Positions 1-64,000 of a DNA stretch of 64,000 nucleotides are shown here, one piece after another (within the stretch, counting starts at the first letter, position 1; each line of letters begins with the position of its first letter). The notes beneath the pieces were generated by a model, which saw nothing but the letters and a program-made list of their open reading frames with translations, was not told where the DNA came from and did not search any database. Source of the DNA: Tricharina praecox. Lineage: Eukaryota. Both the position numbers and the translations under genes were made by a program. The stretch is taken from assembly GCF_024521635.1 (NCBI RefSeq), contig NW_026250443.1, positions 62,001 through 126,000 on the forward strand, in the 5' to 3' direction.

Positions 1-1122
1 GCCCTAACTTGACTCTCGACGAGCTGGAGTCGGCTTTCCGCACCCAGGAATTCCGCTACTACCTGTACGCCTTGACCATGGACGTCACCTACGACAAGTG
101 CCTGGTCGGTATTCACGGTCAGAAGGATGCCAAGTACCTCTGGTCTCTGAACAAGAGTGCTCGCCCCCGTCGGTCCAAGGCCATCGCTCACCGCTTGGCT
201 GCGACTCCCGAGGAGAATCTCGAGCGCCTCAAGTACGCCGGTACTCTTGAGGATGAGGTCGGACCTTTCTGTCACCAGTGCAAGGGTATGAATACTTCGG
301 TGCCTGCCATCGATGGATTAAGACTGACCCGTGAACAGAGAAGGGCCACTGGCGTACCGCCTGCGCGGCCGAAGTTCCCGAGGACGCAATGACGAAGAAA
401 CAGGTTATTCTCCAGTGTACTAACTGCCTGGGTCTCGATCACCGCCTGCGTGACTGCCCACTGCCTCGCAAGAACTGGGATGCTTGCAGGAACTGCGGAC
501 AGGAGGGTCACCGCTCTACCGAGTGCGAGAACCCCCGTGTTGCCAGCGCGGATACCGAGTGTCGTTCGTGCGGCGGCAAGGGTCATTTCTCCAAGGAGTG
601 CCCTACCCGTGCTCCCCAGGAGTGCTTCAACTGCGGGTGAGTGACGTTGTTTACGTTCTGGTGGAAGCATTCCATTCGCTGACGATTTGACAGACAGGAG
701 GGTCACCGCAACACCGACTGCACGAACGAGAAGGTCATTAAGTGCAGGAACTGCGACGAGCGTGGTCACCACGCCAAGGAGTGCCCTAAGCCCAAAGACG
801 TCACTCGCATCAAGTGCAACAACTGCAACGAGAGTGAGTATCGCCTACTCCGTTGCGATGGAACGATCGTTCGCTGACATTTACAGTGGGTCACTTCTCT
901 CGCAACTGCACCAATCCGCCCGCGCCGGAGCCTGAGCCCGAAGCTGAGGAGGTCGTTTACGGTGCCCCCAAGACTTCGTCCTCCAGCGTCGAGCCGGTGC
1001 CCGTGGCTGCTTGGGACTCTGCCAAACCCGCTGCTCCTGCCGCTTCTTGGGACTCTACCGAACCCGCTGCTCCTGCCGCTGCCGGTTGGGGTGCTGAGGA
1101 GGCGACCTCCAGCGTCTGGTAA
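1..1122 (+). CDS. CCHC zinc-knuckle nucleic-acid-binding protein, 5' truncated by the window edge
   Basis: Splicing GT-AG introns 286-338, 637-693 and 834-886 gives one frame with seven CX2CX4HX4C knuckles (CHQCKEKGHWRTAC, CTNCLGLDHRLRDC, CRNCGQEGHRSTEC, CRSCGGKGHFSKEC, CFNCGQEGHRNTDC, CRNCDERGHHAKEC, CNNCNEMGHFSRNC); stop at 1120-1122. Confidence 0.9.
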
Positions 1123-2004
1123 ACAGCGCAAAAATCGTCAACTGTCAATTGTCAGAACACCCTTCTCCACGCAAAGGTAGCGAGCATGTGTTGTTTTCTT
1201 TGTTTTCGTCAAGTTTGGGAACGGTGTTTTGATTTGGGTTCGGTTTAAAATAAATGGGGGGTGTCATGCGATCATGCGAGCACTTTAGTTTCTTCATTTC
1301 TGAACATAGATGGTGTATTACTTTTCGAATAGACTGTTGATCTCTTCGAATACCCTCGTAGACTGTTGGGAGATGATCTTGATGGTGATTGTACGTCTTT
1401 GTAGTGCGCGAGGGTGACTTGATCAATGGCTCCGGCAATGTAGGCAGAGATCAACCACCATAACGGATCAATTACTGGATGCCACTGGATTTATCGCCAG
1501 TCCGTCCGTCAAATGTCATGTCCACTCACTCGTGCCCAATCGCTCTGCCAAGACTGGTAACGGTCTCCGAATCTTAATTTTATTACGTAACACGACCGCA
1601 TTCTTACTGCCCAGCTGTCACTGCCAGTCAGTACTTTTTTCCATTCAAATCCAAGAACCTTCGCTTCCCAGGCTCAAGCCACACTTCCTCGCCACAATTA
1701 GTCAGGTCCATTCAGACTCTTGAGTCTTAGCGCTTATCCCACATGAGCGACTACTTTGTATAAGATACGGTAGCCGAGCTCATGATCTGACATAGGTAAA
1801 TTCGATGGTGTCAGGAGGGGTGCAACCACCACTTTAATTAACACCCCTACACGACGACGAGGCGGTCAACGACCGACCGAACGACCGACCGACCGACCGA
1901 CCGACCGCTAACCAACTGCTCCCCCGCCCCTCGCCCCCACCAACGTTCACCACGCCACCGCGCAACCCACAAAAACCCACGACTCCAGTTCACCCCACGG
2001 TGTG

Positions 2005-4570
<2,566 letters not shown>

Positions 4571-4827
4571 TATTTTATCTTATCTGGCGGGGAGATTGGG
4601 GGTGTAATATTTGCTTTGCTTTGCTTTTTTTTTTGTTGGGCTGGGCTGGAAGGGCTGGAGGGGGCAGTGCGATGAAGAGATGATCAGATGAATTTCACGT
4701 TGCGTTTTTGTTTTGTTTTGCTTGATGAAGTGTGTGTTGTTACAATTACCATTTTACTTGTATGCCACCACAGTGCCCTTGATCTCGCACCTATCCAGCA
4801 CCTATCCAGTGATACTAATACATCAAC

Positions 4828-7130
4828 TCATGACATGATCAACGACCCGCCCGCGCTCCCCACGACTTCCTCCCAACTAACCTCGCGGCCCACATACTCT
4901 CCGGCATCCATCCTCGCCCAATGCACGCGCACCGCCTCATGCGCATCAAATACATTCCCGAACCCAATGGACCTCTCCATGACCTCGAACCTGCTATCGA
5001 CGATATCTCTCTCCGCCGCGCCCAGCGCTCCAAACCCCGCCGCAAACACGGGGAAGATGAGCATACTCTCTACGAGGTCCCCAGGCGGAATCGTCTCGAG
5101 CGCGGCGAGAATATTCCGTACGGCCACCCTAACCTTGGGGTGTTTTACATCGGCGACATCGGCGGCAACCAGATGCAGCCGCATCAGCGCTGCCCACTGC
5201 AGCATTACTCCGGCGGCGGTGATCTTCCTTTCCAGGTGCGGGTCCCTCGTGACGCTGCTGCAGCGCGCGGGCGTCCACGACTGCAGCTGCAGCTCCAGTG
5301 TGCTCGCCAGCGTGTGGAAGTTCCGCGAGGTCGCGGCGCTGTGGTACCGGATGTGACGGACTTGTGCGAGTTGCGAGATGTCGGCGATTATTGCGAAGAG
5401 CAAGTGCGAAGTGCCGAATAGCGCGTGGGCTGGTAAAGACGGTGAGAGGAGGGGCGGGAGGTAGAATTGTTGGTCCAGGAACGCGGACTTGGAGGAGGAG
5501 AGGGTCGCGATTGCGTCGAAGTATGCGACGGCTTTAGGGGGTCAGTTACGGAGGGCGGGGGGCGGGGGGCGGGGGTGGCGTACTCTCGATTAAAAACCGC
5601 ACCTCGAGCGGATAACTCATCGGGCCGCCACGTTCATTAATGATCGTAACTGCAGCCTGGAGGTGCAGGGGCCACTTGCGACTCTTCCCCTCACAGACCT
5701 CCTGGAGGCAGAGGAATAGGACCGCAGCGAGACCCTCCATCGCAGCGTCCTGCGTGCCGCGCATGAGCAGCTGGTTCGCCAGCTTCAGCGCACGGTTCTG
5801 GTACTCCACCGCCGTCACCTCGAAGCTCGAGTGGATGCGCTTCAGGTGCGTCGCGGAGAGCCCGAGCAGGGCGCTGCGCATCGCCGGCTGCGCGAGCGCC
5901 ATCGGCACGAAGAGGGTGATGAACGCGTTTATCTCGTCCGGGACGACGGATAACGACCGGCTGACGACGTGTGTGTAGTGCTGGAGAAGGTGCTGCTCGT
6001 TCGACGTGCACCCGTTGTACAGGCTGAGGGGGGTCAGTTGCAGCCCCGGGCTAGAGGCGTGGTGGAGCGGCCGGCGGACGGCTGTGAGGGAGGTGCAGAC
6101 GGGTGTGCTGCTGCTGGTGGATGGGGTGCGCCGGTGCGCTGCCGACGGGCGCGGTGGCGGCGGCACCCGCTGGCACCCGAGGCCCAGACGGTTACAGTCG
6201 CCGCAGACGGGGAGGGCTTCGTCGCATTTCTTGCGTCTGGGAGGAATGGTCAGCCTCCAGTTCACCACGGCATCAGAGAGCAATACACACCTCTGCTTGC
6301 AAGTGATACACCCGGACCGGGTCCTCTGCACGCGCTTGATCCTGCACGCGGGCCTGCTGTGGTGTCTCTGCTGCCCGGCGGCGTCGGCGGCGGGGGAATC
6401 ACTCTCGCTTCCGGCACTAGACACATCCGCGGCGGAGACGACGTCGTTGTGCACCATCCCCACCACCACCGGCGGCGGGGCCACCACTTCCTGTTCCGCA
6501 GTCGCAACAGCAGCCGCAACAGCAGGCTTCTTTCGCGGCCGGCCCATGGGCTACATCTCCCCACACACAAAGGACTGCATTAGCCAAAGCTTCTTTTTTG
6601 TACACATGTATTGTGTTGGTTGGTTGGTTGGGTGCCTATGTATGATGGCATTGATGGGAATATATATCCTCCCGTCGCGCGCGCGCGGGCGGGAAGAAGC
6701 GACCGACCGACAGACCGACAGACACGTGGGGTGGTGGGGTCGGTCGGGGGATATATTTTTAAAAACTCTCCTGGGCGTCGGGCGATGTTCGGCGACGGAG
6801 GGTTTTCGCATAGACATCTCCTCTGGTGCAGTGGTGCTGGATATAAAGAAAGAAGGACTGTGGGAGAGGGTATAAAGTACCTTGTGGATCCGGGTGATTG
6901 CGCATGGTAATTCCAGTCCTTCCCGTCGCAGCACATCCATCAGCATCCACCACTCTTCGATATATCTATGGAGGATAGAGATGGTACTCACTGGCACACC
7001 GCGAACACGCGCCACCGCCGTCGACACGATCGCACACCTGCTTGATGGCGGCACAGCGATCACAGGCTTTCAGTTTCGGGGTCTGGGTCTGGGTGGTCTG
7101 GGTCTGGGTTGTGGTTGTTGTCGCCGCCAT
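4828..7130 (-). CDS. Zn(II)2Cys6 transcription factor with two binuclear clusters and a C-terminal fungal-specific TF (Fungal_trans_2-like) domain
   Basis: Exons 7130-6992, 6918-6881, 6550-6291, 6236-5584, 5531-4828. Cluster 1 CDRCAAIKQVCDRVDGGGACSRCARLELPC; cluster 2 SRSG-type [33 protein letters not shown]; C-terminal LLQHY...LLGLSATH...WPLHLQAA...LIFPVFAAG motifs. Confidence 0.85.
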
Positions 7131-7940
7131 TCTTCTTCTTCTTGCCGTCGCGAAAAAAACTAACAGATTCTTTTGGTTGTCGAAAAGTCGCCGCGAGGAG
7201 ACGAGATGAGCTGAGGTGATGCTGACCTGATTGATTGATGATCTGCCCAGTCCTGTCCTGTCCTGTCCTGTCCTGCTCTGCCAGCTGCCTGCCTGCCTGC
7301 CTGCCCGCTGCTTTTTAGAGGAAAAAGTATGTCCCGACTATGGCCCAACTCAAACTCGAACGTAACTCCCCGCGGATGTGCCGTGAAGGCCTTCTAGCTA
7401 AGTTAACTAATGGCCCACTCACTCACTCAGGGCTGGCCTGCCTGCGCGTTGCATTGGGCCATTGCTTCCCCGTAGGCAGAGTAGGGGGAGTAGGCCGTTG
7501 GGGGCCGAGGGGGGGGAAGTTTTTGCTGTTAGCGGTTAGCGCGTGGTGATAAGCTCTGCACTCGCCGGCCACGAGGGGGGGAAAGGCTCGGGGATGGCCG
7601 TGATGGTGGTGGTGGTGATGGTGTTGGGATGGAGGGCCGGTGTTCACGAAAGCCAGGACATAGGGTACTCTACCTGTGAAGGCCGGTACCGGTGCACATG
7701 AGGCCGTTTCGAAGAGTCCTCCTCGTGCACCACTCGGCCTCTCCTGCCATCTTCCCCCGATTGTCCCCCGAGTCCCGACACCTTCACCCGTCCATCTCCA
7801 TCGCCACCTTCCCTACTCTAGCCTCGCAAGCCTCGCAACAGGGCTGAACACAAGCATCCGACACATTCCAAACCCACAGTCCACTCGCCCTTAGCACTCG
7901 CCTAATCCCTCGGCAAGCCCATCCCATCCCTTCCCATCCC

Positions 7941-8038
7941 GAAAAGAAAAGAAAAGAAAAGAAAAGAAAAGAAAAGAAAAGAAAAGAAAAGAAAAGAAAA
8001 GAAAAGAAAAGAAAAGAAAAGAAAGAAAGAACAGAAAA
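7941..8038. repeat. (GAAAA)n pentanucleotide microsatellite
   Basis: About 16 perfect GAAAA units followed by degenerate units. Confidence 0.97.
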
Positions 8039-8812
8039 CGGCTTCCCTTCCCTTCCGGTTTGCAGTCTTGCTTGCCGAAACCAGAACCATAATCCGAATT
8101 CCATAAATATTACGCAATCCGCCGCGCCGGTCCCCGGCCTCCGGCCCTTCGGCGGGTTGAACAAACTTGAACTTTGAAGAGTAAGAGCATGCACGCATCG
8201 GCCCACTTTCAAAGACAAAAGTTCCCGTCGCGTCGGTCGGTGACACCCATACGGTACTCTAGGTAACCACCCCCTGGAGGTTCGGGGTGTTATGTAAGGC
8301 TGTACTCTACATGATGAACAGGTACCGCCTGCTCGGGAGTCGGTGCCGCTGTGTACATACTGGGTACATGACTAAAAGGTGTGCGCGTGGAAGTGGTAGG
8401 CGACGGTGCGGGTTCGGGTTCGGCGATTGATACCGAAGGCCGGTGGGCACTGGGTGACTGAGGAGTCAGCCGTATGGAGATACGGGGGCCGATGAGCGAG
8501 GCTGGGTGCGGTGACACGGTACTGGTAGTGTACACGGCAACTACACCATCTACATACGGCACGGATCACCCGTCAACGTCCTGACCCAAAATGTGCAACG
8601 AGCGAGTCAGCGCGACTTGCGACACGTGACATATCCCGTGCACTCTCTTGTCTGGTCTCGTCTCTCGTCTCCCGTGAACGTGAGGTGAGTATCCGTAGAG
8701 TACTAGTATAAGTGTATCCCATGCACCCATCCATCTATTATCATATCATACACTCCCCCCGCCTCCCCCCCCCATCTCCCCCACCACCCCCTTTCTCCTA
8801 ATCATCTTGAGC

Positions 8813-9529
8813 TCAATCCAATTTCTTCCCCGCCTTCCCCGCCGCCTTCCCCGCCTTCTCAAGCGTACTCCTCACCGCGCCCTTCCGTCCAATATCCCAG
8901 CCCCACCCGCGCAGGGTCTTGACAACCTTTGGCGTCACCGCGGCCGTCAGCGGCACGCGCACAAAAATGAAGCTCTTGTGTATCGCGTAGGCGAGCGCCA
9001 GCTCCGTCCAGATGCCTGCGTGGTGCACTATCATCAGCCCTTGCCCCACCCCCCTCCCCACCCCCACCAAGCATCAAGCAAAAGAAGGGAGTAACTTACT
9101 AGCCGCCCCCCTCCCCCCCTCTCCCTCTGCCTCCCTCAGTTCCTCCAGCTCCCCCTCCCCCCTCCCCTTACGCCAAACCGGCAACCCGGCCACAGGCGCA
9201 GCAACATTCCACCACCCCCTAGCGTGCGCCACAACTACCTCCTCGTACTCGCCGATGCGCTCGGAGCCGATCGTGCGCACGGCCAGGAAACAGAACGGGA
9301 AGTCCAGTGCGGAGAGTGCGAGGTATACGCCCAGGGCGGAGTAGCCGTATTCTTTCGAGAGGGACTTGAGGCGGGCGGAGAGCGTGGGTTTCGAGGCGGG
9401 TGGGGGCGGGGGTGCGCTGGGGCGGGGGGTGGTGTGCGAGAAGGGGCGGCGAGGGGTGGTGATGGGGCGCCGTGGTGTAAGTATGTGCGCTGTGCGGAAT
9501 AGAGGCCGCGGGAAGAGGCGGGCAGACAT
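8813..9529 (-). CDS. NAT2: NAT2/FAM210-like (DUF1279) mitochondrial membrane protein
   Basis: Arg-rich presequence; RLKSLSKEYGYSALGVYLALSALDFPFCFLAVR and SIWTELALAYAIHKSFIFVRVPLTAAVTPKVV joined by intron 9016-9099. Confidence 0.88.
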
Positions 9530-10400
9530 TGCGGCGGGGTGTGGTCTGCGGTGCTGGGTGAGCTTGCGGGCGGTGGGCGGTGAGCAGTGGGGTCGCGGAG
9601 AAGGACGGGACGGGCCGGGGGTGCCGGGTGCGTGGTGCGTGGTGCCGGGTAAACGGTGGTGGTGATGGTGATGGTGATGGTGATTCGGCGGTGCGGGATG
9701 CTGCTGCTGATGATGATGACGGGGATGATGTGAGGTGGTGGATGGTGATGGAGTTATACATAAGTACCTACGGTGCTCGGGTACCTCCGGTGGCGCGTGT
9801 CAGCCGTTGGGATGGGTACTAGTTACTCTAGATGTTGGGAATTTGGGATAGGTAGATGTTGAGTAAACACCTGGCAGCAACTGCTCGCATACGTACCGAA
9901 CCTAGATGGTATCTATGAGGTAGTTGTGGCTGCTGCTGCGCCCCCGCACGCTGGCCGCACTTTTGGGCAACTAGTAGCCAGCTCAAGCGGCAATCTCCAG
10001 CGAGTCTGCGATATTTGCCCCTCCAGTCTCGACTCCCACTCCCAGTCTCGACTCCCACTCCCAGTCCCGGGCGGACACGAAGAAATACCGGTACCGGCGC
10101 CGGAAAAAACTCGGGTGCGGCTCCGCTCACGTTACTCGCACTAATCAGTACAACACCACCACGCCCCGCCTACGTCAGCAGAACCTCACCCACCGTCCAC
10201 CGTCCACCGTCCACCGTCCACCGTCCACGCCCAACAAACAGCAACAGCAGACGAAACAACACACTGCCCCTACGACCACGACCACGACCAGCACCAGCAC
10301 TAGCACCACCAGCAGCAGCACCAGCAGCATATCTCTCCCACGCACACACGCACAACCATCCGCCAGCCCTTCCGCCGCCGCCGCAGCCGCCGCAACCCCA

Positions 10401-11152
10401 ATGCCCTCCAAAAACATCATCGGCACGCCTCTGAAAAAGCTCTGGTACACATGGCGGTCCCACCGGTTCCCATGGCGGAAGACCTACTTCATCGGTCTGC
10501 TCTCTCCCTCTTCCCCTGCTCCCTCCCCCCCCTCCCCTCTTCCCCGCTAACCCCCTCCCTAGGAATGGACCTCAGCGGCAACACATTCTGGGAATACCGC
10601 GACCGGCTAGCCGCGCACCGTCCGCGTCGGAGCGTAACCTTCTCCGACCCCAATCTCGACTGGGTAGACTACGCCTCTGCCGTCTCTCCAGCATGGCACC
10701 AATGGCTTCGGGCGACGCGGGTATCCGCGCCCACAATCGAGGAGCAGCGCGAGGATACGCGGCGCCAGGAGGTGCTGGCGGTTAATGCGGCCCGCGCCGA
10801 TGCACGCTGGGAGGCAATGCCGAGTCTGGTTAATGCCCCGCCGCATCCGCCGAGGGACTCTGTCATTGAGAGTAATACTAAGTTTGCGAATGATTCGGGG
10901 TTGCAGAGGCCTGGGGGTGGGGGTGGCGGGCAGGGCGTGGGGAGGGGGGAGGTCGGCGCGGAGGTGGGAGGGAAGGATATCGAGGGACACAGGGAGGCGG
11001 GGGAAAAGGCAAGTAGCCCGCATGGGTTGAGGGGAGATAAGGATCCGTGGGCGGAGGCGGAGATCGGCAGGGCTAGGGGGTTTAAGCAGGGCGAGTGGGA
11101 TCCGAATGCCAATCTACCCCGCGTTAGGAGTCGCGGGAGGAGTGATAGGTAG
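10401..11152 (+). CDS. NDUFA12-family protein, probably the complex I assembly factor (NDUFAF2-like paralogue)
   Basis: ATG 10401, intron 10495-10562; spliced WYTWRSHRFPWRKTYFIGMDLSGNTFWEY...RPRRSV...VSPAWHQWLRATRVSAPTIEEQ. Confidence 0.85.
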
Positions 11153-12941
11153 GTGATGAGTGAGTGAACTGTCGCCTACCGACTCACTCACTCACTCACT
11201 CACTCACATACCGAGCGGAGAGGGAGGGAGGGCGGGCGGGATGTATGTATTGTACACTATGTATGTAGGTAACCAGGTATCAATGTGTAGTATCCAGTCG
11301 TGTAGTAAACAGGTATCCACTGGATGCAGAACACCCATCGAGGCGTGTATGTGGGTAAATATGGGTAGGTAAGCAGGTATCAATGTATTGTGCTCGTAGA
11401 GCGCCAAGGCGTGTATGTAAGCAAGCAGGTCTCCCTCAATGCTCATACTTTGCATGTAGAGTATCCAGGCGTGTAAGCAACTATAGTACCGGGATTAGCC
11501 AATCGACGGGTATTCCGCATTCCAAGCGCCGCTTCCACCTCGGCGGGATATCATGCCGAGTCGAGACCCCTCCCCTCCCCTCCCCTCCCCTCCCCTCCCC
11601 CTCTACTCTAGAGTCTTGGGGGTTAGTCAACGAGGGTGAAACACTGAAAAGGCCCCCGGGTTTCATTCATTCACTCATCCATTCGTTCACATGTGTATCT
11701 ATACATATGCGAGTGACGCCAAGTGCTGGTGACGCAGTGACTGGTCCGGTGCGCAGAGATGTGATGTGATTGCGGAATCCCCAGTTGCAGACAGACGATA
11801 TACATAGCTGACTGGGTACGGTAGGTACGGTATCTATCGACACAATAAACGAACCCGGACCCACCCCAATCCACCCCGCCTGCCATGCCATGCCATGCCA
11901 CCTTACATACCACTCTGTGCCCCGCCCCACGTTCTCTACTGGGGGTAGTGGAGGGGATGGTGGTGTGGAGGGGGAGGGGGAGGGGGACGGGGAGGGGAGT
12001 GTAGATATACCTAGCATTCGTATGTACTGTAAGCGAAGCGAGAGAGGGGAACGGGAATGGGAATGGGAAAGGGAATGGGAGGATTCGTAAGCTACAGTAT
12101 ATACGGGGCGGGTGTTGGAAATTCGCGGTGATGACGGTGGGTGAGGTATCGTGTTCGTGATTTGAAGGCCAACGGAGTTTCCCGTACCATATGTACTTGT
12201 GCACTACGGCCTCGCGTATCTAGTCGTAGTCGTGTTTATGTAGTCGTAGTCGTAGTCGTACTCGAAATCGTGTACGTACGATTTCGAGCTGTAGGTAGGC
12301 ACCGTACAGTATCTACAGACTCTCGCAACGAGTGGAGTACGGTAAAGCAATGCCCAGGAAGTTGGGCGTCAAAACATCCACCTCCAGATATCCCAGTCTT
12401 CTGTCGAACACCACCTGACAAACCCCCACCACCACTGTCCCCCGTCCCCCGTCCACCCCTCCACCACCACAACCACACCGCTCCCACTCCCCCGCACTCC
12501 TGATGAGTAACTGAGAATACAGTACAGTACGGTACAGTCCAAGCCGCTGCCGTTGCTGCTGCACAAATGCCTACCCATGATACCATCCCATAATTATCCC
12601 ATGATACCATCCCATACATGACATACCCACCATACCCACCATGCCATACATGCCATACAGACAAAACCCCCTCCCTCCTCCGGCGGCACAGTGCTATATC
12701 CGCTCCGATCTCCGATTCGACTCATCGGCATGACGGCGTGCCGGTATTACCGCTGGCCTTGCTCCTCTCGTGCTCTCTCTCGGAGAGCATTTATCATCCC
12801 CCTCCTCCCCTCCTCCCCTCCCCTCCCCTCTCCGCCCCGCCCTCCCACACACCCTCCCACTCACCCATTCACCCCACCATCCTCCTGCTCCTCCTACCAT
12901 TGCCCTCCTCACGATACGATAAACACACAAAGAAAGCGACA

Positions 12942-13091
12942 ATGCTCCTCCTAACACAACTACAAAACCCGGTCCTGGTGGTCTACAGCGTATTCATCGC
13001 CTCGCTGGCGGCGCTGTCGCTGCTGTGCGCCGCTGCGAAAAAGCTCGGCGAGGACTTGAAGATTAAGCCGCCGGCGTCGAATCGCGTATGA
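12942..13091 (+). CDS. candidate 49-aa single-pass membrane microprotein
   Basis: ACAATG start context, coding-like GC3 within low-complexity DNA, hydrophobic VLVVYSVFIASLAALSLLCAAA then a basic tail. Confidence 0.35.
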   Translation: MLLLTQLQNPVLVVYSVFIASLAALSLLCAAAKKLGEDLKIKPPASNRV

Positions 13092-13299
13092 ACTGAAGAG
13101 GTACGCATATGAGCTGCAGAATGCAAAAAGAAAGAAAGAAGGGTGCCACGCGAGGGATGGAGTGCTGACAAATTGGATTGCTGGCGGACAGACAGACAGG
13201 CGGAGTTCTTGCTCCGACTTCCGAGAGCGAAAATTCGGTATCGCGGATGGTACAAGGACGGCTTAATAATGTGTTTCCTCGAATCTTCGGTTCTTCTTC

Positions 13300-13440
13300 A
13301 ACGACAATGGCGACAACGACGACAACGATAGTAACGACAACAACGGCGACAACGGCAATAACAACGCCGGCGACGGCAATAAAACAACGGCGACAACAGC
13401 GGCAACAACGGCGACAACGGCGACGACGGCGACGACGGCC
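13300..13440. repeat. (ACA/ACG/GCG)-type trinucleotide low-complexity repeat
   Basis: Tandem acgacaacggcgacaacg units. Confidence 0.85.
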
Positions 13441-13881
13441 CTTCCTTTCCCTCTCTCCCGGCTGTTTGTTCACCCACCACCACCGACACCACTTATCCGC
13501 ACACACTCCACTCGACTCCACTCCCTACCGGACAGAAACTCCACACGAGAAAATCCTCGCCAGAACGTCGTCGCCATGTACACCGGTACTCTGCAACTCT
13601 GCAACTCTACAGCAGTGACGTCGCGATCGCGCAGATAGTATTCCTAAAGCGGCCTAGCTAGTAGTTTTTACCACCCGGCAGGCAGGCAGCCCAGCGTTCG
13701 CTCGTTCGTTCGTTCGTTTTTTCGGCAGCGTCGGCAGTGTCGGCACGCTGATGTGTAAGCACCACCACGAAGTGCGCTAGAGTACCGGTGGAAATCGCCC
13801 ACCACGAAAAGCACCACCACCATCGTGCAGTGCGCTAGGAATTAGAAATCGACGGGGCTCTATGTAGAAGACCGGATTCTG

Positions 13882-13935
13882 GGGATTTTCGGATTTTCGG
13901 ATTTTCGGATTTTCGGATTTTCGGATTTTCGAGAT
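13882..13935. repeat. (GGATTTTC)n octanucleotide tandem repeat
   Basis: About six consecutive GGATTTTC units. Confidence 0.9.
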
Positions 13936-14717
13936 TTAGGGATTTTGGGGAATACGTGCACGTGCGTGACTGCGAGTGGACTGGAAGGCGAGTGGGCTGG
14001 AAGGCGAATGAATGCACAGGAAGGAAGGAAGGCGCAAGGCGGTGCGAGAGAAGTTCGCAATACGGGCGGGGGGATGTAGATGGAGGTGCAACAGATGCAG
14101 GTTCACCGGGGGCGGGGGCGGGCTCGATGATTCCCTACATACATAACGACGAGCGTGTGTATGTATTTACATAACTTGTGCTTGCTCTCTGCTTGCTCTC
14201 TGGAAGGATGGATGGATGGAGCAATTCCCGTCACTGTCACTGTCAGATAAAATACCCTGTTCGGGCATAACTACAAGTCTACATACAACTGTGGACGGAG
14301 GCACTTTGTGGGGTGGGGGTCTCGCTCTTTCACTCGCTCCTTTTGGCTGCTGCTATGTAGTACTTCGGCTATATCCATCCCCTCCACCCATCCTCCCGCT
14401 TAATTATGCGGGCTTTTACCGCACACACCTACCGCACACACTCTATGTACATACAAGCTCTCCAAGCTCGCTCGCGCGCTCCGGTCCAGTCCAGTCCTGA
14501 TTTTTCTTCTTTCCTGTCTGTCTATGGATCTGCCTCTTTGAGTCACAGCCCGCCCGGGTCCGGGAAATAAAAGCGAAGACTTGGACTGGGGAATGGAGGA
14601 TAGTTAGCTGGAAATGTCGAAGCTTCTTCTAACCTCACTCCCTTGAACCTTCATCCACGAGAATTTCAAAAAGCTGCTGAGCTGAGCGGCGTTGCCTATT
14701 GATTGATTTGCCACACG

Positions 14718-16420
14718 ATGCCGCAACCCGCGCCGCAACCCGCGCCCGCGCCCACGCCCGTGCCAATGGCCGTACCAATGGCACCACCCGCCGACGCCGA
14801 CGCCGACGACGAGAAGGCCGACTCCCCCTCGAGCTCGATGTCGCGCCGATCATCGCGCCGATCAACCCGATCATCACGGGAATCGCGAGAAGACGAGGTT
14901 CGAGAAGTGGAGGTGGTGGAGGTGGTAGACATGGGCCTGCAATTGACGTGCAGTCTCCGCAGCGGCGTTGGGCCGCGAGAGCTCGAGCTCGAGAAGCCGC
15001 CGGATGGTGGGGCGAGGGCGTGGTTGTGCGGTATGTCCACTGTGGCGTCGCACGGGGGAGGTGGGGGGGTGGTGGCTGACGGAAGGGGATGGGGTGCATG
15101 TAGTGCTCGGGGTTCATCTAACGGTGTTTACCACTTGGGGGTTTATCAATGTTTGTTTCCAAGGAAAAATATTCAGGGAGTGGATGGGTGGGTGAATGGG
15201 TGGATGGGTGTTGACTGTCCGTCCGCAGAGCTTCGGCGTATTCCAAGCGTACTACGCGACGACTCTGGCGGCCTCACCCTCGACAATCAGCTGGATCGGC
15301 AGCATCCAGATCTTCCTGCTGTTCACGCTGGGGACATTTACCGGGCGGGCGCTGGACGCCGGGTACTTCTTCGCGGTGTACCGTCTCGGGAGCGTCCTCG
15401 TGCTCCTCGGGATCTTCACGACGTCGATCAGCGGCGGAAGTTTCGCACGCATCTTCCTGTCGCAGGGGCTATGCTGCGGGCTCGGCAGCGGCCTGATCTT
15501 CTGTCCCGCGCTCGCGCTGAGCTCGACGTACTTCCGCCGGCGACGGAGTCTGGCGCTGGGGATTGGCGCGAGCGGCAGTGCGACGGGTGGAATCGTTATC
15601 CCGCTCGTTGTCCAGACCCTGCTCCCAAGGATCGGCTTCGCCTGGACCGTTAGGTGTCTCGGCTTGATCTGTACCGTCGCGCTGCTGGTCGCCAATGTCG
15701 TCCTGAAACCCCGTCTGAAGCCAAGGAAGGTCGGCAGTCTCGTCGAGTGGAAGGCGTTTCGCGAGCCCACGTACGTGCTGTTCGCAATCGGTATATACCC
15801 TTCCCCTCACCCCCGCCTCCCCCGCCTCCCCCGCCGTCCCACTAACACCCACCTCACCCGCAGGCATGTTCCTCTCCTTCACGGGCGTATACTTCGCATT
15901 CTTCTACGCCTCCTCCTTCGCGCGCTCGATCCTGTCACTATCGATCCCCTCCTCCTTCACAACGCTAATAATAATGAACGCGGTCGGCCTCCCAGGCCGT
16001 ATCTTACCAAACTACCTAGCAGACCGACGCCTTGGCCCCCTAAACCTTCTGATCCCTATCACGTTAACCGTCTCCCTCCTCCTCTTCGTCTGGCCTGCCG
16101 TCATGAGCCAAACGGGACTGTACATATGGGCCGGCGCCTATGGCGTTGCCGCTGCGGGGATACAGAGCCTGTTTCCTGCTACGCTGAGTAGTCTTACTAC
16201 CGACCTGGAGCGCGCAGGCACGAGGATGGGAATGGTTTTCACTATTGTGTCGTTCGCGTGCTTGACCGGGACGCCGGTCGGCGGCGCGCTGGTGCAGGCC
16301 GCGGGGGGAGAGTATTGGGCTGGACAGGTCTTTGCGGGCACGTGTGTTCTCCTTGGTGGGCTGGTGCTCGCCGCGGCGAGGGTCGCGAAGACGGGGTGGA
16401 AGTGGAGGGTTAAGGCATAA
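14718..16420 (+). CDS. MFS monocarboxylate-porter family transporter (MCH4/MCH5-like)
   Basis: PPDGGARAWL, TWGFINSFGVFQAYY, ISWIGSIQIFL, YFRRRRSLALGIGASGSATGG, GTRMGMVF; introns 15031-15103, 15151-15228, 15791-15863. Confidence 0.93.
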
Positions 16421-17619
16421 GCGTAGGGGGATATCGTGCATCTTGGGGGTATATATGGAGGCGAAGTAGTGGTGGGTATATGGAAAGTGTAGATATTGGT
16501 GATGCTTATAGTAGACGCTGGGTTATGTAGATATGCATGTGCATGGAATATCACTCGTATGGACACGGGACTCGGGCTTGGGCTTGGGCTCGCGGTCGGG
16601 TTGGGGTTGGGGTCAGGATCGGGTTGGGATCGGGGTCAGGATCGGGCTCGGGGCTCGGGGTAGTGGCTACCGAGAGGAAACCTGTACGTACATGTGGTTG
16701 GTGATGGGGATCTGACTCTTGGGTCTTGGGTACCGTGGTATGTAAAGAAGGGTGATTCATGCGGATAAGGAGCCTTCCGTAACTAACTAAACGGGAGACG
16801 AGTCTCCGTGCGTGACTACATGTCTGTTTGAGTAGGTACCTACTATTCCTAAGCATGTATGTAGGTCGGCACTGCGCACAGTCAGCACCGTCACTCTCCG
16901 GAATCCGGATATGTCTTCTGCCGGCCAACTATCTACAAACATCCTGGGTATTTCTCCTCACCTCATATATGCCGAGTGATATACCGACCTACATATAGAG
17001 AGTACCCCGCTTCGAGGCAGCCGTGGATCCCTCCATCGTTCCGTTCGTAGATCTCACCCTGATTACGGTAGTGACATAAGGCTCTACTTTCCGCTGGGAT
17101 GGCCAAAGTAAGTACCTACTATAATGGCAAGTGGTATGTACTAGTACCGGTATTTGATATGCCCGTAGATTTATAGTTTCAGTTTGTATGTCCCCCAACT
17201 ATCTCGTTCCTCTCGCTCACTGTGAACATGCGATATCACTCGTCATAATATCTTTCACAGTAGGTTCCTATTCGACACATCGAATTTATTCCCCTCTCCT
17301 CTCTACTCTTTTTAACCTCCCTCTTTTGCCTCCCTGCCAAACCCACGATATAACGAAAATCACATTTTTCTATCGCATTCCATCCCACCCATCCCACCGA
17401 CCCATCGATCCATCCACTAACCTCAGCGGACCAAAAACCCCTATTAAAACACGTATAAAGAGAAAGAGAAGAGAAAGTGAAGTGAAGTGAAAGCCGCCAG
17501 CAATTCCGTCTGGCCTATGCAATGCAGGTGTTGGTATGGTATGGTATAACAAAAAAAAACGGGTATGTACCCAAAGGAGTGGAGAAAGAGAGAGATCAAT
17601 GCCGATAGCTAGCACCGAA

Positions 17620-19876
17620 TCAATACATGTCAAGAATATCATCGGCGTATCCGTACTCCTCTGCCTGCGTGAGCTTCTGTGTCTCCATCTGATCGCGCTC
17701 CCATTCCCGTTGTCGCTGGCGCTCCTTTTCGCGTTCGCGCTCGAGGAACGACATTCTGTGAAGAGTTAGTTAGTACAAAAGTGAGACATGGTAGTAGCGA
17801 ACGAAACTCACCGGCTCCAGTTGATCTGCACTTCTTCGCTGTTCGGACTGAGCGGTCTATCGTCGTCGCCTCTCTCCCAGCTCCCCTGTTGTCGGACCGC
17901 CTGGGCAGGCGTGGGAGGGAGTTTTCTCGGCGGAGTGGGGAGTGCTCGGGGGGCGATGGCAGGGCCGAGCTTGCTGAGACTGGATGGACGGGAATCGGTG
18001 GGTTCGGTGATGGGTGGGGTGGCGATCATCTCGCGCGCCCAGGCACCCTGCAGGAACCGCCGCTCTTCCTCCAGCTCTGCCGATTCGCGGTCGTTGTGGC
18101 GGATGACGTGTGCGGGCATCGGGCGGTCGCCGGTGAGGTGCGACACGATGTATCTCTCTCCCGTGCGTTGGACGGGCATGGTGGTGCGGTTCCGTTCGCC
18201 GGTGCGGTGTCGTATCACCTCTGCCGCGTCACGGCGGAACCGCTCAGTCTCCTCGCGCCGTCGAGCCTCCTTCTCGGCTTCGTAGAGTCGCTCGCGCTCC
18301 CGTGCCTTCTCCAATTCGCGCTCGAGCTCCCGTACACGCTCGCGTTCGCGCGCCAGCTCTGAGTCGGCGGTGCGGGATCGCTCCTCGCCTAGACGGGCGA
18401 ATTCGCGGTGGCGCTCGAGTTCGCGTTCGCGCTCGATTTCTCGCTGCAGGTCTTTCTCGGCTTGCCATTCCCTGCGCTGCTCTTCCTCTTCGTGCCACCG
18501 ACGCTTCTGCTCTTCGACCTGGGCTTGGTGTTCCCGCTCATCCTGCTCGCGTTCTTCCTGCCACCGGCGTTTTTCGTCCGCTTGTCGTGTGCGTTCGGCG
18601 TGGTTTTCGTCTTCTTGTCGGCGCCGGAGGAGCTCGCTTTCTTTTTGTTGTCGTATGGTCGCCGCTTGTTGCAGGAGTTCCTCCTTCTGCGCCGCCTCCC
18701 GCTCTAGCCGTTGCAGTTCTGCTTCCCGTGCCCGCTCTTCCTCTTCATGCCTCAACGCCGCCGCTTGACGAGACTTTTCCTCCTCGAGCTTGATAGCCGC
18801 CGCCTTCCGTACCTTCTCCTCCTCAAGCTGTGTAGCCGCCGCCGCCTTCCGTACTTTCTCCTCATCAAGCTGTATAAACGCCGCCGCCTTCCGTAGTTTT
18901 TCCTCCTCAACCTTTGCAGCCGCCGCCTTCCGTATTTTCTCCTCCTCCCGAAGCCGCATCTCCTCTTTCAACGTCCTCTCCTCGCCCTGCTTCTTCAGCA
19001 GCGCGCTCTTCTCCTCCTCATCTCGCCTGCGCAACGCCAACCTCTCAGCTTCATTCTGCTTCTTCAGCGTCTCCCTCTCCTGCGCGGTAGTGGTCGTAGT
19101 TTCCAGCTTCGGCATCCCAGCGCCAGTCGCCACCCCAGCCGTACCACCAGAGCCGGGCCCGGCCGTTAAAGGCGGCGTCGCCGTGATCTGCCGTCTTCCA
19201 CCAAACATGATCCCCTGATTCCCCTGGCTGGCACCGCCCATGTAACCATACTGCGCGACGTTCCACGCCGGGGCCGTAGCCCCCTCCTGACCCGGCTTCG
19301 CCCACGCTGACACCGTGACCTTCTTTCCCGGCACGGTTGGTGCCGGTGGCTTCCCCGCGGCCCCCGTGCCCACCGGGGTAGCACCGCCCTTCAGCCCGCC
19401 CACGGTGTCCGGAAACGTGGTGGGGTTGAGGGAGTTGGCGACGCGCGAGAAGGCACCGAGGCACTGCAGGACCTGCGCGGGATCCTTCTTCTCGAAGAGG
19501 TCGACGGTCAGGAAGCGGTCGTGGGGCGGCAGCGAAACGGGCGGCGACGAGATGGCAGTCAGGAATTGCGAGATGTTCTCCATCTGTACGAACGGCATCG
19601 CGGACTTCTTCGGCTTTAGCTGCTTGCCGCCGGTGGTGATCGCGAGGTGGTTGGCCAGTCTACAGGAGTCAGCGGGGATGGGTGGTGGAGAACCCGAGAG
19701 ATGACGTACCGGCAAAGCAGTGTGCCGTCTTTTAGAATGTCCATGAGGTCGCCTGCGGGCAGTGTTTCACCAAGGGTGGAGCTGAGCCAGGTGCTCACGG
19801 CCGCGGACGCCTCGGGAGTGTATTTTGATCGGCGGAGACGTGCGAGGTCTTTATCGAGAGAGGAGACGGAAGCCAT
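17620..19876 (-). CDS. calponin-homology (transgelin/Scp1-like) actin-binding protein with long E/R/K-rich helical extension
   Basis: MASVSSLDKDL...LKDGTLLCRLAN...MPFVQMENISQFL...FLTVDLFEKKDPAQV; calponin-like repeat QYGYMGGASQG; introns 19660-19709 and 17756-17811; last exon ends DDILDMY*. Confidence 0.88.
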
Positions 19877-20455
19877 GGTGACGCGGGCTGTGTCGTGCGG
19901 TATGGAGTATAGTGCGTACCGAGCGATAAACGAATTCGTGTGGACAAGTGGGAGGGTGAATGGGTGAAGTAGGTAGAGTGGTGGGATGAGGTGCGGTGTT
20001 TGGAGTTGAGTGGGATGTTTTCAGTTTCTTCGTCTCCTTTTTTCTTGCTTTTCTCGGGATAGACGGGTCCAGTGCGGCTGGAGGACTTGTTTCTCTCCTT
20101 CTGGGCGGTAAGATGAGGGTCGGGCTCTGACGAAGAGTGTTGGTATTGAGGGAGGGGGACCGTGTGGGGCTCGCGAAATGAACTGTAGCCAGGATCAAGG
20201 ATTACGTAGGCCGTGCCGGCGGTGGCGAGTGCTGTCACTGCTGTGGCGTTTTTCTGCTAAGAATAGGGAGCACAAGTTTGAATGAGGATTGGGTAGAACG
20301 GAAAAATCATCACGGCATTCGTTACTACGGAGACGCATGCTCTTTGATACAATCCGACTCCGCCGACCCATCTCGGTCACTTCTCCCATGATATCTCTCG
20401 CCATTAAAGAAGAACCCATCAACCCGTCGCTCGATCCCATCCCGCAACGTATCTA

Positions 20456-21217
20456 CTAGATGAGGTGCTTGCTTCTGAAGTACGCCCTGAGGTACACGAC
20501 CTGCCACCCTCCGAGTCCCACCAGCGTAGCCATAACCGCCAAAGAAAAGAACTTGACACGCTCGTTGGTGCTCTCGTTGGTATCTCTGAGCTTCTGCTCG
20601 CGCCGCCGTAGGTAATCCATCTGGTTGACGATCTCGGCAGTGACGGCTTCGATGCGTCGCAACTCGACTTCGACCGGCTTCAGCTTCTCCGCCGCTTGGA
20701 TCGCGGACCAGTCCCGCGCATCGGCACCGATATCGACGTCTAGCTCAATGGAGCGAGCGAGGCCAAGTTTCCTGCCTGGATGGGGTCAGCAAGCACGGAC
20801 AAAGACCGGTGAAATGGATGGGCTAGTACCATCGGAGAGCGTGTTCTCGAAGCAAACATCGAACGCGGCCTCGGCGTGACTGGTGAATGCCAGAGGCGTC
20901 TCGCCAACCGCATCCTTCGCCTTTCCGTACTCGTTGCCGACGGTATCTTTAATCTACCACGTGTCCTAGCAATCAGTCTCAACTCAACTTCTCGTCCCAA
21001 CCTGCCCATCTGCAGTAGAGAAACATACGTAGATGTTGACGGTCTGCCCATCTCCCTTCGTCCCCGACAGTGTCGCCGTCACGACTACCAATGTGTCCTT
21101 GCCCACATAGTTCCGGATGCATCGCGGCTTGAGGTGCTTTTTCTGCTGCGCGGGGAGGTCGAACTTCAACGCCGAGGCGACGGTGAGGTACGAGAGGAGC
21201 ACGGCGGAAAGCCACAT
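20456..21217 (-). CDS. ERV25: p24/GOLD family ER vesicle protein 25
   Basis: Signal peptide, [24 protein letters not shown]-like coiled coil [14 protein letters not shown] helix and C-terminal YFRSKHLI; introns 20954-21028 and 20776-20829. Confidence 0.95.
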
Positions 21218-21740
21218 TCTGGATTATATATTCTTCTTCTCGTCGGAGGTCGTGATGATCGTGCCCGATTGTGTGTTTCGTATTGGCGGTGCGGTGGTGG
21301 TTGTGGTGTGTGGGTGGTGAGGTGAAGCTATCTTTCTTTCGACAAAAAAGGAGACAACGCCAAAGGTGTTGCCAGAGTGTCACCGCGTGTGGCTTGGTCA
21401 CGGTGGCTTGTGGCTGGTGGTCGTGGCTCGCGGTGGCGTCGGCAGGAGAAGCATCTCTCGCTTCAGCTGAGTTGGTGCGGTCCTCGGCAAACCACCACAC
21501 GTGAAATCCACAATTGCGTAGGTTTGCCGCCGCCATGCCAGCTCACACTACTGCCATTACAGCCTACCACTGCCCCAGCCACCAACACCGCTCGGCGCAC
21601 CTATTCAAACAAACACCCCCCATCACCCATCCCCCTCCTTGCGATTCACGAACCAACTTCCAATAAACCATCATCGCGAAATACTTGAATACTTGACGCC
21701 CTCGGCCCTCCCACCCACCCACAAACCACACGTCGTCCCC

Positions 21741-22469
21741 ATGTCCGCTCCGCGATCCCGCCGCTCCGGCCTAATCCTCCCTCTCGCGCTGACCGCCACC
21801 GTCGCCGCCGCCTCCTACGCGCTCTACTACTTCATCTCTGACAGCGACACGCACGACACGAGCAACACCACGCACGTACACGAGAGCGACGCGGAGCTCA
21901 ACCGCCGCACCGGGTCCCGCCGGCGCTCTGGCTCAGAGTCGGCCGGTAACTCCGCGTCGCGCAAGCAATCGATCGCGCTGGTCGTGCGGGAGTCCTCCGA
22001 CCTCTCGGCGATGCTGAAACAGCTGCCCAGCCCGCTGCCGCTCAGCCTCGCGGACGTGTTCGTGCTCATCTACTCGCCGCATATCACGGCGCACCCCCTG
22101 AGCGATAGCGACGCCGCCGCGTTCGAAAACAGAGGCGACGAGGGAAAGGTCTATCGTCAGGCGCGGAAGATGTTTCCGAAGGAGTCGCCGAGGGAGCTCG
22201 TCATGCCCTACACCGATGAGGCCAGTCTGGTGCCAATGCTGAAACAGCTCGCGCCCAGGGGCGTCTACATCGAGAGCTCGCTGGTGGGGCCCGATGCGTC
22301 GGTGGTGAAAGATGTGCTCGGGCGCGGGTGGGTCGGCGGCGTGGTCGTGTCGGTCGAGGAGCCGGCGGAGGGCCAGAGGATCGCGGATGCGGCCGGGAGG
22401 CTTCTGAAGAGGGTCAAGGTGCTCGATGTTGCCAGGGTCGGCGATGATTGGACGGAGCGCGTCGGTTAG
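21741..22469 (+). CDS. Pezizomycotina peroxin-22-like protein
   Basis: N-terminal TM (LILPLALTATVAAASYALYYF) and motifs KQSIALVV, VFVLIYSP...HPLS, VMPYT...LKQLAP..VYIESSL.G, RVGDDWTERV recalled from filamentous-fungal Pex22-like proteins. Confidence 0.7.
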   Translation: MSAPRSRRSGLILPLALTATVAAASYALYYFISDSDTHDTSNTTHVHESDAELNRRTGSRRRSGSESAGNSASRKQSIALVVRESSDLSAMLKQLPSPLPLSLADVFVLIYSPHITAHPLSDSDAAAFENRGDEGKVYRQARKMFPKESPRELVMPYTDEASLVPMLKQLAPRGVYIESSLVGPDASVVKDVLGRGWVGGVVVSVEEPAEGQRIADAAGRLLKRVKVLDVARVGDDWTERVG

Positions 22470-23189
22470 TGCGTAATGGCGATGATGGAAAGGGATGTAT
22501 TATACACATGGCGGTTTGCTTGTACGTGCGGGAGGAGCGTGTTATGGATTGGGTTTGCGATGGCATAGGGGTTACGTAACGAGGTTATGACTACGATGAG
22601 TGGGCTGGATATTATACCAATTAGTTTAGTTTAACTGCGTGTTCTGGCCAGTGAAGAAGGTCCGAGTTCACACTTCTTATCTGTCACGGCCCTCATCCTT
22701 ATTTGGTCATTCCCATAAACCTTCTGCCAGAGGCATCTTCACTTCCTTTCCGAAGAAGATATGCCGCCCTCCAGCCCATCCGTGTTGACGAACAGCAAGT
22801 TGCGACATTCCGTACCGTGGGAGTTGAGCAGAACCATTCAACAGATCGACTTCAAGGGGGCTGCTCTCGTACAGCTTGCGGAACATTATGGAGCATGTAA
22901 CCGTGTCTTGAGAATCTCGAGAAGTCCAAATGGGATCATAACGGAAGTTATGCAAGAACCGAGTGCTCATAGATGTTTTCACCGCCAAAGTTCACTGTTC
23001 GCGAATCGCCACCAATGACCATTGACCATCACTTATGCCGGAATCTATATTTAGCATTGCAACGTTTAGCACTGTCTCAGACTCTCAGGACTCAGGAGTC
23101 CAGTTCCGCACCGTGCACCGCGTTCCCATCGCGTCCGCTGCATCCCGCTGTAGAGTACCATAGTCCTTCGTAGTCTTTGTGCCCAATCG

Positions 23190-24041
23190 ATGCTCACCCT
23201 CGAATCCCTCAACGGCGATGCGACCTTCCTTCTGACCTTCTACGCCTCCGCTTCCTCTCACACGCAGTTCACAGTCCTTCTAGACCCGTGGCTGCACTCA
23301 GACGCGCCCGTTTTACACCGGAAGTTCTCGAACCAAACGCACTCTGTCGCGCCGACGCTGCGGTCACTGGCGGACCTCCCTGGACCCCTGGACGCGATAG
23401 TCCTCAGCCAGGGTAAGAGCGACCACACGCACCAGCCCACGCTGCGGACGCTGCGGACGCCGCGGGCAGGGGAAAAGGCACCCAAGATATATGCCGTCCC
23501 CGACGCGGCGAGTGAAGTGTGCAGCTGGCGGTGGGCGGAGCGGCCGGAGGTCGTAGTGCTCACAAGGGAAGGCGTCAAGATCGGGATCGAGGGAGGCGGG
23601 TCCGTCGAGATCGCCTATCTGCGCGCCAGGCCGTGGGAGGTGCCGAGTTTGCATTCCGCCGTTGCGATCAGGTTCGTGGACGCTGCGGGGGAGGTGACTT
23701 CGGTGGTTTTTACGCCGCATGGGAGCTCGGTGGGCTGCGTGAGGGAGTGGGTAGGTATTGGAGGGCTGGATCTGCTGCTGTGGCCGTGGACGGAGGTGAG
23801 GATGCCGTGGTGGGCTGGTGGCGCGATCTCGAGTGGTGTCGACGCGGGGAGGCGGGTTTGTCGGGAGATTGAGGTGGGGTGTTGGGTTGGTGCTCATGAT
23901 GGGGAGAAGTGCGTGGAGGGCTGGGTTAGCAGGTGGTTGAGTAGGAAGGAGTGGAGTGGTGAGGAGGTGGGGAAGGTGGTGATGAGGAAGGCGGTCGTTG
24001 GTGAGAAGGTGGTCGTTGGCGGCGATATGGCGGGTATATAG
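23190..24041 (+). CDS. metallo-beta-lactamase-fold hypothetical protein with degenerate metal motif
   Basis: Intronless 283-aa ORF: LNGDATFLL, VLLDPWL, LDAIVLSQGKSDHTH (HxHxDH position), TPHG, WVGAHD. Confidence 0.7.
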   Translation: MLTLESLNGDATFLLTFYASASSHTQFTVLLDPWLHSDAPVLHRKFSNQTHSVAPTLRSLADLPGPLDAIVLSQGKSDHTHQPTLRTLRTPRAGEKAPKIYAVPDAASEVCSWRWAERPEVVVLTREGVKIGIEGGGSVEIAYLRARPWEVPSLHSAVAIRFVDAAGEVTSVVFTPHGSSVGCVREWVGIGGLDLLLWPWTEVRMPWWAGGAISSGVDAGRRVCREIEVGCWVGAHDGEKCVEGWVSRWLSRKEWSGEEVGKVVMRKAVVGEKVVVGGDMAGI

Positions 24042-25540
24042 TAGAACTTGGCGATAATGTGGCGGGTTCGAATTGTTCTGGCGGTCTTGATCTGGCGGTT
24101 TGTATGTACCTGCATGCTTAAGATCGTTAAATAAACTCCTGTTACGGTAATGGGAGACTCGGGGAGGAGAACCGGAGGGAGGTACTGCCTCGTAGAACTT
24201 CCCAATGCCGTCCGACCACGTATTGACCATTGCCCGTCAACCATATTCGTCCCGCATCAAGGTTTTCATCCAAGCGTGCTGAGATACCAGGACGGGACAG
24301 CAGTTCTTCCGGCATTGATAATATCGCCAACCAACCCAACTTCTGAATGGCATGAGATCGCTGTCAGTTCTTCCAGTATTCCCCGTTGATCCTGCCCCCA
24401 TTGGACTCGGCACTCGATTCGGTGATGCCACTGCACTGGAGTGTATTAACGTCAGTGTTCAGCCCAGGCAACGAGATCGTCCACATACCCGATAGGGCTC
24501 GAGGGCAATTGATGATGTCCACGCCGACTACGTCACACATTTCGATCACCTGAAAATTGCCCAGCGACTCGGATGCAATCGAAACAGCTGGTGTACGATA
24601 GCTCGGGGGTGAAAAATGGTTGATATAGGTAGGTAAATCGGTGACCTTCGGAATTTCCCAGGACGTCGCCGGGTTGGCTGGCGGCGGCTGTGATCCGGAT
24701 GTGGCGTTCGTAACTCGTCCCCAGTAGGTGATGGCTTGTATAGTACTGACACACCGGGTAAGGAAGGTACTGATGAGGAAGGCGGTCGTTGGTGAGAAGG
24801 TGCTCGTTGGGGGCGATGTGGCGGGCATATAGTAGAAACTGGGTGATATATTCGGGGATTGAGTTGTTCTCTTATGGTCTTGATCTAGCGGTTGGTACCT
24901 GTATTTCTAAAATCGTGAATCCGATTCCTGTTGCAGTCCCGGGAGACTCGGGGAGGAGATCTAGAGGGAGTTATGGGAAACTCACCATTGCCGTCCGACC
25001 ACGATTGACCATTGCCCACCAACCATCTTCGTCCCGTATCAGGGTTTCCGTCCAAGCATGCCGAGATACGATGACAGGACGGTAGTTCTTCCGGCTTTCA
25101 TAATATCGTCGACCAGTCCAAGGTCTGGATGGAAAGACATCACTGCCAGTTCCTTCCGTATCCCACCGTGATCCTGCCACCACTGGAATCGACACTCGAT
25201 TCGGTGATGCCACTGCACTGGAGTGTATTAACGTCAGTGTTCAGCCCAGGCAACGAGATCGTCCACATACCCGATAGGGCTCGAGGGCAATTGATGATGT
25301 CCACGCCGACTACGTCACACATTTCGATCGCCTGAAAATAGCCCAGCGACCCGGATAGAATCGGAACAGCCGGTGTCCGATAGATCGGAGACCGGAAAAA
25401 TGGATGATATGGTCCATCCGTGACGTTCGGAATTCTCCAGGACGTCGGCAGGCTGGCTGGCGGTGCTTGAGATCCGGCTGTGGCGTCCGTAACTCATTCC
25501 TAGCAGGTGATATCCTGTAATGACGCACCAGGCCTCGAGA
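23974..25540. repeat. diverged ~782-bp direct tandem duplication
   Basis: 23974-24050 recurs at ~24764-24840 and colinear similarity continues to ~24755/25540; 24411-24547 equals 25193-25329 exactly. Confidence 0.9.
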
Positions 25541-26163
25541 TTGTGGAACCATGGTGAGCGGTGATCGTTTGTGATAGATGGCGGACGCCGTGCCGCACGG
25601 GGAATGAACTAGGTCTATGTATAATCAGCAATTTCGGTCTAGTGTATGAGCGTAGGATCGTATCAGGTCTTGTTTTCACTCCATCACGGTCAGTATTCAC
25701 CCAAAGAAGCACGGTGTAATTCAGTTGAATGCTCCCCCTCTTCATTTTCCCGCGCTAAATTGCACTTTTATGGTCAAAGATACCATCGCCAGAAATCAAA
25801 CGTAAACTCCAAACCAGAGCATGAAAGATGTGTAGAACAATGCCAAACAAAAGCAAAGAAAGACCCCGCAAAACAATTGGTTAGAAAGGTAGGAATGGTA
25901 ATAGGTATGAAATAGGAACCGATGTCCAAACTCCCGTAAAAAAAAAGCAAAAAAAAGCAAAAGCAACTCTCCATGAAACTCCAAACAGTACTCCCGAAAA
26001 ACAAGACCAAATGGTCATCAAATAACCATCAACCCCCCTTCAATCCCCACTGCCGAGCAAACGGACAACAAGCCCAGACGTGGCTCCCACCCCACGACTG
26101 AGACCTGTCTCCGTTGCTGGCAGTGGTGGCCGTCGCCCGAGTCTTGCTTCGAGTATTCGAAGC

Positions 26164-27114
26164 CTAGATCACCGGGTTGTAGGAGGCCAAACTCTCCGGC
26201 CCTCCTGTCATCGGCCGTCCCCCCGGGAATTCTTCCTCTGGCGGGGGACCTCTCCGGCGGTTGGCCGCGTGCCAATCGTCGCCGTTGTCGCTTACAGCGA
26301 CAGTCTCTGCGGCTTCGCCCTTCTGGGTAGCTGCCGCGAGCACTCCTTCCGGATCGTCCGGAATCTCGGGAGTGTTGCCATGGTCGTTGACCATGGTCTT
26401 CTCGGCTCCGTCCATGCGCTCGGCGCTGATGGCGGAGTTGGAGGACTCGTTGCTGTCCTCGTCGTCGCTGACGACAATGGCGCCACTAGCGCTGTTGTCG
26501 TTGGAGAACGTATTCTCCGCGACCGGGTTGTCGCCGTAGCCGACAATTCGGCGAGCCGCCTTCTTCGCCCGCACACTTCTCTTCCCGTCGGCATTCTGCC
26601 AGAATTGCCAGTAATCGACCGGCCTATAGCCGAATCTGTCTCTCGCGTTGATGTCGGCTCCCCTACCGACCAATAACCCCGCCAGCACGGCCTCGACCGT
26701 CGGCTCCCGCAAATTGCGGAGATGGTGGAGTGCCGTCCATCCGTCGGCATCGGTGTGGGCCACATTGGCCCCTTTCGCCAACAGGATGTCGGCCATCTCC
26801 ACCTGCGCAAAGCGCACCGCCAGCATCAGCAGCGACATATTGCCGCTCTCGACCACACAACTGGGACTCAGTCCCACGTCCACACATTGGCGAAAAGTGC
26901 TAACACGCCCTTCCTCAATGGCCCAAACGGGCAACAGTCGGAACTTCGGCGCAACCCGAAACTCTGTCAGGAGCGCGAACCGGTAAAGGTGGCCATTGAG
27001 GCACCGGTATGTGTGAGGACTTGTCCTCGTGAAGTAATCCAGCTCTGGTACGCTGGGAAGATGGTTGAAGATTTGCGCGAGCACGTGCTCGGGCAAATCA
27101 TCAAGGCCAACCAT
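26164..27114 (-). CDS. F-box-like N-terminus plus ankyrin-repeat protein
   Basis: GLDDLPEHVLAQIFNHL start; ankyrin repeats NMSLLMLAVRFAQVEMADILLAKGANV, GWTALH...LLVGRGADINARDRFGYRP; acidic disordered tail. Confidence 0.8.
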   Translation of the reverse strand: MVGLDDLPEHVLAQIFNHLPSVPELDYFTRTSPHTYRCLNGHLYRFALLTEFRVAPKFRLLPVWAIEEGRVSTFRQCVDVGLSPSCVVESGNMSLLMLAVRFAQVEMADILLAKGANVAHTDADGWTALHHLRNLREPTVEAVLAGLLVGRGADINARDRFGYRPVDYWQFWQNADGKRSVRAKKAARRIVGYGDNPVAENTFSNDNSASGAIVVSDDEDSNESSNSAISAERMDGAEKTMVNDHGNTPEIPDDPEGVLAAATQKGEAAETVAVSDNGDDWHAANRRRGPPPEEEFPGGRPMTGGPESLASYNPVI

Positions 27115-27122
27115 CTTGGCCC

Positions 27123-27325
27123 CTATAAATAATTGTTAGTTAACATCTTCGAGAAAGTTATGTGTGTATCACTTACCGGATGATCGATACCTACTACAAT
27201 TAAGAGTAGCGAGGCAGTCGGGGAGCGTCTCCTATAAATAATTGTCAGTTGAGAACATCTCCGAGAAATCATATGTGTGTATCACTTACCGGATGATAGA
27301 CACCTACTACAATTCAGAGCAACGC
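27123..27325 (-). repeat. tandemly duplicated exon+intron unit upstream of the ankyrin gene
   Basis: Two ~110-bp copies, each with GTAAGT donor, CTRAC branch and TAG acceptor on the minus strand (introns 27123-27176 and 27232-27289). Confidence 0.8.
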
Positions 27326-27915
27326 GGACTGTCCGCGAAGCTAAAGATGTAGGTGGTGGTGGTCGGGGGAGATGGGGAGGAGGAAAGGATGGGGATGGAG
27401 GATGGAGGATGGGGTTGGGGATGGAGGATGAGATGGGAGTGAAGGAAGTGGGTGGTGGTTGGTGGGATGGACCGGGGTCCGGAGAGGGTCAGAGAGTAGT
27501 TGGCCAGTGAGAGTAGTCGTACAGTGAAGAGAATCAACTGTGGGCTAGCTCGAAGGGGGGAGAGAGAGTCAGTCGAATAGTGAAAGGTGTGAACGGCTGG
27601 GTTGGGCCCGCAGTCAGTGAAGGATGTGAACTGCGGGGTGGTATGTAGGAGAGAAAGAGGAGTGGTATGTAAGGAAGAAGGAGGGTCGGGCAGTGACAGA
27701 GAAGATGTAGGATAGAGGGCGGTCCACGGTCAGTGAAGGATGTGAACTGTGGAGTGATGTGTAGGAGAGAAGGGGGAGTGGAAGGTAAGGAAGAAGGAGA
27801 GTCGAACAATGAAGGGAGGGATGGAGGGATGGAAGGGCGGTACACGGCCTAGCCTGCTTCTCAAAGTGGGATAGAGCCACGGAACGTAGTAGAAGGTCGC
27901 CCTGTTGTGACTGTC

Positions 27916-27980
27916 TCGCTCTATGCGGGCGTCCCGTTCTATGCGGGCGTCCCGTTCTATGCGGCCGTTCCGTTCTGTGC
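27916..27980. repeat. 18-bp tandem repeat, about three copies
   Basis: ctatgcgggcgtcccgtt units. Confidence 0.85.
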
Positions 27981-29499
27981 GGACCGTTGTGTGGGGTAAC
28001 GTCTTGGACATATTTCCCTATAATTTCCTGATCAGGAAAGACCGAATTTCTGGTTAAGATCCTTAAATATATTCAGGATTCTCCCACCGGCTTCTTTCCA
28101 TTGGATTATACGTTGGCAAACATATGGAAAAGTCTTGACGGAATGTGGGTCATTGGAAGCCGCTCACTCAGCCTCGTCGGTGTGAGGCTTCATGACCCCA
28201 CACGGCCGCCGAGAAAAATCCGTCAGGACTTCCCTCTCTTAAAAGCAATCAGAATATGGTAAAATAGATCATCTTGGATTGTTTAAACGATGGTTTCCTC
28301 ATCAGCATGGTCTTCACACTCTCATCAATGATGTTCGTTAATTTTCACTTCGACCGCCTTTTCGAGTCAGGTCATTCGTTTGCAGGCAGTTATCGCATGG
28401 GAGTACTAGGTAGAGCTAAATCTCCAGTGCTGGGTCACATAAGCACTGTGTTGGATACCGATCTCCGCCTCTGGCGTACGGGCCCGGATCAAGAGCCTCC
28501 TGGAGCATAGCGATGATTCCAAAGCGAGCGGATTGGCTACTTTCGAGATCGCCGTGGACGAGATTCCTGGGCTGCTCCTTGAGGTCAGACAATCAGCAAC
28601 CTACCGAGTAAGGCGATGATCTGGGCAGCGAGGCTGATGGAGATGGAAGGCGGATTGTTACGCAAAGTGAGGCCGGTTCACATATCTGGCACAGATGTCT
28701 GTTGATCGGTGGACGGGCTCATGGGCAACATGTATACGGAACCGCACACTTGTGAGTCGAGGTGAGGCGTCTAAACATGTCCTCACTCGGTCAACTTTCA
28801 AGGGCAGTCGGTGCTTCGTGATGGTCGGAACCCTGGGCTGGAGCTCGACCGAGACGTCCGCCATCCAACGTGATACCCCCGAGGGCATGGATGAGAATCT
28901 CTCTTCTCTCTACACATCGCGATTCTCGTCCCACAGGGAGATCTATATCGCGATGACGTCGCTGTAGTAGGTGAAATGGGAGGAACGGACAACGACATAA
29001 AGCTGTGCGGTTGAACTCCGCAGCCATCGCCTGGGCGTACAACTCGCGCGAACGGGAAAAACACGGTTTGGCAGAGCTCATGGGCTCAGGCAATGAGCGG
29101 CAGGATTGGATAGAGGTGCCGAAAGTGTGGCAGATGAGATTTTCCAGTTTGCTTGTGGGTGGGATGTAGATATCCGGCCTGCTCTGGACCCATCATTCGT
29201 ATAGGTATGTCGTATCTACATAGTAGCCACGTATCAACGGAATTGACAAATTATCCCCACATTCAGTCGGAATAATGAGAAGATGATAACCTTTAATGAC
29301 CAGGAGAGCGATGATGAGTACCGGTCTATCGCGGCCATCGACGGGATTCTGATAGAACTCTCCCGGAGTCAAAACCTAGATGTTTTTTACTTGTACACGA
29401 CAGGCTGGTGGTCATATCATCGCCTCTAACAATGAGGAAGACAGCACCTGAAAACAGCAAGAAATAGAACCGCTCTTCGCGAACGCCCCGGAGTCGAAA

Positions 29500-30035
29500 A
29501 TGCAAAGCTGAGATCGATGTCCCTCCACCGCTGAAATGACTGCTGTTTCACCTCCTCCAGAACTCCAAACGGGTGGAAGGAACGCTTGAGTGAATCCTCG
29601 ACTGCGAAGAGTAATATCTGAACCGGTACGATCGGAAATGGAGTCTCCTGTGAGTGACGGCGGATCCAGGATGTGGGAAGTCGGCGTTGGCCTCTTTCCT
29701 AGTGGACGAGCTTAACCGGCAATCAGAACTGCACGGCACCGTCTGCTTCTTCTTCTTCTTCAAAGACGACAACGACGAACAGAAAGACGTGACTTTTGCT
29801 CTCTCCGCACTGCTGCACCGAATCTTCACAGCGAAACACTTCCTTTCATCGCCAAGGGGGAGACGTTTACGGCGGACTTGGATGCGCTGTGGTGGATCTT
29901 CGTGGCAGCGAAAACAGACCCGCACTGTGGTGATGTCGGGTGTGTCCTTGACTGCTTGGATGAATGCGAGGAATCGACTCGCAAGGGACTCATCGAGTTG
30001 ATGGTCCGCCTCCAAACAGTAAGATTCATTAAAGG
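29500..30035 (+). pseudogene. NACHT NTPase (fungal NLR) fragment
   Basis: KRVEGTLEWIL, LL*VTADPGCGKSALAS (Walker A with W replaced by TGA), CFFFFKDDNDEQ, ALSALLH, then a shifted frame CVLDCLDECEE (Walker B); stops and frameshifts. Confidence 0.88.
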
Positions 30036-30590
30036 GATGACTAGTCACGGACTCGTAGGAATGACTCTAGTCAATCCGCGTGGTGACGCCGAGGGGTATC
30101 TCGTGAGTGTCAAAGGTAATCCTCCGCGACTACTTATCGACTGGCGGGAGCTCATGGTGCCGGATGAGGAGTGGCTACTTCGACTAGGAATATAAGAGAA
30201 GCTTCAGGTAAAGACAAGCGGGGAGGGAGCGGTGCGTGGTGAAGCCTGGAATAGTTCGTACCGTACAGTAGGTATGGCATAAGTACTCTAGATTTACAAA
30301 CGAGGGCGGAACGCGCACCTCAAGCGATGTGGATTATCCTCCGTTGGGAGAGATTGATTGCCTTAAGTATGTATATGGATAGCTCGCAGACGTCGCTGGG
30401 CATACAGCGCGTAGTTACGTCCTCTCTACATTACTGGCTGAATCCATAGAACGCGCGCAAGATTTGATAGGTGCCAGCCGACACCATGCATGATGTGCGC
30501 TTACACTACAAGCCGCACATCACCGACCCCGCGATCGCCAACACGCTCCGCCCACCGGACCACCAGCGTCAACCGGCCGCCACTTCCAAG

Positions 30591-32298
30591 ATGGAACCTA
30601 TTTCGTTTGCCGCATCGGTAGCATGCTTATTGCAAGTCGGAGCCAAGGCCATCAGCTTTCTTTCCACCGCGATCGACGCCCTCAGCACTACCCGCAACGT
30701 TCTCGCAGAAGCCCAAGCGCTACACGGGATATTTCGCCAGTTGGACGACTTCATCGTCAATTTCCCCCAGCAGAGCAAGGCTCGCAAATCCAGGATTCAG
30801 ATCGAAGACCTGGTTGTCATTCTGACGGGCTGCGTGTGTACCTTCTCAGAGCTGGATAGGGAGCTGGAAGGCGTCAAGACGGACTACGCCTACAGCACCA
30901 AGTATCAGTTTAGGCCCTGGGACAACGTCAAGTGGGCAGCCAAAGACCAGGATATCGCCAGGATACTACGGAACCTACAGATGCATAAGACTTCGCTGAA
31001 TCTATTGCTGTCAGTGTATACATGGTTGATTCATGGCTCTTCTCAATCGATCATCGATGTGTATCGATAGCTTCCTCGGGCTCCACCCATGTACTTCACC
31101 CAAAGACTGATGATCTGTTTCTCACCCGGCCAACACGTGGGTACGAATAGTTGCTGATACAGAGCTTACCTAGTGCATCAACTCAGGAACTGCAAAGCGA
31201 CATCGATGAACTAAAGCAGTTCATAGCGACAGTCAGGGAGGCGGTCCCGGACCTCGTCGAGCGTATAGCAGCAGCCGATTCCTCTATGGTCAACGTCGCC
31301 CCATCCTCAGTCCGCTCCAGAGCTTCGATCTTCTCTAGTGCATTGTTAGAACCTTTCGCAGGATTCTGGGAGAGACTCAGGTGTATAGGAAAACGGCCAG
31401 GAACTCTTCAACAAACTCCTTCACGACTATCCCCACGACGGAATCCAAATTGTCTCAGCTCACCGGTCTGAGCTTAGCCCAGATATCGAATATATCCGTC
31501 ATCTATCTGCGCATCTACAGTCTCGAGCTGAATAACGGCCCAATGTATGAGCAGCGGAAATCCAGCGATAACGTGGCGCCACTGCTCAGTATCACCGTGG
31601 AAGGACTCCAGCGGTTACAGTAGAGCGGCAACAAGATAACTACCACGGTTCGGTATCGCTTAACCCCCGTGACGGAGCGGGCCGTTATTTTACACGACGC
31701 AGCTCACAAGGGAAACAACGTCATGGTCAATACGCTTGTCAAAACACTAGGCATCGATATGGAGTCCCGAAACGACGCAGGATATACGGCGTTGCACTGC
31801 GCAGTAATCTTCAAGCAGAGAGATACTGTGCAACTACTGCTCGACGGCAGTGCAGACATCGAGGCCAAGAGCAGTACCGGCCGTAGGCCGCTTCACCAGG
31901 CGGCCGAGAACGGGAACACAGATACACTGCAGCTACTGCTCGACCGCGGCGCAGACATCGAGGCCAAGGATGACATCGGTTGGACGCCGCGCCACCGGGC
32001 GGCCAGGTATGCGCACTCGGATACACTGCAACTGATGCTCGGCCGCGGTACACACATCAAGGCCAAGTGCAGTACCGGTTATACGCCGCTTCACTGGGCG
32101 GCCGAGAACGGGCACACAGATACAGTGCAACTACTGCTCGACCTCGGTGCAGACATCGAGGCCAAAGATCGATACGGTAGGACGGCGCGACGGCTGGCGG
32201 CGCAGAGAGGATACGGGTACGAGCATATTGCACAGCTGCTCCTTGATCGAGAGGCCGCAGACGCTGGCGAGCGCAATAAACCCAACTCCCAGGCTTAA
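30591..32298 (+). pseudogene. HeLo-like (fungal STAND N-terminal) domain plus ankyrin repeats, disrupted
   Basis: MEPISFAASVACLLQVG...WDNVKWA...LQMHKTSLNLLL; probable intron 31025-31173; frameshift near 31362; motif VYRK...SQLTGLSLAQISNISVIYL; in-frame TAG 31621-31623; then about five ankyrin repeats (GYTALH, GYTPLHWAAENGH). Confidence 0.8.
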
Positions 32299-34152
32299 TT
32301 CATGTTTCCAGCACAACAAAACCCCGCGTGGCCCAGTGCCACGCAATCGGCGAGGCGAGTTGAGGGAAAATTCCAGGTTCAACCCGGGTGAAAGTCCTTC
32401 TTGTTTAGCTGTTGCGGTTTCCAAGCTACCACCGGGGGTGGTGATGGTTTTTGTTTTTGTTGTTGGCGTGACGGAGCGAGCACAGGTTGGATATCACTCG
32501 GTCGTTTCACGTGACACACCTTGTGCTGCTAGCTGTGCAGGCGAGAAGGGGTGAAAACTGGTCTACATAATGAATAATTTCATTCGTTCATATTTCTGTC
32601 GTTCTGTCTTTCGTTCTGTCGGGCTGAGTTGGGAGCGGGAAGGGAGTAGGGGGGGCTGGGTGGAGAGCAATCGGGTCCAGTATCGAGCTACTGTTCTCCT
32701 ATATCTTCTTTATCTTGTTTGGCTTCTCCGTTCGAGGGGAAGTGTTTGATTTGTTAATGCAGTTAAATCTTCTATCTATCTCATTCAACAAATAGTTTCT
32801 ATACGCGATCCTACTACATAAAGTACTAGGTCAAAAGTTTTTGTACAGGGGCCCTTTTACACCAAAAATGCCCATTTGCAAGTGACCAAATCCCACCCTT
32901 CATGTGGCGGAAAAACATCGAGTCTTTCATAGAAGCTTTAGAATCTCAAGATGCATCACATATAGGAAGTCTGACGACTTTTGCTTCGGATTGGTGGTGC
33001 ATGGTATGGTGTTGTGCTGAGAGGTATCCGGAATTCCTTATCACTAGTTGCCCGTAGGGCTCGATCGAAAGAGGTCTCGGAAGACTGCCAACAATCAGGT
33101 TGGCAGCGGAGGAGTAAGCACCAGTCATAAGCGTAGACATCGTGCTTATCGTCGACTACTGCAGTTGCTGCCGCTACAGGAGAAGGCTCGCGCCTTGAGC
33201 GAGCCTGCAGCCTTGTAAGGAAGAAGATAGCGTTCCGCTGTACGTTTGCAGTAGAGTACACTCCTATTACCTTCGATTAATGATCGTACCAGCTTTCCTC
33301 TTTGCGTTATCAGGAACTTCCGTGCTCACGTCTTTCACCATCACACGCCACATATCATTCGCTTGCATCATGAGAGACTACTCGGTGGCTGAAAGTGCAG
33401 TGTCGCCACATCGTGCTGGCTGGTAGCGGGTCCCAGCCCCACGCCGGCCAGAGTGGGCAGGAAAAGAGTGCGACGGTTTGCCATAGTCTAGGTAGGCTGC
33501 ATGCGAACCAAACAGAAGATCTTCCTCTCTCTCGGTGGCTGATAACGATCTCTGCCGAAACCTCGCTGCAGGCAGTTTACGTAGGGTAGGTACGGTGTAT
33601 TACTGACAGACTCCTGACTCCTGAGCTGAAAGGGGATCCTCTCAAGCACATATAGGAGGCTAGTGATATCGACGCCGAGTGTGTTGTACCTACTCGAGGA
33701 CGTTGCCGGAGTCTCTAACAGTGAGTACGAGGGATTCCACGACCCATCCTGATTCTAAGTGCACAAACGCTACGGTCGAGGGAGTGGCTATCAAATGTAC
33801 CTGCGGAAGTACGGACTGCAATGTAGCCCGGCGAGGAGTGTCGGCCGGCACACATCGCCGTAGGTGTGCTTCGTTCATCTAATCTAGATTCTACCCGAGC
33901 AAATTTACGGAGAAGCATGGGTTGGTATGTAGCAGTCACGAGGGAGAGACTCGGCGAGGGGAATGAAATCTTGATTTTTGATCGCTTGTTGCTAGACATG
34001 CGACTGAAGCTCTAGCTACCTACTGAGTTGTCTTCCACTTCGTAGATAGGTGGTGACCTTCAGATCCACGCATCTCTTTTTTTCCTGCCCGCTCCTTGGC
34101 TGCTCGCGTTCCGTATCCGGCACTTGCTCCAGGTGAGCGTCAGGAGTCGAGA

Positions 34153-34479
34153 CTAGCATAGAACATCGTTAGTTCCCGTGGCGAAATACTGGTATAATAG
34201 CTGTGGGAGGTTACCTTTGTTCGCTGGTGGTTCCGTGCGATACAGCCACGTGGTAGGTCCGAAATCTACGGCGGTCGCGGGGATGTCCTGCAGAGCCAAC
34301 ATGTGTGCGAGTTCCGCTTTTTCAGCCCTGCGGTGCTCGCGGAGAGCGCGGGTGTTCATGACTGCATTTCCTCCGTCGGGGGCCGTCCAGTGCGTGTTAC
34401 CGTTTTTATCCTCGTAGTAGAGCTCTTCGTCGGAGTGGATGATACACATGAAGCGCGGGAGCGGGAACGGGGCTGACAT
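34153..34479 (-). CDS. 108-aa hypothetical protein with a WW-like motif
   Basis: CCAATG start; ELYYEDKNGNTHWTAP resembles the YY...W..P half of a WW domain. Confidence 0.35.
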   Translation of the reverse strand: MSAPFPLPRFMCIIHSDEELYYEDKNGNTHWTAPDGGNAVMNTRALREHRRAEKAELAHMLALQDIPATAVDFGPTTWLYRTEPPANKGNLPQLLYQYFATGTNDVLC

Positions 34480-37400
34480 TGGTGTAGTTCCCGGTCGCTC
34501 CGGAATGCGTGTAGTGGGGTAGGTACGTGCATCTGCTTCGGGCGGGATAATTATAGCGGGGGCGGAGCCGGAACATGCTAAAATACCGAGTGCTATTTGG
34601 TCAGATGTGTAGGGAGCTCGGCGTTCGAACGCAGGCCGACACCGACCGTTATTCTCGGCCGCACAGTAGTAGATTTCGCCAGCTGCATCGCGACGTCGGC
34701 AACCATGGCCTTCCCCTTGGCCACATCGGCCCGGAACAGCACTTCCACGCTTGTTTCCCCGCCACCTCGGCCGGCAGAGCGCGATCACCGCTTCCGTCGC
34801 CCGCATCAGTTGCGCAAGCCTGGCGATCTGCGACTACTTTTGCTTCGAAAATCCGCGCAGCTCCCACTAGACCGCACGAGTACGCTGCCTCTGCAACCTG
34901 GGCTCCTCACGTGCGCGCCTGTGCACGCACAGCTTGTCTTCTCCATCTCTCACGAGCGCGGCCCACTCCTACACCGTAAGCGCGTACGGGATCTCTTTCG
35001 TGCGGTCCCACTGCACGCAGATCGCAGTGCTGAGAGGATCGTCATGTTCGCTCTCGGACATCTCTTCGGAGGTGCTGGAGCTCGTGTCGTCCCTTTCTGT
35101 GGAATGCGGGGAACTGGACGGATATGGTCTACCGACGCAGATGCTGCGGAATGTTACTGAGTAGCTGGAGAGGCGGAGTTCGAATATCGTGGTACTCGTC
35201 GACGTAGGTAGGTCAAGTCTCAATGCTGTCAAGCACAGCTGCGTCGTGCCCTCATCGCGAACGATCCAGCTAACTTTCGTGATTTATATACCATCGGCGA
35301 TTCCGAACGGCTCACTGCCGCTCTTTCGGATTCTTTCCCCGAAGATTACCAATTAGCGACTCCCTTTGTCGTCGGAATGAAAGCCCCCACTGCGTGCAAT
35401 TCTTCCCGAGTTGACTGCCCATTGCTTCTTGCGTTGTTCTCGGGTGATCATCGCGAATACACCTCGGTTCCGAGTAAGCTACCGGCATCGTCCATTCCCC
35501 GCGGTCACCATCCCACCCGGCGGACTCGATAGTTTACCGATACCGGAGGTTGAAAAATCCACCGCAGAGCATTCCATAATACTCAACTGCGGGAGCAGGG
35601 CATCTTTGCCGACGATAGTTCCTCCACTGCTTTACCACGCCGGCAGAGCATGAAGCAGCGAAGCGCAAGATCCAGAATGTTCCGCACATAGGTACATAGT
35701 CGATTGTTGACTACGTACATCTCGAGAGTTGAGGTGTGGGTTACTGGGTATCTATGGCTTTTCCTTTGTTTGGTCGAGTTTCTCTTTATTTCCGGCGGAG
35801 AGAGGAATGGAGCAGCTGCAACGATGTGGTTTCTTATGGGGGACAGGACGTCACAGGAGACCTGGCTGGCGTGTCTACACTTCCACCATGTTGCCTTGCT
35901 ATAAAAGTCATCCTCAATCGACGATTCGACGATGAAAGGAACAAACAGTTGCCAGTAGTTCAAGGATCTCGAATGAAGTCAGAGATGCGCGAGTTCGCGG
36001 AATGAGGACCAACAAGGAATGAGCTAGAGGAAGTAGATACGGAGGAGGGATTTCTTTCAACTTTCGTTATCCTTTCGCCATCTGATCGCCTCAAAGGAAC
36101 GGCAACCGGACAGTGTGTAGGTATGTCATCGCGATTCAGCTGAGTCGCACGCGGAGGATGAACGAACAAAACTAAAAGGTCACTGTGAGTGAAGCGTATA
36201 CATAAATATGCGGCAGTGTGTGGCTTCTATCCATTCAAACCAATACCTACCGCACGAACCACCATTGCTCCAGATGCGCCAACGACGACGAAACTGCCTC
36301 CAACACTTCTATCGAAGTTGGCATTCCTTTCCGGGTGGCTTCCACTACGACTGAACCGACCGAGCTATGCTTCCATGACGACTGAGGGGGTCAACAGCCC
36401 AAGAGTCGCCGGAGTCGCCAGAGTAACCGAAACGCCGAGAAATCCCCGAGACGTCAGGAAGGAAGGAAGGAACGCAAACCAAAACTACGATTCTGAAGTT
36501 CGACAGCACAAAGGCCCAAAAACTGACTCATAATATTGCCCTCTTCTGCGTCAGTCTGGGATTGCCGGGGTAAAACAAACAAGAAGTCAAATTCTCATGT
36601 ACACCATTCGAGTGTTCGGGGACGCAACGACTATCGTCCACTTTCGACAACTCCAGGGAATGTGGGAGCACCGTTGGCTGAGCGTGTCGGTGAAAGCAGC
36701 ACACGCGGAATGATGGGCTGGCTCTCGGGGGTTCCGTCGGGACTGCTTTTGCACATCCGGGTATAGCCTGTCGGAAACCTTCAGAGACGAAGAGGACGAC
36801 GTCAAGTTATCCTTGTCTAAATCGGAAGCGGAAGAGTCTGGGGAAATGATAGGCGACCGGCGTTTACGATCTATCCCCACACCAAGCGCCTCCCGGCATC
36901 GTTCGGCCTAGAGATCCGTTGGGACATGGAAGGCGGACGGCGAGCCGGATCCCGTTCAGGATGAGAGAGCTTTGGAAGTCCCGCAGGCGTGTACACTGAG
37001 GGAGGATGGCGCAGCTCTCTGATGGTCAGAAGAAAAATGAGATTTTTCTTCAGAACTGAGCACTGTCCGAATGCCGCCATGGGTGGTAGAAGTTCATCAC
37101 CGGAATTCGGACCTTGGAAGGGGCGATACTTCCCCTCGGAGGGGCCCGCAGGGGACGTTGGATTCTGTGAGAACAGAATTACCTGCGATTGGGGCACCTT
37201 CACGCGGTCTTGTGAATCGTCATCTCAGCGATGTTTCGGGACCTGCGGGTCGCGCACTGCAGAGACCGTGCAATGATCAATTCTGCGGTGCAAATCCGTC
37301 GATAGACGCGACAACACATCACAAAGATATTCGGCCCCATGGGAAGAATCATTTATGCCCAAGAGCTATGTACCACCCATCATGGAGGACGACAACACGC

Positions 37401-38849
37401 TCTGGAAGTATCTCCTGACTGCAGGCGAACGCGTGCCCGGGAAGAGAAAGCGGGTGATAATTCATTGGTGCCGTCGGCAGGTCCACCACCAGGATGTGAC
37501 CACCCGGGCCTGTGAGTTCCGGATGAGACAATCCTTACAAATGCCCCTGCGAACCGCCGGGTTCGTACCCCGATCACAGCCTCGTGAGTCAACCAAAATC
37601 TGCAATATTGGCTGCGAGAGAAACCGTCGGGTCAATAACTACAAATCCAGCGACGCAGAGGCATGGTCTACGTGGAAACTTGAGTCCTCACACGACGTCG
37701 ATGAGAACGTCATTAGGGAGCTGGTTTTCAAGAACAAATTCCCGGCAAACTGAATTCGTCGGTGGCAAAAGTGATGGTAAGAGTGATGGCAAGGGTAGGA
37801 GCAAGGAGAACCATAGGGACGATAATGACAAGGAGAAGAACAACATCAGCAACGACAACACAGACGAAGACAACGTCGGGGGTGAGCGGAGGCGGAAGAA
37901 CAAGAGCAGAACCGAGAGCAAGAGCAAGGAGAACCAAATGGACGTCAACGACGAAGATGTTGGCGAGGAGGAGGACGAGCAGGAGAAACAGGACGACAAC
38001 GAACACGACATCTCATATATTGAAGACTACGTGTGGCGGAGCGTATTCCGGAAGTCCCTACGGTTCTAGCAGGTAGTCTCAAGTACGTAGTTCAGGGTCT
38101 GTGCGGATACAGAAGTAGAATGTATATTGCGACGCCGCTTTTGCCGTTTCCTTCGTGCCGCGTAAAGATTCATCATGTCATTTCTCTCTCACCATGCCAT
38201 CACCTTATCCCTTTGGTGTGCTCTATCTTCATTGCTGGGACAAGCCGAGGCGGAGCGCAGGGGAAGCCACATCAGGCTAGAGGAAAGGCCCGCCGCGGAA
38301 AATCCACTCGGGCCAAGAGGAGATTAGTCACAAGGCCCGGGCGGATAAACCCGCAACGCTGAGATCCGACGGAAGCGAGAGACTGGGGTATGATAAATTG
38401 TACCGGGTACTTACTTAAGCGAAGCTTATTTCAACATCAAGCTCGAGTTTGCCGCGTTCTAAAATAATCCTGGATGCCCCCGGGCCCCGGGACCCCGAAC
38501 GGCATAATTTTGTTGGCGGGAGATGGTTGTCATGATACATTACGGGCGGTTTCTACATGTTAAATACAGGTAGTTACCATGCTGGTGAGGCTGGAATGTT
38601 GCACCTCTTGGGTCTCCGCCCATCTGATTCAAAAAGCTCTGGAGTGATGCGGATAAAGTACAAGTTGTACGAGCAAATAGAAAGAGAACATTAACTTGTA
38701 CATTCTTGGTTCCTCAAAATTTTGAATCATATTACCCTATGTACTTGATTATCTCCTTGGGATGTCACATCGACTGGCCGGTGATATCGCTGTGCATCGT
38801 AGTCGGGATTGAAGCGGGGCAACTCGGGCTCGGTTAACTCCGCTGGGTA

Positions 38850-39600
38850 ATGGACACCGTTAACGGCTTTGAGCTCTTGGTGGAGCAGTCCGCACTCGGC
38901 AACTTCCGCTTCACTTTACGTTCGAACTCTTTTTCTTCGCCATATTATCTCTCTTGAGGCCGCCCACGGTACCCGTGGCACCCGAGCGTCGGCGGTTTAT
39001 TTCCAGAGACACGGTATGGCTCGGAGGCACACACGACGGGTATCCACTCTCTTCTTTTGACGAGTACCTCAAGATCCGTCCCGGCGGAAGAGCCAGTTCC
39101 TTGAGCGGCCACGAGATGGCCGCGCAGCACCAGAACCACCTGACATTCGGCCTGTTGGGGACGGTGATGAAGACCGAGATCGCCGAGAGCACGCTGCTAC
39201 GGCAGAACGATCGCGGTGAGACCGTGATGACCGACGCGAACCTCACCAGGCTGCTGCGGCACTGGCGCTATCGCATCTGACAACTCGTGAACAGCAAAGA
39301 ATGTCGGCAATGGGCGGTCCGTGTCGAGACCACGTTGAAGCAAGCGCGAGCCTTGCTCATGCTCGAGTTCACGCACCCGCGAATCAGCTCGTACCGGATA
39401 GCGCAGATCCAGCCGGAAGAGATGGATGCCATCATCTGTCTGATCGCGTCCATCGGGGAAGCGGTGGCAACCCGGCATTGCGTCTCTCTGCGGGCAGCCA
39501 AGAGAGCTGGTGCTTGTCCCCTCAGCTACGACTCGTACCTAAAGATCGCGTTTTATCCCATTGCCATTGCCCACGCTTTCCATCACGGTCTCCATTTCAT
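38850..39600 (+). pseudogene. truncated N-terminal part of a HET-domain-associated protein
   Basis: VWLGGTHDGYP...LTFGLL...NLTRLLRHWRYRI*QL...WAVRVETTL pattern parallels the N-terminus of the neighbouring HET gene (HDGGDF...WLFFG); in-frame TGA 39278-39280; no HET core follows. Confidence 0.5.
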
Positions 39601-40068
39601 CCGCGCCGTGCTTCGCTTACTGCCAGCTCCCTAGTATCCGCGCCGGCTTTCCCCTACTGCCAGCTGCCTATTCGCAACCCATAACGTTTGAATCCTCGCT
39701 ACCGATCTTTATTTCCGTCCGCGACGTCTTTGCATACCCCGCCAACAAGTCTTCCTCTCTCTCTCTCTTCTCGCTCCCTCCTCTAGCTCCCGCTCCTCGC
39801 CCGAAATCTCTCCCATCGCTCTGAAACAGCGCTATATCAGTTTCTGTCGGTTTTACTAGGACGGAGCCCTCGTACCGCGAACAGATCATCGGAGGAGTCA
39901 TTACCACCGTCGTTGTAGCCACTTCAAGTCGTGAGCCGTGCGTCTCTCTACTCAGCAGGTTGGTTCAATCCAAGGGTGAGTTTCGTATTCTGCGTTCGAG
40001 TCTCTTTCTGCCACTGAGCTGACATTTGAAGGCATAGGCGCTCATCCAGGCACTAGAACCACCCTACA

Positions 40069-41880
40069 ATGGATCACCTACCGCTTCCGCATGATCCTCT
40101 ATATGGTTCTTTCGAAGTTCCGTGCCTGAGCACCGAGACCCACGATGGGGGAGACTTTATAAGCTTCCCGGAACGACAAGGTTGGGGGAAACGAACCATC
40201 GGGGAATCGCAGACTGTTTTCAAAGAGCCACCGAAGAAACTTTTGGCTTTTCTTCAAACATGGCTTTTCTTCGGGCCGATATCCTTGTACTCTGGTGAAA
40301 GAGTCGATCTTTCTGACTTCACCAGATGGGTCGGCGATCCTGGCTATCGAGTCATAACAACTGGCCGGCTGCTACCTATGATAAAGAACCAACGCCACAG
40401 CGTGGAGCAACGTCACCGTACTCTCTTCCTGTTTATGCAGGTTGTAGCAGTGCACGCATATTTAAGACGTGAACTTAGATCCTCCGAGTTTGCGCTGGAC
40501 CATGCGAAACGGACCACGCTCCTCTCATTTCTCGAGACCGCCAGTTATAGGGATCCCAGACCACCACAAATTTCTTTGTCCATTGCACCACTTTACGAGG
40601 CTTTGCTCGCCGCAGTTGTCTGCGTATCGTATGGGAAACGCAGCACTACGCGTCTGATACCGACTGGAATATCTGGGGTATATAACATATTGACTTCGCG
40701 ATTGAGAACCAATGGTTGGTGCCCGTTTGAAATATCATCCATGGGCAGGAAGCTCAACTGCGCCGAACTATACGTCATGACTCACCTAGAGCAGCCACGC
40801 TCGACTAGCCAGCATGCGATGATCCGTGTTCACTTAGCGGCCTCTAGTGAATCCGCCGCCACGCCTGTCAACGACAAGGAGGGAGGGTGCCTTCACTCTA
40901 TTGGCCTCTGCACGCCAAACCAGTGCTCTTAATGTCAGCTCAACAATCAGACATATCAAACGAAACATGCTGATGGATGCATCAAGGCCGACTGTTATGA
41001 TATGGTGATTGAAGAGAACGAAAGTTTCGAAATCTTGAAGGGCGGAGGCATACCTTTGATTCTCTCCATTGATAGTGACAAAGATAACCGGAAAATCACG
41101 CTCATCGCCTCGGAGCCTGATACCTCATATGCCGCCATCTCACATATCTGGTCGGACGGTCTGGGAAATGTCCATCGGAGTGCACTTCCTCGTTGTCAGA
41201 TGCTCCGCTTGAGCGGTCTGATACGTAGCTTGCCCGGAAACACAAAGGATATCATTCTTTTCTGGATTGACACTATTGGATGTCCTTCGGGCGCAGGAGT
41301 TCAAAAGGAGGCGAAACAACTTGCCATCAGTAAGATGCGGCACACCTACCAGATGGCAAGCGCAGTGCTCGCTTTAGACTCCTGGCTACAGTACCAAAAC
41401 CCAGCTTGTCTGTCCAATCCAGAAATCCTTTTAAGAATTGTTTGCTCCCCCTAGAATAGCAGACTTTGGACTTTGCCAGAAGGGGCCTTACCGAAAATGC
41501 TATTTTTCCAGTTTGCCGACGCCCAGTAAGATCTCGACGAGGGAATAAATCACTTCAACAATCAGCCCAGCCACGGTCGAATCAAAGATCCTCGCCCTCT
41601 CGAATGCCCTCAGCTTTCGTTCCACCAATGTGGCATCGGATGAACTAATATGCCTTGCTTCCTTACTCGACCTCGACGTGCTCGAGATCGCTCTAACTCC
41701 ACCCAGCGACAGGATGGCAAAGTTCTGGAGCAATTTTGCGACTTTGCTCGAAGAGCTTGTCACCAACGACCGATCGCGGCTGAAAACCAGAGGCTACCGT
41801 TGGGCGCCAAAAATACTGCTATGTGGAAGTGGTGGAGCAGCTGTCTGTGAGAGGAGGAAGTGAAGGAGGAGCTGTCGGCG
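40069..41880 (+). pseudogene. HET-domain (heterokaryon incompatibility) protein pseudogene
   Basis: MDHLPLP...FLQTWLFFG...NGWCPFEI...YQTKH...YAAISHIWSDGLGN...LPRCQ...FWIDTIGCP...MRHTYQMASAVL...SP*NSRLWTLPEG; in-frame stops at 40930, 41452 and 41527 and later frame breaks; putative 5' UTR intron 39976-40031. Confidence 0.9.
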
Positions 41881-42159
41881 GAAGAAAAGGAATGTGATTA
41901 GTAGTGAGCATCGACCTTGGTGGGCATAGCGAAGGGCATGGCGAGGTCGGCCGAATGAGGAGGGGGGACTTAAGCTGGCACCCGCGGGTTTTCTTTCCTG
42001 ATCATCATCTATCAATGAGACGGTCAACCCCCATCTCCGCTCTCTCCTCTGTGTGTGCTCCCTTCCTCATCACACTTGTTGGCCTGGAGAGGCGTTCGCA
42101 AAGAGCTCTCGCAAGACTGTCTTCGCCGTGGATAAGGTGCTCTCGTTGCAGTGAATACT

Positions 42160-42500
42160 AGAGGGAGAGAGACGAAGAGGTTGATCGTCCATTTTGTAGG
42201 TGACAATGACAGAGAGAGGAGACGTTTATTCTGTAGATGATGAGAGAGAGAGAGGGTGAGAGAGATATTATGTGACGACACTGAGGAAACCCCGTTCATC
42301 AGTAACTCTTCGAAGGGCGTGGAGGTGGGGGGCCCTAAATTTCCGGCCGTGTGAGTAGATGGTGTATGGGAGAGAGAGAGGGAGAAAGAGAGGAGACGTC
42401 TATTCTGTACACGATGAGATATAGAGAGGAAGAGAGAGGGAGGAGGCATGGAGGTTGACCGTCTATTCTTTAGATAATGATGAGAGAGAGATGACGTAGC
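42160..42500. repeat. degenerate GA-rich minisatellite
   Basis: Recurring gacgt(t/c)tattctgtagatgatgagagagag and ggttgatcgtc units; related copy at ~43135-43185. Confidence 0.7.
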
Positions 42501-44352
42501 CCGGCGAAGGGAACGGCGAAAAGAAAGATGACGAAGAAGTTAAGGTTGTATGCAACCTCGAAGAGCCATCTATTGTGGCTCTCCTCCGCTGTCTACATAC
42601 AACGGTCGGTATCACTCCATCCGGTTAGGGGCTTTAGTTACTGTGGGACACAGCGGAAACGGCGGGCATGGCAGATGCACGAGCGGTGAAATTCCGCCGA
42701 CCTGGCTAGACCAGATTCGGTGGGGTTAAACGTTCAGATACCTCTTGTGGATATACTGTGTCGGCCGGCCTGTCTGTCTGTTCATCGTCTGTCTGTTTCA
42801 TCGTTCTCTACTATCTGTTCGTTATCGTTCTCATCAGGGTACTTTTCGTTGTTATTTGTCCTGACCTCGCTATTCAACTCGCAAAGTTTTAGGATCTCCT
42901 GAAGAACACAGGAGGCTCTTTCTTGGTTCTTGTCGTTTCATCTCTCGTGAAATACAATCGGTCCTCTCTAGCTATCACCAAAGTTGCCAAAGGGTCTCTC
43001 CGGGTCCTAGTGCTTCATTACCCACTCTTCCTTATCTTATCGCATCCGTTGCCCATGATCTCATCCTCCTATATATCCTACATATCGCTCCTCTCAGTGG
43101 TGACAGACAGCAAGGGAGAGGGGAAGGAGGAGGTAGGGGTTGATCGTGTATTGTGTAGATGACCAGAGAGAGAGAGAGAGGAGGCCTCTCGGACAGCCTC
43201 TCAAGTTCGCTCCCTCCCCGCTGCCCGCTGCCCTAACCATCCACACTAACCACATCCGTTTCCTCTCGCCGACTACTATTATCCATACTACAACGCATTC
43301 TATGACAATGGCGCATTCATCATCACCACCATCTCTGCTGGTTGCTTGCACATCTTACGTATTAACTATGATATTCGCATTTACTAACACCACGCATTCA
43401 GCACGAGTGAGTTTGCTGCATTTACTAGCAATAATGCATTTAGCACGGTGCGTATCTGTCACCAAATGAGGAGCACTTCATTCTGCGACATTTTGGTTGC
43501 AGCCAATGAGTGATTCACTCATTCCTTGTACCCTAGGGTCTCTCTGTACTGTACGGCGAGTGTGCGGGAGCGAAGGCGGAGGGTGAGGTACTAAAATGAT
43601 GGCAATATGTGTTCTTGCATAATTACCTAATACGTGTCGGACCGGAAAATGGTACCGCTATGCACTGGCACCTCATGTCTGTGCTTTAATGGGCCTACAA
43701 TTTGTAAAGCTCACAAATACTACGAAGTGGACGGTCTATTCGCCTCGTCGACTCTGGTCTATAGGTACAGTGCTAGCCGGGATCGTCTATTTAGCCTATC
43801 TAGCCTAGGTATTTGGTCTCTTATCTGATCCGATCCGAGTGATCGCTATGAACTCGTCTATCCTTTCATCATCCTTCCCGCCCCCGTCGGTCCCGGAAAT
43901 CTGAACGAGCCATTTCGTTCGGTGCAGTTCCCGGTGACTCGGCTAGGGTGGGGCCGAGGATGACACAGCGGGAAGAGGACGTATCGGCGGGAAGAAGCGA
44001 ATGAGGTTAGTGGGCAGCACCAATGCTGGCGGCTCTAACGGGTCGTATGCTCTCTTAGCCGTCTGCTTCTGCCTCTTTTCCTTCTTCTTCTTCTTCTTTT
44101 CATCATCATCATCCTAATACCTAGACGATCAACCCTCACATCTTCTGTTTCCTTTGCGTGTGCTTTCCTTTAGATACCTCGTCAGGCGTGGAGGAGTGTT
44201 GACCGACGAACCGCTCGCAAGACGGACTCTACCACACTATCGTCGCCGCGGACGGCCCCCCACGATCGTCGACCTGCCGAAAATCAGTCTGTATTCGCCG
44301 TGAACACGGCCGCTCGCACAGGACCCGACGTCCCGCCGCGCTACATATCGCA

Positions 44353-45516
44353 ATGCCTTCCCCACAGCCACTGTCAGGGGCTAGTTACTGGCCGGTCGAA
44401 GATTGGGAGTACGAAGACCCTGGGCAGGACGGTTTCGAGAATTACTACAGCGAAGATGCATATAATGGTTACGAGTCTCCGCCACCATCACTGTCGATGG
44501 GCCGCGGCTCCGCTCTACCTCTTCGGTCGGTCTCACCCATGCCCGCTCAACTAAATTTCCGCAACGTCACACCCGATTCATACAGACAATTCAGACACGG
44601 CCGCTCGCACACGATCCGACAGCTCGCCGCAAACCGTATCGCAATGCCTTCCGCACAGCCACCGCCAGGTGATAGTTACTGGCCGGTCGACGATGGGGAG
44701 TACGAAGAACCTGGTCAGGACGGTTTCCAGAACTACTACAGCCAAGATGCATATACTGGTGACGAGTCTCCGCCAGAACCCATAGCGAGCCCGATCCTTG
44801 CTGCTGCAGCCAATTATTCTGCATCTGGGAATCGCAAACGGAAGCAAGGAGCTACTCTCGAGTCCGCAGGGGATAGTGGCACTGTCCGCGATGAGGAGCT
44901 GATTCGCCGTGAGATGTTGTCCGCCGCAAAGCGTCTCTACGGCCGATACTTCGACATCAGCGACAGTAACGCCGACATTCTTGTCCACCGGTTCTACCTC
45001 GATTTCGCCCCCGGTGTTCCTATCCGCGAAGCCGCCCGCAAACGCATCCTCGAGTTGAAACGGAATTGGCAACGCAAGATTATCCGCGCCATTCGAGATC
45101 ACGTCCAGAGCGAAGTGCTACGTCAGCCCAACCTGCTCCATTGGAGCGAAGACAAGGTTGAGGCGCACTTCCACAGTGCATACGATTTGGAAGCGATGGA
45201 AACGAAGATTCTTAAACCCATCAGTAAAGTCGTTGACGTCAAGGCGATCTTTCGCGGCAAGCTCGCTTCCTTATACGTGGCCTGGTACATCCATGTGTGC
45301 CGGCTTATCCTCAAGGAGATAGCCCCGTATCTCAGATCAAATGACCCCGATATGCGTAAGCGTATTAGGGGCCACAGGCATACGGAGGAGGTCTACCACG
45401 CGTTCCGTACGATTGCGCTTCAGAACACCTATGAAGAAGTTCGCGTTGAGGACGTACCGATCAAGGCTCCTCGCGGTAACGGTGGAGAACGCAACAACAG
45501 AATAAAGACGGCGTAG
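44353..45516 (+). CDS. 387-aa orphan protein with a duplicated acidic/aromatic N-terminal module
   Basis: Uninterrupted ORF; two ~44-aa copies of SYWPVxDxEYExPGQDGFxNYYSxDAYxGxESPP 291 nt apart; NRKRKQ basic patch; helical C-terminal half. Confidence 0.7.
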   Translation: MPSPQPLSGASYWPVEDWEYEDPGQDGFENYYSEDAYNGYESPPPSLSMGRGSALPLRSVSPMPAQLNFRNVTPDSYRQFRHGRSHTIRQLAANRIAMPSAQPPPGDSYWPVDDGEYEEPGQDGFQNYYSQDAYTGDESPPEPIASPILAAAANYSASGNRKRKQGATLESAGDSGTVRDEELIRREMLSAAKRLYGRYFDISDSNADILVHRFYLDFAPGVPIREAARKRILELKRNWQRKIIRAIRDHVQSEVLRQPNLLHWSEDKVEAHFHSAYDLEAMETKILKPISKVVDVKAIFRGKLASLYVAWYIHVCRLILKEIAPYLRSNDPDMRKRIRGHRHTEEVYHAFRTIALQNTYEEVRVEDVPIKAPRGNGGERNNRIKTA

Positions 45517-46537
45517 ATGCTGAAGACGACAACAGGTTTGCTGAGTGAAGGCTCGTCAGTTCACTATCTCTACCATCTTTTTTTGCTAATAATTTTAGGT
45601 TCAAGTGACGGCACGTTTGGGGTTTTCTCGCGGAATTTTTGCGTGGGATTTCAGTCTTTTAGGAGTATCTTGAGCTTGATAATGAGGCTCCAATTGTGTA
45701 CAACGGGTATTTGTTTTTGTGCAATTTCAAACGCTCGAGAATTTTCTCGTCTCGGACTTTCCGAAGAATATGAAGCTACGGCCTAGTTATGGGGTCACAA
45801 TCTCTAGATCCGACGTGTTTGTTACGTATTCGGGAAAGTCAGAATCCTTTTGAGGGAGAATAACAATGATTAGTCGGCCGCTATGAATCTCAGATTCGTG
45901 CGGGTGACGTCGGTTTAAGGTTCTGTAGCGGCCCGCCTGTGAGTGTGCAGCGATCACACTCCACTCGCTGTACTCTGGAGTGATATCTAATAAGGATTTG
46001 TGTTAGTGTTTCGTGTGTCTACCCTATGGTAGAGTTCTGTTGGGTGCCGGTAGATAATTAATGGGGAGCGAGCACGGAAGGATCATGAGCACGTGATGCA
46101 GCTGATGAGCACGTGATGAGGCTGATGGTATTATTGGTGGCTCGCGCCTTCCGGAAGAACCATTCTATTTCGGGCGGCGGAACTTAACGTTGTGTCAAAG
46201 AGAGGTTCATAAGGTGGTTTTTAAGGCGTGGCCAAAGGGATGACCTTTTCTCATCAAATATTCTTTGAGTGCCGTACATCAAGCTGTACGGTACACAGGT
46301 AGCTGTAGGTGTCGCGAGATAGAGAGCTCCCCGCAAAGATGGACAACAGGCAGCTGCATTAACTAGCGTGCGGTCGGTTGCGACACACCATCGCCAACCA
46401 GGGTCTTCATGTGCATGACAATTATGACTCGCGTCGTGGACGGATCCTCTCTATAACTACGCGAAGCTACAGCTGAGCCGCGTGCCAACATCAACATCAC
46501 CGTGTACACACCTTCCATCACGCACCCAGCACCGACG

Positions 46538-47290
46538 ATGCGCGCGCCAATCCTCACCCTCCCGCCCGAGATCCTCAAAGAGTTCTTCCTCAACCTCCCG
46601 CACTACGGAGATGCCATAATGCTCGCGAGCACGTGTCAACATTTCCACGCCGTATGGACAGCCAACGCTGCCGTGCTCTCTGCCGCATTGCTTCCGACGT
46701 GCCCGATCTTTTATCGTGACACGCCAGAGTACAACCCGTGGTCGACATGGGCCGTTGCTGTGCGACTGTACGATCTACGGCATGGTGTGAAACCCCCTCC
46801 CGTTGCATGGCGGAAGTCACACTGACGGTTGCCAGCAGCCGACGAGATCCCCGCCGACCCCCTCCTCCGGCTCCGCGGCATCCTCGAGCTCGGTTGTGAC
46901 ATTTTCTACACTAGCCAAGAAATGGCCGAGTACATCGGGGGGCGGTGCCCGCCGTACGACAAAAAGTGGGGAGGAGGCGGGAAAAAGCTTCATAAGTGGA
47001 GATGGGCCAACTTCAGCGTTCCTGCGACGGCGTCGCTGTTGTACGAATACTTCTACACGCTCGAGGTTGAGGGCGAAAAGTGTTTCCGCGACCGCCGCAT
47101 GTGGGATGCCGCTGCGTTCTTGGAGTATCACTGGGAGCCGTCCTGGTGCATACCAGAGATGGACCAGCAAACAAGGGAGTGGGTGCGCGGCGCTGGTCAC
47201 ATTTTTACGGATGCCGCTTCTACTTTGGATAGCCTGAGTGTGGTCGTGTGCGAGCGGGTGTTTAGGATTTGCTTTGGCGCAAATAAATAG
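46538..47290 (+). CDS. F-box-like protein
   Basis: ILTLPPEILKEFFLNL...LASTCQHFHAVW; both ORF-track pieces are in one frame; the TGA at 46823 lies in a plausible 51-nt intron 46785-46835 (GTGTGA...CTGAC...CAG). Confidence 0.65.
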
Positions 47291-48721
47291 TTTTTTGATT
47301 AGTACATACGATTGATAATCGCTGAGTACCCGTCGATTCGCGTTCAATTGTGGGGACGCTGATGCTTATCCTCAGCAGCCATTGGCAATCTTGTGATCTC
47401 GCCCGGTGATAACACATATACACCGCCAAACTCCACAAATGCTGCTCCGTATCGGAATTCTCCGGTGATCTGGCTTTTCCTTGTTGATTACCGCGGTGAT
47501 GAGACCCTTGCTTATTGACCGTGTTTGCCACGCCGAAATCCAGAATTTGTGATCGCGTGACCGAAACAAGGGATTCGGATCTATCGGTGGTGTAGTATTA
47601 ATATTTGATCGTCGCTCCGGGTTTAGTCTGATGGTAGCTGCGGGTCTACATGGCTGCCGACCAAGAGTTATCCCACGGCGGGGTCTCCGATGGCGGCTGG
47701 GGCTTCCGTGACGTCGATTTAGGGCTCGCCATTCACATGTTCGGGTGGTGCCGAACTATCCCACCGGGAATGTTGGAGTACAAGATCTGATGTTTCGTAT
47801 CAGCCTTCAGGTATATACCGTAGTCTCTTTGGCAACGGATGCATCATGCATGTATCACTCGATGTCTTTGTCACCGCCGTAAAGTGTTCCTCAGCCGACG
47901 CATCGGCAGTCGGGAGCTCTTCACAAGATATCACCCGTAGTGCTGTGGCTTACGAATAAACCGGCACTAAGCCGTGTGGAGCTGTAGATACTAAAGTTCT
48001 CCATCCGAAGTTCCGAACAGCCAGTTCTTGAAGGACAGTCGGCTTGTAAGAGAGCTCGGAGGCGGCCTTCCGACCGATATGGCTATACTCATCAGGGTCA
48101 CTCGGTGGATACGTAGGATCTCTGGGTTTGAGTCTGGAACTCGGCTGCTAGGTAGGCGGAGGGCGGTGGGTGGCGGGGGGCGGTTGGGCGGGTCACGAGC
48201 TTCGGACCGGAGATGGACGATCGAGACTCGGTGGCATTTGGCGATGGCACAGTTGCTGCTGCAGGTTCGACAGAGAAATTGCAATGTGCTTTTCCCGTGT
48301 TGATGATGGCAGTTATGCTCCGGGATTTCATCATGCCCTTCCGGTAGTGGTCTCCACCTTCCTCTCTGCTGTCCCTGCATTACTGGACGGCAACTTGGGA
48401 TCAACGAATTGGCATATACTAAAAGACGACAGGAAAGTGGGAGCGTGGAGCAAGATAATCAATGCTCCTGCTATAGATGTCACACTCAGAGATGGAATTA
48501 CTATCCAGTGCTCATCACCCCTCATCACATAAATTGGGTCCGCGCTCGAATGACTACAAATAAGTGCACAACAAACAAGACACATTAATCCGGAGTATCA
48601 CAGTATGACCAACGAATCAAGATACCATGTAGCTATCCTCCAATGCCATCACGTGTTCCCCGAGTGGAAGACGTTGAAATCCAGGAAGCCCTTCACCCTG
48701 TTGTCTAACCGTCAGCATTTA

Positions 48722-49309
48722 CTATGTGAATATCATCCCGGGAAAGAAAACATACCTCGCGATACCTCCGGCCTTATTATTATGATGACAGTGTTTCGCA
48801 AGCTTCTGAATCTGCTGCCCGACATGATCGCAGCGAACAGAAAAGTTGGTAAGTTTCTGTCCGCAGACGCTGACGCTCGCCGTGAACGACTCCACAAGGT
48901 GAGTGCACTGATCATTGACCTGGCAGCAGGGCTTCGCCTTGAGGTACTTGAGCTTTGCGCCAGCATAGGCAACGTCGCTGATGTGCGACGAGCCCTCGGA
49001 GGTCTCGCAGTGGCGCTCCCACTTCAGTGCGTCGCCGCCGGGCACGGACGAAGGCGCAGGGATCTAGAGCGCGTGGTCGAAGAATCCGGCTAGGAGAGAC
49101 GGCAGAACCGCGGACGCGTTGCGCTCGAACAGCGCAATTTGCGCGGCGATGTTGAACGCTGGGTGCGTCGCGTCGAAGCCCGCGGAGAGCTGGTAGATGA
49201 CCGCCGGAAGCAGTTCGTCGGAATGCGGCTCGACGGGCATCGCCAGGGTTGCGGTCGCCGCGAAGAAGAGGGCGGCGAGGCGGAGGAGGTTGATACGGGT
49301 GGCGTACAT
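48722..49309 (-). pseudogene. small secreted cysteine-rich (effector/toxin-like) protein with one premature TAG
   Basis: Signal peptide LLRLAALFFAATATLA, pro-region, TAG 49064-49066, then an in-frame domain CETSEGS...CCQVNDQC...VCG...C...C. Confidence 0.7.
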
Positions 49310-51949
49310 AGTTGATTGGTTGTCGTGTTGGTAGTGTGTCGTGTGTTGCAGAGGTTATAGAGGTGAAGCTGTCTTGGGAATAGAAAGATGTGAAGCTGTT
49401 GGGTGGTGGTTTCGTTGACTTAGGTAGGCGTCGTGACACTAGTTTTGGGGGAATTCAATGGGATTTTCCGTTTTGTTTCGAACGGTTATATCGAGAGCAG
49501 ACGCTTGAATTGACCCATCATCGAGCCCACTCGCGGTGTGAGCTATGAGTTGCGATCTGTGTGTTGTGAACATCAAAACGCACTCATTCATCAGCAATGA
49601 CGTGAACGAAATACTTGCGGCTACCATGATCAGAGCCCCACAACAGCTCACTTCCCATCTAGGCGGTACGTCGAGTACGTCCATACTCCGTAAAAGCCCA
49701 ATGTCTAAGGATTCTCTCATACGCGGGTGTGCCGTCTCTCTTTACTTCGGTTTTCGTTTCTGTCCCGCACGGCTATCATCAACACCTCAGGCCCGATTAT
49801 AGTCAGCGCCAGTGTTTCCGAGATGTTTCGTATTCCCTCCGCTCGCTACCCTGCCGGACAGGATTTATGTGCATATCCGTGGGCATCACAATTACGGCGA
49901 TGGATTGAAGTATATCAGCAGTCAATAATGTTCTATCGAGTCAACGCACAAATCTTTACACAGACCTTATGTGATTTTACACGTTATCGTCCCCTCAGCA
50001 CCATTTTTCTCTTACTCAACACTCGTCCAATGTCTTCCTCGGCTGTTTCCCCTCCAGCTTCCCCCTGAATACAACCACCGGCACAGATGACCTTCGTTAT
50101 GTTGCCAGTAGGCCGAGCCCTTTTCTGGCTGGATAATGTTTGGGCACCTGGGAGGAGACTGCGGCGGCTTGTTGTGGGTGCTGGTAAAACGGCGGCGACT
50201 CGTGGACTGTTCTCAGTTCTGTCAATCAATACTTGAAAGTGCGGCAGAGGCATCTGTAGCTTCTGCTATGGCAGTAATGACGGTGATATGTAAATGCATG
50301 ATGCTTGAAGATGTAAAGCCGTATATCAGCTGTGTCAAACCTGATATTGGTCTATTCATGGTGGCAAGAGGAACAGCTCTTTCATAGTAGCGAGAAAACG
50401 ATTTTCTCTAATGGCACAGCAGATGGTTTTAGCTACCGGGTAGCACCGAGAGCTTGCGAGCAGACTAGCCTCCTCACAAATCAGCGGGCAGACCGGTCTG
50501 CTCGCAAAAAAATTCCCTACTGTCCGGTCACTTCGTATATCCAGTCACTTCGTCAGGGGGCCGGTCACTTGGTCTGGTGGCCGGTCTATTTTAAAATACT
50601 AGTTTTACCCAGAAAGCTAGAACACAGACATGTAATCTGCCATGACCTACTAAGGCCGAATATTTTCACATGATGTTCAAGCAAAACAAAACCGAACGGT
50701 GGCTCGAACCAAAAACCTTCACCACCCCTGGTGGGTTGCTTGGAAACCCCGACAGCAGGACCGGTGTCCATGCTAACTCTGTCAGGTGCGTGACCACTAG
50801 GCCACGCAGGGTTTTTTCCATGCTGTAAGTTGACTACGCGCGGTTATGAACCCGTCCGAGCTGTGCGAAGCGCTAACTTAGCGATTCAGCAGTAGTGCTA
50901 CTACTCACTAATTACATTACATACCGTCACTATCGATAGATCGGAGCTATCGACGACCTCGTAGTACCTGTGAAGCTTTACGACGTGTAGACGCGTTAGA
51001 ACAGACCTGTCTACTTACCTTCCTTCTTTCTCCTCCTCTTTTCTCTTCTTCTTCCTCTTTACAATCCAAGATCCTTGCGTTATGCAATCGCGGCTATACA
51101 TACGGAAGACCTAATCCTTTACGAGTCGACATGCGTGTATGGGCCAACTTATCAAGCTCTGCATCACAAAAACGCACTCGTCCCGATTCCGAAATCTCGT
51201 TTGTTCGTCTGGCATTGCCATACGTCGCCATGGTGGGAACTTCAGCTAAAAATTGTCCGTTATAGATAAGGATTTCAATGTTCCGCTCCTCCGAGAAATT
51301 GCAATCGGCAACACAAACGGATGCTGCACCCAGCGGAAGCACATCTGTCAATCGGATCTGATTAAATAAGTGGCGGATCAGGATGCGCAGTGTGTATACC
51401 GCAAGAGTAGCTCTCTATCCCGCTACTTACTAAATCAAAATTATGATTAATGCTTCGGCAAATTGTTGTGGGAGTTGGTATCAAAACCACTGATATACTC
51501 CAGGCTCGCCTCGGAAAACACTTATACCCGCTCCACCGCGTAGGTGGCATCGGTAGGGAGAGTAGCCAGGGAGGTTTCTCGGAACGAGACATCAGCACAG
51601 CGAATACGAGCCATACTCACTGCAGAAGTTGGGGGAGCGAGCGGAAGTCGTTAATAATGACGCGAACTTCCAGAAGAGGCAAGAGATCGAGAGGACGACC
51701 AGAGTATTGGTTGTTCTATTGACGGACTAACTGTAGGAAAACACGAGAGAGAAATGCAAGTCTTTATATTCAGGAAACTCAGCTTCCCACGTATACCACT
51801 GCCGCGGCGAAACTCGTCGCCCATATCATCCATATCATCCATATCACCCATATCACCCAACCCTCCTATTCTCTTATTCAGCCCATCAATAAAACAAAGA
51901 AAAAACATCGGGTTGGTGACTGGTAGCTGCCACAACTAAGATATACATC

Positions 51950-52650
51950 AGCATCTACACTCCACGACCCAACCCAACCCAACCCATTCGACAGGAAACA
52001 GGAGACAGGAGACATATGTGTTCGGAAAATCCAAATTCGCCACCCCCAACCAGAGTGTGTTGTATACGGGATCTGCGTTCAATGCTTTCCCAAAAACATC
52101 TTTTGTTCTCTCTGCGTATCTTTTTGCGACGTGCTGCAGATTGCTCATGCCCTGATTCGGACCGCCAGGACCCGCGGGTCCTCCGGTCCAAAACAGTTCC
52201 AGTCTTACAAGGTATCCTCTGGCATCAATTATCCGATGCCTGATTTGCGATCACCGCGTCGATGCAGCGCATAAGCTGTTCGATGAGATGCTCGGCCTTC
52301 TCCACGAGTTCAATCATCTGATCTTCAAGTTCGATCACGCGTTTCTGGGCTTTTTCGATTGCATCGACGTAGTCGGCCTCCTTGGTATCCTCGGAGCCTG
52401 AGCTGCGCTGACGGATATGGTGTTCGACGAGTCTGAGCCGCGCAAGCGGATGAAATTGTGGAGAGCCTCCACGTGGGATTTCCAGCTTGTTCGCTCCTCG
52501 TTGATGAGGCCGTCTCTGTGGGCCGAGAATGTTAGTGCGGATGAGACTAGGCGGAAACGCGGATGAGACTAGGAGGAAACGGCAACGAACCTTTAAGTGG
52601 AGAGCCTCTACTCGGCTTTCTTGGAGGCCTTTTTGAAGGCCTACTGGACG
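51950..52650 (-). pseudogene. degraded coiled-coil gene fragment
   Basis: Broken frames such as ADYVDAIEKAQKRVIELEDQMIELVEKAEHLIEQL with intron-like CTAAC...CAG signals; no continuous ORF. Confidence 0.3.
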
Positions 52651-53552
52651 TTAAAACGCCCAAGCCCCAAGCAATGTTCTTGCAGGCCGCATCGAAAAGA
52701 AAAACGTCCAGGCCCTGAGCAATAAAGTGGAGGCATTAGCATGGATCAGAGTGAGGCGAGAGGAAGACGAACGGGAGAGGATTGTGTGCCGAGTGGCATA
52801 TTGGTTTTTCTTGAGGGGATAGCTAAAAGCCATAAGGAAAGGAATATTGGAAAGTTGTGATGTTGTTAATGATGGAGAGGAGAGTAGAAGAGATGAAGAG
52901 TAGGGGGGGTGAGTCGATTCTTATAGGTGGGAGTGCGGGAGATTTCGCTAAAATTCTTGGCACGCACACACGATATTGTGACTTCAATTTCATGTTTGCA
53001 CTCGTCTTTGTGCGTTGAATTTTACAAGACTACACTAGCTGTTCGAGGTGCTGAACTTTCCTGATCGGGGCGACCACTCACACAAGATCTAGGAAATTCT
53101 CTTTGATGGCAAAACAAGTTTGCTCGTTCCCGTCACGTGGGAGTGATTTTCGCAGGGTTTAATCAACGTAGTTGCAAGGCACTAACGGCGGAGTCAGGAA
53201 CTCTGCAATCGGCGGGGTCCTTTAACGCCGCCCCAACCATAGACCGACAATATAGTAGCGACTACGCCCCCTTTTGACAGATCTTTGATGGTGTGAAAAG
53301 GCTCCTCCATCGACTTCGCAACGGTCGTTCACCAATAATTTGGGAACACGAGCAGAGACCCACAGCGACAAGTTCTAAAAGCAAAATGCGGGGCAAAGGA
53401 TGAGGGGCCGCATGGAATACAGCTTGGCGGAAGCCTGGCAATCGACAGCTCCTCTATATACAAGCCGTTCTCACTTTCTCCATGTATTTACTTTTCGGCA
53501 CACGCATGTTTCCGGTGCATAAAAATCCCCACTATTCTCGCACACAGCAACC

Positions 53553-54797
53553 ATGTTCTTACCCTTACCAACACCTCTCGCAATGAACTCTGCCACATCC
53601 AGCCCCACGAGCGATGCGATTCCCTCAGCGTCCGAAGCGCTGCGCGAGCAGTACGTGCGACCAGGCGACGTAATGTCAGTACTCCTCATCCTCGGCGCGG
53701 ATGTCGTTCAGCGTGCGCTCGCACAGCTTTCCGGCAGCCCGCTCACCCCGGTCGCGTTTTCGTTCGGGTGGGTGACGTACGCCATCGGCGCGCTGCTCGC
53801 CGCCGTCGGCGACAACAAGCTCATACCGCTGCCGGACTCGCCCGGCTTCGTCATCAACTCGAAGAGTCCGTACACGCGGCAGAACTGCTCATGGATCCTG
53901 GGACGCATCATTCGCGACTATGAGCACTGGCGACATCCCAAGATCAGGCGGATGGAGACGGAGTTCTTGGCGAAGGAGGGGCGTATCGGGCTCACGGTCG
54001 CCATCTACACGGCTAGCCGTAGTAAAACCGCGGGGGTCCCAGATCGTGACTGGTTGTACTACAGTGGCCTGCTGTGTGCTGTGTTTCAGCTGGGCATCGC
54101 CGCTATACCGTGGGCGATGTGGAGCGACTGGTCGATTCTGATGACCACCGCGATCGGTATCACCTTCGCGTTCGCGTCCGGCTCGCTGCCGCAGTGGAAA
54201 GTCGAGAAATACCAGTGCCGACGGAACACCGACAAGACCGTGATCCTGACGCGCGGCAACGGCCACAACAACGGGTGCATCGTCGTGATCGGCGACAAAG
54301 TGGGCCTGGACCTCGAGGACCTCGCGGGAGGACGGCGGGCCGAGATCGATATGACGCACACGCGAGTGTATACGAGCATCATGGCGCTGCTCTGGACTGC
54401 GCTCCTGATCGGCGTGTCGGGGCTGAAGGAGAATCCGTGGTTCCTGCTGGTGATCGGCGTGGTCGGCATGATCCAGAACGTGATCGTCTGCGGCGCCCCC
54501 CGGAAGCCTGGCGCGTTTGGCGTCCACCTCGAGTTTGTCGAGGCGATTGTCGAGAAGAAGGTCATGAAGGCGCTCCAGGTCTTGGAGGAGAAATATACGG
54601 ACGTGGGCAGTGCGCTGGTCGATACATATTTTCCCGGTGGCCGGCTATTTCCCGATGAGAAGCAGTATTGGAAGAAGGTGGATAATGAGAGGCAGGCTAA
54701 GCTGATTGCTAAGCTGGCTAAGCGGGCAGCGCAGGCAGCGCAGGCATCGCAGGTCCCGCAGGATTCGCCCGATCTACAGGCTCCACCGGCGGTGTAG
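53553..54797 (+). CDS. conserved fungal multi-pass membrane protein of unknown function
   Basis: Intact 414-aa intronless ORF with strong coding bias; PGDVMSVLLILGADVVQRALAQL, TPVAFSFGWV, NCSWILGR, LPQWKVEK, LTRGNG, GLDLEDLA, LVDTYFPG; start could also be 53583. Confidence 0.85.
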   Translation: MFLPLPTPLAMNSATSSPTSDAIPSASEALREQYVRPGDVMSVLLILGADVVQRALAQLSGSPLTPVAFSFGWVTYAIGALLAAVGDNKLIPLPDSPGFVINSKSPYTRQNCSWILGRIIRDYEHWRHPKIRRMETEFLAKEGRIGLTVAIYTASRSKTAGVPDRDWLYYSGLLCAVFQLGIAAIPWAMWSDWSILMTTAIGITFAFASGSLPQWKVEKYQCRRNTDKTVILTRGNGHNNGCIVVIGDKVGLDLEDLAGGRRAEIDMTHTRVYTSIMALLWTALLIGVSGLKENPWFLLVIGVVGMIQNVIVCGAPRKPGAFGVHLEFVEAIVEKKVMKALQVLEEKYTDVGSALVDTYFPGGRLFPDEKQYWKKVDNERQAKLIAKLAKRAAQAAQASQVPQDSPDLQAPPAV

Positions 54798-56097
54798 GCG
54801 GAGAACCACGACCTGGCGATTGAGATCAGGAAGGACTGTGTCGGATGTACTGTGGTGCAATTCGCTTGATGCATTCGTTTATTTCTTATATAAGTGCTAC
54901 GTAGGGCAAAGTGAAAGGGTAGTTAATGTAGTGCTCGCATTAAAGAGGTGGCGCGAAGGCCGGGGGAGCCGGCTCTGGCGGCGGAGGAGCGGAGGGATGA
55001 ATGAAAGTGTGAAGAATACGAGTGGGAGGAATAATTTAAGGAAACTGGTGTGAGAGGAACTTGGAAGAGACGCGAGATGGGCTTAAAAGAGAGATGGGCC
55101 GCTTTCCTTTATCTTGGGCGGTTAATCGTCGCTTGGTTTCTATCACCAGAATTGAATTCACGGTCCTGGACCAAGCATTAAGGCAGCTTGAACTTCAGTC
55201 CTGAGTTGCAGATTGCGGCATCATCCAGTGCGTGATATTAAAGTTCTCATTCATACCAGATTGACAATCGATATCCTGAAGAACTAGTCGACTGGTCGAG
55301 TGGGTTGGTAGTGATCGTGCATCAACTAGCATTCGCAGGCAAGTGTTTATGATTGCAGAATGGATGGCCCGAATGGCCCCACAGTTCCCGCAGCTGACCG
55401 CGTTCGCCTCAGTTGTGATTGGAGAATCATTGGCAGTGGGTGTACGTAGGGATAAATCTGCGACTAGGCATCCGTGCGTGGTATCAGATCACAAAAGCGT
55501 GATCTGCAGTATTTTCCATTGCGATCTTACCTACATCCATGTCTCCAGGTGTTCGCTAAACCCCACCCCAGGGACCCCACGGGCCACCACTGCAGCCACA
55601 CCTAAAGTCGACGGTGCCACAAGTGGCCTCCATGCTCTGGACTTCTGGTACGAGATGTGTACCAAGAGTGGAAAAACCCACTGTTGACGAAATATCGGCG
55701 CGATTCACTGTACAGGGTGCGCCTAAGCCGTGAGTCACGTGTACGGTGCACATAAAACGCTAGTGTCCACCTGGACTTGAATCGACCATCGTGATTGCGC
55801 TACGGCAAGTGTGAGGCTCCGAAACCTCTACAAAACCCCCACTGCTCTCCCACTCTTCTTCTCTCTTCATCCTCTCCGCTCTTCCTTTCTGTCGTCACGC
55901 TACAACCTCTCTACATCTGTCTTCACTCTACAACTATTCTCTTGCAGAAATCTTCACCGATCGACCAACCTCATTCACTCCTATCTCACACACCTCCTAC
56001 TTCAACACCCTTTGACTTCGATCGACACACCGGTTTGTTGATCCCCACTCTTGGATCGCGTTATTAAACTAACCCAGCGTCCCAGTACCCGCCTACG

Positions 56098-57300
56098 ATG
56101 CCCAACACCGACAGGTTGGAACAGAGTGGCCGAACAGTCGATCGCATGGCCTTCAACCCCCTGCAGGCTACTCCTAAGGAGACCCCGAACCCCCTCAGCG
56201 TGTACGAGGCAGCATCACCACGGTGGGCTGTCCTGGTGGGCTACAAGTCGGTCCATGTTGCCGAGCACGGGCAACAGTGGCTTCGCGAGTTCGATACTCT
56301 TCGCACCCTCGGGCATCCCCACCTGGTGCAAATTCAGCGTGCCCATAAGTGCACGGGCGATATTTACATGCTGGCGGAACCATTCTGCTATGGTAGTTTC
56401 GATCAGCTTCTGGGCCAGAGTGTCGACGACCTGGGTCTGGGGGAAATGACTATCAAGGACTTCCTCATTGAAACGGTGGGATGCCTCAGTTCGGCTCAGC
56501 GGTACCTGCACTGCAGCCGAATTGTGTATGAGAACATCCAGGGCGCGAACATCCCGGGGGCCCAGGCCCCCCTCGCCTAGTATGAGGGCAGCACCACCAC
56601 GGTGGGCTGTCTCTCTTCGGCTCTGCGGTATCTGCACCGCAGGCTGCGAATATTCTGCTCGAGTTTGACGATTGCGGCCCACAGGTCTACATCTCCGACT
56701 TTGGTCTCTATCGCCGGCGCAATATGCGCAATTCGACGAAACAACACACGAGACCGGCGAGCCTCTCAAGGGTTGGCAGGAGCCATCAGCAACCATCCCG
56801 CGACATTCAATCCCTCATACATCATCGAACACCCGTCGACGCCTCTCAGGGGTTGGCAGGAGCACCGATATATACTCTTCGGAATTTGTTTTCTCGAGTT
56901 GGCCTTCTGGGCATTTCCACGGTCCACCTCCAGTGGTGGGGTGCGGTATCGTGCATCCACGCACCATACTGGAGCGAGAGGGTAACTCCACAGGAGACCC
57001 CGATGTCCCGCGGCGAGCACGAGGGAACCACGACCACGGTGGGCTGTGTCTTTCCGGTTCTGCGGTATCGGCACCGCAGACGGATCTCGCATGAGGACAT
57101 ACAGGATGCGAACATCCTGGTGCAGTGGCCCGACCTCCGTCGGCGAGCACGAGGACAGCATCACCACGGTGGGCTGTACCTCTCCGGCTGTACGGTATCA
57201 GCACCGTAACCGGATCACCCAGGGGGAAATTCAGGGAGCGAATATTCTGCTCCAGTTGCTCCTGCATCCGTTAGCAGGACACAGGAGTTCCATGTGGTCA
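56098..57300 (+). pseudogene. protein kinase-like relic with an amplified alphaE/catalytic-loop segment
   Basis: REFDTLRTLGHPHLVQ, IYMLAEP, four copies of TVGCLSSALRYLH...HEDIQxANIL, frameshifted TDIYS/GICFLEL; stops and frameshifts. Confidence 0.7.
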
Positions 57301-57896
57301 CGCAATTGTGACTATCTATCAGCTCAAAGAACGACCTCCAATTGATTACACGCCCGAGGCCCTTTCTCGAGGTAAATGGGCCGAAACCTACAAAGTGGCT
57401 GTGACACCGTTCGACTGGGAGGGCTTCAACAAAATTATCAAGGAAGACGCGGACTCAGACTCTCCGCGCCAGGCAGAAGAGACTGGAGAGAACGAACTCC
57501 AGCTTCAACCCTGCAAGCCGCTATGGACCAAGATACCTCAGAGTAGGCTTGGGGGGCGGCAAAAAAGCGATTACAGAAGGACGACATGCGGAGGAAGGGA
57601 TACACTCCTAGCAATGGTGGACTTAGTCTACCGGATCATGGATGTGCCCAATAAACCTCCGCCGCAGGTCGGGGCGCGGTAGCATCTAAATGGGTGTTGG
57701 TCACTACGCCCCTAAATGTGGGCAGCCACATAGGTAGAACTAAAATCAGTTTTGTTGTGGTCGAGAAATAAAATCAGTTTTCTTGTGGTGAAGAATTATC
57801 CTAAGTCGAACTAACTATGAAGTTTTGTGTGGCGACCTTTGAGGATATAGGGGTCCTTGGGGGATATTCCGGCGCTGGAGGGGTCCCTGCGGATAA

Positions 57897-58445
57897 CAGG
57901 CCTGGGAATCGTCCGTCCCGTCCGTCCTTGGCTATGACCCGGACGAGACGGAATTTGCCGGGCCCGAAATATCAAGGACTATAGGTCTCCGGGCAAGCCG
58001 GAGGACGGCTGGGGCCCATTCGGGCCTGGAAATGTGGCGCTAGTACTAGCCTCAGTCAGTGGCGCAGTGGCGCAGCAGGCACGAATGACGCTAAGGAGTT
58101 GGCAGCACGGCGAGGAATAGACGACTATAGGAAGTAGACGGCCAAGAAGACACCTCTGCCGGCAGATCATACCCTACGTGCATGTCCGTTGCTCGCTGCT
58201 CAATTCCGTATCCGATCGGATGCAAAATTTTCATCGGCCAAAATATTCCGGACAGCCAGCACCGTACACTAGTAGCCAGCTACTTCCGCACTAAAAATTT
58301 CCGGGCCCCACGGGGCCCCACTCAGACCCCGGGCTTTTTGAACCTGGGACGGAGCGCGACTCGTCCAGTCAAATCCTCGCCCCAGACGGGGCGGTGCCGC
58401 CGGGCCCCAATAGTCTTCTGTCCGGACGGACTATTTCTAGGCCTG
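57897..58445. mobile_element. 549-bp non-autonomous hAT-type DNA transposon (MITE)
   Basis: 22-bp imperfect TIRs CAGGCCTGGGAATCGTCCGTCC / CAGGCCTAGAAATAGTCCGTCC (reverse complement of right end); identical 8-bp flanks GCGGATAA at 57889-57896 and 58446-58453; no transposase. Confidence 0.88.
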
Positions 58446-59079
58446 GCGGATAAACGCCGAGTAAATTGTCGTTGATGGAAAGCCGCGAGGCTGAGACGAG
58501 TGATATGCGTGAGCGGACAGGAAGTTCCGTCACCGGTGCAACTTAGATTCAACATGTATTGGGAGTAAATCCTGCGTTGAAACCGCTAAACTCTTTTGGT
58601 CCCAGTAAATAAAATAAAAAATAAAATAAAAAATACAGCGCCACAGTGCTCTGGGGATATCCGTTCAGGGGGACATCCTTCCGCAGACGCGTTATCATCA
58701 CCAAACATTCATCACGCAAGTACACACTTTCCGCGACGCCGATAGCACACTGTCTCCGCCACCAATCATCCGTTGGTAAGTTCACTGTCGTCTTCGCTGT
58801 CCGACTGACAGCTTCTGCTCTTTGGTAATTTCCTCGTCGTGGATACCACAGTTTCGCGTCGCAGATACCACAGTTTCGCGCGGCGGATAGATACCTCCAT
58901 GTCTGTCGACTCACCGCGAATACCATCGTTCAGAAAGATTTTTCTGTCCTCGATTCAAAGAAAGTACTCCGTTGGGGAATGGTTTTCGCGTTGCTATCAC
59001 GGGTTGAAGTGGAAGAATTGCAACAGATTTTTTTATCGAGAATGATTTGTCTCTTTGGTTCCTGTCGCGGCATTTTACT

Positions 59080-59765
59080 GAGTGCACGGGGTGATGCTGC
59101 TGAGCGCGGGGTGATGATGTTGTCTATATACTTTTTATGCTCCTGAACGCGCCGGGTGATGATGTTACCTACAAACTTTTATTCCAGTTCGAACTTCACT
59201 AAGCGCGCCCGGGTGATGCTGCCGCCTTCATACTTTTATTTGCAGTTCAAGGTGATGATGGTACCCACAGACTTTTATTCCAGTTCACTGATCGGACTGC
59301 GCGACGCTGTTGCCTATATACTTTTATTCTAGTTCACTGAGTGCGCTGAGTGATGCTTCTGAGCGCGCTTGGGTGATGCTTCTGAGCGCGTCCGGGTGAT
59401 GATGATGGTGCCTTCATACTTTTATTTACAGTTCAAGGCGATGCTATTGCCTATATACTTTTATTCCGATTCACTAATCGTACTGGGTGATGCTTTTGAG
59501 CGCCGGGGTGATGATGTTGCCTATAATTTTATTCCAGTTCACTGACCGTGCCGGGTGATGCTGCCACCTACATACTTTGATTTACAGTTCAAGGTGATGC
59601 TATTGCCTAAAAACTTCTATTTTCCAATTACTGAGAGGACTGGGCGATGCTGTTGCCTACATACTTCCATTTTCAGTTCACTGAGAAAACTGAGTGATGG
59701 TGATGTTGCCGCTGACTATACATGATACTTACGTTTCCAGTTCACTCGGCGCGCTAAGTGATGGG
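59080..59765. repeat. complex minisatellite with about 16 units of three length classes
   Basis: Consensus GGGTGATG(A/C)TGTTGCCTATATACTTTTATTCCAGTTCACTGAGCGCG; variants of ~21, ~40 and ~48 nt. Confidence 0.9.
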
Positions 59766-60306
59766 ACATACATGCCAAGTGATGGTGTCGCAGGTGAAGG
59801 TGTGGCAGTGTCAATGCCTGTGGGTGGTTAGTGTGCACTAGTGTTTCAACGCAGGACCGCATCCCCATGTGTTCCTCACGATCAAAGTCACAGGTCATCA
59901 TTGGCAGCAGACACGTCAGCTTTACAGCCACTACCAGTAACTTCAATTATTTCCGCACCGCCGATCCCCAGAATCCCAGCTTTCTAGATAGGTGTGTATG
60001 TAGTTTAACAGGAAAAGAAACCCTGCATGCTCCGACTCGCTTTCCTCTACCGTGCATGCATCGATCGTATCATCCCCTGTCCACCGCTCTTATCCGTGAG
60101 CCTATCCTCGCCTCTGGGCTGCGGCCCTCTTCCATCCAGTCCTACTTCGCCTATTCCTCAACGGACTACTTGATTTCGCGTACATCACCGAACATCACCC
60201 GCCCGGTGCCGTCCGGTAGCTGAGATTTCTCGTCGACCACTGGCGTCGCATTGCTATTCCGCGTCAGCTCGTTGCTCAATCCTGGTCTATATTGATAGGA
60301 GGGATA

Positions 60307-62514
60307 TTACCTATCAACCGCACCCTTCGCGGCATCGCCATCCTTAACCGCGATCTCGGACTCCCTCGTGAGCCTGACCGTTTTCTTCCAGTTGTCGACC
60401 GCGCCAGGCAGCCTTGCGACCTCCAAATCACACTTACTCCCGGTCTCATGCAGGAACACGTTTCCCTGACCGCGATATAGCTGTCCCACCGTACGCCACG
60501 CCTGATCCAGGAACTTCGGCGCCTTGCACGTAAAGTACAGCCAGAACACCGTAGCGACGGAGAGAAGGTGGAAGCCCAGGATCCCGCAGGAAATGAGTAG
60601 CCCCGTTATCTGGATTGGCACTAGCGAGGATTTTGTCATTTGCACGGTGCGCGTGACGAAGCGGTAGTCGCTCGTGTCGTTTTCGGCTGGGGCACCGGGG
60701 GTGGTGGCGCTGGCGGTGCTGGCGGGGTCGTCGGATATGTGCACGCCACGCCAGTCCTCCTGCGGGTTCGTCAACGAGTCGTAGAATACGCGGGAGGTGA
60801 GCAGGGAGAAAATCCCCTGCAGGCCGAAGGCGATAGAGCTGTTGGTGTCGTTATTCCACAGGTGGAATGCCAGCATGGCCACGTATGTATCCTCGAGCTG
60901 CTCAAGCTTGACGGAGTCATCGTAGCCGTCATCGCCCGCCTCGCGCGTCAAGTGCCCCGCATACCCGCCGCGGATCGTTTGTACCACGTGCGTGAACTCC
61001 TTGTACTCGGACACCGAGTAGTCGACAAGTTCCATGATTCCACGCTTGTCCAGATCCGGGCCACTCGATAGCTGCGACTGGATCGCGTTTGTGGTAGAGA
61101 CGTTGCCCCAGCGAGAGCTGTACTCTGGCTCGTCTGCCCGCGTGCCAGCCCGAGCTTTAATCGTCGCCATCGAATTCCCCGAGGCGACGACGCACAGCGA
61201 CATCCGCGTGCCGTATTGCGCGGATACATTGGGCGGGTCGGCGGCTGGACTGCTCCATTCGATGATCTTCGTCACCCACTCCGTCCCGTCGTAAACGTAG
61301 CCGGTGCGGTTGTACAGCTGCTGGACCAGTGGCTCGTCTTTTGCCATGCGGCCTCCGCCAAACTCGGTCCAGCCCGGCGTGATCTCGTCCATGATGAGGA
61401 ACCACGCGTTCGTAGGCGCGAGGAGACACGGCGTCGGGAAGCCGGGACATGGGATGGAGGCGGGGGGTTTCAGCGGACACAGCGAAACGCCGTCGACATC
61501 GCCGAGCGTGCAGTTGAAGTTCCACACCAGGTCTGCGGCAGGCTGTGCGCCGTTCCACCTGTACGAGCCCTCCGCCTCTAGCCGCGCGGCGGAGGCGTAC
61601 AGGTAGTCGGAGCGCAGCCGCCCAGTCACGCGGTCGTGCTCGGCAAGCACCAGCTCGTCAATGTCCGGTGAGACGCAGAGCACGTGCGCCTCCATCACGG
61701 CGCCGCGCCCGTGGTAGTACAGCAGCGATGACCGGTCCGATGCCTGTCCGAACTCTGGGTATGCCCGCACGGTAGCGCCCGTATCGCGAAGCCCGCGGCT
61801 CGTGGGGTTCTCAGAAAGGGCGAACGAGCGCCCGATTCGCTCCGCGAACCGCGGGAACGTCAGCGGTCGCTGCCCGAGCGGATCTATGGGCGAGGCGTCG
61901 AATATTTCTCCGACGTGGGTTTGGTAGGTTTCCTGCGACCGTGGCCCGCGAACGTAATCGAGGTGCAGATCGTGTAGGAGGATCGCCGAGAGGGCCTGCG
62001 AGAGAACCATCGCGAGCGACAAGAAGACGATCAGAATGACGATGCCGAAGTTCTTGCTGACGCGCGCGCCGCGGAAGACGGGAGACGCAAGGGTGAACGG
62101 CGAGCTGGCGGCGTAGCGGCGGATGGACATCGATGCGGCGTCCTGCAACAGCACGCAGTCCTTCTCGAAGGCAAGCGTCGCCATCATCAAGCAGCAGGTT
62201 CCCACCTGCACGGCCATGCACGTTCGCAGGATGGCGCTGAAGATGGCGATTATCGACTTGCACCAGCCGGTATACAGGATTCTAGAGCGAACGGAGGAGG
62301 GATTGTCGTTGACTGTCCATGTCCAGAGCGAAATCAGGGCGCCCACGACCAGAAATATGCCCATGGTGCTCACCAATAGCAGCGCTGGTTGCAATAAGCC
62401 GAATCGCTCCCGGAGTTTGTACCACCATGAGCTTCTTGCTACGGGATGTCAGTCACAGTGGCTTTTCACGATGCAATTTGAGTATTAAGATCCCCTACGC
62501 TGCGGAGTAGTCAT
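60307..62514 (-). CDS. ~715-aa fungal membrane protein of unknown function (N-terminal TM cluster, large lumenal region, C-terminal TM)
   Basis: Long intact ORF; a 16-nt first exon 62514-62499 and intron 62439-62498 give MTTPQPRSSWWYKL in frame; LLHDL, FPRFAE, DTGATVRAY, LDQAWRTVGQL motifs. Confidence 0.8.
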
Positions 62515-64000
62515 ATCGGTGGCGATACTATGGTGGGGGTTATTTTTAGGTTGCTACGTCTGCAACACTGATGCTTGGCCGGCGAAGTGGATGGTGAAGC
62601 GGAAGCCTTGAATGGATGGCAGAATCAAAAGACGAAAATGCCAAAGTTAAGAGAGGCAGTTAACGCGTGTGTATAGAAGAATAGGATAATTGCTTTGGAA
62701 GGGGAAGCCTATTCGGTGAGACTGAAAGCAACACCGAGTGCCCGAACGATATCGATGGAAAGTTATTAGCAGGATGGGCAGTGGGGAAGATATTGATGGC
62801 GGTGGGATGAGGCTCCAAGGACCTCCGAAGCGCAGTCAGCATGGTACAGTCCCAACTAAGCTGGTGCGGTGCAATCTCAGCCCAACGCGGACCAGCTGAG
62901 CTGGTGAAGTGATAATTTTGCCCGGTCGGCAGCTCGATGAGTCCAAGTCGGTGGTGGCGGACCAGATGCCATATGGCTACTCTGGGGTACACTGCACATT
63001 GAAACATGGATGCTACAAACGGGATCCTCGTCGGAGTGATGCGCTGGTATCATTGTATGGTTGCTGTCACAATGTCCCGTTCTCCTGTGGCCCTTTACTG
63101 GATGATTTCCGAGTCTGTCTCGAGCTGGTGCATTGTGCTTTTACTCTCTGGGAATCCGCTTTTCTCGGCATTTGTTCCCAATTCACTATGCCACGGTGAC
63201 CATCATCGTTGGTATGCACGCACACACGAATCAGTTCGATATGATTCGCAGCGACAAGTCAATGGGTGTCTTGCGTCAGCTCTGCGTTTGCCGCTACCTG
63301 ACAGTCCTGTCGCGTGCGGGGGTGCTGGAAAAGCTCTTTCGGCTGTCGTGTCAAAGAACGTGTGCGATGTAGGGCGCTAGAGGCTCGTGGTAGTCAATCG
63401 GGTTTGACCGCGCGGAGAACCGCTGGCACGGCCAAGCATGGCTCTCCCAGTGCCAAGCTTCCAGCGACGGGTCATCACGGCCCTAATTCGTGAGACGGGA
63501 AATGATTCCGATGCAACCGGGCCCTGCGTCGGCAGGACATTATTTACATTTTTTATGGAATAAATTTCAGCTGTCATCGTGTCCGTCCCTGTATGCACTT
63601 CGTTAATACTGATGGCGCGTGCGGTAGGTTCGAAGCGAAGGTTAGAACGGGTTCTCGCTTGGCTCCGAGGCATTGATCTACTCAAGGAAGATATTTGTGG
63701 CACATGTGGCTATCGAGACTCCCACGGCCAAGGCAGTAGGTAGCGCTCGAAGTACGCATCGATACAAGGTCAGTACGATTGCTTTAGTATCACCGTTCGA
63801 TTCCACCTTTCCATTCGACTTCACCTTTTCTTTCAAGATCACCCGTGTTCGCAACTTGAGAATTCACATCCCGCATGTGCTGCTACGTTGATCTTGGCGA
63901 ACGTGTATGTAGTGCACCGACTAAAAACTCGATCACCGGAGGCGAGAAGAGTCTAGATCTGCGGGCGCTCGCCATACCCAATCGTACCAATAATAAGATC

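Follow-up and report, generated by a model that had tools for sequence, protein, structure and literature searches.

Textbook zinc-cluster transcription factors carry one cluster and pair through a coiled coil. Several described systems depart from this scheme. As presented in the cited excerpts, Pho7 and AlcR are monomers and AflR acts as two monomers, none of them requiring a coiled coil (PMC6265462, PMC12501005), and AflR needs a disordered tail after its cluster for DNA binding (PMC12501005). Two Zn2Cys6 clusters in one chain have been reported for Bhr1 of Dichomitus squalens, a proven activator (PMC13532241), and for PoZCP55 of Pleurotus ostreatus (PMC7295025). The closest published counterparts are CCG_02279 of Tolypocladium guangdongense and CCM_00582 of Cordyceps militaris, two-cluster DUF3468/PF11951 proteins mentioned in passing in 2019 (PMC6471507). 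Within the openly available full-text literature searched, we found no functional study of the two-cluster PF11951 subfamily.

The gene described here lies on the minus strand of the window, the 64,000-nt stretch of Tricharina praecox DNA that was analysed. Compared by published description, its product resembles CCG_02279 and CCM_00582 in having two N-terminal clusters before PF11951 and a second cluster spaced C-2-C-6-C-6-C-2-C-6-C, and the clade of the window protein takes in proteins of this spacing pair from Aspergillus, Penicillium and other genera. The two groups differ in the cluster-1 loop, which has 5 residues in the CCG_02279/CCM_00582 type and the Aspergillus/Penicillium type and 8 in the window protein, and in the linker, with 23-45 residues in these mould-type proteins versus 54-99 in the window protein's orthologue group; the mould-type proteins also mostly lack the GRP tail, and identity is ~30%. 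Bhr1 and PoZCP55, as outlined in their sources, are basidiomycete proteins with septin-like NTPase domains, near-C-terminal clusters and no PF11951, and the shared cluster number does not imply homology. No septin (PF00735) match was obtained on any piece of the window gene, whose clusters are N-terminal, which sets it apart from the Bhr1/PoZCP55 type. With Pho7, AlcR and AflR the protein shares the lack of a helical dimerisation element beside the cluster, and a basic disordered tail follows its cluster 1; those factors, as published, have one cluster per chain, whereas the window protein tethers a second cluster in cis.

A five-exon gene encoding two zinc clusters

Read from the ATG at 7130, the window sequence contains a five-exon gene (7130..4828, minus strand) with a coding sequence of 1794 nt and a product of 597 aa. 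All four introns (6991-6919, 6880-6551, 6290-6237 and 5583-5532) are of the GT..AG type. Exon 1 (6992..7130, 139 nt) encodes the start codon, a Thr/Gln-rich N-terminus and Cys1-Cys5 of cluster 1, and is separated by intron 1 (6919..6991, 73 nt, phase 1, within an Arg codon of cluster 1; GTGAGT..AG with a CTGAT branch-like site) from exon 2 (6881..6918, 38 nt), which supplies Cys6 and the start of the linker. Intron 2 (6551..6880, 330 nt; GTACTT..TAG with a CTAAT branch-like site) is partly spliced and partly retained. Exon 3 (6291..6550) begins at 6550 in phase 0 and encodes the basic PMGRPRKK tail, a low-complexity linker and Cys1-Cys2 of cluster 2; the ATG at 6547 is a conserved Met within this tail. 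Intron 3 (6237..6290, 54 nt, phase 2) interrupts cluster 2, the remainder of which (Cys167 at 6175-6173) is encoded by exon 4 (5584..6236) together with a Pro/Ser-rich linker and the first half of PF11951. After intron 4 (5532..5583, 52 nt, phase 1), exon 5 (4828..5531) completes PF11951 and ends in the stop codon TGA at 4830-4828. The original prediction had placed the start at 7130, exons of 139 and 38 nt, and introns at 6919-6991 and 6551-6880, all of which are correct on the sequence.

Contigs from two public runs, belonging to two studies, omit all four introns where modelled; both runs are typed 'RNA?', which is an index guess and not a record of RNA. In each run one contig skips intron 1, with a junction at 6917/6991 flanked by 37 and 247 letters, and a 58-nt contig joins 6550 to 6881 with arms of 28 and 30 letters, too short for the 31-letter 'bridging' rule, but the contig is as long as a k=31 bubble should be. 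A single long contig per run spans both downstream junctions (6236/6291 and 5531/5584), continuing from 4500-5531 directly into 5584-6236. The contig joints listed have CT..AC ends on the plus strand, corresponding to GT..AG on the gene strand, and contain zero mismatches. The predicted splicing across 6992/6918 and 6881/6550 is thus borne out by junction-joining contigs in both studies. Three soil metatranscriptome runs from one study contain almost none of the words of the stretch, and two of these three yielded no contig at the locus.

The 5' untranslated region extends at least over 7131..7237 (minus strand), as the spliced contig of both runs reaches 7237. Read from 7237, the contig-covered leader has its first ATG at 7130, with no earlier one between these two positions. 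Repeats at 7238-7314 were skipped in contig mapping, and bins 7282-7700 are without cover in either contig-yielding run, an absence that says nothing either way.

The spliced 597-aa model reads, in order, Zn2Cys6 cluster 1, Zn2Cys6 cluster 2 and Fungal_trans_2 (PF11951). Cluster 1, delimited by a regular expression and alignment (residues 23-52; coding span 6902..7064, minus strand, split by intron 1), is spaced C-2-C-6-C-8-C-2-C-6-C and followed by a basic KPMGRPRKK tail. Cluster 2 (residues 140-167; 6173..6310, minus strand, split by intron 3) starts 87 residues past the end of cluster 1 and is spaced C-2-C-6-C-6-C-2-C-6-C. Both fit the Zn2Cys6 pattern used here, C-2-C-6-C-(5-12)-C-2-C-(6-8)-C, with loops of 8 and 6 residues, respectively, and Pro, Ala and Ser abound in the linkers. 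PF11951 was recognised on two exon open reading frames at 91.1 bits (profile positions 1-137) and 102.6 bits (149-375), against a cut-off of 21. On unspliced pieces of the window, PF00172 scored 14.1 bits for cluster 1, of which only five Cys were present (profile 1-25 of 39), and 20.2 bits for cluster 2 read through its intron, versus a gathering cut-off of 21 bits. Orthologues searched as whole proteins reached 35.9-41.7 bits, and the first 60 residues of the Pyronema orthologue, searched by themselves, scored 21.9 bits (cut-off 21). The expectation of two PF00172 matches plus PF11951, judged in orthologues, was borne out in part: two Zn_clus stretches at E<=0.01 were obtained in three of six proteins and only one in the other three. 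The best solved-structure relative of cluster 1, and the only one to emerge, is Ppr1 (E 0.098). The spliced contigs and the colinear orthologues described below uphold the proposal that two complete clusters occur in one chain, and we conclude that the five-exon splicing and the two-cluster architecture are real.

Intron 2 stands apart in that a 388-nt contig (6523-6910) retains it in both runs, beside the 58-nt spliced contig; no retained form is listed among the contigs of either run for the other three introns. Contig depths, which are rough, were 428 unspliced versus 130 spliced in one run and 278 versus 238 in the other, and the full-length two-cluster message may be a minority of transcripts. 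When intron 2 is retained, the computed frame ends at a TAG (6553-6551) after 168 residues, 3 nt before the ATG at 6547. Partial retention would yield transcripts able to encode a 168-residue protein with cluster 1 only, and could reflect regulation or splicing noise alike. A search of 6400-7400 against Rfam gave zero matches at E<=1 and no sign of an intron-hosted RNA. A TATA-like run is present at 6660-6666 within the intron.

Conservation and distribution of the two-cluster subfamily

The protein of Pyronema omphalodes CBS 100304 (577 aa) is identical at 404 of the 597 residues (68%) and colinear through both clusters. Together with orthologues from Trichophaea hybrida, Geopyxis carbonaria, Rhizina undulata and the nematode-trapping Orbiliomycetes (Dactylellina haptotyla and Dactylella cylindrospora), it matches the window protein in having two clusters, the KPMGRP[RK]K tail, a PF11951 domain and linkers that are long and disordered; the window protein differs from this group in a cluster-1 loop one residue longer and in its N-terminus and linker. 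Database searches returned 13 proteins colinear through both junctions (..C-S/T-R-C-x-R-L..C..KPMGRP[RK]K..), a pattern beyond what an in-frame splice by chance would give. All six proteins longer than 585 aa from one homology search have both clusters, and the six-Cys pattern occurs twice in 27 of 154 retrieved proteins and in 17 of the 79 that look full-length. A word-indexed search for the origin of cluster 1, with residues 21-72 of P0001 as query, gave only five candidates, all of them orthologues; cluster 1 may stem from internal duplication or from capture.

In a phylogenetic tree calculated after cutting off cluster 1 before alignment (a quick LG+G4 search), one clade of 34 rows with an SH-aLRT of 97 takes in every one of the 18 two-cluster rows, namely the window protein and 17 database proteins, and the remaining 46 rows are all without a second cluster. 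Sixteen rows of the clade have one cluster or none; at least seven of these resemble truncated models, and there may be real cluster losses among the sixteen. The clade spans Pezizomycetes, Orbiliomycetes, Eurotiomycetes and Sordariomycetes, with named two-cluster members in Aspergillus, Penicillium, Stachybotrys, Pestalotiopsis, Xylariales and Thyridium. A Penicillium-like locus, read base by base, has a phase-1 intron in cluster 1 and a phase-2 intron in cluster 2 at the same Arg codons as the window gene, and two further loci show matching intron breaks in both clusters by tblastn. Judged from these alignments and this tree, the gene is a member of an old Pezizomycotina-wide subfamily that keeps both clusters. 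The two-cluster layout is already present in uncharacterised relatives; the observation is sound and not new.

Among the aligned family members, 19 of 19 have the full set of six cluster-1 Cys and a Lys four residues after Cys2 of that cluster; in cluster 2 of the same set, five Cys are likewise kept without exception and the sixth is kept in >=90%. Across 35 two-cluster sequences the fourth residue after Cys2 of cluster 1 is always Lys, and that of cluster 2 is Arg in 23, Lys in 10 and His in 2. Cluster 1 has a further signature, Ala-x-Ile-Lys after Cys2 and Arg-Cys-x-Arg-Leu at Cys4-Cys5, which is present in the window protein, and the basic tail is kept in all Pezizomycete and Orbiliomycete orthologues that extend that far. 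These patterns suggest that both clusters are under selection. We take the invariant Lys of cluster 1 to occupy the position of Gal4 Lys18. The latter is, in the cited text, the sole base-contacting side chain of Gal4 (PMC6265462).

The original prediction held that gene callers starting at the ATG at 6547 would miss the two-cluster architecture, and annotation of relatives bears this out: four of ten named NCBI orthologue models are without cluster 1. The Ascodesmis model begins exactly at the conserved Met of KPMGRPRK, the Drechslerella model a few residues upstream of that Met, and the Wilcoxina and D. cionopaga models are cut further in. The other six (Pyronema, Trichophaea, Geopyxis, Rhizina, Dactylellina haptotyla and Dactylella cylindrospora) have both clusters. 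Public annotation thus misses the architecture often, but does not hide it. Since the tiny 5' exons with cluster 1 are missing from many public models, counts of the architecture are underestimated, and gene models beginning at a conserved 'MGRPRK' are suspect truncations. The same annotation trap is recorded for PloA/AN3969 of A. nidulans, where it took cDNA sequencing to reveal a Zn2Cys6 cluster encoded by small 5' exons that the annotation lacked (PMC5988728); as described there, that protein differs in having a single cluster and a regulatory domain of another family.

Structural predictions come from an AlphaFold model of the Pyronema orthologue, not of the window protein. In the model each cluster is a small folded module of two short helices starting at the Cys pairs (helices 11-15 and 29-33, block pLDDT 79-86; 116-120 and 133-138, 71-81). 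No coiled coil follows either cluster in this model, residues 46-111 and 149-194 being helix-free with pLDDT <50, and an assignment to the classical homodimeric Gal4/Ppr1/Put3 type was rejected for want of a coiled-coil element after the cluster. Foldseek found no PDB match at E<=0.001. A weak likeness, at 8-16% identity, links the C-terminal domain to the ligand-binding domain of Upc2 (7vpr, 7vpu, 4n9n) and to Cep3 (2veq). A homodimer prediction for this domain (two copies of orthologue residues 195-577) scored 0.00, with a mark of 0.32, and is evidence neither way.

Predicted DNA recognition and alternative readings

We propose, with a probability of about 0.8, that the gene encodes a real five-exon Gal4-type factor of the Pezizomycotina two-cluster subfamily, in which both clusters would be DNA-binding modules of a bipartite-site reader. 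The predicted layout runs from cluster 1 and its short basic tail through a ~87-residue disordered linker to cluster 2, and then through a second disordered linker to an all-helical PF11951 regulatory domain. Cluster 2 would be the canonical cluster of PF11951 factors, and cluster 1, which has the invariant Lys and the basic tail, would make a second, different DNA contact. One protein could then read a bipartite site, the spacing of which would be set by a flexible linker and not by a coiled coil. From the conserved sequence we infer that both clusters are working DNA-binding modules. Reading of a composite site by a monomer is a prediction, with which the absence of a coiled coil from the orthologue model is consistent. 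The Upc2 and Cep3 domains are dimers, and the weak C-terminal likeness to them weighs against the monomer idea.

Three other readings bear on how much of this proposal would stand. It is possible, albeit doubtful, that only cluster 2 binds DNA and that cluster 1 and its tail form a zinc-stabilised module for nuclear import, partner binding or autoinhibition. Cluster 2 is the sequence type found at the N-terminus of single-cluster PF11951 relatives, cluster 1 scores poorly against PF00172, and the basic tail past it could act as a nuclear localisation signal; a purely structural knuckle, however, would have no obvious need for the Lys kept in 35 of 35 sequences or for the Ala-x-Ile-Lys and Arg-Cys-x-Arg-Leu motifs, and the AflR precedent, as reported, includes a disordered tail beyond the cluster that is required for DNA binding (PMC12501005). 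Another reading, that the true start is the ATG at 6547 and that exons 1 and 2 match by chance, are the relic of a pseudo-exon or come from a separate upstream transcript, is contradicted by the data and highly improbable. Some public orthologue models do begin at the equivalent of that ATG and the 6550/6881 junction contig is short, but spliced contigs come from two studies, 13 proteins are colinear over both junctions, and cluster 1 has invariant Cys and an intron position common to a distant relative.

The locus might instead be an isoform locus, in which retention of intron 2 or a start within it gives single-cluster products and the two-cluster chain is minor. This would fit the retaining contig seen in both runs at a depth equal to or above the spliced form, with no retained form listed for the other three introns, as well as the stop 3 nt before the ATG at 6547, the TATA-like run at 6660-6666, and a 2136-nt contig of a relative with a 540-aa open reading frame from the same conserved Met. 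We nevertheless regard it as unlikely. The conserved Met and the residues preceding it are kept in every orthologue, which argues for selection across the junction on the joined protein; contigs show neither starts, strand nor reliable levels; several upstream ATGs in intron 2 precede 6547; and the retention may be plain pre-mRNA or noise. A bolder extension of the two-cluster reading, which we hold to be quite improbable, is that the two unlike clusters, joined by a flexible tether, form an 'intramolecular dimer' on an asymmetric bipartite site and that regulated retention of intron 2 switches the locus from this dual reader to the cluster-1-only 168-residue protein as a half-site competitor. 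If true, the intramolecular dimer and the retention switch would amount to a way of recognising DNA and of regulating itself that is undescribed for zinc-cluster factors.

Taken as a lone observation, the two-cluster gene is a sound annotation and not a discovery. Its wider interest lies in an old subfamily across filamentous ascomycetes with two different clusters per chain and no coiled coil, as opposed to textbook factors. The window gene is a clean example of this subfamily, with a splice pattern backed by transcript contigs and with the laboratory fungus Pyronema among the close relatives of its host. A role as regulator of a biosynthetic gene cluster was considered and rejected, the neighbours being SNF1-type kinase, FAM210-like, NDUFA12-like and MFS genes. 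The Pyronema orthologue carries the automatic label 'Similar to Transcriptional activator protein UGA3'.

Gene model and transcripts

The gene lies on the minus strand, is spliced and conserved, and encodes a factor with two zinc clusters and a Fungal_trans_2 (PF11951) domain. The stop-to-stop frame 7337..6966 contains a single in-frame ATG, the start at 7130, and no ATG was found within the 107 transcript-covered bases upstream. Exon 1 (7130-6992, 139 nt) is followed by intron 1 (6991-6919, 73 nt, GTGAGT..AG), exon 2 (6918-6881, 38 nt), intron 2 (6880-6551, 330 nt, GTACTT..TAG) and exon 3, which begins at 6550; these predicted coordinates proved exact when the minus strand was reread. Two further introns (intron 3, 6290-6237, 54 nt; intron 4, 5583-5532, 52 nt) precede the TGA stop at 4830-4828. 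Joining the exons by script gave a coding sequence of 1794 nt and a protein of 597 residues. Intron 1 separates the fifth cysteine of cluster 1 (residues 23-52, C-2-C-6-C-8-C-2-C-6-C) from the sixth, intron 3 interrupts cluster 2 (residues 140-167, C-2-C-6-C-6-C-2-C-6-C), and the exon 2/3 junction falls inside the basic stretch KPMGRPRKK. Pfam searches of unspliced pieces returned a partial Zn_clus match in exon 1 that covers profile positions 1-25 of 39 at 14.1 bits, a Zn_clus match just short of the threshold for cluster 2 read through intron 3 (20.2 bits, cut-off 21) and strong Fungal_trans_2 matches (91.1 and 102.6 bits), a pattern expected since the gene is interrupted.

Overall, 85% of sampled words of 4700-7400 were present in two public sequencing runs from two studies (X1 and X2), whose type is RNA by guess only. 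Their contigs showed zero mismatches to the window and skipped all four introns, including spliced contigs in both presumed RNA runs at the two junctions at which the original prediction had proposed a transcript check (6992/6918 and 6881/6550). Junction 6917/6991 has 37 and 247 letters on either side, while junctions 6236/6291 and 5531/5584 lie within a contig of >4 kb. Junction 6550/6881 is carried in both runs by a 58-nt contig with 28 and 30 letters per side, arms that are below the 31-letter 'bridging' rule and a length that is required of a k=31 assembly bubble; it has GT..AG ends exactly at the predicted bases in X1 and X2.

The other arm of this bubble, a 388-nt contig (6523-6910) present in both runs, keeps intron 2, with rough contig depths for the kept versus spliced forms of 428 versus 130 in X1 and 278 versus 238 in X2. 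Unspliced forms of introns 1, 3 and 4 were not listed among the X1 and X2 contigs, which drop rare variants and are unstranded, and the pattern therefore suggests that intron 2 is specifically retained, not that DNA was carried over. In the retaining form, the reading frame opened by ATG 7130 runs for 168 residues to TAG 6553-6551, just 3 nt ahead of the conserved ATG 6547 (6545-6547). A TATA-like run inside the intron (6660-6666, minus strand), some 115 nt before ATG 6547 and separated from it by several ATGs, could act as an internal promoter and give a product with cluster 2 only. Whether retention of this long intron is regulatory is a testable question.

Orthologues, subfamily and origin

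Six longer database proteins match the exon 3-4 frame; each has the two clusters and is colinear with the spliced model across both junctions, which bears out the predicted two-cluster architecture. The Pyronema omphalodes CBS 100304 orthologue (P0170, 577 aa) is identical at 404 of 597 positions (68%) over the full length. An exhaustive phmmer search against 1.84 billion representatives gave 542 matches at E<=0.001, only 10 of them at E<=1e-30, so the orthologue group is small and limited to Pezizomycetes and Orbiliomycetes. Database searches with the window's own frame found no identical protein; orthologues with both clusters are already deposited in NCBI. The warning that gene callers would overlook the upstream exons was a fair one, as cluster 1 is missing from four of ten named orthologue models, one of which begins exactly at the methionine equivalent to ATG 6547. 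Among the relatives P0173, P0008, P0176 and P0175, three entries begin exactly at the conserved KPMGRPRK methionine and one slightly earlier. P0176, from an Orbiliomycete-like relative, is an ORF of 540 aa within a contig of 2136 nt; retention of the equivalent intron, or use of another start, may explain it. The same annotation trap has been published for A. nidulans PloA (PMC5988728).

The six-cysteine pattern occurs twice in 27 of the 154 database proteins gathered. The 79 full-length-like proteins (at least 450 aa with an initial M) comprise 17 with two clusters, 42 with a single cluster and 20 without any. Named two-cluster members, all uncharacterised, come from Aspergillus ochraceoroseus, A. 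cavernicola, Penicillium canescens, P. arizonense, Stachybotrys elegans, Pestalotiopsis fici, one Xylariales species, Thyridium curvatum and Rhizina undulata. For a quick LG+G4 tree search, the 79 proteins and the window's model were trimmed of all sequence N-terminal of the last cluster, to keep cluster 1 from shaping the tree. All 18 two-cluster rows fell within one 34-row clade (SH-aLRT 97), compared with none of the 46 rows outside. At least seven of the clade's 16 other rows are visibly truncated models, four beginning inside cluster 2 and three retaining just the last residues of cluster 1. Two entries are probably fused gene models: P0169, a 1337-aa Thyridium curvatum 'beta-glucosidase H' with a two-cluster factor inside, and P0033 (687 aa), with a short-chain-dehydrogenase-like N-terminus.

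With the Penicillium canescens member as query, metagenome contigs yielded 38 loci, three of which (L001, L002 and L007) have the N-terminal coding region broken at the same places. Base-by-base reading of L002, a Penicillium-like relative, placed its cluster 1 intron at phase 1 in the Arg codon of C-x-R-C-x-R|L, as in intron 1 of the window, and its cluster 2 intron, like intron 3, in the codon of the Arg three residues past Cys2 (phase 2). These shared positions and phases, together with the single clade, suggest that the two-cluster gene arose once and long ago. Unlike the window's gene, L002 has no intron equivalent to that of 330 nt, and has one extra cluster 1 intron (1174-1222, phase 0, between Cys2 and Cys3). 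Its cluster 1 is thus spread over three exons of about 45 nt each, and gene callers would miss it more readily still.

Two PF11951 proteins from Tolypocladium and Cordyceps are mentioned, in one sentence each, as having two clusters (PMC6471507), with the spacings of the Eurotiomycete and Sordariomycete members here. Bhr1/PoZCP55 of basidiomycetes also has two clusters per chain, but is described with septin-like domains and C-terminal clusters (PMC13532241, PMC7295025). Functional work on the two-cluster PF11951 subfamily was not found in full-text literature, a scope outside which most subscription journals fall. The gene is a further member of a known, unstudied kind, and what the second cluster does is a testable question.

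Conservation and possible roles of the two clusters

Across 19 aligned members, which share about 30-68% identity, none of the six cysteines of cluster 1 varies; in cluster 2, five cysteines never vary and the sixth is present in at least 90%. Also invariant are Arg-Cys-x-Arg-Leu in cluster 1, Lys-Cys-Asp-Glu in cluster 2, and the Ala and Lys of the cluster 1 Ala-x-Ile-Lys, whose Ile occurs in 33 of 35 two-cluster sequences. The lysine four residues past Cys2 of cluster 1 is found in all 35, and we take it to be the equivalent of Gal4 Lys18. In Gal4, Lys18 is the sole base-contacting side chain (PMC6265462). The inter-cluster linker spans 23-99 residues (median 33, 35 sequences); long linkers (54-99) belong to the orthologue group, as does the GRP-containing tail (10 of 35). 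P0170 was modelled with AlphaFold from the 19-member alignment (mean pLDDT 76). In the model, two short helices mark the cysteine pairs in each of two small folded modules, residues 46-111 and 149-194 have pLDDT <50, and no helix adjoins either cluster. The C-terminal domain is all-helical and confident, with the Upc2 ligand-binding domain and Cep3 as its best, weak, structural matches. The whole protein may in addition dimerise through this domain.

Cluster 2 would be the family's usual DNA-binding module, and cluster 1 with its basic tail a second module of other specificity; with two differing specificities, one chain would be able to hold two half-sites without a coiled coil. The tail presumably resembles that of AflR. 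AflR cannot do without the disordered tail that follows its cluster (PMC12501005), and zinc clusters function without a coiled coil in AflR, Pho7 and AlcR (PMC6265462, PMC12501005). The main rival, a role for cluster 1 other than DNA binding, seems to us somewhat unlikely. The original prediction is confirmed in its observation of two clusters, the first in small upstream exons, and its interpretation is supported in part; reading of a composite site by one chain as a monomer is its hypothetical part.

Genomic neighbourhood

The convergent neighbour (1912-4570, plus strand) is an SNF1/AMPK-type kinase gene with Pkinase and AdenylateSensor matches. Long X1 and X2 contigs extend at least 2.2 kb below 4500, and the 3' ends of the regulator and kinase genes are therefore merged in these unstranded contigs. 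Other neighbours comprise FAM210-like (9074-9799, minus strand), NDUFA12-like (10304-11152, plus strand) and MFS transporter (15196-16420, plus strand) ORFs; the surroundings are of housekeeping type, and no biosynthetic gene cluster flanks the regulator. Short tandem repeats (7238-7314, units such as caggacagga and ggcaggca) lie directly upstream of the covered leader and were excluded as repeat from the contig comparison. A longer A/G-rich repeat run occurs at about 7900-8100, one frame of which reads KEKKR repeats.
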